A DNA stretch of 64,000 nucleotides from Sedimentisphaerales bacterium (lineage in GTDB: Bacteria; Planctomycetota; Phycisphaerae; Sedimentisphaerales; SM23-30): assembly GCA_963666285.1 (NCBI GenBank), contig OY762711.1, one strand, 5' to 3'. Made by a program: the position numbers and the translations under genes. Below, piece by piece: positions 1-64,000 of the stretch (within the stretch, counting starts at the first letter, position 1; the number at the start of each line of letters is the position of its first letter). The notes below the pieces were generated by a model that saw only the letters and a program-made list of their open reading frames with translations, was not told the origin of the DNA and did not search any database.

Positions 1-82
1 TACTTGAGTTAAAGAAATGAAATATGACCCAACTCAGCACAAAATATTAAAAATAATATGTATTTGATCCCAAAACTACCCG

Positions 83-379
83 TTATTTATCGTCAATAAC
101 ATTAACATCAATATGTATTGTATCTTCATTACCAGATGGTCGACCCGAAGGAGGCGAAATCCTTCGCCCCAAACGCCAGAGCTTAAAACCGTAAACAAAA
201 CAAATTGCCGCTATAAAATACAGGATAAAAGCCACCACCCCCGCAAAAATATCCGGGTATGCGGTTATTAATAAACCAAGGATAACTAAAATTATCCCAA
301 GCGAAAAAAGTGGTTTCACCGCAAAAGAAAGCGGCGAGCCAAATTGCCCGTTAGATAAGTTCTGAAATTTGAAGAACAT
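83..379 (-). CDS. small membrane protein (two predicted TM helices), hypothetical
   Basis: 98-aa ORF with two hydrophobic segments; overlaps the end of the upstream HAD gene. Confidence 0.6.
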   Translation of the reverse strand: MFFKFQNLSNGQFGSPLSFAVKPLFSLGIILVILGLLITAYPDIFAGVVAFILYFIAAICFVYGFKLWRLGRRISPPSGRPSGNEDTIHIDVNVIDDK

Positions 380-1118
380 CTGGCAAACTCCTGATCTTAG
401 CAGGCTTTACAGAGTACTCTGAAGTCCTCAGCCCGTAATCCATATATACAACGTCGTCTTCTATTGTTTCAGTACCGCCGGTAAGCCACAGAGGTATCAT
501 ACCAACTCCACTGGCACCCAGAACGTCAGCATCATACCGATCACCAACATACACTGTCTTTGCCGGGTCCAATTCCATTCTTTCTATCGCAGCCTTAAAA
601 ATTACCGGGTCCGGCTTAAAGGAATTTTCCAGTGCAGAGTCAACCATAACCTCAAAAAAACCATCATAGTTGACCTGGCGGCACCACCCGGAGATATTGC
701 CCCAGTTATTACTTATACACCCTAGTCGATATGCTCCATGTAATTTTTCAAGAGTTTCAATATTTCTTTTTAAAATATCATGCGAGTCAGCCATAAACTC
801 AGCTGCTATATCTAGTGGGTCCCATAAGTCAGCCGTCTGCTGCCAGTTATCACCTTTTGCCTTATCAGCTTTAATTATCTGATGAGCATGAGACATCCAC
901 CTGACTACAGTCTCATCGACATTGAGCTGCATAATATCATCCATATCATTCATCTCAACCGCGGACTGCTTAATCGAGGTAAAGAAAAACTCTTTATCTA
1001 TTTTCCGGCCATCGGCCCTGTCTAATACATAGTCATAAAATCTGGTAAACCAGTCTACCCCGTCAAAATCCAATGTACCACCGAAATCGAATAAAATCGC
1101 ATCTATTTCTTTTGTCAT
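351..1118 (-). CDS. HAD-superfamily hydrolase
   Basis: Motifs LFDFGGTLD, ISN, KPDP and VGDRYDAD. Confidence 0.9.
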   Translation of the reverse strand: MTKEIDAILFDFGGTLDFDGVDWFTRFYDYVLDRADGRKIDKEFFFTSIKQSAVEMNDMDDIMQLNVDETVVRWMSHAHQIIKADKAKGDNWQQTADLWDPLDIAAEFMADSHDILKRNIETLEKLHGAYRLGCISNNWGNISGWCRQVNYDGFFEVMVDSALENSFKPDPVIFKAAIERMELDPAKTVYVGDRYDADVLGASGVGMIPLWLTGGTETIEDDVVYMDYGLRTSEYSVKPAKIRSLPDVLQISELI

Positions 1119-1172
1119 AGCTGTTTCTACTTGTCTCTCTTACTACCTGATTACTATAAAATATTATCCGAA

Positions 1173-2285
1173 TCAAAAGTCCATAATCATACAATTGCCA
1201 TTTTCAAAAATGACCTCATCGTCCATTACCACTTTTCCGCCGGGCCGCAGGTCGCAAACCATATCCCAATGCAGGCCAGACTGGTTAACTCCACCGGCTT
1301 CCGGGAAACCCGCACCAACAGCCAGATGAACTGTTCCGCCGATTTTCTCATCGAAAAGAGTATTCTTGGTAAATTGCTGGATACCGTAATTTGTACCTAT
1401 AGCAAACTCACCGGCAATCCTGGCACCATCATCCATCGCCAGCATACTCATCAAAAAGTCTTCTCCTGTTTCCGATGAAGCTTTTACTACCCTGCCTCTT
1501 TCAAACTCTAACACAACTCCCCGGCATTCATGCCCCATATGACATGCCGGAAAACTGAAGACAATTTTACCTTCCAGGGAATCTTCAACCGGAGAAGTAA
1601 AAATTTCGCCATCAGGGAAATTCTCTTTACCACAGCAGTTAATCCATTTCCTGCCTTCAACTACCATCCTTAAATCCGTTCCATTATCAGCCTGAACGTG
1701 AACTGTTTTTTTATCAGCAATAAGATCTATAAGCTTCTGCTGTTTCTCAGAAACTTCCTGCCAATGTTTTACCGGCTCCTCTTCATGTAACAAACCGGCA
1801 CTATATACAAAATCTTCATATTCCATTAGTGACATGCCGGCATCCTGGGCACTGGCCTCTGTCGGGTAAAGAGTGCCTGACCATCGCAGATCACCGGAAG
1901 CTGTCCGCTCGAAAAATCTATTCAGGATTGGCTTTTGAGAAGCTGCCAGCATCCCCTGCCGGGCAGAATCGCATTGGCTCAAAGACTTTGTATTCGTTTC
2001 AGCCCACAATGAAATAAATACATCAGCTTTTTCAACTTCATTTTTAGCAAACGGAGAAACATATTTCAACTGCTCTTCGCTGCCATTTTTCAGCATAAGC
2101 TCTTTTAGGGTAGCCGGAGCCATACGAACATGAGGGTGACCGCCCGCTAATAGTACGTATTTGTACAATGCGACAATCAGCGGTTCAGATACCGGCGGTC
2201 CCTGGATAATCACTACATCATCTTTTTTTACCGAGACTGAATAATTAACAATAACTTCTGAAAGTTTTTCAACTCTTGGGTCCAT
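1173..2285 (-). CDS. aminopeptidase, M29 (thermophilic metalloprotease) family
   Basis: NFPDGEIFTSP, GEFAIGTN, LFDEKIGGTVHLAVG and SGLHWD motifs. Confidence 0.92.
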   Translation of the reverse strand: MDPRVEKLSEVIVNYSVSVKKDDVVIIQGPPVSEPLIVALYKYVLLAGGHPHVRMAPATLKELMLKNGSEEQLKYVSPFAKNEVEKADVFISLWAETNTKSLSQCDSARQGMLAASQKPILNRFFERTASGDLRWSGTLYPTEASAQDAGMSLMEYEDFVYSAGLLHEEEPVKHWQEVSEKQQKLIDLIADKKTVHVQADNGTDLRMVVEGRKWINCCGKENFPDGEIFTSPVEDSLEGKIVFSFPACHMGHECRGVVLEFERGRVVKASSETGEDFLMSMLAMDDGARIAGEFAIGTNYGIQQFTKNTLFDEKIGGTVHLAVGAGFPEAGGVNQSGLHWDMVCDLRPGGKVVMDDEVIFENGNCMIMDF

Positions 2286-2621
2286 TACTCCACTCCTAAT
2301 TCATTTGAAAAATCAATTTGCACATATTCATTATAGTTAAATATAGGACCTGGGTCAAAATATTTCCAAACAGGAAGTAATTGAGAAAAAAGCATTTACA
2401 CAACATCCGATAACTATGAAACATTCAGGAAAAGCAGAAAAACCGTTCCGTACAGCGGCGATTTATAACTTATTGCTCTGCATAACCTTATTGGTTACAA
2501 GCATATATTTCAATCTTGCAATGCTGCTTTTTGGCAATATATTCTGTCTGCGTCCATAATATCTCCCGAAAATATAAAAGAGAATCTTAGCGAAAATAAA
2601 TAACGATAATGGTATCTATTT

Positions 2622-3083
2622 ATGGCTGTAAGAATCAGAGAAATACTAACCTGCCTGAAAGATTGCAAAAAGGAAGTAATAATTTGCATTATCTTGATAT
2701 GGCTTACCATAGCCACATTATTTTGGCCGGGTAACGGTCCGTCTGTCGTACTTACCTCTGCCCAAAGTTCGGAAGGTCAGTATATTACCAAAGAAGATTT
2801 CTACCTCTGCAGCATAGATTTCACTAACTCAAAATGGTCCGGGAAATACCAGAAGTTTGCCTGTTACCTGGAAATAGATGGTCAGGAGTATCATTTGCTG
2901 GATGAATTTGTATCTGCACAAGAGAAATTCGTCGCCTTTGGCCTGCCAGATTACTTATTCCGTGAGATTACACCTGGCAGCCATAAATGCAGGCTGATAA
3001 TAAGACCGTCATACCAAAATAGCGGCACACTTGAACCTGGACTTATTGAAATAAAATCAAACCTGATTACTCTAACCTTCTAA
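2622..3083 (+). CDS. membrane-anchored hypothetical protein
   Basis: 153-aa ORF with one N-terminal hydrophobic helix followed by a soluble domain. Confidence 0.55.
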   Translation: MAVRIREILTCLKDCKKEVIICIILIWLTIATLFWPGNGPSVVLTSAQSSEGQYITKEDFYLCSIDFTNSKWSGKYQKFACYLEIDGQEYHLLDEFVSAQEKFVAFGLPDYLFREITPGSHKCRLIIRPSYQNSGTLEPGLIEIKSNLITLTF

Positions 3084-3112
3084 GGTAAACAGCCGGCCGG
3101 AATTTATATCTA

Positions 3113-4087
3113 TCAAAGTGAAACTACAGCATCAATTAAAGTTTCAAACGATTGTCTCAGGCCGCTATCATCGATAGACTCAACAAAAGAGCGTAAACCT
3201 TGCGATAATTTTCTAACTTTTTCCTTACAGTAATCAATACTATCGGTAGCATTTAACCTGGCTATCAATTCCTGCTTGAGTTCTAAAGTAAAACCTGAAC
3301 CGGAAATCTCATTCAACCACCCCAGTGTATTGTCTCCGGCTATCGCAATATGATGAATGACAGGCAGGGTATTTTTGCCCAGTATAATATCTGTACCAAC
3401 AGTCTTTCCACTTTCAACTTCAGGACTGATAATATCTCTCAAATCATCCATTACCTGAAAGGCTATCCCGAAATCCCTGCCAATCTCAAACGCACGCTGA
3501 CATTGCTCCGGGCCGGCACCGGCTAAAAACGCACCCCTCTCGACACAGCAGGCTATAAGTGACGCCGTTTTTTTCGAGACAATATCAAGGTACTGTTCTT
3601 CAGAAAGAGAAAAATTACCACTGGTTCGCTGCTGGGCCAATTCTCCCTCGCAGATATGTCCGACAACTTTTGCAACAGAGCCAAAATCGCGTTGATTTTC
3701 CAGCTCAAATGTGGTTGCCAGAACTATACTTAACAGTAAGTCTCCGGCCAGTACTGCCGCTTTATTGCCTACTAATTTGTTCAGTGACGGCTGATGCCTC
3801 CTGGTATCAGCTCCATCCAGAACATCATCATGCAGCAGAGAAGCAACGTGAACCATTTCGATCAAAGCAGCGGAAATGTAATGGTCTTTAACCAGCGAAC
3901 CATAAGCTTTACCTGAAAGCAAAACCAGGATCGGCCTGATCATTTTGCCATTACGCGCCTTTACCAGCTCCAATACTCCAGAGGCTTCCGGAAGACTGCA
4001 TTGACAATACTTTTCAATCAGGGATTGAACCTGCCGCAAATCTTCGGCAAGGTAATCGTATATTAAATTAATACTGTTTTTCGACAT
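3113..4087 (-). CDS. polyprenyl diphosphate synthase
   Basis: GKMIRP, LLHDDVLD and FQVMDD aspartate-rich motifs; start placed at ATG 4087 (ORF is open to 4147). Confidence 0.9.
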   Translation of the reverse strand: MSKNSINLIYDYLAEDLRQVQSLIEKYCQCSLPEASGVLELVKARNGKMIRPILVLLSGKAYGSLVKDHYISAALIEMVHVASLLHDDVLDGADTRRHQPSLNKLVGNKAAVLAGDLLLSIVLATTFELENQRDFGSVAKVVGHICEGELAQQRTSGNFSLSEEQYLDIVSKKTASLIACCVERGAFLAGAGPEQCQRAFEIGRDFGIAFQVMDDLRDIISPEVESGKTVGTDIILGKNTLPVIHHIAIAGDNTLGWLNEISGSGFTLELKQELIARLNATDSIDYCKEKVRKLSQGLRSFVESIDDSGLRQSFETLIDAVVSL

Positions 4088-4179
4088 CGTATCAATAGCA
4101 CAAAAAGAACTGAGCGTAGCTAACAGATTAAAGTATGCTACGCCCATATTAAAAACTTCACTTATTAAATTGCATAAGA

Positions 4180-5037
4180 TTAACTTCGAACATAAGCATC
4201 AAAAACTTCCAGCAACTTACGGGTAACCGGGCCGGGCTTACCGTCTTTGATTACTCGTTTGTCAATCTCTACTACAGCAATAACTTCCGCCGCAGTTCCT
4301 GTCAAAAACATTTCATCCGCAACATAAAGATCAAACTTGACCAGGTTTCTTTCAACTACTTCGTAACCGGTCTCTCTGGCCAGTTTTATTACGACCTTGC
4401 GGGTAATACCGTCCAATGATCCGGAAGATACCGGTGGTGTATATATAATACCATCTTTAACTATAAATACATTGTCACCGGTAGCTTCGGCAACATAGCC
4501 ATAATGGTTATACATGATTGCTTCCAGCATGCCGTGGTCAAGAGCTTCAAGCTTGGCAAATATATTATTCAGATAGTTCAGGCTTTTTACCTGCGGCGGC
4601 AAACTCAACGGATGGTTCCTCACCGTATTGGCACTGATTACCTGCAAACCATTCTCATACAACTCCTGGGGATAAAGCTGAATTGTGGAAGCTATAATTA
4701 TAACTATCGGATCTTTACATACCATCGGATTCAATCCAAGAGTGCCTGCGCCACGGGTAACGACTAACCGTATATATCCATCTGATATGTTATTTGCTTC
4801 TACTGTTTTCTCAGTATTAGCCATCATTTCATCAACAGTAAATGGAATCTTCAACCTGATAGCTGCTGCTGATTCGTAAAGACGCAAGACATGCGCCTTC
4901 AATTCAAATATCTTGCCGCTGTAAACGCGGATTCCTTCAAAAACTCCGTCACCATAAAGTAAACCATGGTCGAAAACTGAAACTTTTGCCTCCGACTCAT
5001 CTACTAACTTATCCTTTAGCCATATTTTCAAACTCAT
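4180..5037 (-). CDS. ilvE: branched-chain amino acid aminotransferase
   Basis: DHGLLYGDGVFEGIR, VKSLNY and EMFLTGTAAE (class IV PLP aminotransferase). Confidence 0.93.
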   Translation of the reverse strand: MSLKIWLKDKLVDESEAKVSVFDHGLLYGDGVFEGIRVYSGKIFELKAHVLRLYESAAAIRLKIPFTVDEMMANTEKTVEANNISDGYIRLVVTRGAGTLGLNPMVCKDPIVIIIASTIQLYPQELYENGLQVISANTVRNHPLSLPPQVKSLNYLNNIFAKLEALDHGMLEAIMYNHYGYVAEATGDNVFIVKDGIIYTPPVSSGSLDGITRKVVIKLARETGYEVVERNLVKFDLYVADEMFLTGTAAEVIAVVEIDKRVIKDGKPGPVTRKLLEVFDAYVRS

Positions 5038-5226
5038 CTTAATACCCTGTCAGTCAATGGTAAAAACTATAATTCCTTATATAGACTAGTCTTATATATT
5101 TGTCCATTTCTTTAATCTATATATTTTAAGTACAGTATTTTCCTGTATTTAACGAATAAATTCCAGTAAAAAATGCTCTCAGAAAACTTATTGTCGGCAA
5201 ATTCCCGAACATAATTATCTTAAGAA

Positions 5227-7134
5227 CTAAAAATGGCTGATATTAGCCTCTTTTAGCTGGCAGATGCGAGATTTGATATTATCGGCAATTGCCTTACTAT
5301 TGATTCCGGCCTCTTCCAACTGCCCTTCTCTGGTATCTGGTCCAATATATTTATCAGGAAAACCCATTCTAAACAATCGAGAAGTATCAAGACCGCTTTC
5401 CTGAACAAATTCCAGCACAGCAGAACCAAATCCGCCTATTAATGCATGGTCTTCAACGGTTATTATTGGAACTCCATTAAGGGTTCGGTAAATCTCCACA
5501 ATCGTATCCATATCAAGCGGCTTGGCAAATCTGCAGTCGTAAACGGCAACCTCAATACCCTCATCCTGAAGAATATTAGCTGCGGTCATACTATCATATG
5601 CCATTGATCCATATGCCAGTATCACAGCTTTATCGCCCTCTTTAAGCTGCCTCGCCCTTTTGTCAGAAAAACCTGACGGGCCGCCTATTTCCGCATACTC
5701 ATGTTTGGCAACACTTGCTCTTGGATAACGTATCAGGCAGGCTTTACCGCTGTCAACAGCATATTCCAGGGCACCCAGCATCTCAGAATTATCTGACGGT
5801 GAGATCAGTTCAAGGTTTGGTAAAGTACGAAATATCGCAATATCGGTAAAGCCGTGATGTACGGCACCATCACCGCCCACCATGCCGGCACGATCCAGAC
5901 AAAAAACTACCGGTAATCCCTGCAGGGACACCTCCTGGAATACCTGGTCAAAACCTCTTTGCAAAAAGGTAGAATATATGGCTACCACCGGCTTGAGACC
6001 TGTCTTAGCCATACCGGCTGCTATATCTACCGCAGCTGATTCTGCAATACCAACATCAATTACTCTGTCTGGAAATTGCTCTCTCACTGAAGACAAACCG
6101 GTACCATCCGGCATCGCTGCCGTAATAGCATAAACTTTTTCATCTTTTGACATTATTGCAGCCAGAGAATCCGCAAAAGAAGCTGTAAAGCTTTTACCCT
6201 TGGACTTGTCAAAACTGGCTGATTCACCATCGATCTTAAACGGTCTGGGACTATGGAAAGTCGTTGGGTCATCTGTCGCTGGAGTAAAGCCCCTGCCTTT
6301 ATCTGTATGAACGTGAAGAATAATTGGATGTTCAAAATCCTTTATTGCACTGAATATTTCAATCAAATTTGATATATTATGGCCGTCAATAGGACCGTAT
6401 ACCGGAACGTTCAACTGGTCAAACCAGTGGTTACCCAAAAAGGCAGTCTTAACGCCTTCCTTGAATTTATCCAGCTGTTTCTTGAGCAGCGGGAGCCTGC
6501 GCATAAACATATGAGTGCTGCGATTGAGAAAATCATTTGGCCTCGATACCCGCATTTTTGTCAGGTAATTGGCAAAAGCTCCCTGGGTTTTATCTATCGC
6601 CATTTCGTTATCATTCAAAATAAAAAGCAGCTGTCTCTTCACCAGGTTGGTATTATTCAACCCTTCAAATGAAAGCCCGTTCACAATACTGGCATCACCG
6701 ATAACGGAAACAACCTTTTCGGTGCTGTTTTGAAGCTGAGCTCCTAAAGCCAAACCTACTGCGGTGGCTACCGCTGTACCTGCATGGCCAACTGCAAACT
6801 GATCGTAATCGCTCTCTTTGGGATTGGGAAAACCGCTGATCCCGTCTTTTTGCCTTAGTTTATCAAACTGGCTCGCCCTGCCGGTTAGCATCTTATGTAC
6901 ATAACATTGATGCCCGACATCCCAAACCAGCCTGTCCCTGGCAAAATCAAAGACATAATGCATGGCAATTGTCAACTCTACAATACCAAGGTTACTGGCT
7001 AAATGACCGCCATGAATTGAAACACTGTCCTTTATATGCTGACGAAGTTCTTCTGCTAGATTATTCAGCTGGCTGATAGATAACCGGCATATATCTGAGG
7101 GAGCTTTGATTGTACTAAGTAGTTTTCCTATCAA
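5227..7134 (-). CDS. dxs: 1-deoxy-D-xylulose-5-phosphate synthase
   Basis: GGHLASNLG, WDVGHQCYVHK, DVGIAE and DRAG..GGDGAVHHG motifs; TTG start. Confidence 0.95.
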   Translation of the reverse strand: MIGKLLSTIKAPSDICRLSISQLNNLAEELRQHIKDSVSIHGGHLASNLGIVELTIAMHYVFDFARDRLVWDVGHQCYVHKMLTGRASQFDKLRQKDGISGFPNPKESDYDQFAVGHAGTAVATAVGLALGAQLQNSTEKVVSVIGDASIVNGLSFEGLNNTNLVKRQLLFILNDNEMAIDKTQGAFANYLTKMRVSRPNDFLNRSTHMFMRRLPLLKKQLDKFKEGVKTAFLGNHWFDQLNVPVYGPIDGHNISNLIEIFSAIKDFEHPIILHVHTDKGRGFTPATDDPTTFHSPRPFKIDGESASFDKSKGKSFTASFADSLAAIMSKDEKVYAITAAMPDGTGLSSVREQFPDRVIDVGIAESAAVDIAAGMAKTGLKPVVAIYSTFLQRGFDQVFQEVSLQGLPVVFCLDRAGMVGGDGAVHHGFTDIAIFRTLPNLELISPSDNSEMLGALEYAVDSGKACLIRYPRASVAKHEYAEIGGPSGFSDKRARQLKEGDKAVILAYGSMAYDSMTAANILQDEGIEVAVYDCRFAKPLDMDTIVEIYRTLNGVPIITVEDHALIGGFGSAVLEFVQESGLDTSRLFRMGFPDKYIGPDTREGQLEEAGINSKAIADNIKSRICQLKEANISHF

Positions 7135-7543
7135 TATTTACAATCCTTAATGATATTTCATAATATCTTATTCAAGCTTGTTAGTATTAATCGAGCTGTA
7201 TATATACAAGCTTAGTATTATATCTCAAAAAAAGACATTTGAAAAGATTTTTCAAAATTATAACTCATATAATATAAAAACATTACGCTTCAATGTCGTT
7301 TATTGTATGTATAAAAAACAAAGCTCTTACTTTTTTGAGCATAAACCTATTATTAACAAAAACTTAACTTTATATATGACGCCAAAATCAATTACAGCGG
7401 CTAAATATACTAAAAATTTAGTTATAAGACCTTGCTAGACGATAATTTTAGAGTTAGAATAGTTACATCTTTTTTGGCCCGTCCACATTGAGGTCAGATG
7501 ATTCAGCCAGGAATGGCTCAAAACACTTTTTCAAGGATGAAAA

Positions 7544-8542
7544 ATGGAATCACCTAAAAACAGAAAATCTGTGTTAATAATCAAACATGGATATTCAGAA
7601 ACATGTGACCATAATATCTCTTCAACAATAAGTTACGGAGATGTATTCCGTTGCACTTGCCTGCTTGATTTCTTTCGAGGAGAACATGTAACATGGATCA
7701 GTGCCCCGGCTGCTGAAGACCTCCTGGCACACAACCCATTAATCGACCAGCTGATTCTGGCCGAAAGCCCATCTGAAATCAATGGAGAACGACTCCTGAA
7801 ATCGTACGACATTGTCATTAACCTTGAAAAACAGAGAGACTGGTGTGAGTTTGGCAAGAATATAAAAAGTAAAAATAAATATGGTTTTAGAAATTGGGCC
7901 GCTACTGGAGATGATGCCTATTATCCGGAATCCGCTCAGGCTCTTTCTGAAGGACTCGAACGTGATAACTTCACCCCCCTTCAAGACACTCTTTTCAAAT
8001 CAATTGGCGAAGAGTGGACCGGAGAAAGATATTCTCTGGGATATAAACCAAGAGTCCATAATATCTACGATATAGGCTTCAACTGTCATGTTGGGTCAAA
8101 GTGGCCGAATAAGGCATGGCCTCTGGAATACTGGAAAGATTTACACAAAAGACTCAGTCCGGGATATTCCATCTGCTGGCAGCAGTCGCTGGATAATGTC
8201 AAACAGTATATTGACTGGCTGGCATCATGCAGGCTGATTATCACTAACGATTCTCTTGGACTGCATCTGGCTATTGCATTAAAAAAGAAGATTATTGCAT
8301 TGTTCGGGCCAACCTCTTCTGAACAGGTATATCTTTACGGCCATGGAGTCAGCCTCACCCCAAAAGAAAAACACAGCTGCAACCCATGCTTTTTAGCTAA
8401 ATGCCAAAGAGGTAAAAATTGTATGCACGATATCTGTGTTGACGACGTTGCCATACATGTCGAAAAACTACTGTTAATGAAAAAAAATGCTATCAAAGAA
8501 CGGGCCGCTATTGATACCACTAAAAAAGTTGCCCAGCCTTAG
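7544..8542 (+). CDS. glycosyltransferase family 9 (heptosyltransferase-like)
   Basis: GDV at the N-terminus, KWPNKAWP, TNDSLGLHLAIAL...LFGPT and a C-terminal CxPC...C...CM. Confidence 0.88.
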   Translation: MESPKNRKSVLIIKHGYSETCDHNISSTISYGDVFRCTCLLDFFRGEHVTWISAPAAEDLLAHNPLIDQLILAESPSEINGERLLKSYDIVINLEKQRDWCEFGKNIKSKNKYGFRNWAATGDDAYYPESAQALSEGLERDNFTPLQDTLFKSIGEEWTGERYSLGYKPRVHNIYDIGFNCHVGSKWPNKAWPLEYWKDLHKRLSPGYSICWQQSLDNVKQYIDWLASCRLIITNDSLGLHLAIALKKKIIALFGPTSSEQVYLYGHGVSLTPKEKHSCNPCFLAKCQRGKNCMHDICVDDVAIHVEKLLLMKKNAIKERAAIDTTKKVAQP

Positions 8543-8568
8543 CTTATTATTTTGGGAGACCTGAGAAA

Positions 8569-9504
8569 ATGCCTGATTTGCCTGATATTAGGATAAATGA
8601 TGACTGCAATTATATTGCAGCGTTCCTGACAATGGCATGCTCGTACAAATGCAATTATTGTATCAATGCATTTGGCGGAGACAGAAAACATCACAAACTT
8701 CTTAGCGCCGAGCAATGGATTTCCGGGCTAAGCAGGTTAACTAACCTGGAACATGATGATGGACTTGTACCTATCACTCTTCAGGGCGGTGAACCCAGCC
8801 TTCACCCGGGATTTTATGATATTATTAACGGCCTGCCTGAACGGATAAAAATTGATATCCTGACAAACCTGGATTTTGATATTGAAGAAATGATCGCTAA
8901 GGTTAATCCTGAAAGACTCAAGCGAGACGCCCCCTACGGCTCTATTCGGGTTAGTTACCATCCTACCGAATGCAGTCTGGATGAGCTTTTTGAAAAGACT
9001 CTTCGAATGATGGAAGCCGGTTTTCAAATCGGAGTATATGGCGTACTCCATCCAGACCAGCAGGAAATCATTCTGGAAGCACAGGCTAAAGGACAGAAAC
9101 TTGGAATAGATTTCAGAACCAAGGAATTTTTGGGATTCTATAACGACAAACTTTACGGCCACTTCAAATATCCCGAAGGATGCAGCCTGGCTAAACCTGT
9201 TACCGGTCCCGGCAGCAGCACTGTATGGTGCAGAACAACTGAAGTTCTCATCGGGCCCGACGGGGGAATTTACCGCTGCCATCATGACCTGTACGAAAAG
9301 GAACCGCCTATTGGCGACATTCTTGACCCGGCTTACACTATCTCGAACAAACATACCGCTTGTGACGATTTCGGTCTTTGCAATCCATGTGATATTAAAG
9401 TCAAAACCAATCGCCTGCAGCAGTTCGGTCATACCTCGGTAGATATTAAATTTGAAGAGCCTCAAGAGCCAAAATCTGAAAAAATAAACGCAAGAATACA
9501 TTAA
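8569..9504 (+). CDS. radical SAM protein with SPASM/twitch-like C-terminal domain
   Basis: CSYKCNYC, GGEPSLHP, C..IGPDGGIYRC and further Cys residues. Confidence 0.88.
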   Translation: MPDLPDIRINDDCNYIAAFLTMACSYKCNYCINAFGGDRKHHKLLSAEQWISGLSRLTNLEHDDGLVPITLQGGEPSLHPGFYDIINGLPERIKIDILTNLDFDIEEMIAKVNPERLKRDAPYGSIRVSYHPTECSLDELFEKTLRMMEAGFQIGVYGVLHPDQQEIILEAQAKGQKLGIDFRTKEFLGFYNDKLYGHFKYPEGCSLAKPVTGPGSSTVWCRTTEVLIGPDGGIYRCHHDLYEKEPPIGDILDPAYTISNKHTACDDFGLCNPCDIKVKTNRLQQFGHTSVDIKFEEPQEPKSEKINARIH

Positions 9505-9582
9505 TTGATAATACCCTGACAGATGCTAAAACTTACCGAACAGCTTATGTGTCGGATATATTCCACTTTTCATTAAACTATT

Positions 9583-11529
9583 ATGCCCAGATCAACAGAA
9601 ACAATAAACCCGCTGGATTTCATATACCCTGACAGGGAATCTGCGGCATCAGTACTGGACAATTTCCCCGCTGATGAGATATTGCAGACTAACATGAAAG
9701 CCTTACAAAGAGTTGATGCAAAACTCGCGGCTGTCATAGAAACAACACAAATACCGGAAAACTACAAACTGTCAATTACGGCAGATGGATATTTTTGTTT
9801 CAAAATATATGACCAGGATAATTTCAGCTGCTGGCCCGCTCAAAGATCTACCCCGGCAATTGCGGCCCGATGCGATACTAAAAGGCAAAACCTGGAACTT
9901 GCCAATGCTGCTATCAATGGATTTGGCGACGGTTATACTATTAAAGAAATTCTAGCTTCGCTTCTGCCCTTCCAGGCGATCTTTGTACTGGAAAAATATC
10001 CGGTTTTGATCAAAGCTTCGCTGTCTATTCACAACTTTAGCGAATATATTGAAAAAGGACAGCTTGTTATTATTTACGGAGAAAACCCTTATGATTCTCT
10101 CAAAGAATTCCTGATTGATAACAGCGGCTTTCAGTTAATTGAAAAATCTCTGTACCTCTATGAATTCACCGAACAGCAAAACAAGATATTTACCGGCGAA
10201 GTTACATCAGCGGTAGAAAAAGCCTATGAAACTATAATCCTTGACCTGGAATCAACCGGCAAAAAACTTTCATCCTTACAATCAAGAAAAATAGATATGG
10301 AAAACCTGGATAATTTTACGATTATCAATATCCCGGATTTCTTAAATCCAAAAGCTTCTATATTATCCAGGGATATTCTTGCCGGCTTCAAAGATAACGG
10401 TTTGAATACCCACCTGAACTTCTTTGACAGCCCGCGGTATGCATCAACAATTAGTCAGGCTGAAAAATATATTGAACAAAAGCCTGATGCTGTTGTAATG
10501 ATAAATAAATTCAGGAGTACATCAAGTTATAAATTCCCTGATACAATGCCGGTTATCAGTATAATGGATGGCATTTCACAAAATACTGTAGATAACCTTG
10601 ACACTTCCGCCATAAAGCCAAACGATATCATTATATGTGATAAACGATTGACCGGTGAGTTCCCAGAAAACAATGTCCTGGAACGCCAAAACTTTGTTAA
10701 TACTGATATCTATTATCCATCCGATATCAAAGATATGCATAATAACTCACTGCAAATTTCAAAACACGATGTTGTTATGATAACAGAGAGAACCCCGATC
10801 AGCCCAAATGCATACAATGTCAAGCTCAACAGCCAGATTGAACTTATCACTGCATGTTGTACGGCAATTGTAAAAGACCCGGCAGGTTATAATAAATCTC
10901 TCAATAAAATGTATTTCGAAAACGGTAAGAAAAAAGCCGGGGTTAAAATTTCAGATGATAAACTTAACGAATCTTTACTCGCAATTTTCTCTGAAATTGC
11001 CAAAGCCGTTGTGATCGACTGCTATGGTCTGGAAATAATTAAAGCCGGGTTTGATCTGGCTGTTTACAACTATGAACAGTACCTGCCAAACGGATTCTGC
11101 CCTGTTACTAGCAAAGATAACCCGCTGCCGCATTGGGAAGACTCACCGCTTCTCTATCATATTCGGGGAAAAGTATGTGACTCTCTCGAATTGAATATCA
11201 TAAATAACAGCGGTAAAATATTTGTCTGCACCTATAATGACGGACGGGTTGACCAGCTAATGCTGAATATTATTGCCTCTGGCGGATTTATCCTGACCAG
11301 GTCTCACCCACGTGACAATAAGCAGGATGGGCTGAAAGGCATTTTTGAGCCGGGCAAAGAAATAATCACTTATACCAACACCGGCGATCTATGCCGAAAG
11401 ATAGAATTTTATCTTAATAACGAAGATAAAAGATTAGCTATTGCCGATAAAGCACGCCAGAAACTGATCGAAAAAAGAACTGCCAAAAAGTTCTGCTATG
11501 AGATTCTCGAAAAACTTGCTAAAAGTTAA
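9583..11529 (+). CDS. CgeB/Glyco_trans_1_2-like glycosyltransferase-related protein with MAF-like N-terminus
   Basis: C-terminal IIASGGFILT...FEPGKEIITY...KIEFYL..EDKRLAIA pattern; N-terminal GFGDGY. Confidence 0.65.
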   Translation: MPRSTETINPLDFIYPDRESAASVLDNFPADEILQTNMKALQRVDAKLAAVIETTQIPENYKLSITADGYFCFKIYDQDNFSCWPAQRSTPAIAARCDTKRQNLELANAAINGFGDGYTIKEILASLLPFQAIFVLEKYPVLIKASLSIHNFSEYIEKGQLVIIYGENPYDSLKEFLIDNSGFQLIEKSLYLYEFTEQQNKIFTGEVTSAVEKAYETIILDLESTGKKLSSLQSRKIDMENLDNFTIINIPDFLNPKASILSRDILAGFKDNGLNTHLNFFDSPRYASTISQAEKYIEQKPDAVVMINKFRSTSSYKFPDTMPVISIMDGISQNTVDNLDTSAIKPNDIIICDKRLTGEFPENNVLERQNFVNTDIYYPSDIKDMHNNSLQISKHDVVMITERTPISPNAYNVKLNSQIELITACCTAIVKDPAGYNKSLNKMYFENGKKKAGVKISDDKLNESLLAIFSEIAKAVVIDCYGLEIIKAGFDLAVYNYEQYLPNGFCPVTSKDNPLPHWEDSPLLYHIRGKVCDSLELNIINNSGKIFVCTYNDGRVDQLMLNIIASGGFILTRSHPRDNKQDGLKGIFEPGKEIITYTNTGDLCRKIEFYLNNEDKRLAIADKARQKLIEKRTAKKFCYEILEKLAKS

Positions 11530-11621
11530 TTGGAGCAGAAACAAAATCATACACTACTATGCACTTGTATAATTACTTGTAAGCTGAAATACTGATAATA
11601 TCTGCCGAAAGAATCTATCAC

Positions 11622-12050
11622 CTACAAGCCGGGTTCACTGTCAGAAGTTACAATAGAAAAACTATCAGAAAGGTCCTTCGGTATCGCTACCGGCCTGCCG
11701 CCATCATTAACAAACGCCCATTCGGTCTCGCCCCGACATAAAATATGATTATCTGCCGGCCTGATTATAAGATATTTACGCTTTGACCGAACCTTGGCCA
11801 TCTCAGAGACCCATGTCTTGACAACAATTTCATCACCAAGAAAACCCGGGCGAAAATAGGTGAAATTATGATTTCTTACTACCCAACCTGCCTCTATCAA
11901 CCGGTATCTTTCAACCGGCCAGCCGTTAAAATCAGAATGTGCTATCGCTGCTCGCAATGTCCACCGGATATACTCCAGGTTATTGACATGATTATTCCCA
12001 TCTATAGCCTCTGCCGGCACAACCAGTTTATAACAAAAAACATCTACCAT
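11622..12050 (-). CDS. acyl-CoA thioesterase (hot-dog fold)
   Basis: IDGNNHVNNLEY motif. Confidence 0.88.
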   Translation of the reverse strand: MVDVFCYKLVVPAEAIDGNNHVNNLEYIRWTLRAAIAHSDFNGWPVERYRLIEAGWVVRNHNFTYFRPGFLGDEIVVKTWVSEMAKVRSKRKYLIIRPADNHILCRGETEWAFVNDGGRPVAIPKDLSDSFSIVTSDSEPGL

Positions 12051-12112
12051 GATAATTTACTTCGGCCAAGCCGCGATTACAGCCCTTATGCCTTATCACT
12101 TATTCCCATATA

Positions 12113-13504
12113 TTAATATTCCGGGGCATTTGACCTGTCAACAAACCTGGTCCACTGTTTCAGCCAGGTAAGTTCAATGATACCGGTTGGACCGTTACGC
12201 TGCTTTTCGATAATAATCTCGGCCTTGGTATCATCAATTTCATCTCCGATACCCGGATCAAAATTCCCTTCATCCTGTGCAGCATCCTCAACCAGTTTTT
12301 TCCGGTAATACCCTTCTCTGTGAAGCAGCATAACCACATCTGCATCCTGCTCAATATTACCTGACTCACGCAAATCGCTCATACGCGGTTTATGCCCGTC
12401 TCGACCTTCAGGACCACGGTTCAGCTGCGCCATTGCAATAACCGGAATCTCTAGCTCACGGGCAACTGCCTTGATATGACGGGATATCAAACCAACTTCC
12501 TGTGCCCGGCTCTCACAGCCAGGCGAACTCATAAGCTGCAAATAATCAATCACGATCATCTGGATATCATACTGCATCTTCATCCTGCGTGCCTTAGCCC
12601 TCAGCTCCAGCGGTGACAGCGTACTGCTGTCATCAACATACATCGGTGCCGCGGCCAGCTCTCCGGCTGTCACTGTCAGCATCTGGTGTTCCTGGTCGTT
12701 CAGCATACCCCGACGCAGCTTCTGGGAATCTACGTGAGCACGCCCCGCCAACATACGCTCTGCCAGCAATTGCGCTGACATTTCAAGGGAAAATATGGCA
12801 CAAGGGATATTATTATCAGCTGCCACATGTTCGGCTATATTCAGGCCTAGAGCTGTTTTTCCCATACTCGGACGAGCCGCTATAATTACCATTTCACCCG
12901 GCTGCAAGCCGCAAGTCATCCGGTCAAGATCATTGTAACCGGTAGGCAGCCCTGTAACCAGGCGACCGTCCCTCGTTTCCAGCGATGCAAATACATCATT
13001 CATTACATCACGCATTCCAACTGCGGTTCGAGTGACTTTCTTCTGGGTTACTTCAAAAATCTTACGCTCGGCATCTTCAAGGATTTCTGATACCTCGCTG
13101 CTGCCGCTAAATGCTTCCTCATTAATATCATTCGCTGCGGTTATAAGATTTCTTAGAAGGGCTTTCCCATGTACTATCTGGGCGTAGTACATCCCATTTA
13201 CTGCAGATGGTACTGCTTCTGAAATGGTGACCAAATACTCAATTCCGCCGACAACTTCAAGCTTGTTTCGACGTACTAATTCATCCTTTATTGTTATTAG
13301 ATCGACCGGCCTGTTATTCTCATACAGAGCCAGTATAGCATCGAATATCTCCGCATGATCGGTTCGATAGAAACAATCTCGATCTAATAGCTGCAGAATT
13401 TCACCCAATACTTCTTTACTAAGAAGCATTGACGCTAATGCTGCCTGCTCGGCATCAAGATCCTGCGGCGGAACGCGATGCTCTGCCGCAGGGTGCGATA
13501 CCAT
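12113..13504 (-). CDS. dnaB: replicative DNA helicase
   Basis: PPQDLDAEQ, AARPSMGKT, DYLQL and SDLRESGNIEQDAD; ATG 13504 chosen because it avoids overlap with rplI. Confidence 0.96.
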   Translation of the reverse strand: MVSHPAAEHRVPPQDLDAEQAALASMLLSKEVLGEILQLLDRDCFYRTDHAEIFDAILALYENNRPVDLITIKDELVRRNKLEVVGGIEYLVTISEAVPSAVNGMYYAQIVHGKALLRNLITAANDINEEAFSGSSEVSEILEDAERKIFEVTQKKVTRTAVGMRDVMNDVFASLETRDGRLVTGLPTGYNDLDRMTCGLQPGEMVIIAARPSMGKTALGLNIAEHVAADNNIPCAIFSLEMSAQLLAERMLAGRAHVDSQKLRRGMLNDQEHQMLTVTAGELAAAPMYVDDSSTLSPLELRAKARRMKMQYDIQMIVIDYLQLMSSPGCESRAQEVGLISRHIKAVARELEIPVIAMAQLNRGPEGRDGHKPRMSDLRESGNIEQDADVVMLLHREGYYRKKLVEDAAQDEGNFDPGIGDEIDDTKAEIIIEKQRNGPTGIIELTWLKQWTRFVDRSNAPEY

Positions 13505-13511
13505 ATTAGCT

Positions 13512-14021
13512 CTATTCGTCTCGCTCAGCGCCGTTTTCTTCTTCGACTTCTGATTCTGTTGCTGTGTCACTAGCTCCTCCCGGACCTACAACATTTACCT
13601 TAACTGATGCTGTGAGGTCAGATGCAAATTTCAATGTAACATCATAAACACCGACTTCTGTGATATGATGCGAAAGTACAACATGTCTGGTCTGTACTTC
13701 ATATACTGCATCCTGAAGAGCCTTGGCAATATCTGCTTCTGTAACTGAACCATACAGGTGCCCTGCGGCATTTGCATTCGATTCAATGGTTACTGATGCA
13801 TCTGCTACTTTCGCAGCAACCTTCTCGAGGGCTTCACGAGCCATACGACGTTCTTCTGCTCGTTTTGCTCGTTCTTCTTCGATTGCCTTGATTTTTGACT
13901 CTGTCGGCATTGTCGCCAACTGCTGCGGCAGCAAATAATTGCGACCGTATCCGTTTTTTACCTCTACAACATCCCCAAAATAACCGAGATCGGGAACATC
14001 TGCAAGTAATAAGAGTTTCAT
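13512..14021 (-). CDS. rplI: 50S ribosomal protein L9
   Basis: LGYFGDVVEVKNGYGRNYLLP and LYGSVT. Confidence 0.96.
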   Translation of the reverse strand: MKLLLLADVPDLGYFGDVVEVKNGYGRNYLLPQQLATMPTESKIKAIEEERAKRAEERRMAREALEKVAAKVADASVTIESNANAAGHLYGSVTEADIAKALQDAVYEVQTRHVVLSHHITEVGVYDVTLKFASDLTASVKVNVVGPGGASDTATESEVEEENGAERDE

Positions 14022-14139
14022 CTTAAAAAACCTCTTTCTTTTATAACTTATCCGTCAACTGCTAAAGTTAACTTAATAACCTGTAAACAATGAGATTATG
14101 TTTATGTTTCGTTTGATTATTTACAAGATTTACTACAAT

Positions 14140-14367
14140 CTAGCTTACATAAGGAAGCAACGCCATATATCTGGCACGCTTTACTGCAAGCTGAACCTTT
14201 CTCTGGCAAGCAGCACAATTACCGCTTCTTTTACGAGAGAAAATCTTGCCACGCTGGGTCAGAAGTTTTGAAAGAGTCTCGATATCTTTGTAGTCGATAT
14301 ACTTGGTCTTTGATCTGCAGAACCTGCATTCACTTTTTTCTCGTGTTGTTGTTACTCTTCTTGCCAC
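14140..14367 (-). CDS. rpsR: 30S ribosomal protein S18 (zinc-binding C+ form)
   Basis: CRFC, IDYKD, GNCAACQR and RARYMALLPY; GTG start. Confidence 0.96.
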   Translation of the reverse strand: MARRVTTTREKSECRFCRSKTKYIDYKDIETLSKLLTQRGKIFSRKRSGNCAACQRKVQLAVKRARYMALLPYVS

Positions 14368-14593
14368 TTTGTGTACTCCACTTAAAACTGTTTACTATTA
14401 CTGCTGTTCAGTCATACTATCTATATCAAAACGGCATCAACCGTATCATATTCTCAAGATCCTGACTCTAAAGCTTGCAAATATAAGCCATTATACATTA
14501 GCGTCAGCTTATAAATTCAGGGCGTGTCAGCGACACCTTTTTACTTCATTCTTAATTCGTCATTTAATTTTAACTGCCAAAAGGCTGGTAAAA

Positions 14594-15052
14594 TTAGAAT
14601 GGTATATCATCATCAGCCGGAGGCTGCGGGGCTTCCATTCCGCCCCCTGCTTCGCCATACTGGTCCATCGAAGATGATGGTCGGCCGCCGCCGTTATAAC
14701 CGCCGCCACCCTGGTTGCCGCCTGAACTGCCGACAAAGGTAAAGTTCTCAACATATATTCTATGCTTAGATCTCTTACTGCCGTCTGGTGCATCCCAGCG
14801 ATCAAGGGTTAACCTGCCTTCTACCATTATTGGCTTACCTTTACTGAAATACTTCTGTATTACTTCAGCACGCTTACCATACATACGACAGTCAATAAAA
14901 CAGGTATCTTCTCGATCCTGACCGTCACTGCCGCGAAAACGATGAGTAGATGCTAATGAAAACTCTACTACCGCCGTTTGACTCGGCAGATAAGACAACT
15001 CCGGATCACGAGTCAGATTGCCCATCATTATTACTTTGTTAAAACTAGACAT
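14594..15052 (-). CDS. ssb: single-stranded DNA-binding protein
   Basis: NKVIMMGNLTRDPE and C-terminal DDDIPF. Confidence 0.97.
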   Translation of the reverse strand: MSSFNKVIMMGNLTRDPELSYLPSQTAVVEFSLASTHRFRGSDGQDREDTCFIDCRMYGKRAEVIQKYFSKGKPIMVEGRLTLDRWDAPDGSKRSKHRIYVENFTFVGSSGGNQGGGGYNGGGRPSSSMDQYGEAGGGMEAPQPPADDDIPF

Positions 15053-15132
15053 TCCATGCTCCTGTCATCGCAATTATATATAAATTAAGATGCGATAAGC
15101 TTGATTAAAACAGATGCAAAGCAACTGAGCAA

Positions 15133-15588
15133 TTAGTCATCGATGTCATCTATTGAAGGTGCATTTTCCAGCTCTTCTTCAATTTCATCATCTTCTTCTT
15201 CAAGCTTATCTTCTTCTGCTGATTCTTCTTCTGAACGACTTACACCGCTCTCCAATGGAGTTGGCCTGTCCTGAATCTCTTGAGGTATTATGTCACCCTT
15301 CAGAATGAGAACTCGCAGAATATCTTCTGATATCTGTACATCTCTTTCAATTCCTGTAATCTTCAAAGGATCTGCATTGAAATAGGTCAAAATGTATGTT
15401 CCGCGAACTGATTTTGCTACTGGGTAACATAATCTGCGGTCATCCCACTTCTTAAGTGAAATAACTTCTGCTTCCGCGCGACTTAGAATTGTTTGAACTG
15501 CTTCAACGGTAGCGTCCCAATTGCCGTTAGCAAGGGCTGAATCTACCAGGAACATTCCTTCGTATTTACGAACTTCGCTGCTACTCAA
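15133..15588 (-). CDS. rpsF: 30S ribosomal protein S6
   Basis: KYEGMFL, W..RRLCYP and acidic tail; TTG 15588 preceded by GGAGG; rpsF-ssb-rpsR synteny. Confidence 0.92.
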   Translation of the reverse strand: MSSSEVRKYEGMFLVDSALANGNWDATVEAVQTILSRAEAEVISLKKWDDRRLCYPVAKSVRGTYILTYFNADPLKITGIERDVQISEDILRVLILKGDIIPQEIQDRPTPLESGVSRSEEESAEEDKLEEEDDEIEEELENAPSIDDIDD

Positions 15589-15659
15589 AGCAACCTCCCG
15601 CACGTAAAGTGCATCTAATAATTAAACTAAAAAAATCTTATTAACTTTTATATTTTCAA

Positions 15660-16229
15660 TTACGGCTCTATCGAACCATTGTACTCATTCATCGTCGATT
15701 TTATTCCGTTTGCAATCCAGTACTCAACGGCATCTGCCGATTTCTCCAGTACTCGATCAAGCATCGGAACCTCATCGTCTTCAAAATTGCCAAGCACATG
15801 CTTGACTGTATTGCCAAATTTCGGACCGCTTATTCCTACCCGCAAGCGGGAAAAATCATCGGTGCCTAGTCGGTTTATTATATCTTTTACACCGTTATGG
15901 CCGCCGGCTGAGCCTTTCGCCCGGCATCGTATCGTACCCAGGTCAATTGCAAGGTCATCATAAATTACCAGCAGATCGTCCAGGTCGGCCTTATAAAAGA
16001 CCATCGCCTCAAGAACACTTCCGCCGCTGCGATTCATAAACGTCTGCGGCTTGATCAGTACGACATTTTCATAGCCGCACATCCCGCCGCCGTATCGGGC
16101 CTGAAATTTCTTCTTGCCCATTTCGATCCCCCATCGCTGAGACAGCTTGTCAACCAGCATAAAACCTATATTATGGCGGTTGTTCTTATACTCAGCACCT
16201 GGGTTGCCTAGTCCAACAATAAGCTTCAT
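15660..16229 (-). CDS. pth: peptidyl-tRNA hydrolase
   Basis: VGLGNPG, RHNIGF, KPQTFMNRSG and GGHNG. Confidence 0.97.
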   Translation of the reverse strand: MKLIVGLGNPGAEYKNNRHNIGFMLVDKLSQRWGIEMGKKKFQARYGGGMCGYENVVLIKPQTFMNRSGGSVLEAMVFYKADLDDLLVIYDDLAIDLGTIRCRAKGSAGGHNGVKDIINRLGTDDFSRLRVGISGPKFGNTVKHVLGNFEDDEVPMLDRVLEKSADAVEYWIANGIKSTMNEYNGSIEP

Positions 16230-16308
16230 AATAGTCCTGACTCTGGCTCAGTTTTGATCCTGAAGATATTCGTCTCTAGACCGGCAAGCAGCTTCAAGGC
16301 AGCAGAAA

Positions 16309-16950
16309 TTACTCTGCTGATTCCTCATCTTCTTTCTTGCGACCGATTACTTCTGGTTCATCTCCGGCGCCTTCGCCTTCTTCACCTTCTTCTTCAGCCT
16401 TCTCAACCACTACAGAGCATGCTGCTACTGGTGTCGAAGGATCGGTGATTAGTGTTGAACCGGCTGGAAGCTCGATTTCACCTGCGGTAAGAATCTCGCC
16501 TATGCCTAGCTCTGAAACGTTTACACGAACTTCGTCTGGAATACTCATTGCTTCACATTCCAGCTCGATATCCGTTACACGCTGCTCCAGAACACCGCCT
16601 TCTGATGTACCCTTAGCTGTACCTTTCAATACAACTTCAACATGCACCTGTACTTTCTCGTGAATATCTACACGTGCAAAGTCGATATGGATAATCGTAT
16701 CGCCAAGGTAATCATACTGCACATCTTTTACCATAACGGTCTCTTTTGCACCACCAAAGTCCAGGTTGAACAAACGGTGATGATGGTGTAGTGCTAATAC
16801 CAGTTCATGAGCATCTACACTAACCGCCACGGGTTCTTGCTTGTGGCCGTAAACGATAGCAGGCATTTTTCCTGTTGCACGCGCTTTACGGGTCGTGCGG
16901 GTACCTAACTTCTCTCGCTTTTCAGCTTTTATTAATACTGCGTCTGACAT
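16309..16950 (-). CDS. rplY: 50S ribosomal protein L25/Ctc
   Basis: PAIVYG, HIDF and long Ctc-type C-terminus; prs-rplY-pth synteny. Confidence 0.94.
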   Translation of the reverse strand: MSDAVLIKAEKREKLGTRTTRKARATGKMPAIVYGHKQEPVAVSVDAHELVLALHHHHRLFNLDFGGAKETVMVKDVQYDYLGDTIIHIDFARVDIHEKVQVHVEVVLKGTAKGTSEGGVLEQRVTDIELECEAMSIPDEVRVNVSELGIGEILTAGEIELPAGSTLITDPSTPVAACSVVVEKAEEEGEEGEGAGDEPEVIGRKKEDEESAE

Positions 16951-16952
16951 CT

Positions 16953-17900
16953 TTACCTCATCAATTTGTACTTCTTAAATATTGCGCTTACTGATTTATC
17001 GTGATGGATCCGATCGATAGCTTCACCTATTAGCTCTGCAACAGACAGAACTTTTAGCTTATCCATGCTTTTTACATCTTCACGCATCTCTATTGTATCA
17101 GTAACAACAACTTCATCTATTACTGATTGTTTCAATCTTTCTACTGCCGGACCGGCAAATACGCCGTGTGTCGCTGCTACTCGTACTGAATTCGCTCCGT
17201 GTGATTTTACTACCTCTGCCGCAGTACATATTGTACCGGCCGTTGAGATCATATCATCAAACATCAACACATCTTTGCCGCTGACTTCACCTATTATATG
17301 GCCCATCTCTACTTCGGTACCGCTTTTTCGGTGCTTATCAATTACCGCCATGTCACCGCCAAGCATCCTGGCATAAACATTGGCTGTTTTCATGTTACCC
17401 ACATCAGGAGAAACTATCACCATATTTTTCATTTCCATCTCATCGAAATAGCTGCCTATTACAGGCACCGCGGTCAGGTGATCCAGCGGAATATCGAAGA
17501 AACCCTGAATCTGCTCGGCATGCAGATCTATTGCCAGAACCCTGTCACACTTTGCCGCGGTCAGCATATTCGCTACCAGCTTGGCTGTTATAGGGGTGCG
17601 GCCCTGGCTCTTGCGGTCCTGCCGGGCATATCCGTAATATGGTAACACTGCGGTAATACGTCTGGCTGATGCGCGATGCAGTGAATCGATAAAGACAAGT
17701 AATTCCATTAGATTGTCATTTACCGGCGAACAGGTAGGCTGTATCACAAAACAATCCTGCCCGCGAACATCATCATAAATGCGTACATGAGTCTCACCGT
17801 CCGGAAACGGTTTAACTTCGGCACTGCCCAAAGGCACTTCCAGATAATCGCATATCTTATTTGCGAGGTCTGGATTCGCATTACCACTAAAAATTCTCAA
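16953..17900 (-). CDS. prs: ribose-phosphate pyrophosphokinase
   Basis: FPDGE, YGYARQDRK, VSPD and DDMISTAGT. Confidence 0.97.
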   Translation of the reverse strand: MRIFSGNANPDLANKICDYLEVPLGSAEVKPFPDGETHVRIYDDVRGQDCFVIQPTCSPVNDNLMELLVFIDSLHRASARRITAVLPYYGYARQDRKSQGRTPITAKLVANMLTAAKCDRVLAIDLHAEQIQGFFDIPLDHLTAVPVIGSYFDEMEMKNMVIVSPDVGNMKTANVYARMLGGDMAVIDKHRKSGTEVEMGHIIGEVSGKDVLMFDDMISTAGTICTAAEVVKSHGANSVRVAATHGVFAGPAVERLKQSVIDEVVVTDTIEMREDVKSMDKLKVLSVAELIGEAIDRIHHDKSVSAIFKKYKLMR

Positions 17901-18043
17901 ACTGATCGTTACCTCAAATATCTATATTCACTTGTTATTTTTTGTTTCGCCGCTAGGCGATAATATTAGAAAGAGCTTTTGCGAGTACTATAACTCTTAA
18001 CTCTTAGTTCTTAACTTATTCCAGTACCTAATACTAGATAAAA

Positions 18044-18115
18044 CAACCCGACCAGGACTCGAACCTGGAATGGAAGTACCAAAAACTTCTGTGTTACCGA
18101 TTACACCATCGGGTT
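18044..18115 (-). tRNA. tRNA-Gln (anticodon TTG), CCA not encoded
   Basis: Minus strand folds as AACCCGA TG GTGT AATCGGTA ACAC A GAAGT TTTTGGT ACTTC CATT CCAGG TTCGAGT CCTGG TCGGGTT G; lies upstream of prs. Confidence 0.95.
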
Positions 18116-18493
18116 ACTTTATTTATTTTTCACTATACGCCATTGGCGATTATAATTTAACCGTGCGAAGCGAGCACCGCCCCTAATACCTAATATCAAG
18201 GACCTAAAACTTATCAAAAACGGAAACAGACCAAAAAGACATGATACAGCAAGACAATTATGTCTTTCGCTAGTAGCGGGAAAGTGCTGTATCTGTCGAG
18301 GCCTGTACCGGGTTAAACCGCTCTGCCCGGCCCATCGCATAGCTTGCCCCATACGACAGATAGACGAATAATTATACTACAGATTCCACTTTATGCAACC
18401 TTTTTCTTTAAAAAAACTGCGCCTACTGGCATTAAACCATAAATCCTTGTAAAAAAAATATTTACAAGAAAACACTGACCTGAAATAGGCATA

Positions 18494-20425
18494 TCACTCA
18501 TAACCGGTCCCATAAAGCCAATATTGTGTAATATCATACAAATAAGATAAATAGTCCGCCGAGGAAACCTCCAATGCTATACTTTGCAGGTCAAACAGAT
18601 CTACTTTCCCATCACCTGACATGTCAGCAGTGTTACTAACCTCTATAAATTCGAGTGTAACAGAATCAACCCCACACCATTTGTCACAGCCCTGTCCATC
18701 AGTATCGGCTGTTGTTATTTCAATTTCAAAATAATTACCCAGACATTCCATATCATTAGTTGCAGTAAATGCCGTTGAATATTTTTTCCAACTCGCAGAA
18801 GAATCACTTAAAATAAAAGTCTCACTTAAAATTTGACATTCTTCTTCCCCTGCCGAATTAAAAGCCAGAATCAGCTTGTCTGCATTATCGTAATTGTTTA
18901 CCCATACGGAAAAAATATATTTATCGCCAGACTTTATGGCTTGGTTGATCTTCTGGCTAACAGAAATTTCTCCGTTTAACCACATCCCATAGCTCCCAGA
19001 ATGTACTAAAAGAGGGTGAGACATGACTCCCCAACTTGAATAATATTCTCCTTCAGAACTCCACCCTGAATTGTCGCCGCTTTCAAAACCAGGATTAACA
19101 ATATTAACAGGACAACCTTTAACTATAATATCAACATCTGAACTATTGCTATATTCAATTCCATTAAATACCTGATACGAAAAACTATCTTTACCTGACA
19201 CTCCGGGATACGGAACATAGGTAAAAGCTCCGCTGTCTTCTACATGCAAATTACCTTTACCCGGCTTCGCAGAAATAAAAACAGCCGTTTTACCTGCAAC
19301 ATAAAGATCATTGCCAAGAATTCCCGGTGAATCAACCACCAGCTTTTCAGATGCAAACATTTCATAGTTATCATTATATGTCGATACAGACTGCGGCAAA
19401 TTAGGATCACGAATAAATATTGGCGAAGACCAGGCACAATCGCCATCCTCTTGTGCAATAAATAAGTATAAATAATCTCCATGCTCGGTTGATATTACAA
19501 TATTCTCATTTACATTTGATATTTGCGGGTATATTGTCATTTCACGCAAACCATTTTTTATGATAGCTATCTCTGTAATGAACTCTCCATCACTATCTGA
19601 AACTTGTATTTCTGCAATATGATCGCCCGCTTTTTCTACAATATCACCCTGATAATGTCCATCAATCTTAAAATGAATATCCAGGTTTTTATCCAGAGTA
19701 GAAAAAAAACGTCTCTTTGTTAACGCATCAAGAATATCAGCTCGAGTGTTCGCTTCTGCCCTGACAGCCAAACGATAATCATTTAGCGCTCCCCACAACT
19801 TCCTGTGGTTATCCTGACTACCTGCTGCACCAACCATCCACCCCCTTGTCAAAGCCTCGTCATAAACAGGTAAATCATCATCTTGGTATAAGCCTCCGTT
19901 AAAATAAAAATCAGTCCTGGATATATTCCAAAGCTCCATACCTACAACCTTATAAGAAAAGCTGCCTTCAAACCTATTAAATTCTAATGGTACCCCAATT
20001 CTGGGATGGTTAAAAAAAGCAACAGCATTGTCTGTATTATTTAACCATATCAGAAAATCGTCAAACGTTTTAGAAGAATAAATATCAGTATAACTGCTAG
20101 CTCCGGTTACCGTCATATGACCGTAATCTTCGCTTGTCCATTCAAAGCCCCATAATGCAGTATAAACATTATCCTGATTAAAATTGTTTGCTGTATCAAT
20201 AATCTCTTCATATTTTTCTTCAGTAAGATAAAAAGCATGATCTGCTAACGAAAAAAAATCAAGCTGTGCTACATCTCTGGCATACTCGTAGGCTTCTGCA
20301 GGTGTCCCATGACCATCAGAAAAATTACTGTGACTATGAAGCATACCGTAATATGTATGCAGCTCACCTGCCCCCAGAACCGAACATAACGTCAGTAAAA
20401 ATAAAACTTTACAAATTATACGCAT
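18494..20425 (-). CDS. secreted PHP-domain (CehA/McbA-like) metallohydrolase with Ig-like, CBM-like and dockerin-like domains
   Basis: Signal peptide; HSHSNFSDG, ADH, NHP and SQDNH; DSFSY Ig repeat; NPGFESG; ADMSGDGKVDLFDL at the C-terminus. Confidence 0.8.
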   Translation of the reverse strand: MRIICKVLFLLTLCSVLGAGELHTYYGMLHSHSNFSDGHGTPAEAYEYARDVAQLDFFSLADHAFYLTEEKYEEIIDTANNFNQDNVYTALWGFEWTSEDYGHMTVTGASSYTDIYSSKTFDDFLIWLNNTDNAVAFFNHPRIGVPLEFNRFEGSFSYKVVGMELWNISRTDFYFNGGLYQDDDLPVYDEALTRGWMVGAAGSQDNHRKLWGALNDYRLAVRAEANTRADILDALTKRRFFSTLDKNLDIHFKIDGHYQGDIVEKAGDHIAEIQVSDSDGEFITEIAIIKNGLREMTIYPQISNVNENIVISTEHGDYLYLFIAQEDGDCAWSSPIFIRDPNLPQSVSTYNDNYEMFASEKLVVDSPGILGNDLYVAGKTAVFISAKPGKGNLHVEDSGAFTYVPYPGVSGKDSFSYQVFNGIEYSNSSDVDIIVKGCPVNIVNPGFESGDNSGWSSEGEYYSSWGVMSHPLLVHSGSYGMWLNGEISVSQKINQAIKSGDKYIFSVWVNNYDNADKLILAFNSAGEEECQILSETFILSDSSASWKKYSTAFTATNDMECLGNYFEIEITTADTDGQGCDKWCGVDSVTLEFIEVSNTADMSGDGKVDLFDLQSIALEVSSADYLSYLYDITQYWLYGTGYE

Positions 20426-20481
20426 AAAAACTTCAGATTACAAAATTATCTATATATATTACGAATACTGCAATACAACAT

Positions 20482-23400
20482 TCATTGTAACATAATCGAC
20501 TCTTCATACTCACTAAATTTTATCCCAAAACTCGCCTCACTTCCCTGCTCTCCTATATCTGCTTTACGAACACTTATCGAATACTTACACTTCTCCAGGT
20601 CAATCGTCGCAGATACCTTCTCCCCACTGCTCCCCTTCGGCGACTTATACTTAAACACCTTCTTCTCCCCCTGCCTGACAATATTCTCAGCTTCCAGGGT
20701 CACACTGTAATCACCATAGGTAATAACAATATCCTCCGCCGCAATATCCGCACTCACATCCGCCACAACTATCTGACCCTGCACACTCAAACTGTCAGTC
20801 CCGGCCTTCTTACCAGCCTTAAACTTCACCTTATCAACCGTTAGCACATCTTCAACCCCACTCATCAATTCCACTGGCATACTCTTCTTGCCATTAATCA
20901 CATCAACCCCACCGCCTGAACCTAACACTCCGCGATCATAACCAGTCGCCGAAGCCGTACAACCTGTTCCTGTTTCAATCACAACTGTTACAGGTGCTTC
21001 CAAACCGGTCAGGTTCAGCCCCTTGCCAATATACTGGAAAGTATCTGTAGTTAAATCGAAGCTATATTGCGATGCACCATTCTTAACCCTATACAACTGT
21101 TTCTCATTAGTGCCCAAATATATCGTCTGATTATGCACAACCGTCATATTACTACCGGCATAGATACTGAAATTCACCTGACCTTCAAACAACTCAGCAG
21201 GTATCTTAAACAAAGAACCCTTCAAACTGATACTGTCACCATTATCACCTCGAGACCGACCTGCCTTAACCGTCATCTTATCCAACACAAAACGATAGCT
21301 CAGACCCTGTACTCCCATATTTCCAATCTCAGCTAAAAACGGAGTGCCATCTTCAATATCCCAAACCTGCTCGTATCCATTTTCTGTCTCATCCACAAAA
21401 TCCCAGCCTGCATCAAGAAAAGTTCCAATATTCACCATCTCGACAGAACTCTTTCCGATAGCACCCAGGCTACCATCTCCAGATTCGCCAATACCAGAAC
21501 TGTCAACATCCCAGAAACTCTTCTGTATTCCGCCAATCGGATAAACGGTTACACCTCCTGAACCGGCAGCAGCACCCAAAACAAAATCATCGGTTATTAT
21601 TAAATCTATTAAACCTGCATCCTGTATCGCAGCGGCAAATCCGCCCGTCACTCCCTCTCCACCGGAAACCGTACCGCCCGAATAACAGTATTTAACGTAA
21701 CCTGTATTCAAACCTGCGAAACCGCCCGCACTATAATCGCTGGCAACCAGGCCGGTACAGTAACTGTTTTCTATATCTCCTGTATTACGCCCAACAAATC
21801 CGCCGCTATAGCCATATACACTATCGTATTCATAACCCAGCATACTACTAACTGCCATACCGGTATAACTCCGATCAATTGCCCCATAATTTTCACCAGC
21901 CAATCCGCCTTCAATATGGTTATAGGCATAACAATATATATCTAATCCCCCTGCTGCACTACACGACGATATATAGCCGTAATTCTGTCCGACAAAACCA
22001 CCTGTAATATAATACGGAATCTCGCCCTTAACACTTGGATCAGTATAGCAATACAAAGCTGAAACGCTTCTCCTGTCTGCCATATTATCATACAATATAC
22101 TCCATCAAAATGGCAGTTATTGATTATTCCATTATTTACTACTGCAATACCACCAGTAACACTGGAATAATACGACCTCATTACAAGGTTATCAAATGTA
22201 ATATTCTTTACAACTCCATAATTACTGCCAAAGAACCCACAACAACCGCCTAATTCCATATTTGATATTTTATACCCATCGCCGTCAAATGTACCATAGA
22301 AATCGCCTTGAATATAACTGTCACATACACTGCTAGACGATGTAAGCGAAATATCCACACCTTCCAGATCTATATCATTTGCCAACCTGTAAAACCCGAA
22401 CTGCAAACCACCATTAGCTGCAAACTCTTTCAAGTCTTCAGCATCAGCAATAATAAACGGATCGTCATTGGTACCGCTTCCCGCCAAAACGGTATCAACA
22501 TCCAGCAGATACAGCGGCTCAAAACCGGCATCCGCCTCCCATGCCAGTTTAGGCATACAGCCTTCCTCTATCGCCCATATATCATCCGTACCGTCAGTAT
22601 CATCACCAACAAAATCAAATCCTGCAAAACTGGATTGCTCGGTTAGCTCTGAATCACTTAACGCCACTTCGCTGCCCTCACCTGTTTCTCTCTCATCTGT
22701 TGCACCACTGTATTCATAATAATAACTGTTACTTATAACCGGCATTGCTTGAATAGAATATGCTCCTTCAGGTAATATTGGAAAATAACCAGCAAGACCT
22801 CCCGCATTTTCCAAACCCGTTACCCTGCCTGCCGCATAACTTTTTGTGATATTACCCCCGGAATGACTTCCAACCAGCCCGCCAACATTTTCTAATCCCA
22901 TAACCGAACATACAGAATATGAATTAATTATTCCTTTACTCATATTATTACCACTTGTATATCCTACCAGCCCACCAACATTTTCCTTACCCGAAACAAT
23001 CCCAGAGCTATAACACCCTTCTATCAACCCGGAACTGCTGAAACCTGCTAATGCTCCGCAATATTTGCCGGAACTTTTAACAGACACATCCTCTAAACCC
23101 AGGTTCTTAACAATTCCTTTCAAATCACCAAACAATCCGCAATAAGACCATCCTGTAATAGAAAGATTACTTATTACATGACCTCCCCCATCAAAAACAC
23201 CGCCATAATACGATGAATAAGAGGATGGCAAAGTTAAAGCATTCGGGTCATCATTCGGAGGAAGAACTGAAACCATCATATTTGGGGACCCAATAACAGC
23301 ACGGTCATAAACACCGATTGCTGATAAATCCAGGTCTGTTTCTAAACGCGTATGAGCACTTCTCCAATATTTATGAAAATTACTTACATCTGCAAACTCT

Positions 23401-23564
23401 TTAAAATCCGCCAGATCTTCTATCAAATACGGATCAGATTCCGTCCCGCTGCCCGGCAAAACACCACCTGCGGCATAAACCAATGACTCTACACACAACA
23501 ACAATACAAAGATGTAATTAATAATTTTACTCACTTGCAAACTCCAATTTTTCTTTATTCTCAT
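20482..23564 (-). pseudogene. secreted GLUG-repeat surface protein split by a 1-nt frameshift near 22100 (or a sequencing error)
   Basis: ORFs 21942-23564 and 20482-22095 both carry GLUG-type VGGLVG/GGFVG repeats and GSGT..DP motifs; frames join if GAT GGA GT ATA TTG TAT regains one base. Confidence 0.75.
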
Positions 23565-23788
23565 CTTAATTATTTTTCAGACTTCAGCTTATCTGGTAGG
23601 CCTACAATAGCCGACCAAAACAAAATATCAATTTTCAATACACAATAATACCAATATATTCCGAATGATGCCACATTATTGTCTCCTGTATTTTATTAAA
23701 ACATTAAAACTATAATGTGACAACTTATCACAGGACCAGACACCGTTTCCTTCTCACTTCTCGCCTCTTTCTTCTAACTCTTCTCATC

Positions 23789-23892
23789 CTTCAGGTGCCG
23801 CAATTTTGATTGAACTTTACCTACGCGTCAGCTTTAAAACAAGTCGTGAGCGACAGCGAATTATTCCTGATGTCAACGTACATCAGGACACC
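23789..23892 (+). repeat. ~105-bp direct repeat, copy 1, with TCCTGATGT-N6-ACATCAGGA hairpin
   Basis: Highly similar to 25599-25704, especially from CGCGTCAGCTTTAAAACAAG to ACATCAGGACACC. Confidence 0.9.
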
Positions 23893-24046
23893 TCAATTCT
23901 TCACTATTCACTTTTAGTTCTTCACTTGTCGCACAGCGGCCTCTGCGAGCAACAGTATTTTTTTTCGTGTTCTTTCGTGAATTTTCTATGAAGCCAGAAT
24001 GCAACATTAATTTTCTAATTTTATTCATTTTTGCTATAATTCCTTT

Positions 24047-24136
24047 ATCTTGCAAAGGATAGGGCTCTGCTGAGGAGCAACCCGAGCGTTGCAAGTTGTC
24101 AAGAAGCCGGGGCGGTTTTACACCGCCTCGTTTTTT
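24047..24136 (+). ncRNA. candidate small RNA inside the IS right end, on the strand opposite the recombinase
   Basis: Extended -10 TGcTATAAT (24032-24040), CTTGCAA/TTGCAAG stem and a GC hairpin followed by T6. Confidence 0.4.
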
Positions 24137-24179
24137 GCTTTTTGACCTTATGCGATAAACCTATTTAAAACAATTTTCG

Positions 24180-24380
24180 CGTAGCGAATCATTATTTACC
24201 TGATTGTTTCATCTTTCTATCCGGAGTGTCCGAGGCTGTATTTTACGCCATGGTTCCATTATATATATTGCGATACGGCTTAATTTTCGTGTCAGGTTCA
24301 AAACCCAAATGCACGACCAAGGTTCCGTATCGATTTCAATCGGGCAAAATCATAGGTAATATTTATATTTTACTTATATT
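24180..24380 (-). ncRNA. putative bridge/seek RNA of the IS1111-type element (ends approximate)
   Basis: Stem CGATACGG/CCGTATCG encloses two segments matching the two halves of the reconstructed target, separated by a GGTT-CAA-AACC hairpin. Confidence 0.72.
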
Positions 24381-24384
24381 GGTA

Positions 24385-25431
24385 TCAAACACTTTGCAAT
24401 TCAGGCATCTGCCAACTTGTCCCATCTCGCATCATCGCCCACAATCGTACGAACAACCGTCGGGCTGTAGCTACTATCGCTATTTTTGCACGAGTTTTAC
24501 TTCCCCTCTTTATTCTTTCGTATGTTTCTTTTATCCATGGATTCCAACGCAAACCCAGCCAGCAAACCTCAACAAGTAATGCTCGCAATAACCTATTGCC
24601 ATATTTACTTATCCGCCCATGACGGTCTGTATTACCTGATTGGTACTGACGCGGTGTCATACCAATATAGCTGCCAACTTGTTTGCAATTCTTAAATCTA
24701 TGTGGATCATCAATATAAGCTGCAACTGCCTCTGCCAGACGTGGGCCAACTCCGGGAACAGTCTGTAATAGTTTTACCTTTTCATCAGTACTATTTAACT
24801 CTTCCAGTTTATCTTCAACTACTTGCAAAGCGTCTGTTAATTGTTCCAGTAATATAAGCTCGCTCCATAGATTGCCTTTCCAGAGCTCATCTGGTTTAAC
24901 TTTATCCATTGGCATAGCCATACTTCTTAACTGTTCCAGATTCTGCTTAGACCAGCACTTTCTGCCTGACGGCAACGAATACGCCTGGGCATTTAATAAA
25001 GAACGAATAGTATTTTTTACCTGAGTTATCCGTTCTGTAAGGCTCTGGCGATAATTAATTAAAGATCGTTTCTCTCGAATTTCCTTTTTAGGAACATAGA
25101 CAGTTGATAAATCTCCTAAAGCAGCACGCTTGGCCAGCCAAAATGCATCCTTTTTATCTGTTTTCTTCTTCAATTTTCTGCCAGACCATTCGCCGGTATT
25201 AGTATTTGCCACTTCATATTTTAATTCCAGGGTGTCAAAAAGGTCACAAATCCAGCCTATGATATCACAAGCCTCAAATACAATAAGATCAGCAGGGTGA
25301 GATACTGCCAGGTCATGAAGCTCTTGAGGGTTAGTCTTAAACGACTTATATATAGCCTTACAGCTTTTTACCTCATAAAAACAAACTACACTCTTGAATT
25401 TTCCTAAATCAATTGACATAATAGTCTTCAT
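24385..25431 (-). CDS. IS110-family recombinase/transposase
   Basis: DEDD RuvC-like N-terminus (IDLGK, FEA, KTDKKDA), VPGVGP and C-terminal QSG...GRISKYGN. Confidence 0.95.
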   Translation of the reverse strand: MKTIMSIDLGKFKSVVCFYEVKSCKAIYKSFKTNPQELHDLAVSHPADLIVFEACDIIGWICDLFDTLELKYEVANTNTGEWSGRKLKKKTDKKDAFWLAKRAALGDLSTVYVPKKEIREKRSLINYRQSLTERITQVKNTIRSLLNAQAYSLPSGRKCWSKQNLEQLRSMAMPMDKVKPDELWKGNLWSELILLEQLTDALQVVEDKLEELNSTDEKVKLLQTVPGVGPRLAEAVAAYIDDPHRFKNCKQVGSYIGMTPRQYQSGNTDRHGRISKYGNRLLRALLVEVCWLGLRWNPWIKETYERIKRGSKTRAKIAIVATARRLFVRLWAMMRDGTSWQMPELQSV

Positions 25432-25598
25432 AGCCAGAATACTCCGTATAAAATTGGTTAAATATTTGAGCGTCCCTGTGACAGCTCGTGCTAAAATTAT
25501 TGTGTATTATAACACAAGCCATGCTACAGGAATATTCTGGCTTTCATTGTATTTTCGTGGTTGACATCTTTTTCAGAATTCAGACTTCAAACTTCAGA

Positions 25599-25704
25599 CT
25601 TCAGGTGCAAACAATTTTGATATAATCTTTACTCCCGCGTCAGCTTTAAAACAAGCCGTGAGCCGCAGCGAATTATTCCTGATGTCAACGTACATCAGGA
25701 CACC
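25599..25704 (+). repeat. ~105-bp direct repeat, copy 2
   Basis: Highly similar to 23789-23892. Confidence 0.9.
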
Positions 25705-26877
25705 ATTTTAATTTTTCATTTAGCAAAGTTCGCCACTCCAAACTTTTCAACATCCTTTTTACATTCTTTTTCATCCTTCATCCTTTACCCTTTACACTTT
25801 GATGCCGCTCCGCGGCATCTGGTCTGCCCACAAACCAAAAATAACAACTTACATCAATTCACGAAAAATCCCCTCCCCGCCGCAACTCTTCCCTGAACCC
25901 ACCTCGCACTCATTCATATATCCCCGCACTCTTCAATTTCATTCCGTTTTTTAACATCTCCTTCACCCACTACTCTCACACTCACACTTATAAATCAATT
26001 AGCCTCGCCGCCCCCCTTTAAAACAGGTCGCGTAGCGACACCTTCACATCATTGGACAAGTCCAATGATGTGCCCCAGTGCGCAGCACGAAGTTTATCTG
26101 CTGACAGCTGGCAGCTAGTCGCTCGCCGCTGTTGGCTCTTGATTTTTGATACTTTATCCTTTATACTTTATACTTCAGAAACGCTTTTCATTTCTTTCTT
26201 TATCAGTATGCATCTGCTTATCTGTGGTTCTCTTTTCAGGCGTTAGCCGTTTAAATAAGCTGTCCGCGAAGCGGACACCTCAACTCTTACCTCTTATCTC
26301 TAACTTTTTACCTACCTCCCCGTCTCCGCTTCGTTCCCGTCCGCATACCGCCGCACCCATTCAACGTTCCGCCGTATACTGTCCGCGGCCCGCAATTCAC
26401 CGCCGCTCAAATCCATTTGCCTTTTCACCGCCGTTCACCCGCCGCGCTGCCCCGTATATATGCCGCACACCTCCCGTCACCCATCAATCAGCCGCGAGCG
26501 GTAGCGAGCAACATTCCCTGGCACCTTAAACCTGATCCCTGGCACCTGATTTTCTCGAAAAAATCACCGCGTTTTTACAACCACCAAATCGCGAAAATCT
26601 AAAATCTCCAAAATTTTTATCCTGCTTTCCCACAACCCTTTACAATCTTCCACACCAACCATCCCACCCAAAAAATCAGCGCACTTTCGACATACCGTCC
26701 AATTGTAGAGAGCCGACAAAAAATGATTACCAGCAAAAATCAGCTCTCGCTAAAACTTAACAACGACGAAAACTTCGTCTTTAATATAAACAACGCTCAA
26801 TAAAAACTAAATATTTGAATACAGTCTCGGCAAATCAGAATGATTTGCCCTCTAAAATTGACAATCTCAATTCGTCG

Positions 26878-26939
26878 CCGAGCGAAGCGAGGTATTGTCC
26901 AGACTATGTCTGATCCGAGCGAAGCGAGGTATTGTCCAG
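26878..26939 (+). repeat. two exact 25-bp direct repeats CCGAGCGAAGCGAGGTATTGTCCAG
   Basis: Copies at 26878-26902 and 26915-26939. Confidence 0.9.
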
Positions 26940-26974
26940 GCTTTGCCTGGTGCCCGCTTTACCGCAATGGCTGC

Positions 26975-27013
26975 AAAAAAAAATAACCCAGGCCAATACT
27001 AATCAGCCTGGGC
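26975..27013 (-). terminator. intrinsic terminator downstream of metE
   Basis: CCCAGGC/GCCTGGG stem followed by a T-run on the minus strand. Confidence 0.7.
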
Positions 27014-27117
27014 ATACTATTTTTCAAAATCTAATCTGTTCAGTTTGAACGATCATTTAGATAATACAATTTCTATCCATCTCCGAACCCAACTTGCCTG
27101 GGTACGGTCTAGTCCAA

Positions 27118-29388
27118 TCAAGGTTTGGCCCGCAATATTTTTGCCGCTTCGACCATATTGATCAACGCCGCTTCAGTCTCCGGCCAGCCGCGAGTCTTCA
27201 ACCCGCAATCAGGGTTAACCCACAGCTGCTCTGCCGGAATAACCTTCAGCATCTTCCTCAACAGCTCTACCATCTCGTCTACCGGCGGCACACGCGGGCT
27301 GTGAATATCATATACACCCGGCCCGATCTCGTTCGGATAATCATACTCCTGGAATACATCCAGCAGCTCAATATCAGACCGGCTCGCCTCAATCGAAATA
27401 ACATCAGCATCCAATGCCGCGATCGCCTCGATTATCTCGTTAAAGTCAGAATAACACATATGCGTATGAATCTGGGTCTCATCCTTTACCACACATGCCG
27501 AAAGCTTAAACGCATCTACCGCCCAATCAAAATATTCCTGCCAGTCGCCCTTACGCAACGGCATCCCCTCACGAAACGCAGGCTCATCTATCTGGATTAT
27601 ACAAATCCCGGCATCTTCAAGGTCGGCAACCTCATCACGAATCGCTAACGCTATCTGGTTCGCTGTAACATCTGCCGGCTGATCTTCACGAACAAAAGAC
27701 CATTTCATTATCGTCAGCGGTCCTGTCAACATACCTTTAACATAGCTCTTACTCTGCGACTGGGCATACTCCGCCCACTCTACCGTCATCGGAGCTGACC
27801 GGGAAACATCACCATATATTATCGGCGGCTTCACACAGCGAGAACCATAGCTCTGCACCCAGCCAAACTGGGTAAACGCAAAACCGTTCAGCTGCTGACC
27901 AAAATATTCTACCATATCGTTTCGTTCCGGCTCACCATGAACCAATACATCCAGCCCGATCTCATCCTGAAACTCAACTACATGCTTTATCTCTTCTTTC
28001 ATCTTCTGGACATAGGTCTGCTTGTCAATGGTACCTGCCTTAAAGTCGGCACGAGCCTTCCGAATTTCAGGCGTCTGCGGAAACGAGCCAATTGTAGTAG
28101 TCGGCAATAACGGCAGTTTCAAAGCCTCTGCCTGGGCCTTCTTACGGGCAGCAAACTCACTTTTACGGTTAAACAAATCTGCCGTTATTTCACTAACACG
28201 CTTTGTTACAAAAGGATCTGTCACCTTTAACGCATCTTTTCCTTCAAATACCTCGATTATCGCGTCAAGCTTATCTTTTACTGCTCCCGCATCATCCACA
28301 GCATCCGCCAGCAATTTAATTTCATCCAGTTTCTGGGTAGCAAACGCCAAACGGCTCTTTACCGCAACATCGAGCTTCTCTTCTCGACCAAGATCTACCG
28401 GGCTATGCAGAAGCGAACACGACGGTGCTATTATCACCCTGTCCTTACCGGCTTTCTCAATCATCCCGGAAAACTCTTCAAAAATCGCCGGGATATTAGC
28501 CTTCCATATATTACGGCCATTAATCAAGCCCAATGACAAAATTGTTTTTTCACCAAACGCACCTATCGCCGCTTCCAGCTGTTTCGGACCGCGCACCAGG
28601 TCCAGATGAACCGCTTCAAAGCCAGGCTCTGCAAACAAGGCAAAATGCTCTGATACATCATTAAAATATGTCGCCAGGCAAACCTGCGGCCGTTCAGCAC
28701 TCCCAAGTAATACACTATATGCAGCCTTAAAAGCGGATTTATGCCTATCTGTCACATCCAACGCAAATACCGGCTCATCAATCTGAACCCATTCCGCACC
28801 GGCGGCCTTCAGCTTACCCAAAACCTCGCCATAAACTGTAGATACTTTATCTATCAACTCCAGCGGATCAAATCCTTCTGACTTAGACTTGCCTAATGCC
28901 AAATATGTTACTGGCCCTATCAATACCGGCCTGGTCTCGATACCAAGAGCCTTTGCCTCATTGTACTGATCAATTACCTTGGATGAGCTCAGGCTGAATT
29001 CCTGACCAACCTCAAACTCCGGTACAATATAATGATAATTCGTATCAAACCACTTGGTCATCTCCATCGCATGAACTTCACTATTGCCGCGTGCCATCGC
29101 AAAGTAAGTCTTCAGATCAACTTCTCCTCCGGAAAAACCATACCTGCCCGGCACAGCTCCCAGCATCGCTGTTGTATCCAGCATCAGGTCGTACAGAGAA
29201 AAATCATTACTCGGAATATAATCTATTCCGGCATTATGCTGTAGATTCCAGTGCACTTTTCGCAACTCTGCCGCTGTCGCTAGAAGTTCTTTTTCACTTA
29301 CATTGCCTTTCCAGAAGGCTTCAACTGTTTTTTTAAGCTCTCTATCGGCTCCTATACGAGGAAAGCCCAGGTTTGCACTTTTTGTCAT
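27118..29388 (-). CDS. metE: cobalamin-independent methionine synthase
   Basis: [42 protein letters not shown] and [11 protein letters not shown]. Confidence 0.97.
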
Positions 29389-29588
29389 TTATAACCCCTT
29401 ATTCTTATTATTTGTGTTAGTTTTTATTTTCAGTAAAAAGCAATTACTATCTGTACTTACGGATTCGACAATACAAAACCACTATTACTTATTACTATTC
29501 AACAATTTACAACATTCCTATTAGTGCGTTTGGCTGATTATATACAACCTTATACAAATATTTCCACAAAAAATAGCCCATTCAACAT

Positions 29589-30155
29589 CTAAACTTTTGG
29601 TAAAGTCATACCAGTTTGCCCCTGATACTTTCCTTTTCTATCAGAATATGACACTTCACACGCAGATTCTGATTCAAAAAACAAAACCTGAGCTAAACCC
29701 TCCCAGGCATAAACTTTTGCCGGCAAGGGTGTTGTATTAGATATCTCCAAAACAGCATAACCCTCCCAACCTGGCTCAAAAGGCGTTACATTAACTATTA
29801 TTCCACAACGGGCATATGTCGACTTGCCTACACACACTGTCAGAACATTGCGAGGTATTCGAAAATATTCAACACTCAATGCCAAAGCAAAACTATTGGG
29901 CGGTATTAAACACACATCGCCTTCAACTTCGACCAGGCTTTTACTATCAAACTCTTTCGGATCAACTACGCTACCATAAACATTAGTAAATATCCTGAAA
30001 TGATTCGACACCCTGATATCATAACCAAAAGAAGATAAACCATATGATATTACAGATTTACCTTCTTTCTGTTTGATCTGTCCCGGCTCGAACGGCTCTA
30101 TCATATTTGCTTCCTGTACGATTTCTTTTATTCGACTGTCTGAACAAATGCTCAT
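29589..30155 (-). CDS. dcd: dCTP deaminase
   Basis: [29 protein letters not shown] and GKYQGQ. Confidence 0.95.
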
Positions 30156-30183
30156 ATAACTCTCCTGTCTACAAATAACTATC

Positions 30184-30798
30184 CTAAGACCTCAAACTTA
30201 TATCCATCGCATTTTCTGGGATAAAAGTCTGAATTTTATAATCAGCTCCAATTGGAAGCATATTCCTTATTACATCAATATCATCACTAACATGCAGTTT
30301 AGGTATATACGTGGTCCTGAATTGCACCTTTACATGACACTTCAGCAATATTTCAATACTGTCTTTTATTGTCTGGCTGTCAATATCAACTCCTATAATA
30401 TCTCCATATTTTTCAATTGGCGATTTAATATCCATCGCAACAAAATCCAGCAAATTTGCCTTTAGCAAATCCTCGATTACCCCAGGTCGGCTGCCGTTGG
30501 TGTCTAATTTTACCTTTAACCTCCTGTCAACCAGCATTTCAATAAAATCCTGAAGATCTGGCTGAATTGTTGGCTCTCCGCCACTGACTACAACGGAATC
30601 TATAAAGCGTTCTCGTTTTTCAAGTTTTTCCATAATTGCATATTGATCACATCCATTACCCTTTTCTAATGAACCGGCAATTAAACTATGATTATGACAA
30701 TACCCACAGCGAAAATTACACCCTTGGCAATATATAACCGCAGCACACCTGCCGGGATAATCGTTCATACTAATTGACTGAAAACCACCTATCTGCAA
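30184..30798 (-). CDS. nrdG: anaerobic ribonucleotide reductase activating enzyme
   Basis: [21 protein letters not shown] and KLDTNGS; abuts nrdD. Confidence 0.92.
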
Positions 30799-32952
30799 TT
30801 AAGCACCTCCAAGCCGATACGGTTTCCGGCTCTCAAATTCAGCTCTTTTACCATCATTCCATTGATCTACCGGACGCAAATACCCTACAACCCGTGCATA
30901 TACCTCTGAACTCTTACCGCAATCTGGGCAGTTCTCATGCTTTCCGCTAATATACCCATGGTCCGGACAAACACTGAAAATCGGAGATATTGTAAAATAC
31001 GGCAGATGATAATTTCTACACACTTTCCTTATAAACTGTTTTAATGCCTGAGGATCGGACACAGCTTCGCCCAGAAATACATGCAAAACGGTACCGCCGG
31101 TATATTTTGCCTGTAACTCATCTTGCAATTCCAAAACCTGCCATAAATCACTGGTATATTCAACTGGCAGCTGAGTAGAATTAGAATAAACTCTAGGCTC
31201 AGGCCTACCATTAGCCTCTTCATGGCAAGACATATCTGAATATTTCACAAAATCAAGTTTAGCCAGTCGATAAGATGTCCCTTCCGCCGGTGTAGCCTCC
31301 AGGTTATACATATTCCCTGTCTGCTCCTGATATTCCAATAGCTGTTCACGCATGTGGTCCAAAACTTCAGACGCAAATCGTCTGCCAACCTCAGAACCAA
31401 TATCTTCCCCTAAAAGATTAATGCATGCTTCGTTCATACCTATAAGGCCAATTGTTGAGAAATGATTATGCCAGTATTGTTTATGATTCTGAGCAACATA
31501 TCGTAAATAGTATTTTGTATAAGGATATAGATTTTTATCTGTAAACTTTTCCAGCAGTTTCCGCTTAGTTTCCAAGCTCTCTTTGGCCTTCTCCATCAGC
31601 ACATCAAGACGACTAAAGAAGTCCTCTCTATCAGTTGCCAGATGCCCCAGCCGAGGCATATTAATGGTTACCACACCAATCGATCCGGTTAGAGGATTAG
31701 CACCAAACAACCCGCCACCTCTTTTCTCCAGGTGACGCAAATCCAGTCTCAGTCTACAGCACATACTGCGGGCATCTTCAGGATCCATATCAGAATTAAC
31801 ATAATTTGCAAAATAAGGTATACCATACTTCGCTGTCACTTTCCACAACAGGTCAAGCTCCGGGTTCTCCCAGTCGAAGTCGCTACCGATATTGTAAGTT
31901 GGGATGGGAAAAGTAAATACCCTGCCATTAGCATCCCCTTCAGCCATAACCTCCAGAAAAGCCTGGTTAAACATATTCATCTCATTTTGAAATTCAGAAT
32001 ATGTCGCATTTTTATATTCGCCGCCAATTATTACAGGGTTATCTGCCAGCGTAGTCGGTGGCTGCAAATCCATTGTCACATTAGTAAACGGCGTCTGAAA
32101 GCCCACTCGTGTCGGTACATTGACATTAAAAATAAATTCCTGTATCGACTGCTTAACCTCATCGTAACTCAGATTATCATACCTGATAAAAGGAGCTAAC
32201 AATGTATCGATATTTGAAAATGCTTGTGCTCCTGCCGCCTCACCCTGTAATGTATAAAAGAAATTCACAATCTGCCCCAAAGCCGTTCTAAAATGCTTTG
32301 CTGGCTTGCTCTGTATCTTTCCAGGCACTCCACAAAATCCATTTAGCAAAAAATCCTGCAAATCCCAGCCGACACAATAAACACTCAACTGTCCCAAATC
32401 GTGCAAATGAAAATCACCTTCAAGGTGGTAGTTTCTTATCTCTGGCGAATATATTTTATTTAACCAATATATCTTACTGACTTCACTTGAAATATAATTA
32501 TTCAATCCCTGAAGCGAATAAGACATATTGCTGTTTTCCTGAACCTGCCAGTCAAGCTTATCCAGATAACCGTCAACCAGCTCCAACCCTGCTTTATCTA
32601 CTAATTCCCGGATACGTGCATGCTGATCTCGATAGATTATATATGCCTTTGCTGTCTTTTTATAAGGGCTTGTCAGTAATACATCTTCGACCAAATCCTG
32701 TATCTGTTCTACTTCCAATATACTACCAGGAGAAACAGTTTGCGCCAGGCTAAGCACTCTCAGAGTCAACTGTCCGGCAATCTTTTCTTCAAATTCACCT
32801 GTAGCCTTACCCGCAGACGTTATTGCTTTATGAATCTTACTGCTATCAAACTGAACTTTCTGGCCATCTCGTTTTATTACCTGCCGGCAGCTTACGAGTT
32901 CTAACTTATCGACACTACCCATACCAGCAAATGTTGTATCTTGCGTTTTCAT
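30799..32952 (-). CDS. nrdD: class III (glycyl-radical) ribonucleoside-triphosphate reductase with ATP cone
   Basis: VIKRDG ATP cone, RSMCCRL, EATPAEG, CPDHG..CPDC and ARVVGYLRP glycyl loop; ATG 32952 follows GGAG. Confidence 0.94.
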   Translation of the reverse strand: MKTQDTTFAGMGSVDKLELVSCRQVIKRDGQKVQFDSSKIHKAITSAGKATGEFEEKIAGQLTLRVLSLAQTVSPGSILEVEQIQDLVEDVLLTSPYKKTAKAYIIYRDQHARIRELVDKAGLELVDGYLDKLDWQVQENSNMSYSLQGLNNYISSEVSKIYWLNKIYSPEIRNYHLEGDFHLHDLGQLSVYCVGWDLQDFLLNGFCGVPGKIQSKPAKHFRTALGQIVNFFYTLQGEAAGAQAFSNIDTLLAPFIRYDNLSYDEVKQSIQEFIFNVNVPTRVGFQTPFTNVTMDLQPPTTLADNPVIIGGEYKNATYSEFQNEMNMFNQAFLEVMAEGDANGRVFTFPIPTYNIGSDFDWENPELDLLWKVTAKYGIPYFANYVNSDMDPEDARSMCCRLRLDLRHLEKRGGGLFGANPLTGSIGVVTINMPRLGHLATDREDFFSRLDVLMEKAKESLETKRKLLEKFTDKNLYPYTKYYLRYVAQNHKQYWHNHFSTIGLIGMNEACINLLGEDIGSEVGRRFASEVLDHMREQLLEYQEQTGNMYNLEATPAEGTSYRLAKLDFVKYSDMSCHEEANGRPEPRVYSNSTQLPVEYTSDLWQVLELQDELQAKYTGGTVLHVFLGEAVSDPQALKQFIRKVCRNYHLPYFTISPIFSVCPDHGYISGKHENCPDCGKSSEVYARVVGYLRPVDQWNDGKRAEFESRKPYRLGGA

Positions 32953-33180
32953 AGATATCTCCAAAAATACATTCCATTGTTAACTGAAGAGACATCTTAA
33001 CGAGCATCGATACAGGCGCACAAACTCTCTACACCTGGAGAGAACACCCGCGTGAATATCTCCAACAAAACATCTGCAATATAGAAAAATTATCCAGAAA
33101 ATACCATTAGGCACAGAATGAACCTGATAAGGCATTACCGGCTTTTCCCACGAAAGCAGACGCAATCCGCAACCTTGCGG

Positions 33181-33350
33181 GTCACTGGCAGGTATTCGGA
33201 CTCTCAGGCACTTACAAAACCTACTGGCTGTCGCTTCCCACCTATCAAGGCAGTGCTCAATGACAGCTTTCGTTCCTGATAACCGCTGCGGGGCAGTTCC
33301 GGATTCTCACCGGATTCCCTATTGCTTTACATCTTGTGTAAACCAGCAAC
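33181..33350 (-). promoter_or_regulatory. cobalamin riboswitch
   Basis: Minus strand has AATAGGGAATCCGGTGAGAATCCGGAACTGCCCCGCAGCGGT, CACTG..TGGGAAG and a B12 box GAGTCCGAATACCTGCC. Confidence 0.93.
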
Positions 33351-33356
33351 ACAATC

Positions 33357-33385
33357 AATATATATTGTGCGTACAAACCCGTCAA
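33357..33385 (-). promoter_or_regulatory. sigma70-type promoter for the riboswitch-nrdD transcript
   Basis: TTGACG-N17-TATATT; predicted +1 near 33350, at the riboswitch 5' end. Confidence 0.7.
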
Positions 33386-33431
33386 GTACAAAAAGTTTTT
33401 TTACGAAAGATAATTTACGACCATGCTAAAC

Positions 33432-33463
33432 AAAAAAGGGCAACTCTTTACAAGTCACCCTTT
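33432..33463 (-). terminator. intrinsic terminator after valS
   Basis: AAAGGGTGACT..AGTTGCCCTTTTTT on the minus strand. Confidence 0.7.
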
Positions 33464-33558
33464 AAATAATTAATTACAACCTCGCCGCCTGGCAAAACCT
33501 TCGCTTATGTCGAAGATTCGCCCCAGGCGGGCCTTACCCTATCTCACTTGCACCTGTA

Positions 33559-36474
33559 TTAAAGAGCCTCAAGGTTCTTTAATACATCTGCCAGCTGCTC
33601 TTTCATGTCTGCCAGCCTTGCCCGTTCGCTTTCAACAACTTCAGGCTTGGCACGACTGACAAAATTCTCATTGCCCAGCTTACCTTCTACACCCTTGATG
33701 CCCTTTTCCAGCTGTTCCTTCTGTTTTTCCAGACGTTTACGCTCGGCTTCAGTATCTACAACATCATGAACAAATATCTCGATACCCCTGCCAACAGCTA
33801 CCGCCGCATTATTCGGACGAACCGCAAGCTCTGTAAAGCAGCTCAACTGCTTAACTCCGGCAATATTACAGATCAAATCTATCTGGCTGCCGATAATACC
33901 TGCCAGCTCCTCTGACGCCTTAATAGTAACTTCAACCTTATCCTTTGGCGGAACCTGGTTCTTTGTACGCAGCTCACGAATCAAACCAATAGCATCCTGA
34001 ACGACAGCTATCTCATCTTCCGCTGCCCCGTCAAACAAACCTTCTACCGCCTGAGGCCACGCAGCGGTTACCAGAGCATCTGCCGCAGGTAAATCTGCAA
34101 TACCTGCCAGGCCGCGTTCCGGCATCAGGGAGTTCAAATGCTGGTATATTCCTTCCGTTATATACGGTAAGAACGGATGCAGCATTCTCAAACTGCAATC
34201 CAGAACATACGCTAATACACGCTGAGCCGCTCCCTTGCGGCGTTCATCCCACATACGAGGCTTGATAAGCTCCAGGTACCAGTCGCACAGTTCATTCCAG
34301 AAGAATTTATATAATGCATTTATCGGCTCACTGAACTTAAATTCATCCAGCTGCTGGGTAACTTCTGCAATTGTCTTATGTAAGCGAGATAATATCCATT
34401 TATCTTCCAGTTCCAGCTTCAACTCATCAACCGCTGCAATGTTTTCCAGGTTACCCATCGCAAATCGAGATGCGTTCCACAGCTTATTACAGAAGTTACG
34501 ACCAATATCAAACTTTGGCGAACTGTTAGCAGTTCGACCGTCAGGCAGCGTCATCTTCTCAATAGGCATACGCACATCCTGGGTCAGTGTCGTCATCTGG
34601 GCAAGGGCAAACCTCATCGCATCAGCACCGTGACTATCGATAATATCCAGCGGATCGATACCGTTTCCGAGCGATTTACTCATCTTGCGGCCCTGGCCAT
34701 CCTGAATCATAGCGTGGATAAATACATCCTCAAACGGTATATCGCCCAGGCAATACTGCCCCATCATCACCATACGGGAAACCCACAAGGTAATAATCTC
34801 GCGTGCTGTACAGAGAACACTGCCCGGATAATATTTCTCCAAAGCCTCTGTCTCGTCCGGCCAACCCAAAGTGCTAAAAGGCCACAATGCCGAGCTGAAC
34901 CAGGTATCCAGTACATCACAATCACGAACCCAGCCTTCACTCTCGATAGCTTTCTCTAGCTCTTCAAAGCCAGGTTTGACACAAAGATAGGTAACTTTGC
35001 CATTATCGGTATCCATTACCCGATGAACAGTGCCATACTCACAGCGGTTAGGATGTTCACCTTCCTTACACCATACAGGTATCTGATGCCCCCACCATAA
35101 CTGACGGCTAATCGGCCAGTCACGCAGGTTCTCCAGCCATACCTGGTAATTTTTATTATATCTGTCAGGCGTTATCCTCAGTTTACCGTCCAGCAGCGGC
35201 TTTAACGCCATGCCTGCCAGTGAATTAGCCGGTACATCAGTATCAGCCAGCAGGTCGGTACCAAATTTATCAGCCTGGTTCTCAATCGGCTTTTTAACCG
35301 CAACATACCACTGGTCAGACAGATAAGGCTCAATCGGCACGTGGCTTCGATAGCTGTGACCTACTTCATGAGCATAATCGACAACCTTTTCCAGTAATCC
35401 TTCACTCTCAAACCAGTCAACAATCGCCTTACGGGCTTCAAAACGATCCATTCCCAGGAACTGCTCGGCATCGCTGCCAACTGCATCTTCCCAGCCATAC
35501 TGGTCACTTATACTGCCATCCGGTGCCATTACATTTATCACTTCAAGGTCATGTCTCAGGCCTATTTCCCAGTCGTTCGGGTCATGGGCTGGAGTAACCT
35601 TCAGAAATCCGGTCGAAAATCTTGCTTTTTCATCTTCACTTTCAGGATCTGGTAATACCACATGCTGGTCAGCAACAATAGGTATCTCACGACCAACCAA
35701 CGGCAGACGCAGCATCTTACCTACCAGGGCGTCAGCTCTCGGGTCCGCAGGGTTCATCGCTACCGCTGTATCACCCAGCATAGTTTCTGGACGAGTCGTT
35801 GCAACCGTCACATATTGCACTGTTTCCGCATTAAGATCCACCGGCTCAACCAATGGATAACGCAGATACCAGAAAAAGCCCGGTACGGTCTTATGTTCTA
35901 CCTCATCATCCGCCAACACTGTTTGTGTCGCCGGATCCCAGTTTACCAGCCGCTTGCCGCGATAGATCAACTCATCACTAAACAGCTTGAAGAACACCTG
36001 GCGAACAGCTTTCGCACAAACCTCATCCATTGTGAAACGAACACGGTCCCAATCGCAGCTGCAGCCCATCATTTTGAGCTGATTGACGATTTTTGCCTCA
36101 TATTCATCTTTCCACTGCTGAATACGCCCGACAAATACTTCCCGCTCGAAATCAGTGCGACGTTTGCCTTCTTCTGCCAGGATTCGCTTTTCTACAACAG
36201 TCTGGGTCGCAATACCGGCATGGTCAGTACCAGGCATCCATAGCGTATTTTTACCTTGCATACGACGCATACGGATAAGGATATCCTGCAATGTATTATT
36301 CAATGCATGGCCCAGGTGTAATGCAGCGGTAACATTTGGCGGCGGAATAACTATTGTATATGAATCTCCCGGTGCCTTCGGATCAGCGGCAAAACTGCCC
36401 TTATTGGCCCATAGCTCCAAGGCCTCTTTTTCTATTTTATTAGGCTCGTAAACCTTACTCAGCTCTTGTGTCAT
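33559..36474 (-). CDS. valS: valine--tRNA ligase
   Basis: PPPNVT..LHLGH, DHAGIATQ, KMSKS and C-terminal coiled coil. Confidence 0.97.
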   Translation of the reverse strand: MTQELSKVYEPNKIEKEALELWANKGSFAADPKAPGDSYTIVIPPPNVTAALHLGHALNNTLQDILIRMRRMQGKNTLWMPGTDHAGIATQTVVEKRILAEEGKRRTDFEREVFVGRIQQWKDEYEAKIVNQLKMMGCSCDWDRVRFTMDEVCAKAVRQVFFKLFSDELIYRGKRLVNWDPATQTVLADDEVEHKTVPGFFWYLRYPLVEPVDLNAETVQYVTVATTRPETMLGDTAVAMNPADPRADALVGKMLRLPLVGREIPIVADQHVVLPDPESEDEKARFSTGFLKVTPAHDPNDWEIGLRHDLEVINVMAPDGSISDQYGWEDAVGSDAEQFLGMDRFEARKAIVDWFESEGLLEKVVDYAHEVGHSYRSHVPIEPYLSDQWYVAVKKPIENQADKFGTDLLADTDVPANSLAGMALKPLLDGKLRITPDRYNKNYQVWLENLRDWPISRQLWWGHQIPVWCKEGEHPNRCEYGTVHRVMDTDNGKVTYLCVKPGFEELEKAIESEGWVRDCDVLDTWFSSALWPFSTLGWPDETEALEKYYPGSVLCTAREIITLWVSRMVMMGQYCLGDIPFEDVFIHAMIQDGQGRKMSKSLGNGIDPLDIIDSHGADAMRFALAQMTTLTQDVRMPIEKMTLPDGRTANSSPKFDIGRNFCNKLWNASRFAMGNLENIAAVDELKLELEDKWILSRLHKTIAEVTQQLDEFKFSEPINALYKFFWNELCDWYLELIKPRMWDERRKGAAQRVLAYVLDCSLRMLHPFLPYITEGIYQHLNSLMPERGLAGIADLPAADALVTAAWPQAVEGLFDGAAEDEIAVVQDAIGLIRELRTKNQVPPKDKVEVTIKASEELAGIIGSQIDLICNIAGVKQLSCFTELAVRPNNAAVAVGRGIEIFVHDVVDTEAERKRLEKQKEQLEKGIKGVEGKLGNENFVSRAKPEVVESERARLADMKEQLADVLKNLEAL

Positions 36475-36939
36475 TTCATAAGTTCCTGAAAAATATATAC
36501 TTAATCTCCAATTACAAAGATTAAATATTATAACCGGAACTCAAGGCAAGGTCAAGCCGCCAAAATACCCATAAAATCTAACCTCCTAGTCCTATAAATA
36601 CTCAAAGAAACATATATCAGATAATTATTTTTTTATAAAATAAATACGATTAAATATAAAGTTACATTATTGCCAGCAACAATAAAAGCCTTCTAATACC
36701 TCAAAATAAATGTTTCATTCTCTCGGCGGACTCTTAAAAATAATCACCCAATAAGATCATATTTAACCACATCTTACAATACCATTATCTTAGCTAAAGT
36801 TAAATAATCTATAGGGCGATACCCTGAACATGGGCTAATTGATATCTTTTATCGATATCACTTAAACAAATACAACATTAAAAAACATCAAAAACGACAA
36901 AAAATAACCAAATACTACTTAGTCTAAAGAGGCAACAGC

Positions 36940-39900
36940 ATGAGCACAAAAAAACTAAACCTGGAAACACTGGAAAATAGAGTACTTCTTTCTGTAGACC
37001 TGCCCGTTGAAGCAGCACTTGTTGACGGAAGCGTCTATGAAGGTGATTTTGACAGTATAAATGATACAGACAGCTTTAGTTTTCAGGCCGAAGCCGGCAA
37101 AACATATCATATTCGCTGCGAAAGCCGCGGGACAGAAAGCATCCCTGATGACGGCAGCGGACTACCGGAACTATATGAAGTTACCGGATACACCGACCCA
37201 GTACTAACTTTGTACGGCCCGGATGGAAACACAGTCATTACATCAGATGATGATTCGGGTATTGATAGCGGAGCATATATCGAATGGACAGCCGAAGCCA
37301 CAGGTACTTATTACTTCCAGGCCGAGCCCTTCCAGAACAGTTTAAAGAATTTCGAACCGGGCGAATACTCAGTCTCACTCACTGAAGGTAATGCTGACTG
37401 GACAATAATGATGTACTATAGCTACGATAACAACCTTGAACGCACACTCACTTCTGAGATTACTAACATCATCAAAGCTGTAGAAGAGGCTACCACAGGT
37501 GGTATTGTGCCATCTGTCAATATTGTCGCACTCACTGACGGTAGTGCAGATTATGACTATTCGGAATTGGAGTTTGAATTAGATGGAAACACTATCGGCC
37601 CATTCGATCTTGACTGGTACGAATCAACAATTTACTGGTCATTTTCTCCTTACCTTACCGCAGTGGATGTCGGTGAAAAAAATTGCGGTGATCCTGATAC
37701 ACTAACTGACTTCGTAGACTGGGCTATGGAACTCTATCCTGCCGACAACTACTCTTTATTCATCGGTGACCATGGAGGCCAGTATTACGGTATGTGCTGG
37801 GACGAAGGCAGCGATGACGACCACATAACAATGGACGAGGTCAGCGATCTAAGTAAACACATGCAGGACAATAATATCAATATTGATTTAATGGTAATGG
37901 AAACCTGCCTGCTGGCCGGAATAGAACCGGCATACCAGTTTGCTGAAATGACCGACTATTACCTGGCTTCAGAACCAACTACATGGGGATCTGTTTATAG
38001 CGGCCATGAATATAACGTTCACGATGTATTCTCCGATCTATTTGCTGCTCCGGCATCAACTCCCGAAGAATTAGGAAATATATTCCTTGATAATTTCATG
38101 GATATGAGCGATGAAATATATCAGGGCAACCCAATCGCACATGAGATCGAATATGCCCCAAGTGCTGTTAGTCTGGCTGACACTTCAAAACTGGATGCTC
38201 TCGTCGACACAATAGATGTTTTCAGTGACTATATGCTTAACGATGCCGATGACAACGACTGGCTTGCTATCGATACAGCCAGAAGAGACGCCCTGCAATT
38301 GGAAGATATGGTATTTTATAATCGATTCTGCGACCTTGGAGACCTGATGGAAAAAGTTCAGGAATATTCAGACAATCCTGAACTTATAACAATTGCCGGC
38401 AGTATTTCCGACGCAATCGATGACGCAATTGTCAATATTATATATGACCGTCATGCCAAGGACGCTACCGGTCTGACCATCTCAATGCCATTGCCGGAGC
38501 AATTAGATAGTTACACAACCATAAGTGACTTATATTCTTTGATCACAATCAAGGAATATGACAATACCATCGATTTTCTACAGGAAACCAGCTGGGACAG
38601 ATTCCTCTACAACTATCTGACTCGCGACTTCTCCTCTTTAGCTGATTCATACGCCGATTCCATTGAGACTGCCGCTGTATTAGCAACTCCGGGGCGTATC
38701 ACAGGATCTATTGACACAATTACAGACAAGGATTTCTACGAATTTACTGCGGTTTCTGGTATTCAGTATTCTATCCGCTGCGATAGTATTGGCGACGGAT
38801 TAAATTCATCACAGACAAATCTGGAATACCTGCATACTATTTTCGGTACAACAGATCCACAAATTACAATATACGATTCTTATGGCAATATTCTGGCTTC
38901 CGATGACGATTCCGGCGTGGACCTGAACGCAATGCTTTCGTGGACCGCTCCTGAAGATGGTACTTACTATATCTGCGTCGATACTTATCAGCAAACCATG
39001 TCACCTTTTGCCGCAGGTGAATACACACTGACAGTCAAAGAGGAACAGGCTAACTGGACCGTTATGCTCTACATGGCTGTCGATAATAACCTGTCCGATG
39101 CTATCAACGAAGAAATATACGCATTACTGGACGCATACCAGGAAACTCTTAGTACAGATATCTGGGATAACATTAACATTGTAGCATTTACTGACGGTTA
39201 CGGCTCCGAGGAAAACAGCTTTACTAACTCTATCTACTGGCAGATTGCACCTGCTCTAGCCGGTGAGGATATGGGCGAGCTGGATAGCGGCGATCCTGTG
39301 ACATTTGTTGATTTTGTCGAATGGGCTGAAACCAACTATCCTGCCGATAATTATCTGTTAATCGACTATAATCATGGCGGCAATCTCACCGGTATGGATT
39401 GGGACGACACCTCAGATTCGAATATTTCTCCGGCTGATTTCACCTATATCAGCGAACAGATCCAGGAACGCGGACTGAAAATTGATGTTTTTGATTTCTC
39501 AATGTGCGTAATGGCTGGCGTTGAAATTGCCTATCAGGGACGAGACATTGCTGACTATCTGGTAGCTGCCGAGCCGCCTACTTTGTCAAACGATTATATC
39601 GGAGCCTGTGATAATATCTATGGTCAGGTGAGTGCAATAGCCGACAATATCAACATAACTCCATATGACCTGGCAAAAACACTCGTCGATCTATACAGAG
39701 AAGATACTCCATATGTTAATAATGAACTTAATTTTTTACCTGACTCAACCAGTATGATAGACACTTCAAACATTGAATCACTGGTTGAGGCGATTGATTC
39801 TTTCAGCAAATATATAATGACCGAAGCTAAGGAATCTGACTGGCAGGCGATCAATGAAGCCAGAAATAATGCCATCAACTTTTACCCCGGTGAAGACTGG

Positions 39901-40992
39901 TACTATAACGCAATGATCGACCTGGGCCAATTTGTCTCTACTATCAGCCAGACAACAAATAATACTGAATTGAAACAGTTGGCAGACAATATTCTGGATG
40001 CACACCAATTGGCGGTACCATATAACGCAACAGACGCAAACGTTAAAGACGCATGGGGACTAACCATTTACCTGCCGGAGCAGGATGCAGAGTTCACCTC
40101 TATTTATTATGATTATGCTACAAATTACGTTGTCAAAGCTGAACTGGATTTCAGTTACGATACATCCTGGGACAACTTTGTAACATATTATGCTACCTTC
40201 GGTTCGATTGCTCCGGCTTGCTCACTGGTTGATATCCCAACCGGAGGAGTTACTTTCTTTGACTCTGACGGAACCAAAGTTAATATTAAGCTGAATAAAG
40301 GTGATGGCTTCATTTATTTCAATGGAGATATCGAAGAAATAAGTAATACCGGATCAAAAATCACCGTATCTGGTTCTGACCTGATGATGAACGAGATTAT
40401 TTTGAAAGAAACCACTCCAAAAAGTACATTAAAAATATCCACTTCGGGAGGTACAGAGAACGGAACTGAGCTCAGCGGAATTAATGACGATTATGCTTAT
40501 GTCGAAGGATCATCTCTAAAGAGTATCTCTGCACCTGGAGTTAACCTTACCGGCGATATTGATATCGATGGATGGCTTGGCTCTGTTAAATTGAATTCTA
40601 TAGGAGACGGAGCCTCAATTCTTTCCGGCAATAATGTTGACAAGCTGCCTAATAAACCTGTTAGCAGTATAAATATTAACAATATAGGTAACGACGTCAC
40701 AATCGATTTGTACGGCATACTAAAATCTCTTACCGCCAACGAATGCCATGCTTCACGCATTGCTGCTTATGATATTGGCACAGTGAAAATCGCTAACAGC
40801 GGCCTAACTGCAAACATTTATAGTTACATAGGTGATATCCAGAAAGTTATTGCTAACGGCGATATCTCAGGACAGATTTTTGCTTACGATGAAATTGGCC
40901 GCATTATTAATCGTTCCGGTAAATTCACCGGTTCTGCCCGCGGAAATATTGGACTAAGCCAGTATAACTTTACCGACCAGGAAATCGAGTAA
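36940..40992 (+). CDS. large acidic extracellular protein: LEPR-XLL-like motif, 2 x (PPC-like domain + clostripain C11 peptidase), beta-rich C-terminus
   Basis: LETLENRVLLS; twice WT.M.Y...DNNL, YPADNY, HGG and Cys (ETCLLAG, SMCVMAG); DP..T.Y....SDDDSG PPC-like segments. Confidence 0.82.
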   Translation: MSTKKLNLETLENRVLLSVDLPVEAALVDGSVYEGDFDSINDTDSFSFQAEAGKTYHIRCESRGTESIPDDGSGLPELYEVTGYTDPVLTLYGPDGNTVITSDDDSGIDSGAYIEWTAEATGTYYFQAEPFQNSLKNFEPGEYSVSLTEGNADWTIMMYYSYDNNLERTLTSEITNIIKAVEEATTGGIVPSVNIVALTDGSADYDYSELEFELDGNTIGPFDLDWYESTIYWSFSPYLTAVDVGEKNCGDPDTLTDFVDWAMELYPADNYSLFIGDHGGQYYGMCWDEGSDDDHITMDEVSDLSKHMQDNNINIDLMVMETCLLAGIEPAYQFAEMTDYYLASEPTTWGSVYSGHEYNVHDVFSDLFAAPASTPEELGNIFLDNFMDMSDEIYQGNPIAHEIEYAPSAVSLADTSKLDALVDTIDVFSDYMLNDADDNDWLAIDTARRDALQLEDMVFYNRFCDLGDLMEKVQEYSDNPELITIAGSISDAIDDAIVNIIYDRHAKDATGLTISMPLPEQLDSYTTISDLYSLITIKEYDNTIDFLQETSWDRFLYNYLTRDFSSLADSYADSIETAAVLATPGRITGSIDTITDKDFYEFTAVSGIQYSIRCDSIGDGLNSSQTNLEYLHTIFGTTDPQITIYDSYGNILASDDDSGVDLNAMLSWTAPEDGTYYICVDTYQQTMSPFAAGEYTLTVKEEQANWTVMLYMAVDNNLSDAINEEIYALLDAYQETLSTDIWDNINIVAFTDGYGSEENSFTNSIYWQIAPALAGEDMGELDSGDPVTFVDFVEWAETNYPADNYLLIDYNHGGNLTGMDWDDTSDSNISPADFTYISEQIQERGLKIDVFDFSMCVMAGVEIAYQGRDIADYLVAAEPPTLSNDYIGACDNIYGQVSAIADNINITPYDLAKTLVDLYREDTPYVNNELNFLPDSTSMIDTSNIESLVEAIDSFSKYIMTEAKESDWQAINEARNNAINFYPGEDWYYNAMIDLGQFVSTISQTTNNTELKQLADNILDAHQLAVPYNATDANVKDAWGLTIYLPEQDAEFTSIYYDYATNYVVKAELDFSYDTSWDNFVTYYATFGSIAPACSLVDIPTGGVTFFDSDGTKVNIKLNKGDGFIYFNGDIEEISNTGSKITVSGSDLMMNEIILKETTPKSTLKISTSGGTENGTELSGINDDYAYVEGSSLKSISAPGVNLTGDIDIDGWLGSVKLNSIGDGASILSGNNVDKLPNKPVSSININNIGNDVTIDLYGILKSLTANECHASRIAAYDIGTVKIANSGLTANIYSYIGDIQKVIANGDISGQIFAYDEIGRIINRSGKFTGSARGNIGLSQYNFTDQEIE

Positions 40993-41179
40993 TAAATATC
41001 ATAATTCCGACGGTTGTACAAAATCTGTAAATTGTATATGTGTAACCCAATATGCATTTTCTGTATATAATTAATAGAAGTACAGAAAAACAAAGGAAGA
41101 CACAGGCAAGCAAAAACATTGCAAACTCATTGTTTGCCGAATGTTACGCTTGCTGCAATTTATTACAGGAAGTACAACC

Positions 41180-41422
41180 ATGACACTCGACCAAACAACA
41201 GAACTATTCAAATGGATGACAATCATAAATATTGGAATTATGATATTAAGCTCAATTGTAGTCATTTTCATCAAAGATTATATTGGCAAAATGCATGGTA
41301 AAATGTTCGGCATAAAGCCGGAAAATATTTCAATCGCTGTTTATGGTTACCTGGGCATAAGTAAAGCCCTGATCATAATCTTCAACATTGTTCCTTATAT
41401 AGCTTTGAGCATAATTTCATAA
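41180..41422 (+). CDS. small membrane protein (DUF6868-like)
   Basis: FKWMTIIN.G...H.KMFG...FNIVPYIAL pattern; ATG follows AGGA. Confidence 0.7.
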   Translation: MTLDQTTELFKWMTIINIGIMILSSIVVIFIKDYIGKMHGKMFGIKPENISIAVYGYLGISKALIIIFNIVPYIALSIIS

Positions 41423-41466
41423 ACTGCCATACGCTAAAAATATATGGAACATGTAGGTGGTATCAA

Positions 41467-43815
41467 TTACTCCGCTATTGCCCTACTGCGCCACTCGTTC
41501 AGTATTTCCCTGTCCGGACCCTCTGGAAATACCTCAATCTCACCCAACATATTGGCATAAGCCTGGGCATCTTCACTCTCAGGATCGTCAAAACCATCTA
41601 ACAGCATATTATCCGGCTCAACTTCCACCCATCCTTCAAATTCATCCAGAACTTTCTCTGAAACCAGTTTGCCATCTTCAAAGATACATAATGTATCCTG
41701 CTCACCACGCCAGTACCTCTTCCACTCGCCAACTTTCAACCCTCTATCCCATTGGCCCTCCCAAAGCAAATCGCCCAGCCAGTATTTTTTGTGATTACCG
41801 TGAAAAAGCTTACCATCATCAGTCAATTCAATTTCCTGGCAGATATGATTTTTGTTATTATAACAGTAACCCCTCATTTTTAACCCTGTACCACCATCAT
41901 CTTTCTCATACTCTACTATCTCATTTTTGGTAAATACAGACTCCAGTAAACCGGCAGAAGCTATGCCGCCGACCAATAAGCCGCACCATCCAACAATAAA
42001 TGTCAACAGCCATATTCCCAGCGTAGCAAATATACCTGTCGGCCTGGTCGATATCCTGTCCCAAAGGCCAAGAGCTTCAGATGCTATCGTATCATGTGCC
42101 CGCAATTTTCGACTTTCAGATAAAAAGTCGGCAAGACTGGCCAGCTGTTTACGCGGAATTTCGATTAAACCACCATCCTGAGATATCATACCTTCGACTT
42201 CCTCGTCGGCAATTTCTCTTTTCATTTGTTTAACAAACCTGGAATCTATATATGCCCTTTTGATGCTGACAAAATTTATAAATGCCAGTAAAAATAAAAA
42301 AAAGTCACCCGAAGAAAATGCCAGTAAAGCGAATATACATGCCGCAACTACCCGCATCCCCACTTCCAGAATCGGAAATCGACTATACAGGGTATGATGC
42401 ATAACCCAGCCGCCATCCAGCGGCATAAACGGCAGCAGGTTAAAACCATTCAAAAACAATAGCAGGAATGCCAGTTTTCGGCACATTTCATTATCGTATG
42501 CAAGCCAGAACCATATCATCACCAGGCCAAGCACTATTCCCGGCAGCGGCCCTGCCAGTGATACAAGCACTTTTTTGTATGTCGCTACGTTATGACCATA
42601 GCCGGACACTGCAGCGCCAAGAAGCGGGATAAAAAACATCTTCAAATTACGATAGCCAAACAGCCGCATCGCCAGGTAATGGCCCATCTCATGGATAAAC
42701 AATACAACAATAATATATCCAACAAAATCCAATCCCCAGCTGAACCAGCCGAGATTGAAAAAGATTACCAGCGATATCACAAGTGTTATCAGGGCATTCC
42801 ATGGATTTGGTTTTTTCTTTTGTGCCAGTTCGACCTGCTCGGCGATACTGGTTAGCCGGTCTTTCGGCACAGGTACCTCAGCTGATACACGCTCTGATAC
42901 CGTTTCTCCTGATGGAACAACTTCTGCATTATCACTATCGTCTATCTCTGCAATCAACTCTGCTCCCTGCGACTGATCTTGCTCTATTAAATTGCCATTA
43001 TTATCAAAATACCAATACCCTCTCCTTTTCTGCTCCGTCACACAAGCCTTCCAGAGTCTTTCTACATTTATATTAGGTAAACTTTCAGCAAATTTAGCTA
43101 CCTCCGAGTAACTAATTATGCATCCCTTTTCAGGTATAGCATTTCTCTTCAACTCCCTTTCTTTTGTCGTTACATAAACCAAATCATCATAAGTGGTGAT
43201 AGGTATAACAGATACTTCAGGATTTTCTTTTAGGTAATTATCGATTCTATCTTTATGTATTTCGATAAGCTCTTCAATTGTTTCAACATCAGGAATATGT
43301 TTCTTTATAACTTGTTCAATTAGAAAAAAATTATTATCATACTTTTTAGGAATTGTATCTAAAATAATATCATTTGAAAACAAGGTACTAAGGCTCACAG
43401 TTTTACAACTTGAAATAATCTTCCCGTTTATATCTTTCGTTACAATATCCGCAAAAACAGCATTCATCCAACCTTTTTCGTCACACATTGCACGACCAAA
43501 ACCTTTAGTATTAGGGAATAAATTAACAGAAGGTTCTTCGTAAAAATCTGATATTAAATCGAAATTATTTCTTTTAAAATCGTTTTCTATTTTGATATAA
43601 AATTCAAGGTCAGCATCTGAAAAATCATTATCATCCGGTATACTAATGACAAATTCTCCAAAATAAATCATTTCGCAACTATCAAGAAGAACTTTAGCTA
43701 TATTGAACAGCCTTCCTAATTTTATAAAGTAAATCAATAAAGAAATTACGCCAAGAACAAATAAAATCCAATATAAATTATCACGCAAAAAATCAATAAA
43801 TGCCAACATAGACAA
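41467..43815 (-). CDS. site-2 protease (M50) fusion with N-terminal soluble domain and C-terminal MORN-like repeats
   Basis: HEMGH, SLAGP, NLLPFMPLDGG, several TM helices and a G.W..G.K.GEW segment. Confidence 0.85.
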   Translation of the reverse strand: MSMLAFIDFLRDNLYWILFVLGVISLLIYFIKLGRLFNIAKVLLDSCEMIYFGEFVISIPDDNDFSDADLEFYIKIENDFKRNNFDLISDFYEEPSVNLFPNTKGFGRAMCDEKGWMNAVFADIVTKDINGKIISSCKTVSLSTLFSNDIILDTIPKKYDNNFFLIEQVIKKHIPDVETIEELIEIHKDRIDNYLKENPEVSVIPITTYDDLVYVTTKERELKRNAIPEKGCIISYSEVAKFAESLPNINVERLWKACVTEQKRRGYWYFDNNGNLIEQDQSQGAELIAEIDDSDNAEVVPSGETVSERVSAEVPVPKDRLTSIAEQVELAQKKKPNPWNALITLVISLVIFFNLGWFSWGLDFVGYIIVVLFIHEMGHYLAMRLFGYRNLKMFFIPLLGAAVSGYGHNVATYKKVLVSLAGPLPGIVLGLVMIWFWLAYDNEMCRKLAFLLLFLNGFNLLPFMPLDGGWVMHHTLYSRFPILEVGMRVVAACIFALLAFSSGDFFLFLLAFINFVSIKRAYIDSRFVKQMKREIADEEVEGMISQDGGLIEIPRKQLASLADFLSESRKLRAHDTIASEALGLWDRISTRPTGIFATLGIWLLTFIVGWCGLLVGGIASAGLLESVFTKNEIVEYEKDDGGTGLKMRGYCYNNKNHICQEIELTDDGKLFHGNHKKYWLGDLLWEGQWDRGLKVGEWKRYWRGEQDTLCIFEDGKLVSEKVLDEFEGWVEVEPDNMLLDGFDDPESEDAQAYANMLGEIEVFPEGPDREILNEWRSRAIAE

Positions 43816-43962
43816 CTCCCTAAATCAATTCTTAATCCTCAATTTACGCTCAAATTCAATTTCCACAATTATAAAACTTGATATGATTATATAAATATTT
43901 TGATATTAGTCAATCCAAATGAAATTGAAAGTCGAAAACTGATTTTTCTTTCCTGTTTTGGT

Positions 43963-43990
43963 TTTACATCATTCAATTATGATGTATAAT
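43963..43990 (+). promoter_or_regulatory. promoter with overlapping palindromic operator upstream of GH106
   Basis: TTTACA-N16-TATAAT with TACATCAT-N6-ATGATGTA (43965-43986). Confidence 0.5.
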
Positions 43991-44035
43991 GTTTGCTGAT
44001 AATCAGTTATTCATTTTAATCATATAATAAAATAG

Positions 44036-47000
44036 GTGAATCAGATGCAGCATCTCAAAAAAACTATCGGAATATTGTTTTTATTTATTGTACTTCTTCA
44101 TAGCGATATATACGGAGAAGATACCTTGACACCTTCCGGATACAATTCGATCGTTTCAGCCTTCAAAACGCCAACCAATGACAACCATCTCTGGTGCTAC
44201 TGGTACTGGATAAATGATGACATATCAAAGGAAGGTATAACCAAAGACCTGACCGCGATGAAAGAAGCCGGTATAGGAACCGCCCTGATCGGTAATATAA
44301 ATCCACCTGAACAAGACGGTAAAGTGCCACTTTTCAGCGATCTATGGTGGGATTGCATGGTCCATGCCGTAAACGAAGGGAAACGGCTTGGAGTAGATAT
44401 TGGTACATTTAACTGCCCCGGATGGAGCCAGTCAGGTGGACCATGGGTAAAACCGGAAATGGCAATGAGATACCTGACATATTCCGAAACGATCGTTCAA
44501 GGGCCGGGCAAAATAACGCAAAAACTGCCAAAGCCAAAGAATGAATTCCAGGATATATACGTACTGGCATTCCCAGATCAGCATGATTATACATGCTTAA
44601 ACCTGGATAATACAACAATCAAAGTATCACCTGCTGTAGAAAACTCCAATAACTGGATTGATAATAACATGTCAACATCAGCAGCTTTTGAGGCCAAAGC
44701 ACAAAGCAGCTACTCGGTTGAATTTGACAGCCAAAAAACAATCTCTGCACGCAGCTTGACTATTTACCCGGACGTCCAGCCGCTGGCTGCTAATTGTGAA
44801 GTATTTGCTTTTATAAATGACAATTACAAACTCATCAAAACCTTCCGTTATGAACGAAGCAATCACAGCGTTAATGTTGGCCCTATTCCCCTGGGGCCGG
44901 TTGCGATAGGTCTCCCGGAAACTACTTCTAACAAATTCAAACTCATCTGGCATAACCTAAATATTCCTCAAGGCAAATCCGGTTTAAAACAAATCGTAAT
45001 TGGCGAAGAACCGGTACTGGAAAGCTACATTGAAAAGCAGCTGGGCAAAATGTTCCCTACCCCACTGCCTATGTGGGGCAGCTATTTATGGGCTGACCAG
45101 CCCCCTGTTTCAGATAATCTTACTCTGCCTGTTGAAAAAGTGATTGACATCAGCAGTAAAATGGATAAAAACGGCAATCTCAACTGGAATGCTCCCGAAG
45201 GAAAATGGACCGTCCTGCGTATAGGTATGACACCAACCGGAACCATGAATTCTCCTGCCGCACCCCAGGGTAAAGGTTATGAAATAGATAAAGCCAATGA
45301 AGAACTAATCCGCTTCCATTTCAGCCAATACGTAGGTAAACTGCTCGATAGAATACCTCCAGAAAATAGAGACGCCCTGAAATATATTGTTATGGACAGT
45401 TACGAAATGGGCTCACAAAACTGGACAGATAATTTTGAAAAAAGCTTCGAAGAACGTTATGGGTATAATCCCAAAAAGTGGCTGCCGGTATTGTCCGGTA
45501 TAATTATCGGCAGTGTCGAAGAATCTGACCGATTCCTCTGGGACCTGCGTCGTGCCGTAGCAGACGATGTGGCATATGAATATGTTGGCGGCTTAAAGAA
45601 AATATGTAACGAATACGGTCTCCAGACATGGCTGGAAAATTATGGCCATTGGGGATTTCCTTCTGAATTTCTCATGTACGGCGGCCAGTCAGACCTGGTC
45701 AGCGGAGAATTCTGGAACGAAGGAACTCTGGGTAATATAGAATGCAAAGCCGCCTCTTCCTGTGTCCATATTTATGGTAAACAGAGATGTTTTGCGGAAG
45801 CGTTTACGTCAGCCGGCAATCATTTCATCCGCCACCCGGCAATGCTAAAGAAACGAGGAGACTGGAGTTTTACCGAAGGCGTAAACCAGTTCGTATTACA
45901 TCTATACATTCAGCAGCCAGACAATAATCGCATCCCGGGCATAAACGCATGGTTTGCTACTGAATTTAACCGTCACAATACATGGTTCAAACAATCAAAA
46001 CATTGGATGGATTACAATCGTCGCTGTCAGCATATGCTTCAGCAGGGTTCTTATGCTGCTGATGTGTGCTATTTCATAAGCGAAAATACTCCCAAGATGA
46101 CAGGTGTTCGAGTGCCGGAGCTGCCGCAGGGATATTCTTATGATTATATAAATGCAGAAGTAATTTTGAATGACATGTCAGTCAAAAATGGTAAGCTTGT
46201 CTTACCTTGCGGGTCTGCTTACAGCTTAATGATACTACCTCCACTTGACACCATGCGACCAGCTGTAGTTGAAAAACTGGAATCGCTTGTACGGCAAGGA
46301 GGAATTATATATGGCCCTAAGCCTGTCAAGTCGCCAAGCCTGCAAAACTACCCGATTTGTGATCAGAAAGTGAAAACTGCTGCCGACAATTTATGGGGAA
46401 CAGAATACTCAACTGGTGAACTATCACACAACTTCGGGAAAGGAAAGGTATATAACGAAATAAGTATCGAAACAGTATTACATGAACTTGGCATTAGAAA
46501 AGATTTAACTATCCAGAATGGTTCGGTGCTTTGGACACATCGCAAGATGCCGGGAATGGACGTATATTTTCTAACAAATCAATCAGATAACAGGATATCA
46601 ATTCAACCCCAGTTCAGGGTAAAAACCGGCACACCGCAATTGTGGGATGCAGTAACAGGCGAAATCAGAATATTGAACGATTTCCAGAAATCTGTAAATG
46701 GTATCACTATTCCGCTCGTCATGGAACCGGCACAAAGCCAATTTATTGTCTTCTCTGAAGAATTGCCTGAAAAGATCGACAAAGGCTACGCCGACAACTT
46801 CCCGGAAAGAAAAATACTGCAAGCTGTAGAAGGTCCATGGAATGTACAATTTAACAATCCGATCATTAACATCAACGAAAAGAGAACATTCGATAAGCTG
46901 ATCGACTGGACAAATTCCAGTGATAATACAATTAAATACTACTCTGGAACAGCCGTTTACACAACCGAATTTATAATTGATAAAATATCCGCGGATAAAG

Positions 47001-47299
47001 ACTATTTCATTGATTTAGGAAAAGTCGGCATTATGGCCGAGGTCACAATTAACGGCAAATTTGTCGGCGGCACATGGATTGCACCAAATATTCTCAGAAT
47101 TAATGACTTTATCAAACAAGGTAAGAACACCCTAAAGATAGAAGTAGTTAACCAATGGCGTAATTACCTGGTTAAAGAAAATGGATTACCGCAAGAACAA
47201 CGAAAAACCAGGATATTGGTTGACGATACCAGAAAGGACGAACCACTTCAAGCCGCAGGACTTTCAGGGCCTGTTACCATCCAGACCATAAACAAATAA
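44036..47299 (+). CDS. secreted glycoside hydrolase family 106 (alpha-L-rhamnosidase-like)
   Basis: Signal peptide; YWYWIN...EGITKDL.AM, PGWSQSGGPW, DSYE, AEAFT and YYSGTA.Y. Confidence 0.85.
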   Translation: MNQMQHLKKTIGILFLFIVLLHSDIYGEDTLTPSGYNSIVSAFKTPTNDNHLWCYWYWINDDISKEGITKDLTAMKEAGIGTALIGNINPPEQDGKVPLFSDLWWDCMVHAVNEGKRLGVDIGTFNCPGWSQSGGPWVKPEMAMRYLTYSETIVQGPGKITQKLPKPKNEFQDIYVLAFPDQHDYTCLNLDNTTIKVSPAVENSNNWIDNNMSTSAAFEAKAQSSYSVEFDSQKTISARSLTIYPDVQPLAANCEVFAFINDNYKLIKTFRYERSNHSVNVGPIPLGPVAIGLPETTSNKFKLIWHNLNIPQGKSGLKQIVIGEEPVLESYIEKQLGKMFPTPLPMWGSYLWADQPPVSDNLTLPVEKVIDISSKMDKNGNLNWNAPEGKWTVLRIGMTPTGTMNSPAAPQGKGYEIDKANEELIRFHFSQYVGKLLDRIPPENRDALKYIVMDSYEMGSQNWTDNFEKSFEERYGYNPKKWLPVLSGIIIGSVEESDRFLWDLRRAVADDVAYEYVGGLKKICNEYGLQTWLENYGHWGFPSEFLMYGGQSDLVSGEFWNEGTLGNIECKAASSCVHIYGKQRCFAEAFTSAGNHFIRHPAMLKKRGDWSFTEGVNQFVLHLYIQQPDNNRIPGINAWFATEFNRHNTWFKQSKHWMDYNRRCQHMLQQGSYAADVCYFISENTPKMTGVRVPELPQGYSYDYINAEVILNDMSVKNGKLVLPCGSAYSLMILPPLDTMRPAVVEKLESLVRQGGIIYGPKPVKSPSLQNYPICDQKVKTAADNLWGTEYSTGELSHNFGKGKVYNEISIETVLHELGIRKDLTIQNGSVLWTHRKMPGMDVYFLTNQSDNRISIQPQFRVKTGTPQLWDAVTGEIRILNDFQKSVNGITIPLVMEPAQSQFIVFSEELPEKIDKGYADNFPERKILQAVEGPWNVQFNNPIININEKRTFDKLIDWTNSSDNTIKYYSGTAVYTTEFIIDKISADKDYFIDLGKVGIMAEVTINGKFVGGTWIAPNILRINDFIKQGKNTLKIEVVNQWRNYLVKENGLPQEQRKTRILVDDTRKDEPLQAAGLSGPVTIQTINK

Positions 47300-47325
47300 T
47301 GGATTTATAATATTTTCAAGCTTAC

Positions 47326-47366
47326 AGACAAAGAATGGTTTGGTACTCCCAAATCATTCTTTGTCC
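47326..47366 (+). terminator. long hairpin after GH106, likely terminator
   Basis: GACAAAGAATGGTTTGG / CCAAATCATTCTTTGTC inverted repeat. Confidence 0.6.
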
Positions 47367-47527
47367 ATTTTATGGAATGAGCTAACAAAACCCATAACTC
47401 ATTTCTAATTATACACACTTTGAACACACGTACATTTTTCTCACATATTAACATACATTCTTTGCACAATCTTCTATAAAACAATATTTCAATCATCTTT
47501 CTTAGCACCTCAATCCGGTTTTACAAT

Positions 47528-47544
47528 TTGGCATAGGAATTGCT
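47528..47544 (+). promoter_or_regulatory. sigma54 (-24/-12) promoter
   Basis: TTGGCAT-AGGAA-TTGCT with exact GG-N10-GC spacing, ~70 bp before the operon start. Confidence 0.65.
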
Positions 47545-47613
47545 TTTAGCTAATCATTATATTTATGTATAATTATGCTTCTGTTAATGGAAAAATAGGA
47601 GACTTATGTACCA

Positions 47614-48984
47614 ATGAATATTCTGCTGATTATGCCGGATGCAAAAATGCACAAACTTAAAATCGGTCCATTGGTCCGATCAATGAGGGAAGCTCCACTT
47701 TCACTTGCAGTACTAGCTGCCCTGGCACCTTCGGAGCTTGACATTAATTTTCAGCTTATCGACGGCAGTATAGACAAAATCCCATACGATTCCAAACCTG
47801 ACCTGGTGGGTATCAGCGTCCTCACCGGCACAGCTAACCGGGCATACCAGATCGCCGATCATTTCAGAAGACGCAATATACCAGTTGTACTAGGCGGAGT
47901 ACACCCGACAATAATGCCGGATGAAGCTAGATTACATGCCGACAGCATCGTAATTGGCATGGCTGAAAATTCCTGGCCGCAGCTCCTGCAAGACTTTTAC
48001 GCCGGAAAACTAAAGACTACATACCGGGAATCTTCACCACCAGGTTCATGGCTGCTAAACATTCCTTCACCAAGAATGGACCTCATTAGAAAAACAGGAT
48101 ATATGCTGCCTAATAGTGCTCATGCAACCCGCGGATGCAGCAAAACATGCGATTTCTGCTCTGTACCTACAGTATGGAACAGGTTCCAGAAAAGACCTGT
48201 CAGCGATGTAGTTCGAGACATTAAACAGTTAAACTCAAAATATATTGCTTTTGGCGATGTTAATCTGATAGACGATATCGAATATGCCAAAGAACTTTTT
48301 ACCGCCCTGATAAAATTAAACATCAAATGGGGAGGTCTGGCTACAACAGAGGTAACCAAAGACCCAGAACTGTTTGAGCTTATGGTACAAAGCGGATGCA
48401 AATTCCTGCTGATAGGTTTCGAATCTGTAAACCAGCAGGCACTAAATTCAATCGCAAAAGGCTTCAACCATAATAAACAGTACCAGGAACTTATAAACCA
48501 ACTTCACTCAGCAGGAATCTCTATACAAGGATGCTTTGTCTTTGGCTTCGACCATGATGACACTTCTGTTTTTACTAACACCGTCGAAAGTGTTCAACAG
48601 CTAAAAATTGACATCCCCAGATATTCCATCTATACACCATATCCCGGTACAAGGCTATTTAACAGGCTTATGACCCAAAATCGCATTTTGAGCCTTAACT
48701 GGGAAGACTACGATACTATGCATGTGGTTTATCAACCAGAAAGAATGTCTCCTGAAGAGCTATACCATGGTTTCAAGTGGGCCTACAAAGAAACTTTCAA
48801 GCTTAGCCGCATAATCCGTCGTACAGCATCATTTAGCATTTCGTGCCCAATAAATTTCTTTGGCAACCTTACCTACAAGATATTTGTTAACAGGCTATAT
48901 AACGACCAGCGATTTGCCTTACCATTCACCAGGCAGACAAATATTGACTCAGGCAAAATGAATCTGGAGAAAAATAATGGCTGA
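47614..48984 (+). CDS. B12-binding-domain radical SAM protein
   Basis: DLVGIS, VVLGGVHPT, TRGCSKTCDFC, IGFES and TPYPGT. Confidence 0.9.
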   Translation: MNILLIMPDAKMHKLKIGPLVRSMREAPLSLAVLAALAPSELDINFQLIDGSIDKIPYDSKPDLVGISVLTGTANRAYQIADHFRRRNIPVVLGGVHPTIMPDEARLHADSIVIGMAENSWPQLLQDFYAGKLKTTYRESSPPGSWLLNIPSPRMDLIRKTGYMLPNSAHATRGCSKTCDFCSVPTVWNRFQKRPVSDVVRDIKQLNSKYIAFGDVNLIDDIEYAKELFTALIKLNIKWGGLATTEVTKDPELFELMVQSGCKFLLIGFESVNQQALNSIAKGFNHNKQYQELINQLHSAGISIQGCFVFGFDHDDTSVFTNTVESVQQLKIDIPRYSIYTPYPGTRLFNRLMTQNRILSLNWEDYDTMHVVYQPERMSPEELYHGFKWAYKETFKLSRIIRRTASFSISCPINFFGNLTYKIFVNRLYNDQRFALPFTRQTNIDSGKMNLEKNNG

Positions 48985-50323
48985 TATTACTTTTATATAT
49001 CCGTGCATGGGTAGATTTACCGACACAAAATATGTCAAATCCTGGCAAATGCAGCCGTTATCTATTGCTGTTCTTTCCGGCCTCACTCCCGCAGACTGGA
49101 CAAAAACTTTTTTTGATGACCGGCTCGAAGATATTAACTACAACCGGCCAACCGACCTGGTCGCTATATCTGTTGAAACCTATAACTCAAAGCGAGCCTA
49201 CCAGATCGCTGCCGAATATCGCCAACAGAATATACCAGTGATCATGGGCGGGTTCCACCCAACTTTCTGCCCGGAAGAAACACTCGAACATGCAAATGCT
49301 ATCTGTATTGGTGAAGCTGAACCAATTTGGCAACAGGTTCTGGAAGACTTCTCAGCAGGCAATCTGCAGCAAATATATCAGGGACAAGCACCGGAAACCA
49401 TCAGCACTGTATTCGATCGCTCAATATTTTCCGGTAAGAAATACCTCGATATCGAACTGGTAGAATACGGCCGCGGCTGTAAGTTCAAATGCAATTTCTG
49501 CTCTATTACCGCGTTCCATAATGCAACATACAAACAAAGAAACCTGGATGATATCATCTGCGAACTAAAAAAACTCAAAGGGGAAAATATATTCTTTGTT
49601 GATGACAATATAGTCGCCGACATCCCCAGACTCAAACATATGCTCCGCGCTATTATACCGCTAAAACTCACATGGGTCAGTCAGGGAAGCATAAATATGG
49701 CATCAGATAATGAATTGCTGGAACTAATGGTCCAAAGCGGATGTGCCGGGGTATTAATTGGATTCGAATCTCTCGACCACACCAACATGAAACTCATGAA
49801 TAAAGGTGTTAACCAGATTGATGGTTTCCCAACAGCCCTGGACAAACTGCGTAAAGCCGGGCTGAGAATCTACGGAACATTTATATTTGGCTACCCCAAT
49901 GATTCCGACGAGCTTGTCAAACAAACACTGAAATTCTCCAGGCAGCAAAAACTATTCATGGCAGCCTTTAACCATCTTGTCATTTTTCCGGGCACAAAGT
50001 TATACGAACAAGTCAACTCTTCAGGTAATCTGACAAATCCAAAATGGTGGCTCGATGAAAATTATCGTTTTGGCGATGTAGTGTACCAGCCGGAAAGCTC
50101 TTTCAGTGCCGAAAAAATCGAACAAACATGCATGGAGCTAAGACGCAAATATTACAGCCTCCCTTCGATACTTAAACGAAGCCTGGATTTCAAAGCCAAC
50201 TGCCGTACATTTAAATCAGCGGTTACATACTGGGGACTAAACCTGATGCTGAAACGAGAAATTGACCAGAAATTCGGGCTGCCGCTGGGACTTAGAAATC
50301 ATAACCAGGCAAAAAGGAACTAA
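48977..50323 (+). CDS. B12-binding-domain radical SAM protein
   Basis: DLVAIS, MGGFHPT, IGEAE, GRGCKFKCNFC, FFVDDN and FPGT. Confidence 0.9.
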   Translation: MADITFIYPCMGRFTDTKYVKSWQMQPLSIAVLSGLTPADWTKTFFDDRLEDINYNRPTDLVAISVETYNSKRAYQIAAEYRQQNIPVIMGGFHPTFCPEETLEHANAICIGEAEPIWQQVLEDFSAGNLQQIYQGQAPETISTVFDRSIFSGKKYLDIELVEYGRGCKFKCNFCSITAFHNATYKQRNLDDIICELKKLKGENIFFVDDNIVADIPRLKHMLRAIIPLKLTWVSQGSINMASDNELLELMVQSGCAGVLIGFESLDHTNMKLMNKGVNQIDGFPTALDKLRKAGLRIYGTFIFGYPNDSDELVKQTLKFSRQQKLFMAAFNHLVIFPGTKLYEQVNSSGNLTNPKWWLDENYRFGDVVYQPESSFSAEKIEQTCMELRRKYYSLPSILKRSLDFKANCRTFKSAVTYWGLNLMLKREIDQKFGLPLGLRNHNQAKRN

Positions 50324-50324
50324 A

Positions 50325-51431
50325 ATGCCTCTTGTTTACTCTATAGCAGAAAAAGCAGATGAACCTCAGCTGCGTCAGCTAATGAGGAACTGCACGATGA
50401 AAGGAGCTGTTGAACTGGCTTTCCTCCAGGAGCCGGACTTCATTAAAGCTCAGCAGGTACATGGTCGTTTTGTTGAAACATATGTAGCACATGAATCGGA
50501 AAATAATACAATAGTAGGCATGGGTACCAGAGCTGTTAAACCCGCATACATCAATGGTAAACTTGACAATATTGGGTATCTATGTAATTTGAGACTGTTA
50601 AGCGAATATCAAAAAGGAACCGCCCTCGCCCGGGGTTATAAGATGTTCCGTCACGGCCATAACGACTCCAGAACAAACTTATACCTGTCAACGATCATCG
50701 AGGACAATATCAAAGCTCGCACAATCCTGGAATCAGGCCGTGCCGCACTACCTGTTTACACAGATATCGGCAGATTTCGCTCTTTCGTTTTCAGTCTAAG
50801 GCAAAAAGTTAAGCAGGCAAGAAACAAAAGCATTGCCATAAAAAGAGCTTCAAAAGATAATGTTGATGAAATCGTAAAATTCCTCAATACCGAAGGGGCG
50901 AACAAACAGTTTTTCCCTCAATATTTTCATGCAGACCTGACCGGTAATAACGGGATACTTCCCAATCTGAACCTCAGAGATATCTACCTGGCTTATAGCA
51001 ACAGCAAGCTTATAGGGATTACTGCAGCCTGGGACCAGACTCAATTCAGACAAAACCTAATAGTTGGATATGATCGCACAATTAAACATATCAGACCCAT
51101 CATAAATTTCGGGCTGGGTATTGCCGGGTACCCTACCTTTCCAAAACCAGGCACAATCCTGAAATGCTTTACACTAGGCCTGATATGCATAAAGAACAAC
51201 GAACCGAAAATTTTTTCAATTCTGATAGATAGCATTATTTCTGATCGCAAAAACACATATTCGCTCATGATCGCCGGACTGCATGAGAATGACTCACTAT
51301 TGAAAGTACTGACAAAACAAAAAGGGATCGCTTATAACAGCAGGTTATACGCTGTCTGCTGGGACAAAGATAAAAAGATGTTAGACAAACTAGATAATAA
51401 GATACCATATTTAGAATTGGGGGCACTATAA
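50325..51431 (+). CDS. GNAT-fold acyltransferase-like protein (possibly tandem GNAT)
   Basis: IVGMG...YING...IGYLCNLRL..EYQKG resembles GNAT motif A; IIEDNIKAR; ATG 50325 follows AAGGA. Confidence 0.6.
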   Translation: MPLVYSIAEKADEPQLRQLMRNCTMKGAVELAFLQEPDFIKAQQVHGRFVETYVAHESENNTIVGMGTRAVKPAYINGKLDNIGYLCNLRLLSEYQKGTALARGYKMFRHGHNDSRTNLYLSTIIEDNIKARTILESGRAALPVYTDIGRFRSFVFSLRQKVKQARNKSIAIKRASKDNVDEIVKFLNTEGANKQFFPQYFHADLTGNNGILPNLNLRDIYLAYSNSKLIGITAAWDQTQFRQNLIVGYDRTIKHIRPIINFGLGIAGYPTFPKPGTILKCFTLGLICIKNNEPKIFSILIDSIISDRKNTYSLMIAGLHENDSLLKVLTKQKGIAYNSRLYAVCWDKDKKMLDKLDNKIPYLELGAL

Positions 51432-52198
51432 TGAACCTTACCGGTAAAGTAGTTAATGTGAATAAACTTGGCGACGAAACCGTAAAACAGATGTTCAACC
51501 TGATGAAAAAGCATTATGACAATGTTGACTGGCATGTCTTTGTTGAAGATTTATACGAAAAAGACTGGGTGATACTATTGAATAATAATTTCGCATTGAA
51601 AGGCTTTTCCACGCAAATGCTAATAGAATATCGCCTGAATGGAGAAAAAGTAAACGTTGTATTCTCTGGCGACACTATAATCGACAAAGACTATTGGGGA
51701 TCAATAGCTTTACCGGTTACTTTCGGCAAAATGATGTTAGAAATTAAAACACAATCCGCAGGCAAAAAACTGTTCTGGTTCCTCATCAGTAAAGGATTTC
51801 GAACGTACAGATTTCTGCCTGTGTTTTTTAAAACTTACTACCCGGGAACAGACAGCAACACAGATAATTTCGCCCTTCAGCTATTACATAAAATAGCAGC
51901 AGAGCGTTATGGCGATAAATACAACCCCCGATCCAGTGTTATTAGTGTTGACAGGTTCTCCCAGAAGGTCAAACCGGGCCTGTGTGACATAACTGAAACA
52001 AATAGGAAAAACAAACACATAGCATTCTTTGAGCAGACCAATCCCGGCTATATCCTAGGAGAAGAGCTAGCCTGTATAGCACGCTTTGACCATGAAAACC
52101 TTACACCATTTATTCTCAAACGGATCATGCCTGGTCAGACAATTATCGAAAATAACATCAAAAGTTGTCATAATAAAAAAAGTTTTGCAATCCACTAG
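51431..52198 (+). CDS. hypothetical protein, probable GNAT-like fold
   Basis: LKGFST, FSGDTII...YWG and WFLISKGFRTYRFLP; TAATG translational coupling. Confidence 0.55.
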   Translation: MNLTGKVVNVNKLGDETVKQMFNLMKKHYDNVDWHVFVEDLYEKDWVILLNNNFALKGFSTQMLIEYRLNGEKVNVVFSGDTIIDKDYWGSIALPVTFGKMMLEIKTQSAGKKLFWFLISKGFRTYRFLPVFFKTYYPGTDSNTDNFALQLLHKIAAERYGDKYNPRSSVISVDRFSQKVKPGLCDITETNRKNKHIAFFEQTNPGYILGEELACIARFDHENLTPFILKRIMPGQTIIENNIKSCHNKKSFAIH

Positions 52199-52204
52199 AC
52201 AATT

Positions 52205-53821
52205 ATGAAATATTTTAACAATATATCTTCTGTAACATGCCGAATGGCCAATCGTATCTGGATAGCTTCTATGAGAAAAGGCTATCACCGGTTTTGCCGT
52301 TCACTTAGAAATACTCAGGAAACGCAGGAGACATACCTTGCCGGCCTGATAAAAAACAACAGCAATACCCAATACGGTATCATGCACGATTTTGGAAAGA
52401 TCAGGTCCGCCAGGGATTTTCAAAATCAACTACCACTAACAAAGTATGATGACTATCTACCGTATATTGAGCAGATCAAAAATGGTAATAACAATATTCT
52501 TACCGGCGATAACATCATATTACTAGAACCATCAAGCGGCAGCACTTCAGCCTCTAAACTCATTCCATACACAAAATCGCTTAAAGATGATTTTAACGCA
52601 GGCATTCATCCATGGATGTACAATCTCTACAGAAACAATCCCAGGCTGTTTAATGGCAAATCATTCTGGTCTATATCTCCTGCTATGCCCGGAGTGCAAA
52701 CAGATTCTAAAGTTAAAATTGGTTTCGATAATGACTCCGAATACCTGGGCACAATCGGCAGATTCTTTTACAACAGGATATCAGCGGTACCTGACGATAT
52801 CGCTTCCATACAAAACCTGGAAATCATGCGTATTAAAACACTAGCTCACTTGCTGCTTGCCGAAGATCTGGTCCTGATATCGGTCTGGAACCCTACCTAT
52901 ATGACTCTCATGCTGGGCCATTTACATACTCACAAGGTTGAAATTTTTAACGAGCTTACAAAGCTGTCAACAAAAGAAAATATCCATAGAATCCGAAAGA
53001 TTGAAACATTATTTGGAAATAAAAATTCATCTTTCCTCGATATCTGGCCGAATCTTGCCATTATAAGCTGCTGGACCGACGGTACGTGCAATCTCTACGT
53101 AGAACAACTCAAAAGCCGATTCCCCGGCATAAAAATCCAGCCTAAGGGGCTTATCGCAACCGAAGCTTTTGTCTCGCTGCCATTCATCGAAGGCTGCGAC
53201 CCTGTACTTGCGGTCAACTCGCACTTTTTTGAATTTATCGACGAAACAAACGGTGAAATCCTTCTCGCTCATCAACTTAAAACCGGTAGAACTTATTCCG
53301 TTATCATTTCCACTGCAGGAGGATTGTACCGGTACCAGCTCGAAGATATTATTGAGGTCACAGGCCATTTGGAAACTGCACCTACTTTCCGCTTTATTTC
53401 CAAAGCAAACCACATCTCCGATCAATTCGGCGAAAAACTCAACGAACACCATGTACAAACCTGCCTTAATACTATTATCCAGAAATATAAACTCAATCCA
53501 GAGTTTTATATGCTGGCACCACATCATGATGAATATAAAAGAACCTTCTATTGTTTATATTTGCAGGATAATAATTATAATACAGATCATAACAAAAAAA
53601 TGATTAACAGTCTTGATATACTCCTCAGGGAGAATTTTCATTATGACTATTGCCGAAGACTTAACCAACTTCAGAGTCCGGAATTATTTATTATCCCGTC
53701 AAACGCAGTTAATATATATCAAAAAGAAATGCTCAATCGTAACATCCGTTGCGGCAACATAAAACCAACCTGTCTCGATAAAACCGCTAATTGGCATCAC
53801 GTTTTCAACAAATCAGAATAG
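52205..53821 (+). CDS. GH3-family (acyl acid-amido synthetase-like) adenylating enzyme
   Basis: T.YG, PLTKYDDY.PYIE, SSGSTS..KLIP, HFFEFI, GGLYRY.L.D and GEKL. Confidence 0.85.
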   Translation: MKYFNNISSVTCRMANRIWIASMRKGYHRFCRSLRNTQETQETYLAGLIKNNSNTQYGIMHDFGKIRSARDFQNQLPLTKYDDYLPYIEQIKNGNNNILTGDNIILLEPSSGSTSASKLIPYTKSLKDDFNAGIHPWMYNLYRNNPRLFNGKSFWSISPAMPGVQTDSKVKIGFDNDSEYLGTIGRFFYNRISAVPDDIASIQNLEIMRIKTLAHLLLAEDLVLISVWNPTYMTLMLGHLHTHKVEIFNELTKLSTKENIHRIRKIETLFGNKNSSFLDIWPNLAIISCWTDGTCNLYVEQLKSRFPGIKIQPKGLIATEAFVSLPFIEGCDPVLAVNSHFFEFIDETNGEILLAHQLKTGRTYSVIISTAGGLYRYQLEDIIEVTGHLETAPTFRFISKANHISDQFGEKLNEHHVQTCLNTIIQKYKLNPEFYMLAPHHDEYKRTFYCLYLQDNNYNTDHNKKMINSLDILLRENFHYDYCRRLNQLQSPELFIIPSNAVNIYQKEMLNRNIRCGNIKPTCLDKTANWHHVFNKSE

Positions 53822-54073
53822 ATTTCTTGCCCCCGCCATGCAAATACTATAAAGATGCAATAATATTAGCTAACCATACAACACATCACAACACCCTTAA
53901 TTACAATAGGTTATAAATCTCCAAAACCGTCTCCCTATAATCACAGTAGAAAAAAGTAAAAAAACTTAATTTTTCATGCCACCAATCTTGAATAGCACCC
54001 ACTAACATATTGAAAGCCAACAGTAACAGCTTAACCCTCGATAATAAAACTGTTGAACTGTAATATAAAAAGT

Positions 54074-55415
54074 GGTTCACATCCCAAAAAGTTGGTAAAT
54101 TGACAAATAAATAAAGGACATTACACTTTCTTTTTTGATAAATTTTCACCACAAAAATTATTAGAAAAGGAAAAGTCCAATGTCCAGCCTTAGTATATCA
54201 AATTACTTTCCATTTATGCGAGTAAAAATTACAGAACAATCAGTTTATAGTGAAGAATCACCTTCTTCGATCATAAAGCTTTCTCCTGACAAGAGATATA
54301 AGCCATTGTGCCATGAGTGTGGTTCAGAAGCAGCTACAGTTCATTCTAATAATCACCTTAGGATGTTACGTGACTTAAATATAGCTGATTCCCAAACTTG
54401 GCTTCAGGTTAATTACCGTAAAATATGGTGTGATCATTGCGGCGGTGTCAGGGTAGAACAGCTAAGCTTTGCAGATGCATCAAAGCGAGTTACCCGGCGG
54501 CTGGCTCAGTATATATATGATTTATGTAAGATAATGACAGTCCAGGATGTTGCAGATCATTTGGACTTAAATCCTAAAACTGTCAAGAGCATTGATAAAA
54601 CCTTTCTAGAAAAGGAATATGGTGTCACTGATTGTGATAATTTGCGAATATTAGCTATTGATGAAATAGCAACTCGCAAAGGTCACAATTACATGACCGT
54701 CGTAATGGATTATATGACAGGCAGGGTTATCTGGATGGGTGAAAACCGTAATAAGGAAACCCTTGATGCCTTTTTTGCAGAGATGACCGATGAACAGAAG
54801 AATGCCATTGAAGCTGTTGCAATAGATATGTGGGATCCATTTATCAATCGAGTTAAGCACCATATTCCCGATGCCAAAATAGTATTTGACTTTTTCCATG
54901 TGGTACAAGCATTTGGACGGGTAATTGATGAGGTTCGCAGGCAGGAATACGCAAAAGCCACAGATCAGGAAAAAGAAATACTCAAAGGCAGTAAATATCT
55001 GTTACTAAAGAACGAAGAAAACCTCAAGGATAGTCAAAAAGAGCATTTAGAGAAAGTCTTGGAGCTTAACTCAACGCTGAGTACTCTCTATATTCTAAAA
55101 GATTATCTAAAACTTGTGTATTTTTATAGCGACCGTGATATTGTCAAGGAAACATTAGACCAATGGTGCCAAATGGCAGAAACACTGGATAACGCAACAG
55201 TTAATGCCTTTGTAAGAAAGCTAAGGAATCACGAATACGGTATACTTGAGCATGCTGACTACCCTATAGGAACAAGTATTCTTGAAGGAGTTAACAATAA
55301 AATCAAGGTCATAAAGCGGAAAGCCTATGGCTTCCATGATATGGATTACTTTACGTTAAAAGTGAAACAGGCGTTTGCCGCCTGAAATATTTACCAACTT
55401 TTTGGGATGAGAACC
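54074..55415 (+). mobile_element. ISL3-family insertion sequence, intact
   Basis: 27-bp terminal IRs with 1 mismatch (54074-54100, 55389-55415); 8-bp target duplication TAAAAAGT (54066-54073, 55416-55423). Confidence 0.95.
54180..55385 (+). CDS. ISL3 transposase
   Basis: Zinc finger CHEC/CDHC, AIDE, IDMW, FDFFH and EGVNNKIKVIKRKAYGF. Confidence 0.95.
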   Translation: MSSLSISNYFPFMRVKITEQSVYSEESPSSIIKLSPDKRYKPLCHECGSEAATVHSNNHLRMLRDLNIADSQTWLQVNYRKIWCDHCGGVRVEQLSFADASKRVTRRLAQYIYDLCKIMTVQDVADHLDLNPKTVKSIDKTFLEKEYGVTDCDNLRILAIDEIATRKGHNYMTVVMDYMTGRVIWMGENRNKETLDAFFAEMTDEQKNAIEAVAIDMWDPFINRVKHHIPDAKIVFDFFHVVQAFGRVIDEVRRQEYAKATDQEKEILKGSKYLLLKNEENLKDSQKEHLEKVLELNSTLSTLYILKDYLKLVYFYSDRDIVKETLDQWCQMAETLDNATVNAFVRKLRNHEYGILEHADYPIGTSILEGVNNKIKVIKRKAYGFHDMDYFTLKVKQAFAA

Positions 55416-55465
55416 TAAAAAGTATTATTTACGGCAACTTCGATATAAAACGATAAAATGTCGAG

Positions 55466-55494
55466 TTGACCTTTTATATAAATGGCAATAGAAT
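55466..55494 (+). promoter_or_regulatory. sigma70-type promoter predicting a leaderless ECF sigma mRNA
   Basis: TTGACC-N17-TAGAAT; GTG start 7 nt after the -10; no SD. Confidence 0.6.
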
Positions 55495-55500
55495 AAATAC

Positions 55501-56064
55501 GTGAATAATGAAGATTGGAACGACATTAAAACCTGCCTTACGGGTAACACAGACGCTTACAAGCATCTTGTGGAGCGGTACGAGGAACCTGTCACCAGGC
55601 TTATGTGGCGTTTTTCCTCAGACAGGAATATTTGCGAAATGCTCGTCCAGGATGTCTTCATTGAAGCTTACTATAGTTTAAAAACATATAAAGGCAATGC
55701 CCCGTTTCTACATTGGCTAAAAAAAATTGGAACAAGAACAGGATACAGATTCTGGAAGCAGCGTGAAAAAGAAAATCGTTTTCTGCCAATTCAGGATTTT
55801 GATTTTATAGAAAATGTCGAAGTTGACTCTATCGATCATGATCAGGCAGCTGAAATCTTAAACGCCCTGCTCAGCCGATTACCTGCAGATGACAGACTCG
55901 TACTTACCTTAATGTATTTTGAAAACTGCAGCATAAAAGAAATATCAAAACAAACCGGTTGGTCTGAATCTGCTGTAAAATCCAGGGCAATGCGGGCCAG
56001 AAATAAGATTAAAGCTATCGCCGAAAAAGAAAACATCTTGGAGAAATTAGGATGGACACTTTAG
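55501..56064 (+). CDS. ECF RNA polymerase sigma factor
   Basis: LVQDVFI.AY..L..Y, F.HWL and region 4 SIKEIS...G.SESAVKSR..RAR. Confidence 0.9.
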   Translation: MNNEDWNDIKTCLTGNTDAYKHLVERYEEPVTRLMWRFSSDRNICEMLVQDVFIEAYYSLKTYKGNAPFLHWLKKIGTRTGYRFWKQREKENRFLPIQDFDFIENVEVDSIDHDQAAEILNALLSRLPADDRLVLTLMYFENCSIKEISKQTGWSESAVKSRAMRARNKIKAIAEKENILEKLGWTL

Positions 56065-56312
56065 AAGGAATTAAAATACTTGCCGACAAATCACAAAACC
56101 AGAAGCTGCCGTTATTTGGTATCTCCGAAAATGTCATAGCCCAGTTGAACGACGAACCAGCTCCTGTCAGCTTTGCCGCTTTCGACATTTCAGCCGGATT
56201 GTTTGCAGCAGCGGCATTTGTACTTATGTATATAGGTATCAATTCCTGGCTTAACTATATAGACCCAATTTCCCATTTCTTCTCACCTCTACAGGAGGCT
56301 AGATTATGGTAG
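56052..56312 (+). CDS. small single-TM protein, putative anti-sigma factor
   Basis: Overlaps the sigma gene end; one TM helix. Confidence 0.6.
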   Translation: MDTLEGIKILADKSQNQKLPLFGISENVIAQLNDEPAPVSFAAFDISAGLFAAAAFVLMYIGINSWLNYIDPISHFFSPLQEARLW

Positions 56313-56719
56313 AAAATACCGGCAAACAAATTATACGCAGACGTAATACTACACAAATTATTGCCGCTCTGGTCATTTTCGCTTCAGGGATAATTGTAGG
56401 CTCTGGCGCTACTATTTACACCCTGAAAGCTAAAGGCATACTCAGACCTATGACTCCCCCTTCTGCCGCTGAGATTGCTGACAGAATCGGTAAGGACCAC
56501 AAACTTACAAAAGAACAAATTCTGGAAGTAGAAAAAATATTTGAAGATGCCGGGAACTATTTAGAAGAAATTCGCACTGATTTTGATAATAAGATTGAAG
56601 CAAAAAAAGATATTATCATCAAAGAAATGCAAGCCGTTCTGCCACCGGATAAATTTGAAGAATGGCAGGAACATTTTAATTCCCACCACAACAAACGGCA
56701 CCCGGCACCAATGCCATAA
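56306..56719 (+). CDS. membrane-anchored helical periplasmic protein (Spy/CpxP/heavy-metal-sensor-like)
   Basis: N-terminal TM helix, LTKEQ and VLPPDK motifs, His-rich tail. Confidence 0.6.
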   Translation: MVENTGKQIIRRRNTTQIIAALVIFASGIIVGSGATIYTLKAKGILRPMTPPSAAEIADRIGKDHKLTKEQILEVEKIFEDAGNYLEEIRTDFDNKIEAKKDIIIKEMQAVLPPDKFEEWQEHFNSHHNKRHPAPMP

Positions 56720-56914
56720 CCGCACGGTTTACATGCCTGCAAATACTACAGCCATAAATTAGTTTACTAATTAACCCTCCACGAAAGTCAGCCCATACTT
56801 AATATGAAGTGTTAGGCTCTGCGTCTACACAAAAATCAATACACACCAAGGACTACAAATGAACCAGAATTATTTAAAATTCCATTTATGTGCCGGTAAC
56901 AAGGAGAATATAAA

Positions 56915-58360
56915 ATGAAGTATATTCTTATGTCTCTGTTAACTGCAATATTCTTACCTGTTATCGGTTGTACTGTCGGGCCTGATTACACTTCACCCGC
57001 TCCGGATACAACTGATTCCTGGCATACCAGGCTGGATAAAGGACTGTCTGCTGAACAGGCTGATCCAAACTCTCTGTCTGACTGGTGGAATAATTTCAAT
57101 GACGACATACTTACCTCACTAATCGAAAGAGCCATTAATCAGAACCTGGATATAAAAGACGCTCTTGCCAGGCTCAAACAGGCTCGGATTGCTCGCGGAT
57201 TGGCTGAAACTGATAAGTTCCCTACCCTGGACTTATCCGCCAGTGCAAACTGGAGCCGCAATGGCACCAGCCCCACAACTGAATTGTATTCTACTGCATT
57301 TGATGCTGGCTGGGAAATCGATATATTTGGTGGTATTAATCGTTCAATTGAAGCTGCAACCGCAGAACTGGAAGCTTCCAGTGAAAACCTGAATGATGTT
57401 CTTGTTAGTCTATCGTCTGAAATTGCCATCAGTTATGTCGAACTAAGAATATACCAGACACAGCTCGGCATAATTGAACAAAATTTAGAATCACAGACTG
57501 AAACTTATCAGTTGGTTCAATGGGAATATGAAGCTGGTTTAAGTGATGAACTCGCTGGCCAACAGGCCCGGTACAACCTCGAAAGCACTCGATCCGAAAT
57601 CCCCGGAACTAAAACATCAATCAATGAAGCCATGAATCGTATCGCCGTTCTTCTGGGCGAAAAACCCGGCAGTATACATAATGAACTGGAAAAACCTTTG
57701 CCGGTTCCCGTGGCATCTCCGGAAATTGCTATTGGCGTTCCCGCAGATATATTGCGACGAAGACCTGATATACGTATGGCTGAACGTGAACTGGCCGCAC
57801 AAACCGCTCAGGTTGGTGTTGCAACCGCCGACCTGTACCCCAAACTGAGTCTGCATGGTTCAATTGGCATACAGGCTTCTAATCTAAGCAGACTTTCCAG
57901 CAACATCACCACAACAGACAGCTGGGTTCTAAGCGGTGGCCCTCAAATCAGCTGGGCAATTTTTGACGCTGGGGCTATACGAAAAAATATAGAAATCCAG
58001 TCGACTCTTCAGGAGCAGGCTCTAATTAACTATGAAAACACTGTTCTGCTTGCCCTGGAAGAAATCGAAAATGCTTTAACAGCATATATAAATGAGCAAA
58101 ACAGGATTGTTAATTTGAAAAAAGCTGCCGAAGCAGCTGAAAAAGCTGACGTACTGGCAAAATATAACTACAGTGCCGGCCTTTCAGATTTTAACGATGT
58201 ATTGGAATCGCAGCGGTCACTTCTGTCTTTCCAGAACCAGGTTGCTCAAAGTAACGGTACAATTACTTCTAATCTTATTCGCCTGTACAAAGCATTAGGG
58301 GGCGGATGGAATTCATCAACTGCCGAAAAAAGAATCGCTAGATATTATCAGGAGAAATAA
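56915..58360 (+). CDS. outer-membrane efflux lipoprotein, NodT/TolC family
   Basis: Lipobox IGC-TVGPDY, WEIDIFG, RRPDIR.AE and LYKALGGGW. Confidence 0.93.
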   Translation: MKYILMSLLTAIFLPVIGCTVGPDYTSPAPDTTDSWHTRLDKGLSAEQADPNSLSDWWNNFNDDILTSLIERAINQNLDIKDALARLKQARIARGLAETDKFPTLDLSASANWSRNGTSPTTELYSTAFDAGWEIDIFGGINRSIEAATAELEASSENLNDVLVSLSSEIAISYVELRIYQTQLGIIEQNLESQTETYQLVQWEYEAGLSDELAGQQARYNLESTRSEIPGTKTSINEAMNRIAVLLGEKPGSIHNELEKPLPVPVASPEIAIGVPADILRRRPDIRMAERELAAQTAQVGVATADLYPKLSLHGSIGIQASNLSRLSSNITTTDSWVLSGGPQISWAIFDAGAIRKNIEIQSTLQEQALINYENTVLLALEEIENALTAYINEQNRIVNLKKAAEAAEKADVLAKYNYSAGLSDFNDVLESQRSLLSFQNQVAQSNGTITSNLIRLYKALGGGWNSSTAEKRIARYYQEK

Positions 58361-59646
58361 TGAAAACAAATAATAAACAAAAAGTAGATATTGAACAAAT
58401 TATCAATAATAAGCAATCTTCAACATCCAAAAGATGGTTTAAACGATTGATTATTGTTCTTATTCTTTTAGCTATCGTAACTGCTGTTGCCTTTAATAAG
58501 AAAGGTTCTGCATCTTCCGACATGCAATTCAAAACTGAAAAGATAAATAAAGGAGACCTGACCATACTCGTTACTGCTACCGGCTCTCTGGAACCTACAA
58601 ATGAAGTGGAAGTAGGCAGCGAAATCTCTGGTCGAATAGAAAGTGTAGAAGTTGATTTCAACGACAAGGTTACCATCGGCCAGGTACTAGCCAGGATAGA
58701 TACTACCAAACTTAAGGCTCAGGTCACTCAATCAAAAGCTTCACTTGAAGCTGCCAAAGCCACTGTACTGCAAGCTCAGGCCACACTTCAGGAAGCAGAA
58801 AGCAAACTCAAACAATACGAAAAAGTCCGCAAACTAAGTGAAAACAAAGTGCCTTCCCAAACTGAATTTGATTCTGCTAAAGCTGCGTATGCACGGGCAA
58901 ATGCCGATGTTGCCAGTGCGAAAGCAACCGTAGCCCAGGCAGAAGCTACCCTCCAAGCCAACGAAACCGACTTTTCAAAAGCTGTAATAAAATCTCCTAT
59001 TAATGGCGTTGTACTAACCAGGGAAATAGAAACTGGCCAGACTGTTGCCGCATCATTTGAAACACCTGTCCTTTTTACTCTTGCCGAAGACCTGACTCAA
59101 ATGGAACTACACGTCGATGTGGACGAAGCTGATATCGGCCAGGTCAAAGATGGGCAACTGGCAACATTTACTGTCGATGCCTACCCTGACCGCACTTTTA
59201 ACGCTGCAATTAAACAGATACGATATGGCGGAGAAACCGTTGACGGTGTTGTAACTTACGAAACTGTACTTAAAGTAGACAATAGCGAGCAGCTTCTCAG
59301 ACCCGGAATGACAGCTACCGCCGATATTATTGTTTTGCAGATAGAGAAAACTTTACTTATTTCCAATGCCGCACTGAGATTTGAAATGCCCGAGAACACC
59401 GGCAAATCAAATGGCGGCGGTATAATGGACAGTTTACTGCCTCACCCGCCAAGGAGAGAAACCGAACAAAAGCAAAGTGCAATAAAACGTAACAGCCAAC
59501 ACAAGATCTGGCTACTGAAAGATAATCATCCTGAACCAGTAACTATTACAGTTGGTGAAACGAATGGAGTTTTGACTCAAATTGTTGAGGGGGCGGTAAA
59601 AGAAAATTCCGAGCTAATAGTTGATACATTCAGCGGAGTAAAATAA
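58360..59646 (+). CDS. efflux periplasmic adaptor (MacA-like)
   Basis: ATGSLEP..VEVGSEISG, IKSPINGVV, VDEADIG and LRPGMTA. Confidence 0.93.
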   Translation: MKTNNKQKVDIEQIINNKQSSTSKRWFKRLIIVLILLAIVTAVAFNKKGSASSDMQFKTEKINKGDLTILVTATGSLEPTNEVEVGSEISGRIESVEVDFNDKVTIGQVLARIDTTKLKAQVTQSKASLEAAKATVLQAQATLQEAESKLKQYEKVRKLSENKVPSQTEFDSAKAAYARANADVASAKATVAQAEATLQANETDFSKAVIKSPINGVVLTREIETGQTVAASFETPVLFTLAEDLTQMELHVDVDEADIGQVKDGQLATFTVDAYPDRTFNAAIKQIRYGGETVDGVVTYETVLKVDNSEQLLRPGMTATADIIVLQIEKTLLISNAALRFEMPENTGKSNGGGIMDSLLPHPPRRETEQKQSAIKRNSQHKIWLLKDNHPEPVTITVGETNGVLTQIVEGAVKENSELIVDTFSGVK

Positions 59647-59834
59647 TGCAATGCGGATATAAAAATACGCCCGTAATAGAAATAATGCAATGCGGATATA
59701 AAAATACGCCCGAAATATAAATAATGCAATGCGGATATAAAAATACGCCCGTAATAGAAATGATGCAAGACGAACACAAAAATACGCCCGTAATAGAAAT
59801 AATGCAATGCGAACACAAAATACACCCGTAATAG
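59641..59834 (+). repeat. tandem array of five units (4 x 39 bp + 1 x 38 bp) built from the adaptor-stop/ATPase-start junction
   Basis: Unit AAATAATGCAATGCGGATATAAAAATACGCCCGTAATAG begins at 59641, 59680, 59719, 59758 and 59797. Confidence 0.95.
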
Positions 59835-60517
59835 AACTGAATAAGATCAAAAAGATCTACGGAACCGGTCAGGCCGCCGTACATGCTCTGAGAGGTATTG
59901 ACTTACGGATAGAAAGAGGAGATTTTGTCTCCATTATGGGCCCAAGCGGCTCAGGAAAATCCACCTGCCTGAATATTCTCGGATGTCTTGATACCCCAAC
60001 TGACGGACACTATCTTTTTGAAGGTGCACGAATTGACGGTTTCAGCAGAAATCAGCTGGCTATGCTAAGAAGACATTTTCTCGGATTTGTCTTTCAGGGT
60101 TTTAACCTGCTCAGCAGGACCTCGGCATTGGAAAATGTGGAACTACCACTGATATACCGAGGGGTACCCGTTAAAGAGAGAAAGACCAAAGCAGCGCAAG
60201 CACTTGATGCCGTAGGACTTAAAGGCTGGGAAACACACACTCCCGCCGAACTGTCCGGCGGTCAGCAGCAGCGAGTAGCTATCGCGAGGGCTATTGTAAC
60301 CCAACCGGATGTACTTATGGCTGACGAACCAACCGGAAACCTTGACACAGTACGCAGTCATGAAACCATGGAACTGCTGGTCGAACTCAATACCCAACAT
60401 GGTATTACCATTGTGATGGTAACCCATGAACCGGAAATGACAGCTTACACGAAACGTACAATCCATTTTCGTGACGGCCATATCGAATCAGATAAAACAA
60501 ACGGAGATAGAATATAA
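59807..60517 (+). CDS. ABC transporter ATP-binding protein (MacB/LolD-like)
   Basis: GPSGSGKST, LSGGQQQRVAIAR, ADEPTGNLD and VTHE. Confidence 0.93.
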   Translation: MRTQNTPVIELNKIKKIYGTGQAAVHALRGIDLRIERGDFVSIMGPSGSGKSTCLNILGCLDTPTDGHYLFEGARIDGFSRNQLAMLRRHFLGFVFQGFNLLSRTSALENVELPLIYRGVPVKERKTKAAQALDAVGLKGWETHTPAELSGGQQQRVAIARAIVTQPDVLMADEPTGNLDTVRSHETMELLVELNTQHGITIVMVTHEPEMTAYTKRTIHFRDGHIESDKTNGDRI

Positions 60518-61722
60518 TGTTGTGGGACACTCTAATTCTGGCAATTCGCGAAATAAAAAGACACGTTTTACGGTCTTTATTAACTATGCTAGGTATTGTT
60601 ATTGGGGTGGCCTCGGTGATTACAATGGTAACTCTTGGTAACGGCGCTACCGTTCAGGTCACAGACCAGATCGCTAGCCTCGGCAGCAATCTTCTAATGG
60701 TTCGACCAGGCATGAGACTCGGGCCTGGTCGCGACTCTACCGCTGCCCCCTTCAAACTGGCCGATGCTGAAGCGATTGCAAGAGATATACCATCGATAGC
60801 CGCGGTCGCCCCTTCTGCCGGCTCCGGAGCAACAGCAATTTACGGTAATGAAAACTGGTCAACGACCATAACCGGAACCACCAATGAATATTTCAAGGTC
60901 AGAAACTGGGATATTGACACAGGCAGAGAATTCAACGACTCAGAGATTAAAGCCGGCGGAGCGGTATGTATTATAGGAGATACTATCAGAAGAGAACTCT
61001 TTGACCAGGTAGACCCGATCGGTAAACGCTTGAGACTAGGAGCGTTATCGTTCCAGGTAATCGGTATATTAGAATCAAAAGGCCAGAGTACAATGGGTAC
61101 CGACCAGGATGATATAGTGATAATTCCTTTGCGGGCGCTGCAGCGGCGAATAGCTGGAAATCGAGATATCAGCTTGATCCAGGTATCGGTTGAGGACGGT
61201 GCTTCTACAGAAAACGTCAAACAAAAGATCCAGGAGCTCTTTAGGGAGCGACGTCATATCGCCGCCAACGAAGACGATAACTTTGACGTTATGGACATGA
61301 AAGAGATCGCCAATATGCTAACTGGTACCACCCAGGTGCTGACGGCGCTGCTAAGTGCGGTTGCCGCGGTAAGTTTAATAGTAGGCGGAATAGGAATAAT
61401 GAATATTATGCTGGTTTCAGTAACCGAACGAACGCGTGAAATCGGTATCCGGCTGGCAATCGGAGCTCTTGAAAAAGAAGTACTTACGCAATTCCTGGTA
61501 GAAGCGGTAGTTTTATCCTCATCTGGCGGAGTAATAGGGATATTGTTGGGTCTGTCAGCATGCTGGGGTTTGAAGGATATCCTGCAGGTACCGTTTATTT
61601 TTAACCCTGGAATTGTTGTACTGGCGTTTCTGTTTTCAGCGGCAGTAGGCGTAATCTTCGGCTATTTTCCAGCGTTAAAAGCGGCCAGTCTCGACCCGAT
61701 AGATGCTTTACGACATGAATAA
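60517..61722 (+). CDS. ABC transporter permease (MacB/FtsX-like)
   Basis: RSLLTMLGIVIGV, GGIGIMNIMLVSVTERTREIGIR and LDPIDALRHE. Confidence 0.94.
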   Translation: MLWDTLILAIREIKRHVLRSLLTMLGIVIGVASVITMVTLGNGATVQVTDQIASLGSNLLMVRPGMRLGPGRDSTAAPFKLADAEAIARDIPSIAAVAPSAGSGATAIYGNENWSTTITGTTNEYFKVRNWDIDTGREFNDSEIKAGGAVCIIGDTIRRELFDQVDPIGKRLRLGALSFQVIGILESKGQSTMGTDQDDIVIIPLRALQRRIAGNRDISLIQVSVEDGASTENVKQKIQELFRERRHIAANEDDNFDVMDMKEIANMLTGTTQVLTALLSAVAAVSLIVGGIGIMNIMLVSVTERTREIGIRLAIGALEKEVLTQFLVEAVVLSSSGGVIGILLGLSACWGLKDILQVPFIFNPGIVVLAFLFSAAVGVIFGYFPALKAASLDPIDALRHE

Positions 61723-61764
61723 GACACACTTTCTCATTTTCCAAATCTTCCATATTATTTAGAT

Positions 61765-61796
61765 CAGGGCGCAGCCAGATATAATGGCTGTGCCCT
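61765..61796. terminator. hairpin between convergent genes, likely bidirectional terminator
   Basis: AGGGCGCAGCCA / TGGCTGTGCCCT inverted repeat. Confidence 0.65.
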
Positions 61797-61849
61797 AATC
61801 TTTAATTGCCTGTAAACCGCTAACCATTGGCTAATAAAAGCTTTATAGT

Positions 61850-63031
61850 TTATAGAAACATTTTTCTCTTTTGATAATTTTTCATCAGCCTGTCTTTGAG
61901 TTTATTTTCAGCGTCAAAAGATACCACTTCCTGAGAGACGGCAGCTAACAGCTCCACCAATGAGCTCATATCACTGATAGTAATTTTTTCAGGAGCTATT
62001 TTGTCAGTCCCCATATTATGATAATTACCAAGAGGCAGACAAACGGCACAAGTATGGTAGCCCATGAGTGCCATTAAGGTTGATTCGGTACTACCACCGG
62101 GCATAAGAGCCGCATTATAAGCAAAACCATCCCCTTTTTTGGCAAGTATCTTATTTGACCGAGAAGCTAATACATTATCAGCTACTCGACGCAGTACCAT
62201 CGTTAAGCCAGGTTCAAACATACTCATTTTATCACCGAGCCTGATAACAGCCCCCTTGCCAAGCGGTGCCGCAGGCTGTGCCTTTGAAGTTTCGATCCCA
62301 ATAATTGGGCAGTCCTTTTTGACAAGCCCGGATTTACATGCAGCTACGGCACCGACAAAACCAGTTTCTTCGGCGCGGGTAAGCAGCCCCATCGGCATTC
62401 GTTTTGCCCGCCTGCTTTTTAGCCGGCTAAGAGTAAGCAATACTGCAGCCGCCCCGCCCAGATCGTCAGCGGCCCGTAACGACAGATTATTATTATTTTG
62501 TTTCCAAACATTCAGATCCCACATGCCGAGAGTTCGGGCAGGCATCTCAACGGCCTTTTGAAGCCTGATCGAGCAAATAAGGAACCCGGTAGCTTTATCC
62601 TTAACGGCTGATTTAACGACACCTCTGACCGGTGCGATGCCAGTATCGGCAACAGGAATAAAAATCATTTTTGAGCCGGTAAAGTATTTTTTATCTACCC
62701 CGCCCCTAAACCATGCCTTAGCCGTTGTGCCCTTACACGCGATGAGTTCAAAGCCCGGATGGTCCATATGGGCCTGGAGTACCCATGGCGCCTTGGCGGA
62801 CACTTTGGCAGGATTGCTGTTTTTGCCGGAAGCAAGCCCAGATCCACTCCAAGAGCGAATCTGTTGTGGAGTGCCAATCAGCAAATTACCGACTTTATCT
62901 TCGATACAGTCAAAATTATTATTCTTTGACCAGTTTCTAACATAATCCTGGACCGCGAGCTCGCAAAAAGGAGCGGCCGGCAAACTTACTACTTCACGTA
63001 AAAGAGTAATCTCTTTTTCGGACAAAGCCAT
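61850..63031 (-). CDS. M20/M42-like metallopeptidase
   Basis: AHMDHPG, AADD, AEETG, IET and NYHN metal ligands. Confidence 0.8.
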   Translation of the reverse strand: MALSEKEITLLREVVSLPAAPFCELAVQDYVRNWSKNNNFDCIEDKVGNLLIGTPQQIRSWSGSGLASGKNSNPAKVSAKAPWVLQAHMDHPGFELIACKGTTAKAWFRGGVDKKYFTGSKMIFIPVADTGIAPVRGVVKSAVKDKATGFLICSIRLQKAVEMPARTLGMWDLNVWKQNNNNLSLRAADDLGGAAAVLLTLSRLKSRRAKRMPMGLLTRAEETGFVGAVAACKSGLVKKDCPIIGIETSKAQPAAPLGKGAVIRLGDKMSMFEPGLTMVLRRVADNVLASRSNKILAKKGDGFAYNAALMPGGSTESTLMALMGYHTCAVCLPLGNYHNMGTDKIAPEKITISDMSSLVELLAAVSQEVVSFDAENKLKDRLMKNYQKRKMFL

Positions 63032-63189
63032 AATCTTTACACCTCATATAAGAATCAATTGTGAACCGTTTACGTAAACAGCGTTAAGCCTGACTAATAT
63101 TTTTTATTGAAGTTTCGGCTTATCGCCATTAGAATTATTCGGCTGGAATAAACATAAAACATTAACTCATTATCAACAAAGGTTTAACC

Positions 63190-64000
63190 ATGACTGAATC
63201 AAATGTTATAATGAAAACTGAAATTGCCGGTTACGAGCCCAAACGAGGCAAAGTCCGTGACATCTATGACTTAGGTAACAAACTGCTGTTTGTAGCATCT
63301 GATCGCATAAGTGCTTTTGACGTTATCATGGCCAATGGAATCCCTGACAAAGGGAAGGTACTGGCAAAGATATCTCTTTTCTGGTTTGACTGGTTAAAAG
63401 ATACGGTAAAAAACCATTTAATCTCCGCAGATGTAAAGGATTACCCTGAACCGTTCTGCTTCTGTGAAAGCCAGCTGAAAGACCGCAGTATGCTGGTGAA
63501 AAAGACCAAAGTGCTGCCGGTTGAATGTATTGTCCGCGGTTATATAACCGGGTCCGGCTGGAAAGAATATGTCAAGAATGGCACCGTATGTGACATAAAA
63601 CTGCCTGAAGGACTCAAACAGTGCGATAAGCTGCCAGAGCCGCTGTTTACCCCATCTACCAAGGCTGAACAGGGTCTGCATGACGAGAATATCAGCCCGG
63701 AAAAGGCGGCAGATATTATAGGCAAAGAAGCGGCAGACTATGTAGCATCGAAGAGTATCGAGATCTACACCAAGGCGGCTGAATATGCCGCTGAACGTGG
63801 GATAATCCTGGCAGATACCAAGTTTGAATGGGGTTACGACGTCGACGATATCATCCTGATCGATGAAGTTCTGACACCGGATTCCAGTCGATTCTGGCCG
63901 GCAGATGATTACGAACCGGGCCGCGACCAGGACAGTTACGACAAGCAGTTTGTGCGTAATTACCTGGAAGAGATCAACTTCTGCAAACAGCCGCCTGGAC
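63190..64000 (+). CDS. purC: SAICAR synthase (partial, runs off the window)
   Basis: Manual translation gives [48 protein letters not shown] and SYDKQFVR. Confidence 0.95.

Follow-up and report, generated by a model that had tools for sequence, protein, structure and literature searches.

Organization of the insertion sequence

An IS1111-type insertion sequence of 1570 bp occupies positions 23986-25555 of the window (the whole 64,000-nucleotide stretch of DNA that was analysed), with its recombinase gene on the minus strand. A sequence-only reading of this DNA had placed the element at 23960-25565; the element is there, but 26 and 10 nt of flank were included in that span. The gene and the ends are listed below.

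23986..25555, minus strand: whole insertion sequence; nine copies with 98.98-100% identity across exactly this span
24385..25431, minus strand: DEDD recombinase gene, 348 aa; Pfam, NCBIfam, conserved residues, frames open in 9/9 copies
25534..25547, unstranded: sub-terminal inverted repeat at the recombinase-upstream end, ATGAAAGCCAGAAT in recombinase sense; repeat also in relatives
23988..24000, unstranded: sub-terminal inverted repeat at the recombinase-downstream end, ATGAAGCCAGAAT on the plus strand; from the sequence and relatives

The non-coding DNA downstream of the recombinase gene measures 399 nt (23986-24384), compared with 124 nt upstream (25432-25555). The inverted repeats are 13 and 14 nt long, the longer one containing an extra A, and the extensions beyond them sum to 10 nt, a sum whose split is ambiguous within the core. 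The element ends are themselves ambiguous and can slide within ATTTTC, which is common to the element and its target. The ends of relatives read ATG(A/C/T)A(A/G)GCC... and ...GGC(T/C)T(C)ATAG.

The recombinase contains the Pfam domains PF01548 (DEDD_Tnp_IS110, 1.1e-13) and PF02371 (Transposase_20, 1.5e-26) and matches the NCBIfam model NF033542, "IS110 family RNA-guided transposase", with 213.5 bits (cutoff 140). Residues D8, E53, D92, D95 and S265 are invariant in five aligned sequences, the element and four relatives. S265 sits in GMTPRQYQSG, which fits the IS1111 motif G(L)-P----S/T-G. Solved structures matched include the ISCro4 transposase (E 1.7e-15) and the IS621 transposase (3.5e-14), over residues 203-339 (the C-terminal domain) only. 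On its sequence, the protein is assigned to the IS110 superfamily, with a predicted N-terminal DEDD RuvC-like domain and a PF02371 C-terminal domain carrying the conserved Ser. Both domains, the NF033542 match, the sub-terminal repeats, the long 3' non-coding end and the length of 348 aa bear out the earlier identification of an IS1111-type recombinase.

Relatives of the element show 66% (G017), 51% (G038) and 50% (G020, nine copies) identity, and a second IS110-family element of the same genome, present in four copies, shows 36%. A match at E <= 1e-30 was obtained in 6 of the 41 genomes searched for relatives. In the collection of related loci, 80 of 192 relatives were kept, mostly from Planctomycetota, the best being the 66% relative from a Sedimentisphaerales MAG. 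The description of the element as an uncharacterised member is plausible, as its best match in species-representative genomes reaches 66% identity.

Copies in the genome

Nine full copies with 98.98-100% identity are present in the genome, all on contig C1, together with one 35-nt fragment. Four of the copies are 100% identical, and the open reading frames are without stops in all nine. Two copies lie in tandem, 474 bp apart (C1:714496-718109). No variable column occurs in 24102-24344 among the nine copies; the RNA candidate described below (24202-24341) and its guides are identical throughout. In Logan contigs from three runs, the element is collapsed into one 1581-nt contig that spans 23983-25563 at a depth of 228.9, whereas the depth of neighbouring pieces is ~22-32, which agrees with about nine copies. 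No precise-excision or circle joint was present in the assembled contigs of three to four runs, a kind of data that cannot show absence, and the joints listed among the run contigs derive from host repeats. A search of sequencing runs listed no RNA run that contains the locus. We infer from the sequence that this copy is intact, programmable and recently active.

RNA fold in the downstream non-coding region

The downstream region encodes a candidate RNA whose first domain is a stem-loop:

24271..24332, minus strand: target-binding stem-loop with an 8-bp basal stem, 4-bp extension, internal loop and distal hairpin; sequence, MFE fold and RNAalifold

In the basal stem, the plus-strand segments 24271-24278 (cgatacgg) and 24325-24332 (ccgtatcg) are reverse complements. 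The extension stem pairs 24318-24321 with 24279-24282, and the 4-bp distal hairpin (24294-24306, GGTT/AACC) lies between the two guides. The sequence-only reading had described this 8-bp stem, the two guide segments and the 4-bp hairpin with every coordinate and letter correct. The layout of stem, loop and hairpin emerges from RNAalifold on 14 relatives and from the MFE fold, which, computed for the 399-nt non-coding end, retains the basal stem and the hairpin (z-score -2.34). The RNAalifold consensus consists, in order, of the basal stem, the extension stem, an 11-nt 5' loop strand, the 4-bp distal hairpin and an 11-12-nt 3' strand, and compensatory changes are found in 14 of its 15 pairs across the 14 downstream regions.

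A covariance model was built from the alignment of the downstream regions of these 14 relatives, seeds that had been chosen for showing flank matches. It gave 39 matches in 83 sources (393,305 bases), each downstream of a recombinase gene and on the same strand, so that the fold recurs across homologues, a check that had been proposed with the original reading. Within the window, the model matches a single place, minus-strand 24263-24347 (53.2 bits, E 2.9e-12). The other IS110-family element of the genome matches the model weakly (E 0.0048), with unclear guide matches. No bridge RNA family was matched in Rfam (E <= 1, 23000-26500), where the only hit was a sub-threshold snoRNA match outside the element.

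Guides and their match to the target

The two strands of the internal loop carry the following putative guides.

24307..24317, minus strand: 5' (T) guide, RNA GUCGUGCAUUU; complementary to the recombinase-sense strand at the core and right flank, 9/11
24283..24293, minus strand: 3' (B) guide, RNA GACACGAAAAU; identical to the recombinase-sense strand at the left flank and core, 9/11 model columns

These segments fall exactly at the covariance-model positions of the two sides of the internal loop, in keeping with the target-binding-loop layout that had been suggested. In the frame of the sequence-only reading, the 3' guide equals the left flank and core in 10 of 10 positions and the 5' guide is complementary to the core and right flank in 9 of 10. 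Both matches that it gave were reproduced. With left and right as in the window, TCGTGCATTT (24316..24307; plus strand 24307-24316 aaatgcacga) matches the left flank TCGTGAATTT in 9 of 10 positions. Likewise, CACGAAAATT (24291..24282) is the exact reverse complement of AATTTTCGTG, the core and right target; plus-strand 24282-24291 (aattttcgtg) is the same as the core and right flank. Base 24312, the C of TCGTGCATTT, is mismatched to all three target classes, which have A, T and T there. The two guide matches overlap by 5 nt in the target (AAATT, recombinase sense).

Covariation of guides and flanks across relatives was examined in 33 non-redundant RNAs, with a usable right flank in 26 and a usable left flank in 19; guide columns were taken from the model alignment and flanks were located via the inverted repeats. 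The 5' guide matched its own right flank with a mean of 7.73/11, against 4.86 (sd 1.17) for non-cognate flanks, and the own flank was top or co-top in 20 of the 26. For the 3' guide and the left flank, the cognate mean was 8.47 and the non-cognate mean 5.61 (own flank top or co-top in 16 of 19). When the near-universal last 3 nt were removed from the 3' guide, the corresponding values were 5.63, 3.45 and 14 of 19. None of 10,000 permutations reached the observed value in each test, although such counts overstate significance because the relatives are non-independent (shared targets in L125/L064, L058/L059 and L052/L057). The element of the window scores 9 with each guide, and the 5' guides of eleven non-seed elements have a mean of 8.27 (arithmetic from the printed scores).

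Several relatives match less well. Their own flank is not ranked first for 6 of the 26 T guides and 3 of the 19 B guides. Low 5'-guide scores are found in L054 (4/11) and in L095, L114 and L092 (5 each), and three of the four core-proximal T-guide bases of the 66% relative are mismatched to its core. In L082, and probably in L057, the motif-anchored end search picked a wrong left end, lowering their B scores; the 3'-guide score of 4 in L082 is due to this error, since its proper end has a matching flank. Overall, the guides covary with their targets in homologues, and the lack of covariation that had been named as grounds for refutation did not occur.

These data bear on target choice by the protein alone, under which the guide-like matches would be chance in AT-rich, low-complexity sequence. 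The target core is A/T only, and a sense match of at least 9 nt to the left flank arises in 38 of 2000 dinucleotide shuffles of the non-coding end, whereas both guides together, in order and correctly spaced, reach the observed score in only 2 of 2000. Relatives with unrelated G+C-rich targets (L023, L070 and L059) also show 9-10/11 matches in the same model columns, and unguided choice is therefore barely credible.

Second loop, donor segment and outer stem

A donor loop and an outer stem are additions to the features named in the earlier reading.

24202..24341, minus strand: two-loop bridge ("long seek") RNA candidate, ~140 nt; outer-stem complementarity in relatives, invariant in nine copies
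24213..24220, minus strand: donor-matching segment, RNA AUAGAAAG; equals the last 4 nt of the right end (ATAG) and the first 3 nt of the core

Every relative contains (C/T)NG(A/G)-AT(A/G)G followed by 3-4 nt, ~28-55 nt past the first stem-loop. Among the elements with a known right end (six without one were excluded), the 3 nt of the donor segment equal the first 3 nt after the CAT(A/G)G end in 26 of 27 non-redundant relatives, compared with 33% for non-cognate pairs, and 0 of 10,000 permutations reached the observed sum. The core classes of the 27 are AAG (14), GAG (7), AGG (3), AAA (1), TCG (1) and TTG (1). AT(A/G)G matches the element's own end in 26 of 27, including two elements with CATGG ends; L065 disagrees.

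The outer stem, 5-10 bp long, is formed by bases immediately preceding the first stem-loop and bases that follow the donor segment. In the window, GATTG (24341..24337) pairs with CAATC (24206..24202), and the variants GATCG/CGATC and GATGG/CCATC occur in relatives. Direct complementarity was scored after exclusion of L092, L097 and L060 from the 27 because of long insertions or truncation. At least 5 bp were found in 24 of 24 relatives, with a cognate mean of 6.67, a non-cognate mean of 5.37 and 0 of 5000 permutations reaching the observed value. The basal and outer stems are lost in RNAalifold on the long MAFFT alignment because of register shifts; a UGGG/CCCG stem in the second loop is supported there. 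The 5' strand of the second loop would be expected to pair with the core and left end, and in most relatives its central triplet tracks the left extension (AGT with ACT, AGC with GCT). A 5' donor guide can be proposed only tentatively in the window element, where the match is weak (6/8 by eye) and the sequence is AT-rich. An 8-nt loop match to the core and left end (AAAATACA, ~24243-24250) was dropped as chance and is not conserved in relatives.

The functional RNA could instead be the first stem-loop alone (~24263-24347), which would read the target and the target halves flanking the donor copy. The protein would then recognise the ends via the inverted repeats, and the ATAG+core segment and outer stem would belong to a precursor or terminator. 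According to the available portion of PMC11187229, movement was more efficient with an 82-nt seekRNA alone than with the 154-nt form, and donor flanks had to match the seekRNA; the inverted repeats of 13-14 bp and the unclear 5' donor guide of the window element point the same way. Against this stand the tracking of the core by the 3 nt after ATAG in 26 of 27 relatives, the ATGG found in the two elements ending in CATGG, and the covariation of the outer stem, conservation that is unexpected for a spacer. For 93% of IS1111 elements, Durrant et al. (PMC11208160, in the portion available) also predict a bridge RNA in the right end, with a target loop and a donor loop. A functional RNA limited to the first stem-loop is accordingly considered unlikely, albeit with an appreciable chance of being right, and the two-loop RNA is preferred.

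Target sites and insertion specificity

The two halves of the target flank the element directly:

23963..23985, unstranded: window-left half of the target, phased TTTCGTG words ending ...CGTGAATTTT; sequence, copy flanks and empty sites
25556..25563, unstranded: window-right half of the target, CGTGGTTG; sequence, copy flanks and empty sites

Removal of the element had been said to restore its target. Excision of 23986-25555 in silico leaves TTCGTGAATTTTCGTGG, which is found unbroken and unoccupied five times elsewhere in the genome, four times with the same upstream TTCGTGTTCT. Three further matches are found with at most two mismatches, one of them adjoining an occupied site. The empty sites hold a single core copy, as in site- and orientation-specific insertion without target duplication.

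The flanks of the other genomic copies were aligned, as had been proposed, and all nine lie at related words in one orientation. Seven are located at ...TTCGTGTTCTTTCGTGAATTT(T) / element / CGTGGTTG in the same repeat module, one at ...TTTTTGTGTATTT / element / CGTGGTTC and one at ...TTTCGTGTTTTT / element / CGTGGTCT. The last two loci are unrelated and have only the guide-specified word in common. The word in all nine copies is T(C/T)GTG-N-(A/T)TTT / CGTGGT, and the earlier view of an element aimed at a short repeated TTCGTG motif was right. At the window-left junction, seven of the nine copies are one T shorter than the empty sites, and a 1-nt wobble of the same kind is seen at the corresponding junction of the 50% relative. 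A Cas12a CRISPR spacer is split by one copy.

The guides are identical in the nine copies while two copies lie at sites with two T-guide mismatches each, so the specificity is not absolute. The changes tolerated in these off-consensus insertions are C-to-T at word position 2 and A-to-T beside the core, and the two insertions show, on a small natural scale, how far mismatches are tolerated.

Throughout the intergenic region 23565-27117, the DNA is pieced together from sequences that occur 12-100 times in the genome. The right flanks beyond the 8 nt of CGTGGTTG belong to three unrelated classes, which places the word at the edge of the repeat module. The nine copies might be segmental duplications of this host module that carry a fixed, immobile relic, as seven of them share the module and two lie in tandem 474 bp apart. 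The three unrelated right-flank classes, the two copies at unrelated loci (one inside a CRISPR spacer), the four copies with 100% identity and the open frames of all copies argue against such a relic and make it very improbable.

Promoter- and terminator-like features

Three further features were read in the downstream non-coding region.

23999..24004, minus strand: outward -35-like hexamer TTGCAT, 13 nt from the right end; read from the sequence, putative promoter
24166..24188, minus strand: small hairpin and U-rich tail directly after the bridge RNA, possible 3' end; terminator-like site 24188..24176
24108..24140, plus strand: strong inward-facing terminator-like hairpin; 9 pairs, 7 of them G-C, then a T run

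If the element were circularised, TTGCAT would lie 17 nt from TACAAT (25551..25546, at the boundary of core and left end). TTGAC(A/G/C) is present 13-17 nt from the tip in nearly all of the 27 relatives. Such a putative junction promoter in a circle would fit that described for these families in the available text of PMC11187229. Between the left end and the start codon, the minus strand has no promoter-like site. The small hairpin after the bridge RNA is kept in the 66% relative.

Proposed mechanism

The element is very probably an autonomous IS1111-family insertion sequence whose DEDD recombinase is guided by an RNA from its 3' non-coding end. This reading builds on the fold, the guide matches to flanks and ends, their covariation, the site and orientation specificity of the nine copies and the intact genes; on it, the RNA would be made and bound by the recombinase. 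The element would be excised as a circle, in which the joined ends would leave 17 nt between the -35 box of the right end and a -10 box across the core and left end. Transcription from the junction promoter would cover the recombinase gene and read through into the downstream RNA. This RNA would fold into two stem-loops with an outer stem closing both. The 5' strand of the first loop would pair with one DNA strand at the core and right flank, the 3' strand would pair with the other DNA strand at the left flank and core, and both guide strands would jointly select TCGTG-N-ATTTT-CGTG. In the second loop, the segment equal to the right end and core would hold the donor junction. Strand exchange in the shared A/T core is the presumed chemistry and would give insertion in one orientation without target duplication.

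Mutually complementary guides and significance

The two guides can pair with each other (UCGUG/CACGA), and the MFE fold pairs them. Their complementarity stems from the target, in which a direct repeat recurs every 10 bp. Guide-guide complementarity of 5-6 nt in the same register is found in this element and five of its 32 non-redundant relatives (6 of 33), compared with 2.7% of non-cognate pairs, and 1 of 10,000 permutations reaches the observed value. It arises in those six elements because they land between two 10-bp phased repeat units. It is a speculative and rather doubtful suggestion that an IS1111 sub-lineage specialises on the phased heptad arrays with which the intergenic DNA of this planctomycete and its phages is filled, that the target loop zips shut in the free RNA, or both. 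If the specialisation is true, the copy in a look-alike Cas12a spacer would have landed there incidentally, splitting the array; if the loop zips shut, the RNA would have a built-in closed state that is opened by the protein or the target.

For Planctomycetota, the element is a clean natural case of an RNA-guided recombinase present in several copies. IS1111 is the less studied branch, and its known mechanism is unchanged by these results. The family data set (covariance model, ~27-33 guide/target pairs, donor segment and outer stem) could help to define IS1111 guide rules.

Comparison with known IS110/IS1111 systems

In the available portion of Siddiquee et al. (PMC11187229), IS1111 elements are defined by sub-terminal repeats 11-13 bp long, extensions of 7 + 3 or 6 + 3 beyond these, non-coding DNA on the downstream side and 330-350-aa transposases with G(L)-P----S/T-G, and in their guide order the top-strand complement lies 5' of the bottom-strand match. 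Each sequence-level IS1111 feature tested was found here, so the element is a member of the known IS1111 family. Judged by the same portion of that source, ISEc11, ISPa11, ISKpn4 and ISPst6 likewise have a DEDD recombinase of 330-350 aa, a long downstream non-coding region and asymmetric extensions beyond the sub-terminal repeats (a sum of 10 nt here, compared with the 7 + 3 rule). They also share this guide order, in two short guides whose target matches overlap, a comparison that assumes that "top strand" means the recombinase-sense strand. ISPa11 is described there as targeting REP, and the present element also targets a genomic repeat. It differs from the named members in its distant sequence (none was aligned directly), its planctomycete host and its target, a 10-bp phased direct repeat.

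IS621 and the bridge RNA of the IS110 group (PMC11208160, as far as available; structures 8wt6 and others) share the protein superfamily, a two-loop RNA whose internal loops bind target and donor, and a shared core. IS621 differs in having its RNA on the upstream side of the gene, inverted repeats of only 2-3 bp and the opposite guide order; the RNA of the present element lies downstream and its repeats are 13-14 bp. By the position of the RNA and the length of the repeats, the element falls outside the IS110 group proper (IS621-like).

A further comparison is with its own clade (L049-L128; Planctomycetota and a few other phyla), which has the same RNA scaffold and the same CATAG right end. 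Members of this clade have a GAA-type core, an ACT or GCT left extension and an outward TTGACA box, whereas the present element has the core AAAAT, which is not of the (A/G)(A/G)G type, the left extension ACA and the -35 box TTGCAT.

Target guides and target sites

The two target guides of the candidate bridge (seek) RNA, at window 24283-24293 and 24307-24317, are complementary to each other. This guide-to-guide complementarity spans 5-6 nt, with the register constant, and is found in six of the 33 family members, the others being those at loci L049, L065, L054, L082 and L114. Such complementarity implies that the target sites are repeated directly at 10-bp spacing and that the target loop is able to pair with itself.

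The core length of the element varies by 1 nt at the window-left junction. The T run at this junction (window 23982) consists of three T in seven of the nine genomic copies and four T in the remaining two; empty target sites have four T at the matching position. The same junction in the genome of the 50% relative reads GAAGG or GAGG. A tandem pair of copies in the same orientation, separated by 474 bp, is present at positions 714496-718109 of C1, the contig that carries all nine copies, and each member of the pair occupies a separate copy of the target module.

Another copy (C1:3248920-3250490), which lies outside the window, interrupts the 10th spacer of a CRISPR array at C1:3248295-3250718. 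The array contains 14 repeats with the repeat end AATTTCTACTGTTGTAGAT, and directly upstream of it are genes encoding Cas1 and a 1295-aa Cas12a with the Pfam domains RuvC_1, REC1, REC2, NUC and PI. Without the element, the interrupted spacer is 29 nt long and is made of three TTTCGTG words, and is therefore similar to the usual target of the element.

Flanking repeats and open reading frames

The element is flanked in the window (23565-23985 and 25556-27117) by an intergenic mosaic of repeats, each present in 12 to about 100 genome copies, that includes runs of G-poor heptamers. Two units of the mosaic are as follows.

Repeat units around the element
23815-23892 and 25627-25704: a 78-nt unit that recurs to the left and to the right of the element, the two being 92% alike
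about 26230-26800: stretch of approximately 600 nt, about 30 copies

The repeat region is adjoined by an open reading frame of 540 aa (21942-23564, minus strand) with many GLENVGGLVG-like repeats. It overlaps an open reading frame of 537 aa (20482-22095), and the two may represent one gene split by a frameshift.

Contigs of the element in sequencing runs

One contig in each of the runs X1 and X2 joins window 24307 to 25386, omitting 1078 nt. These contigs have depths of 10.3 in X1 and 4 in X2, where the element itself reaches 229 and 274, respectively, and the joined form is absent from the assembled genome. It may reflect misassembly or else an uncommon form of the element that carries an internal deletion. 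Run X4 contains a contig of 260 nt at depth 2 that matches window 24202-24461 with an identity of at least 99% and spans the guide RNA together with the recombinase gene's 3' end. This run is a metagenome from a different study, and the element or its host is therefore present elsewhere.

A second IS110-family element

The source genome also contains four copies of a second IS110-family element, at C1:1589823-1590821 and three further sites (loci L045-L048). Its guide RNA gives only a weak match to the covariance model built from relatives of the first element (E 0.0048). The recombinase protein is 36% identical to that of the first element, the ends are IS1111-like, and the insertions adjoin AACCACGAA words, which are similar to the target of the first element.
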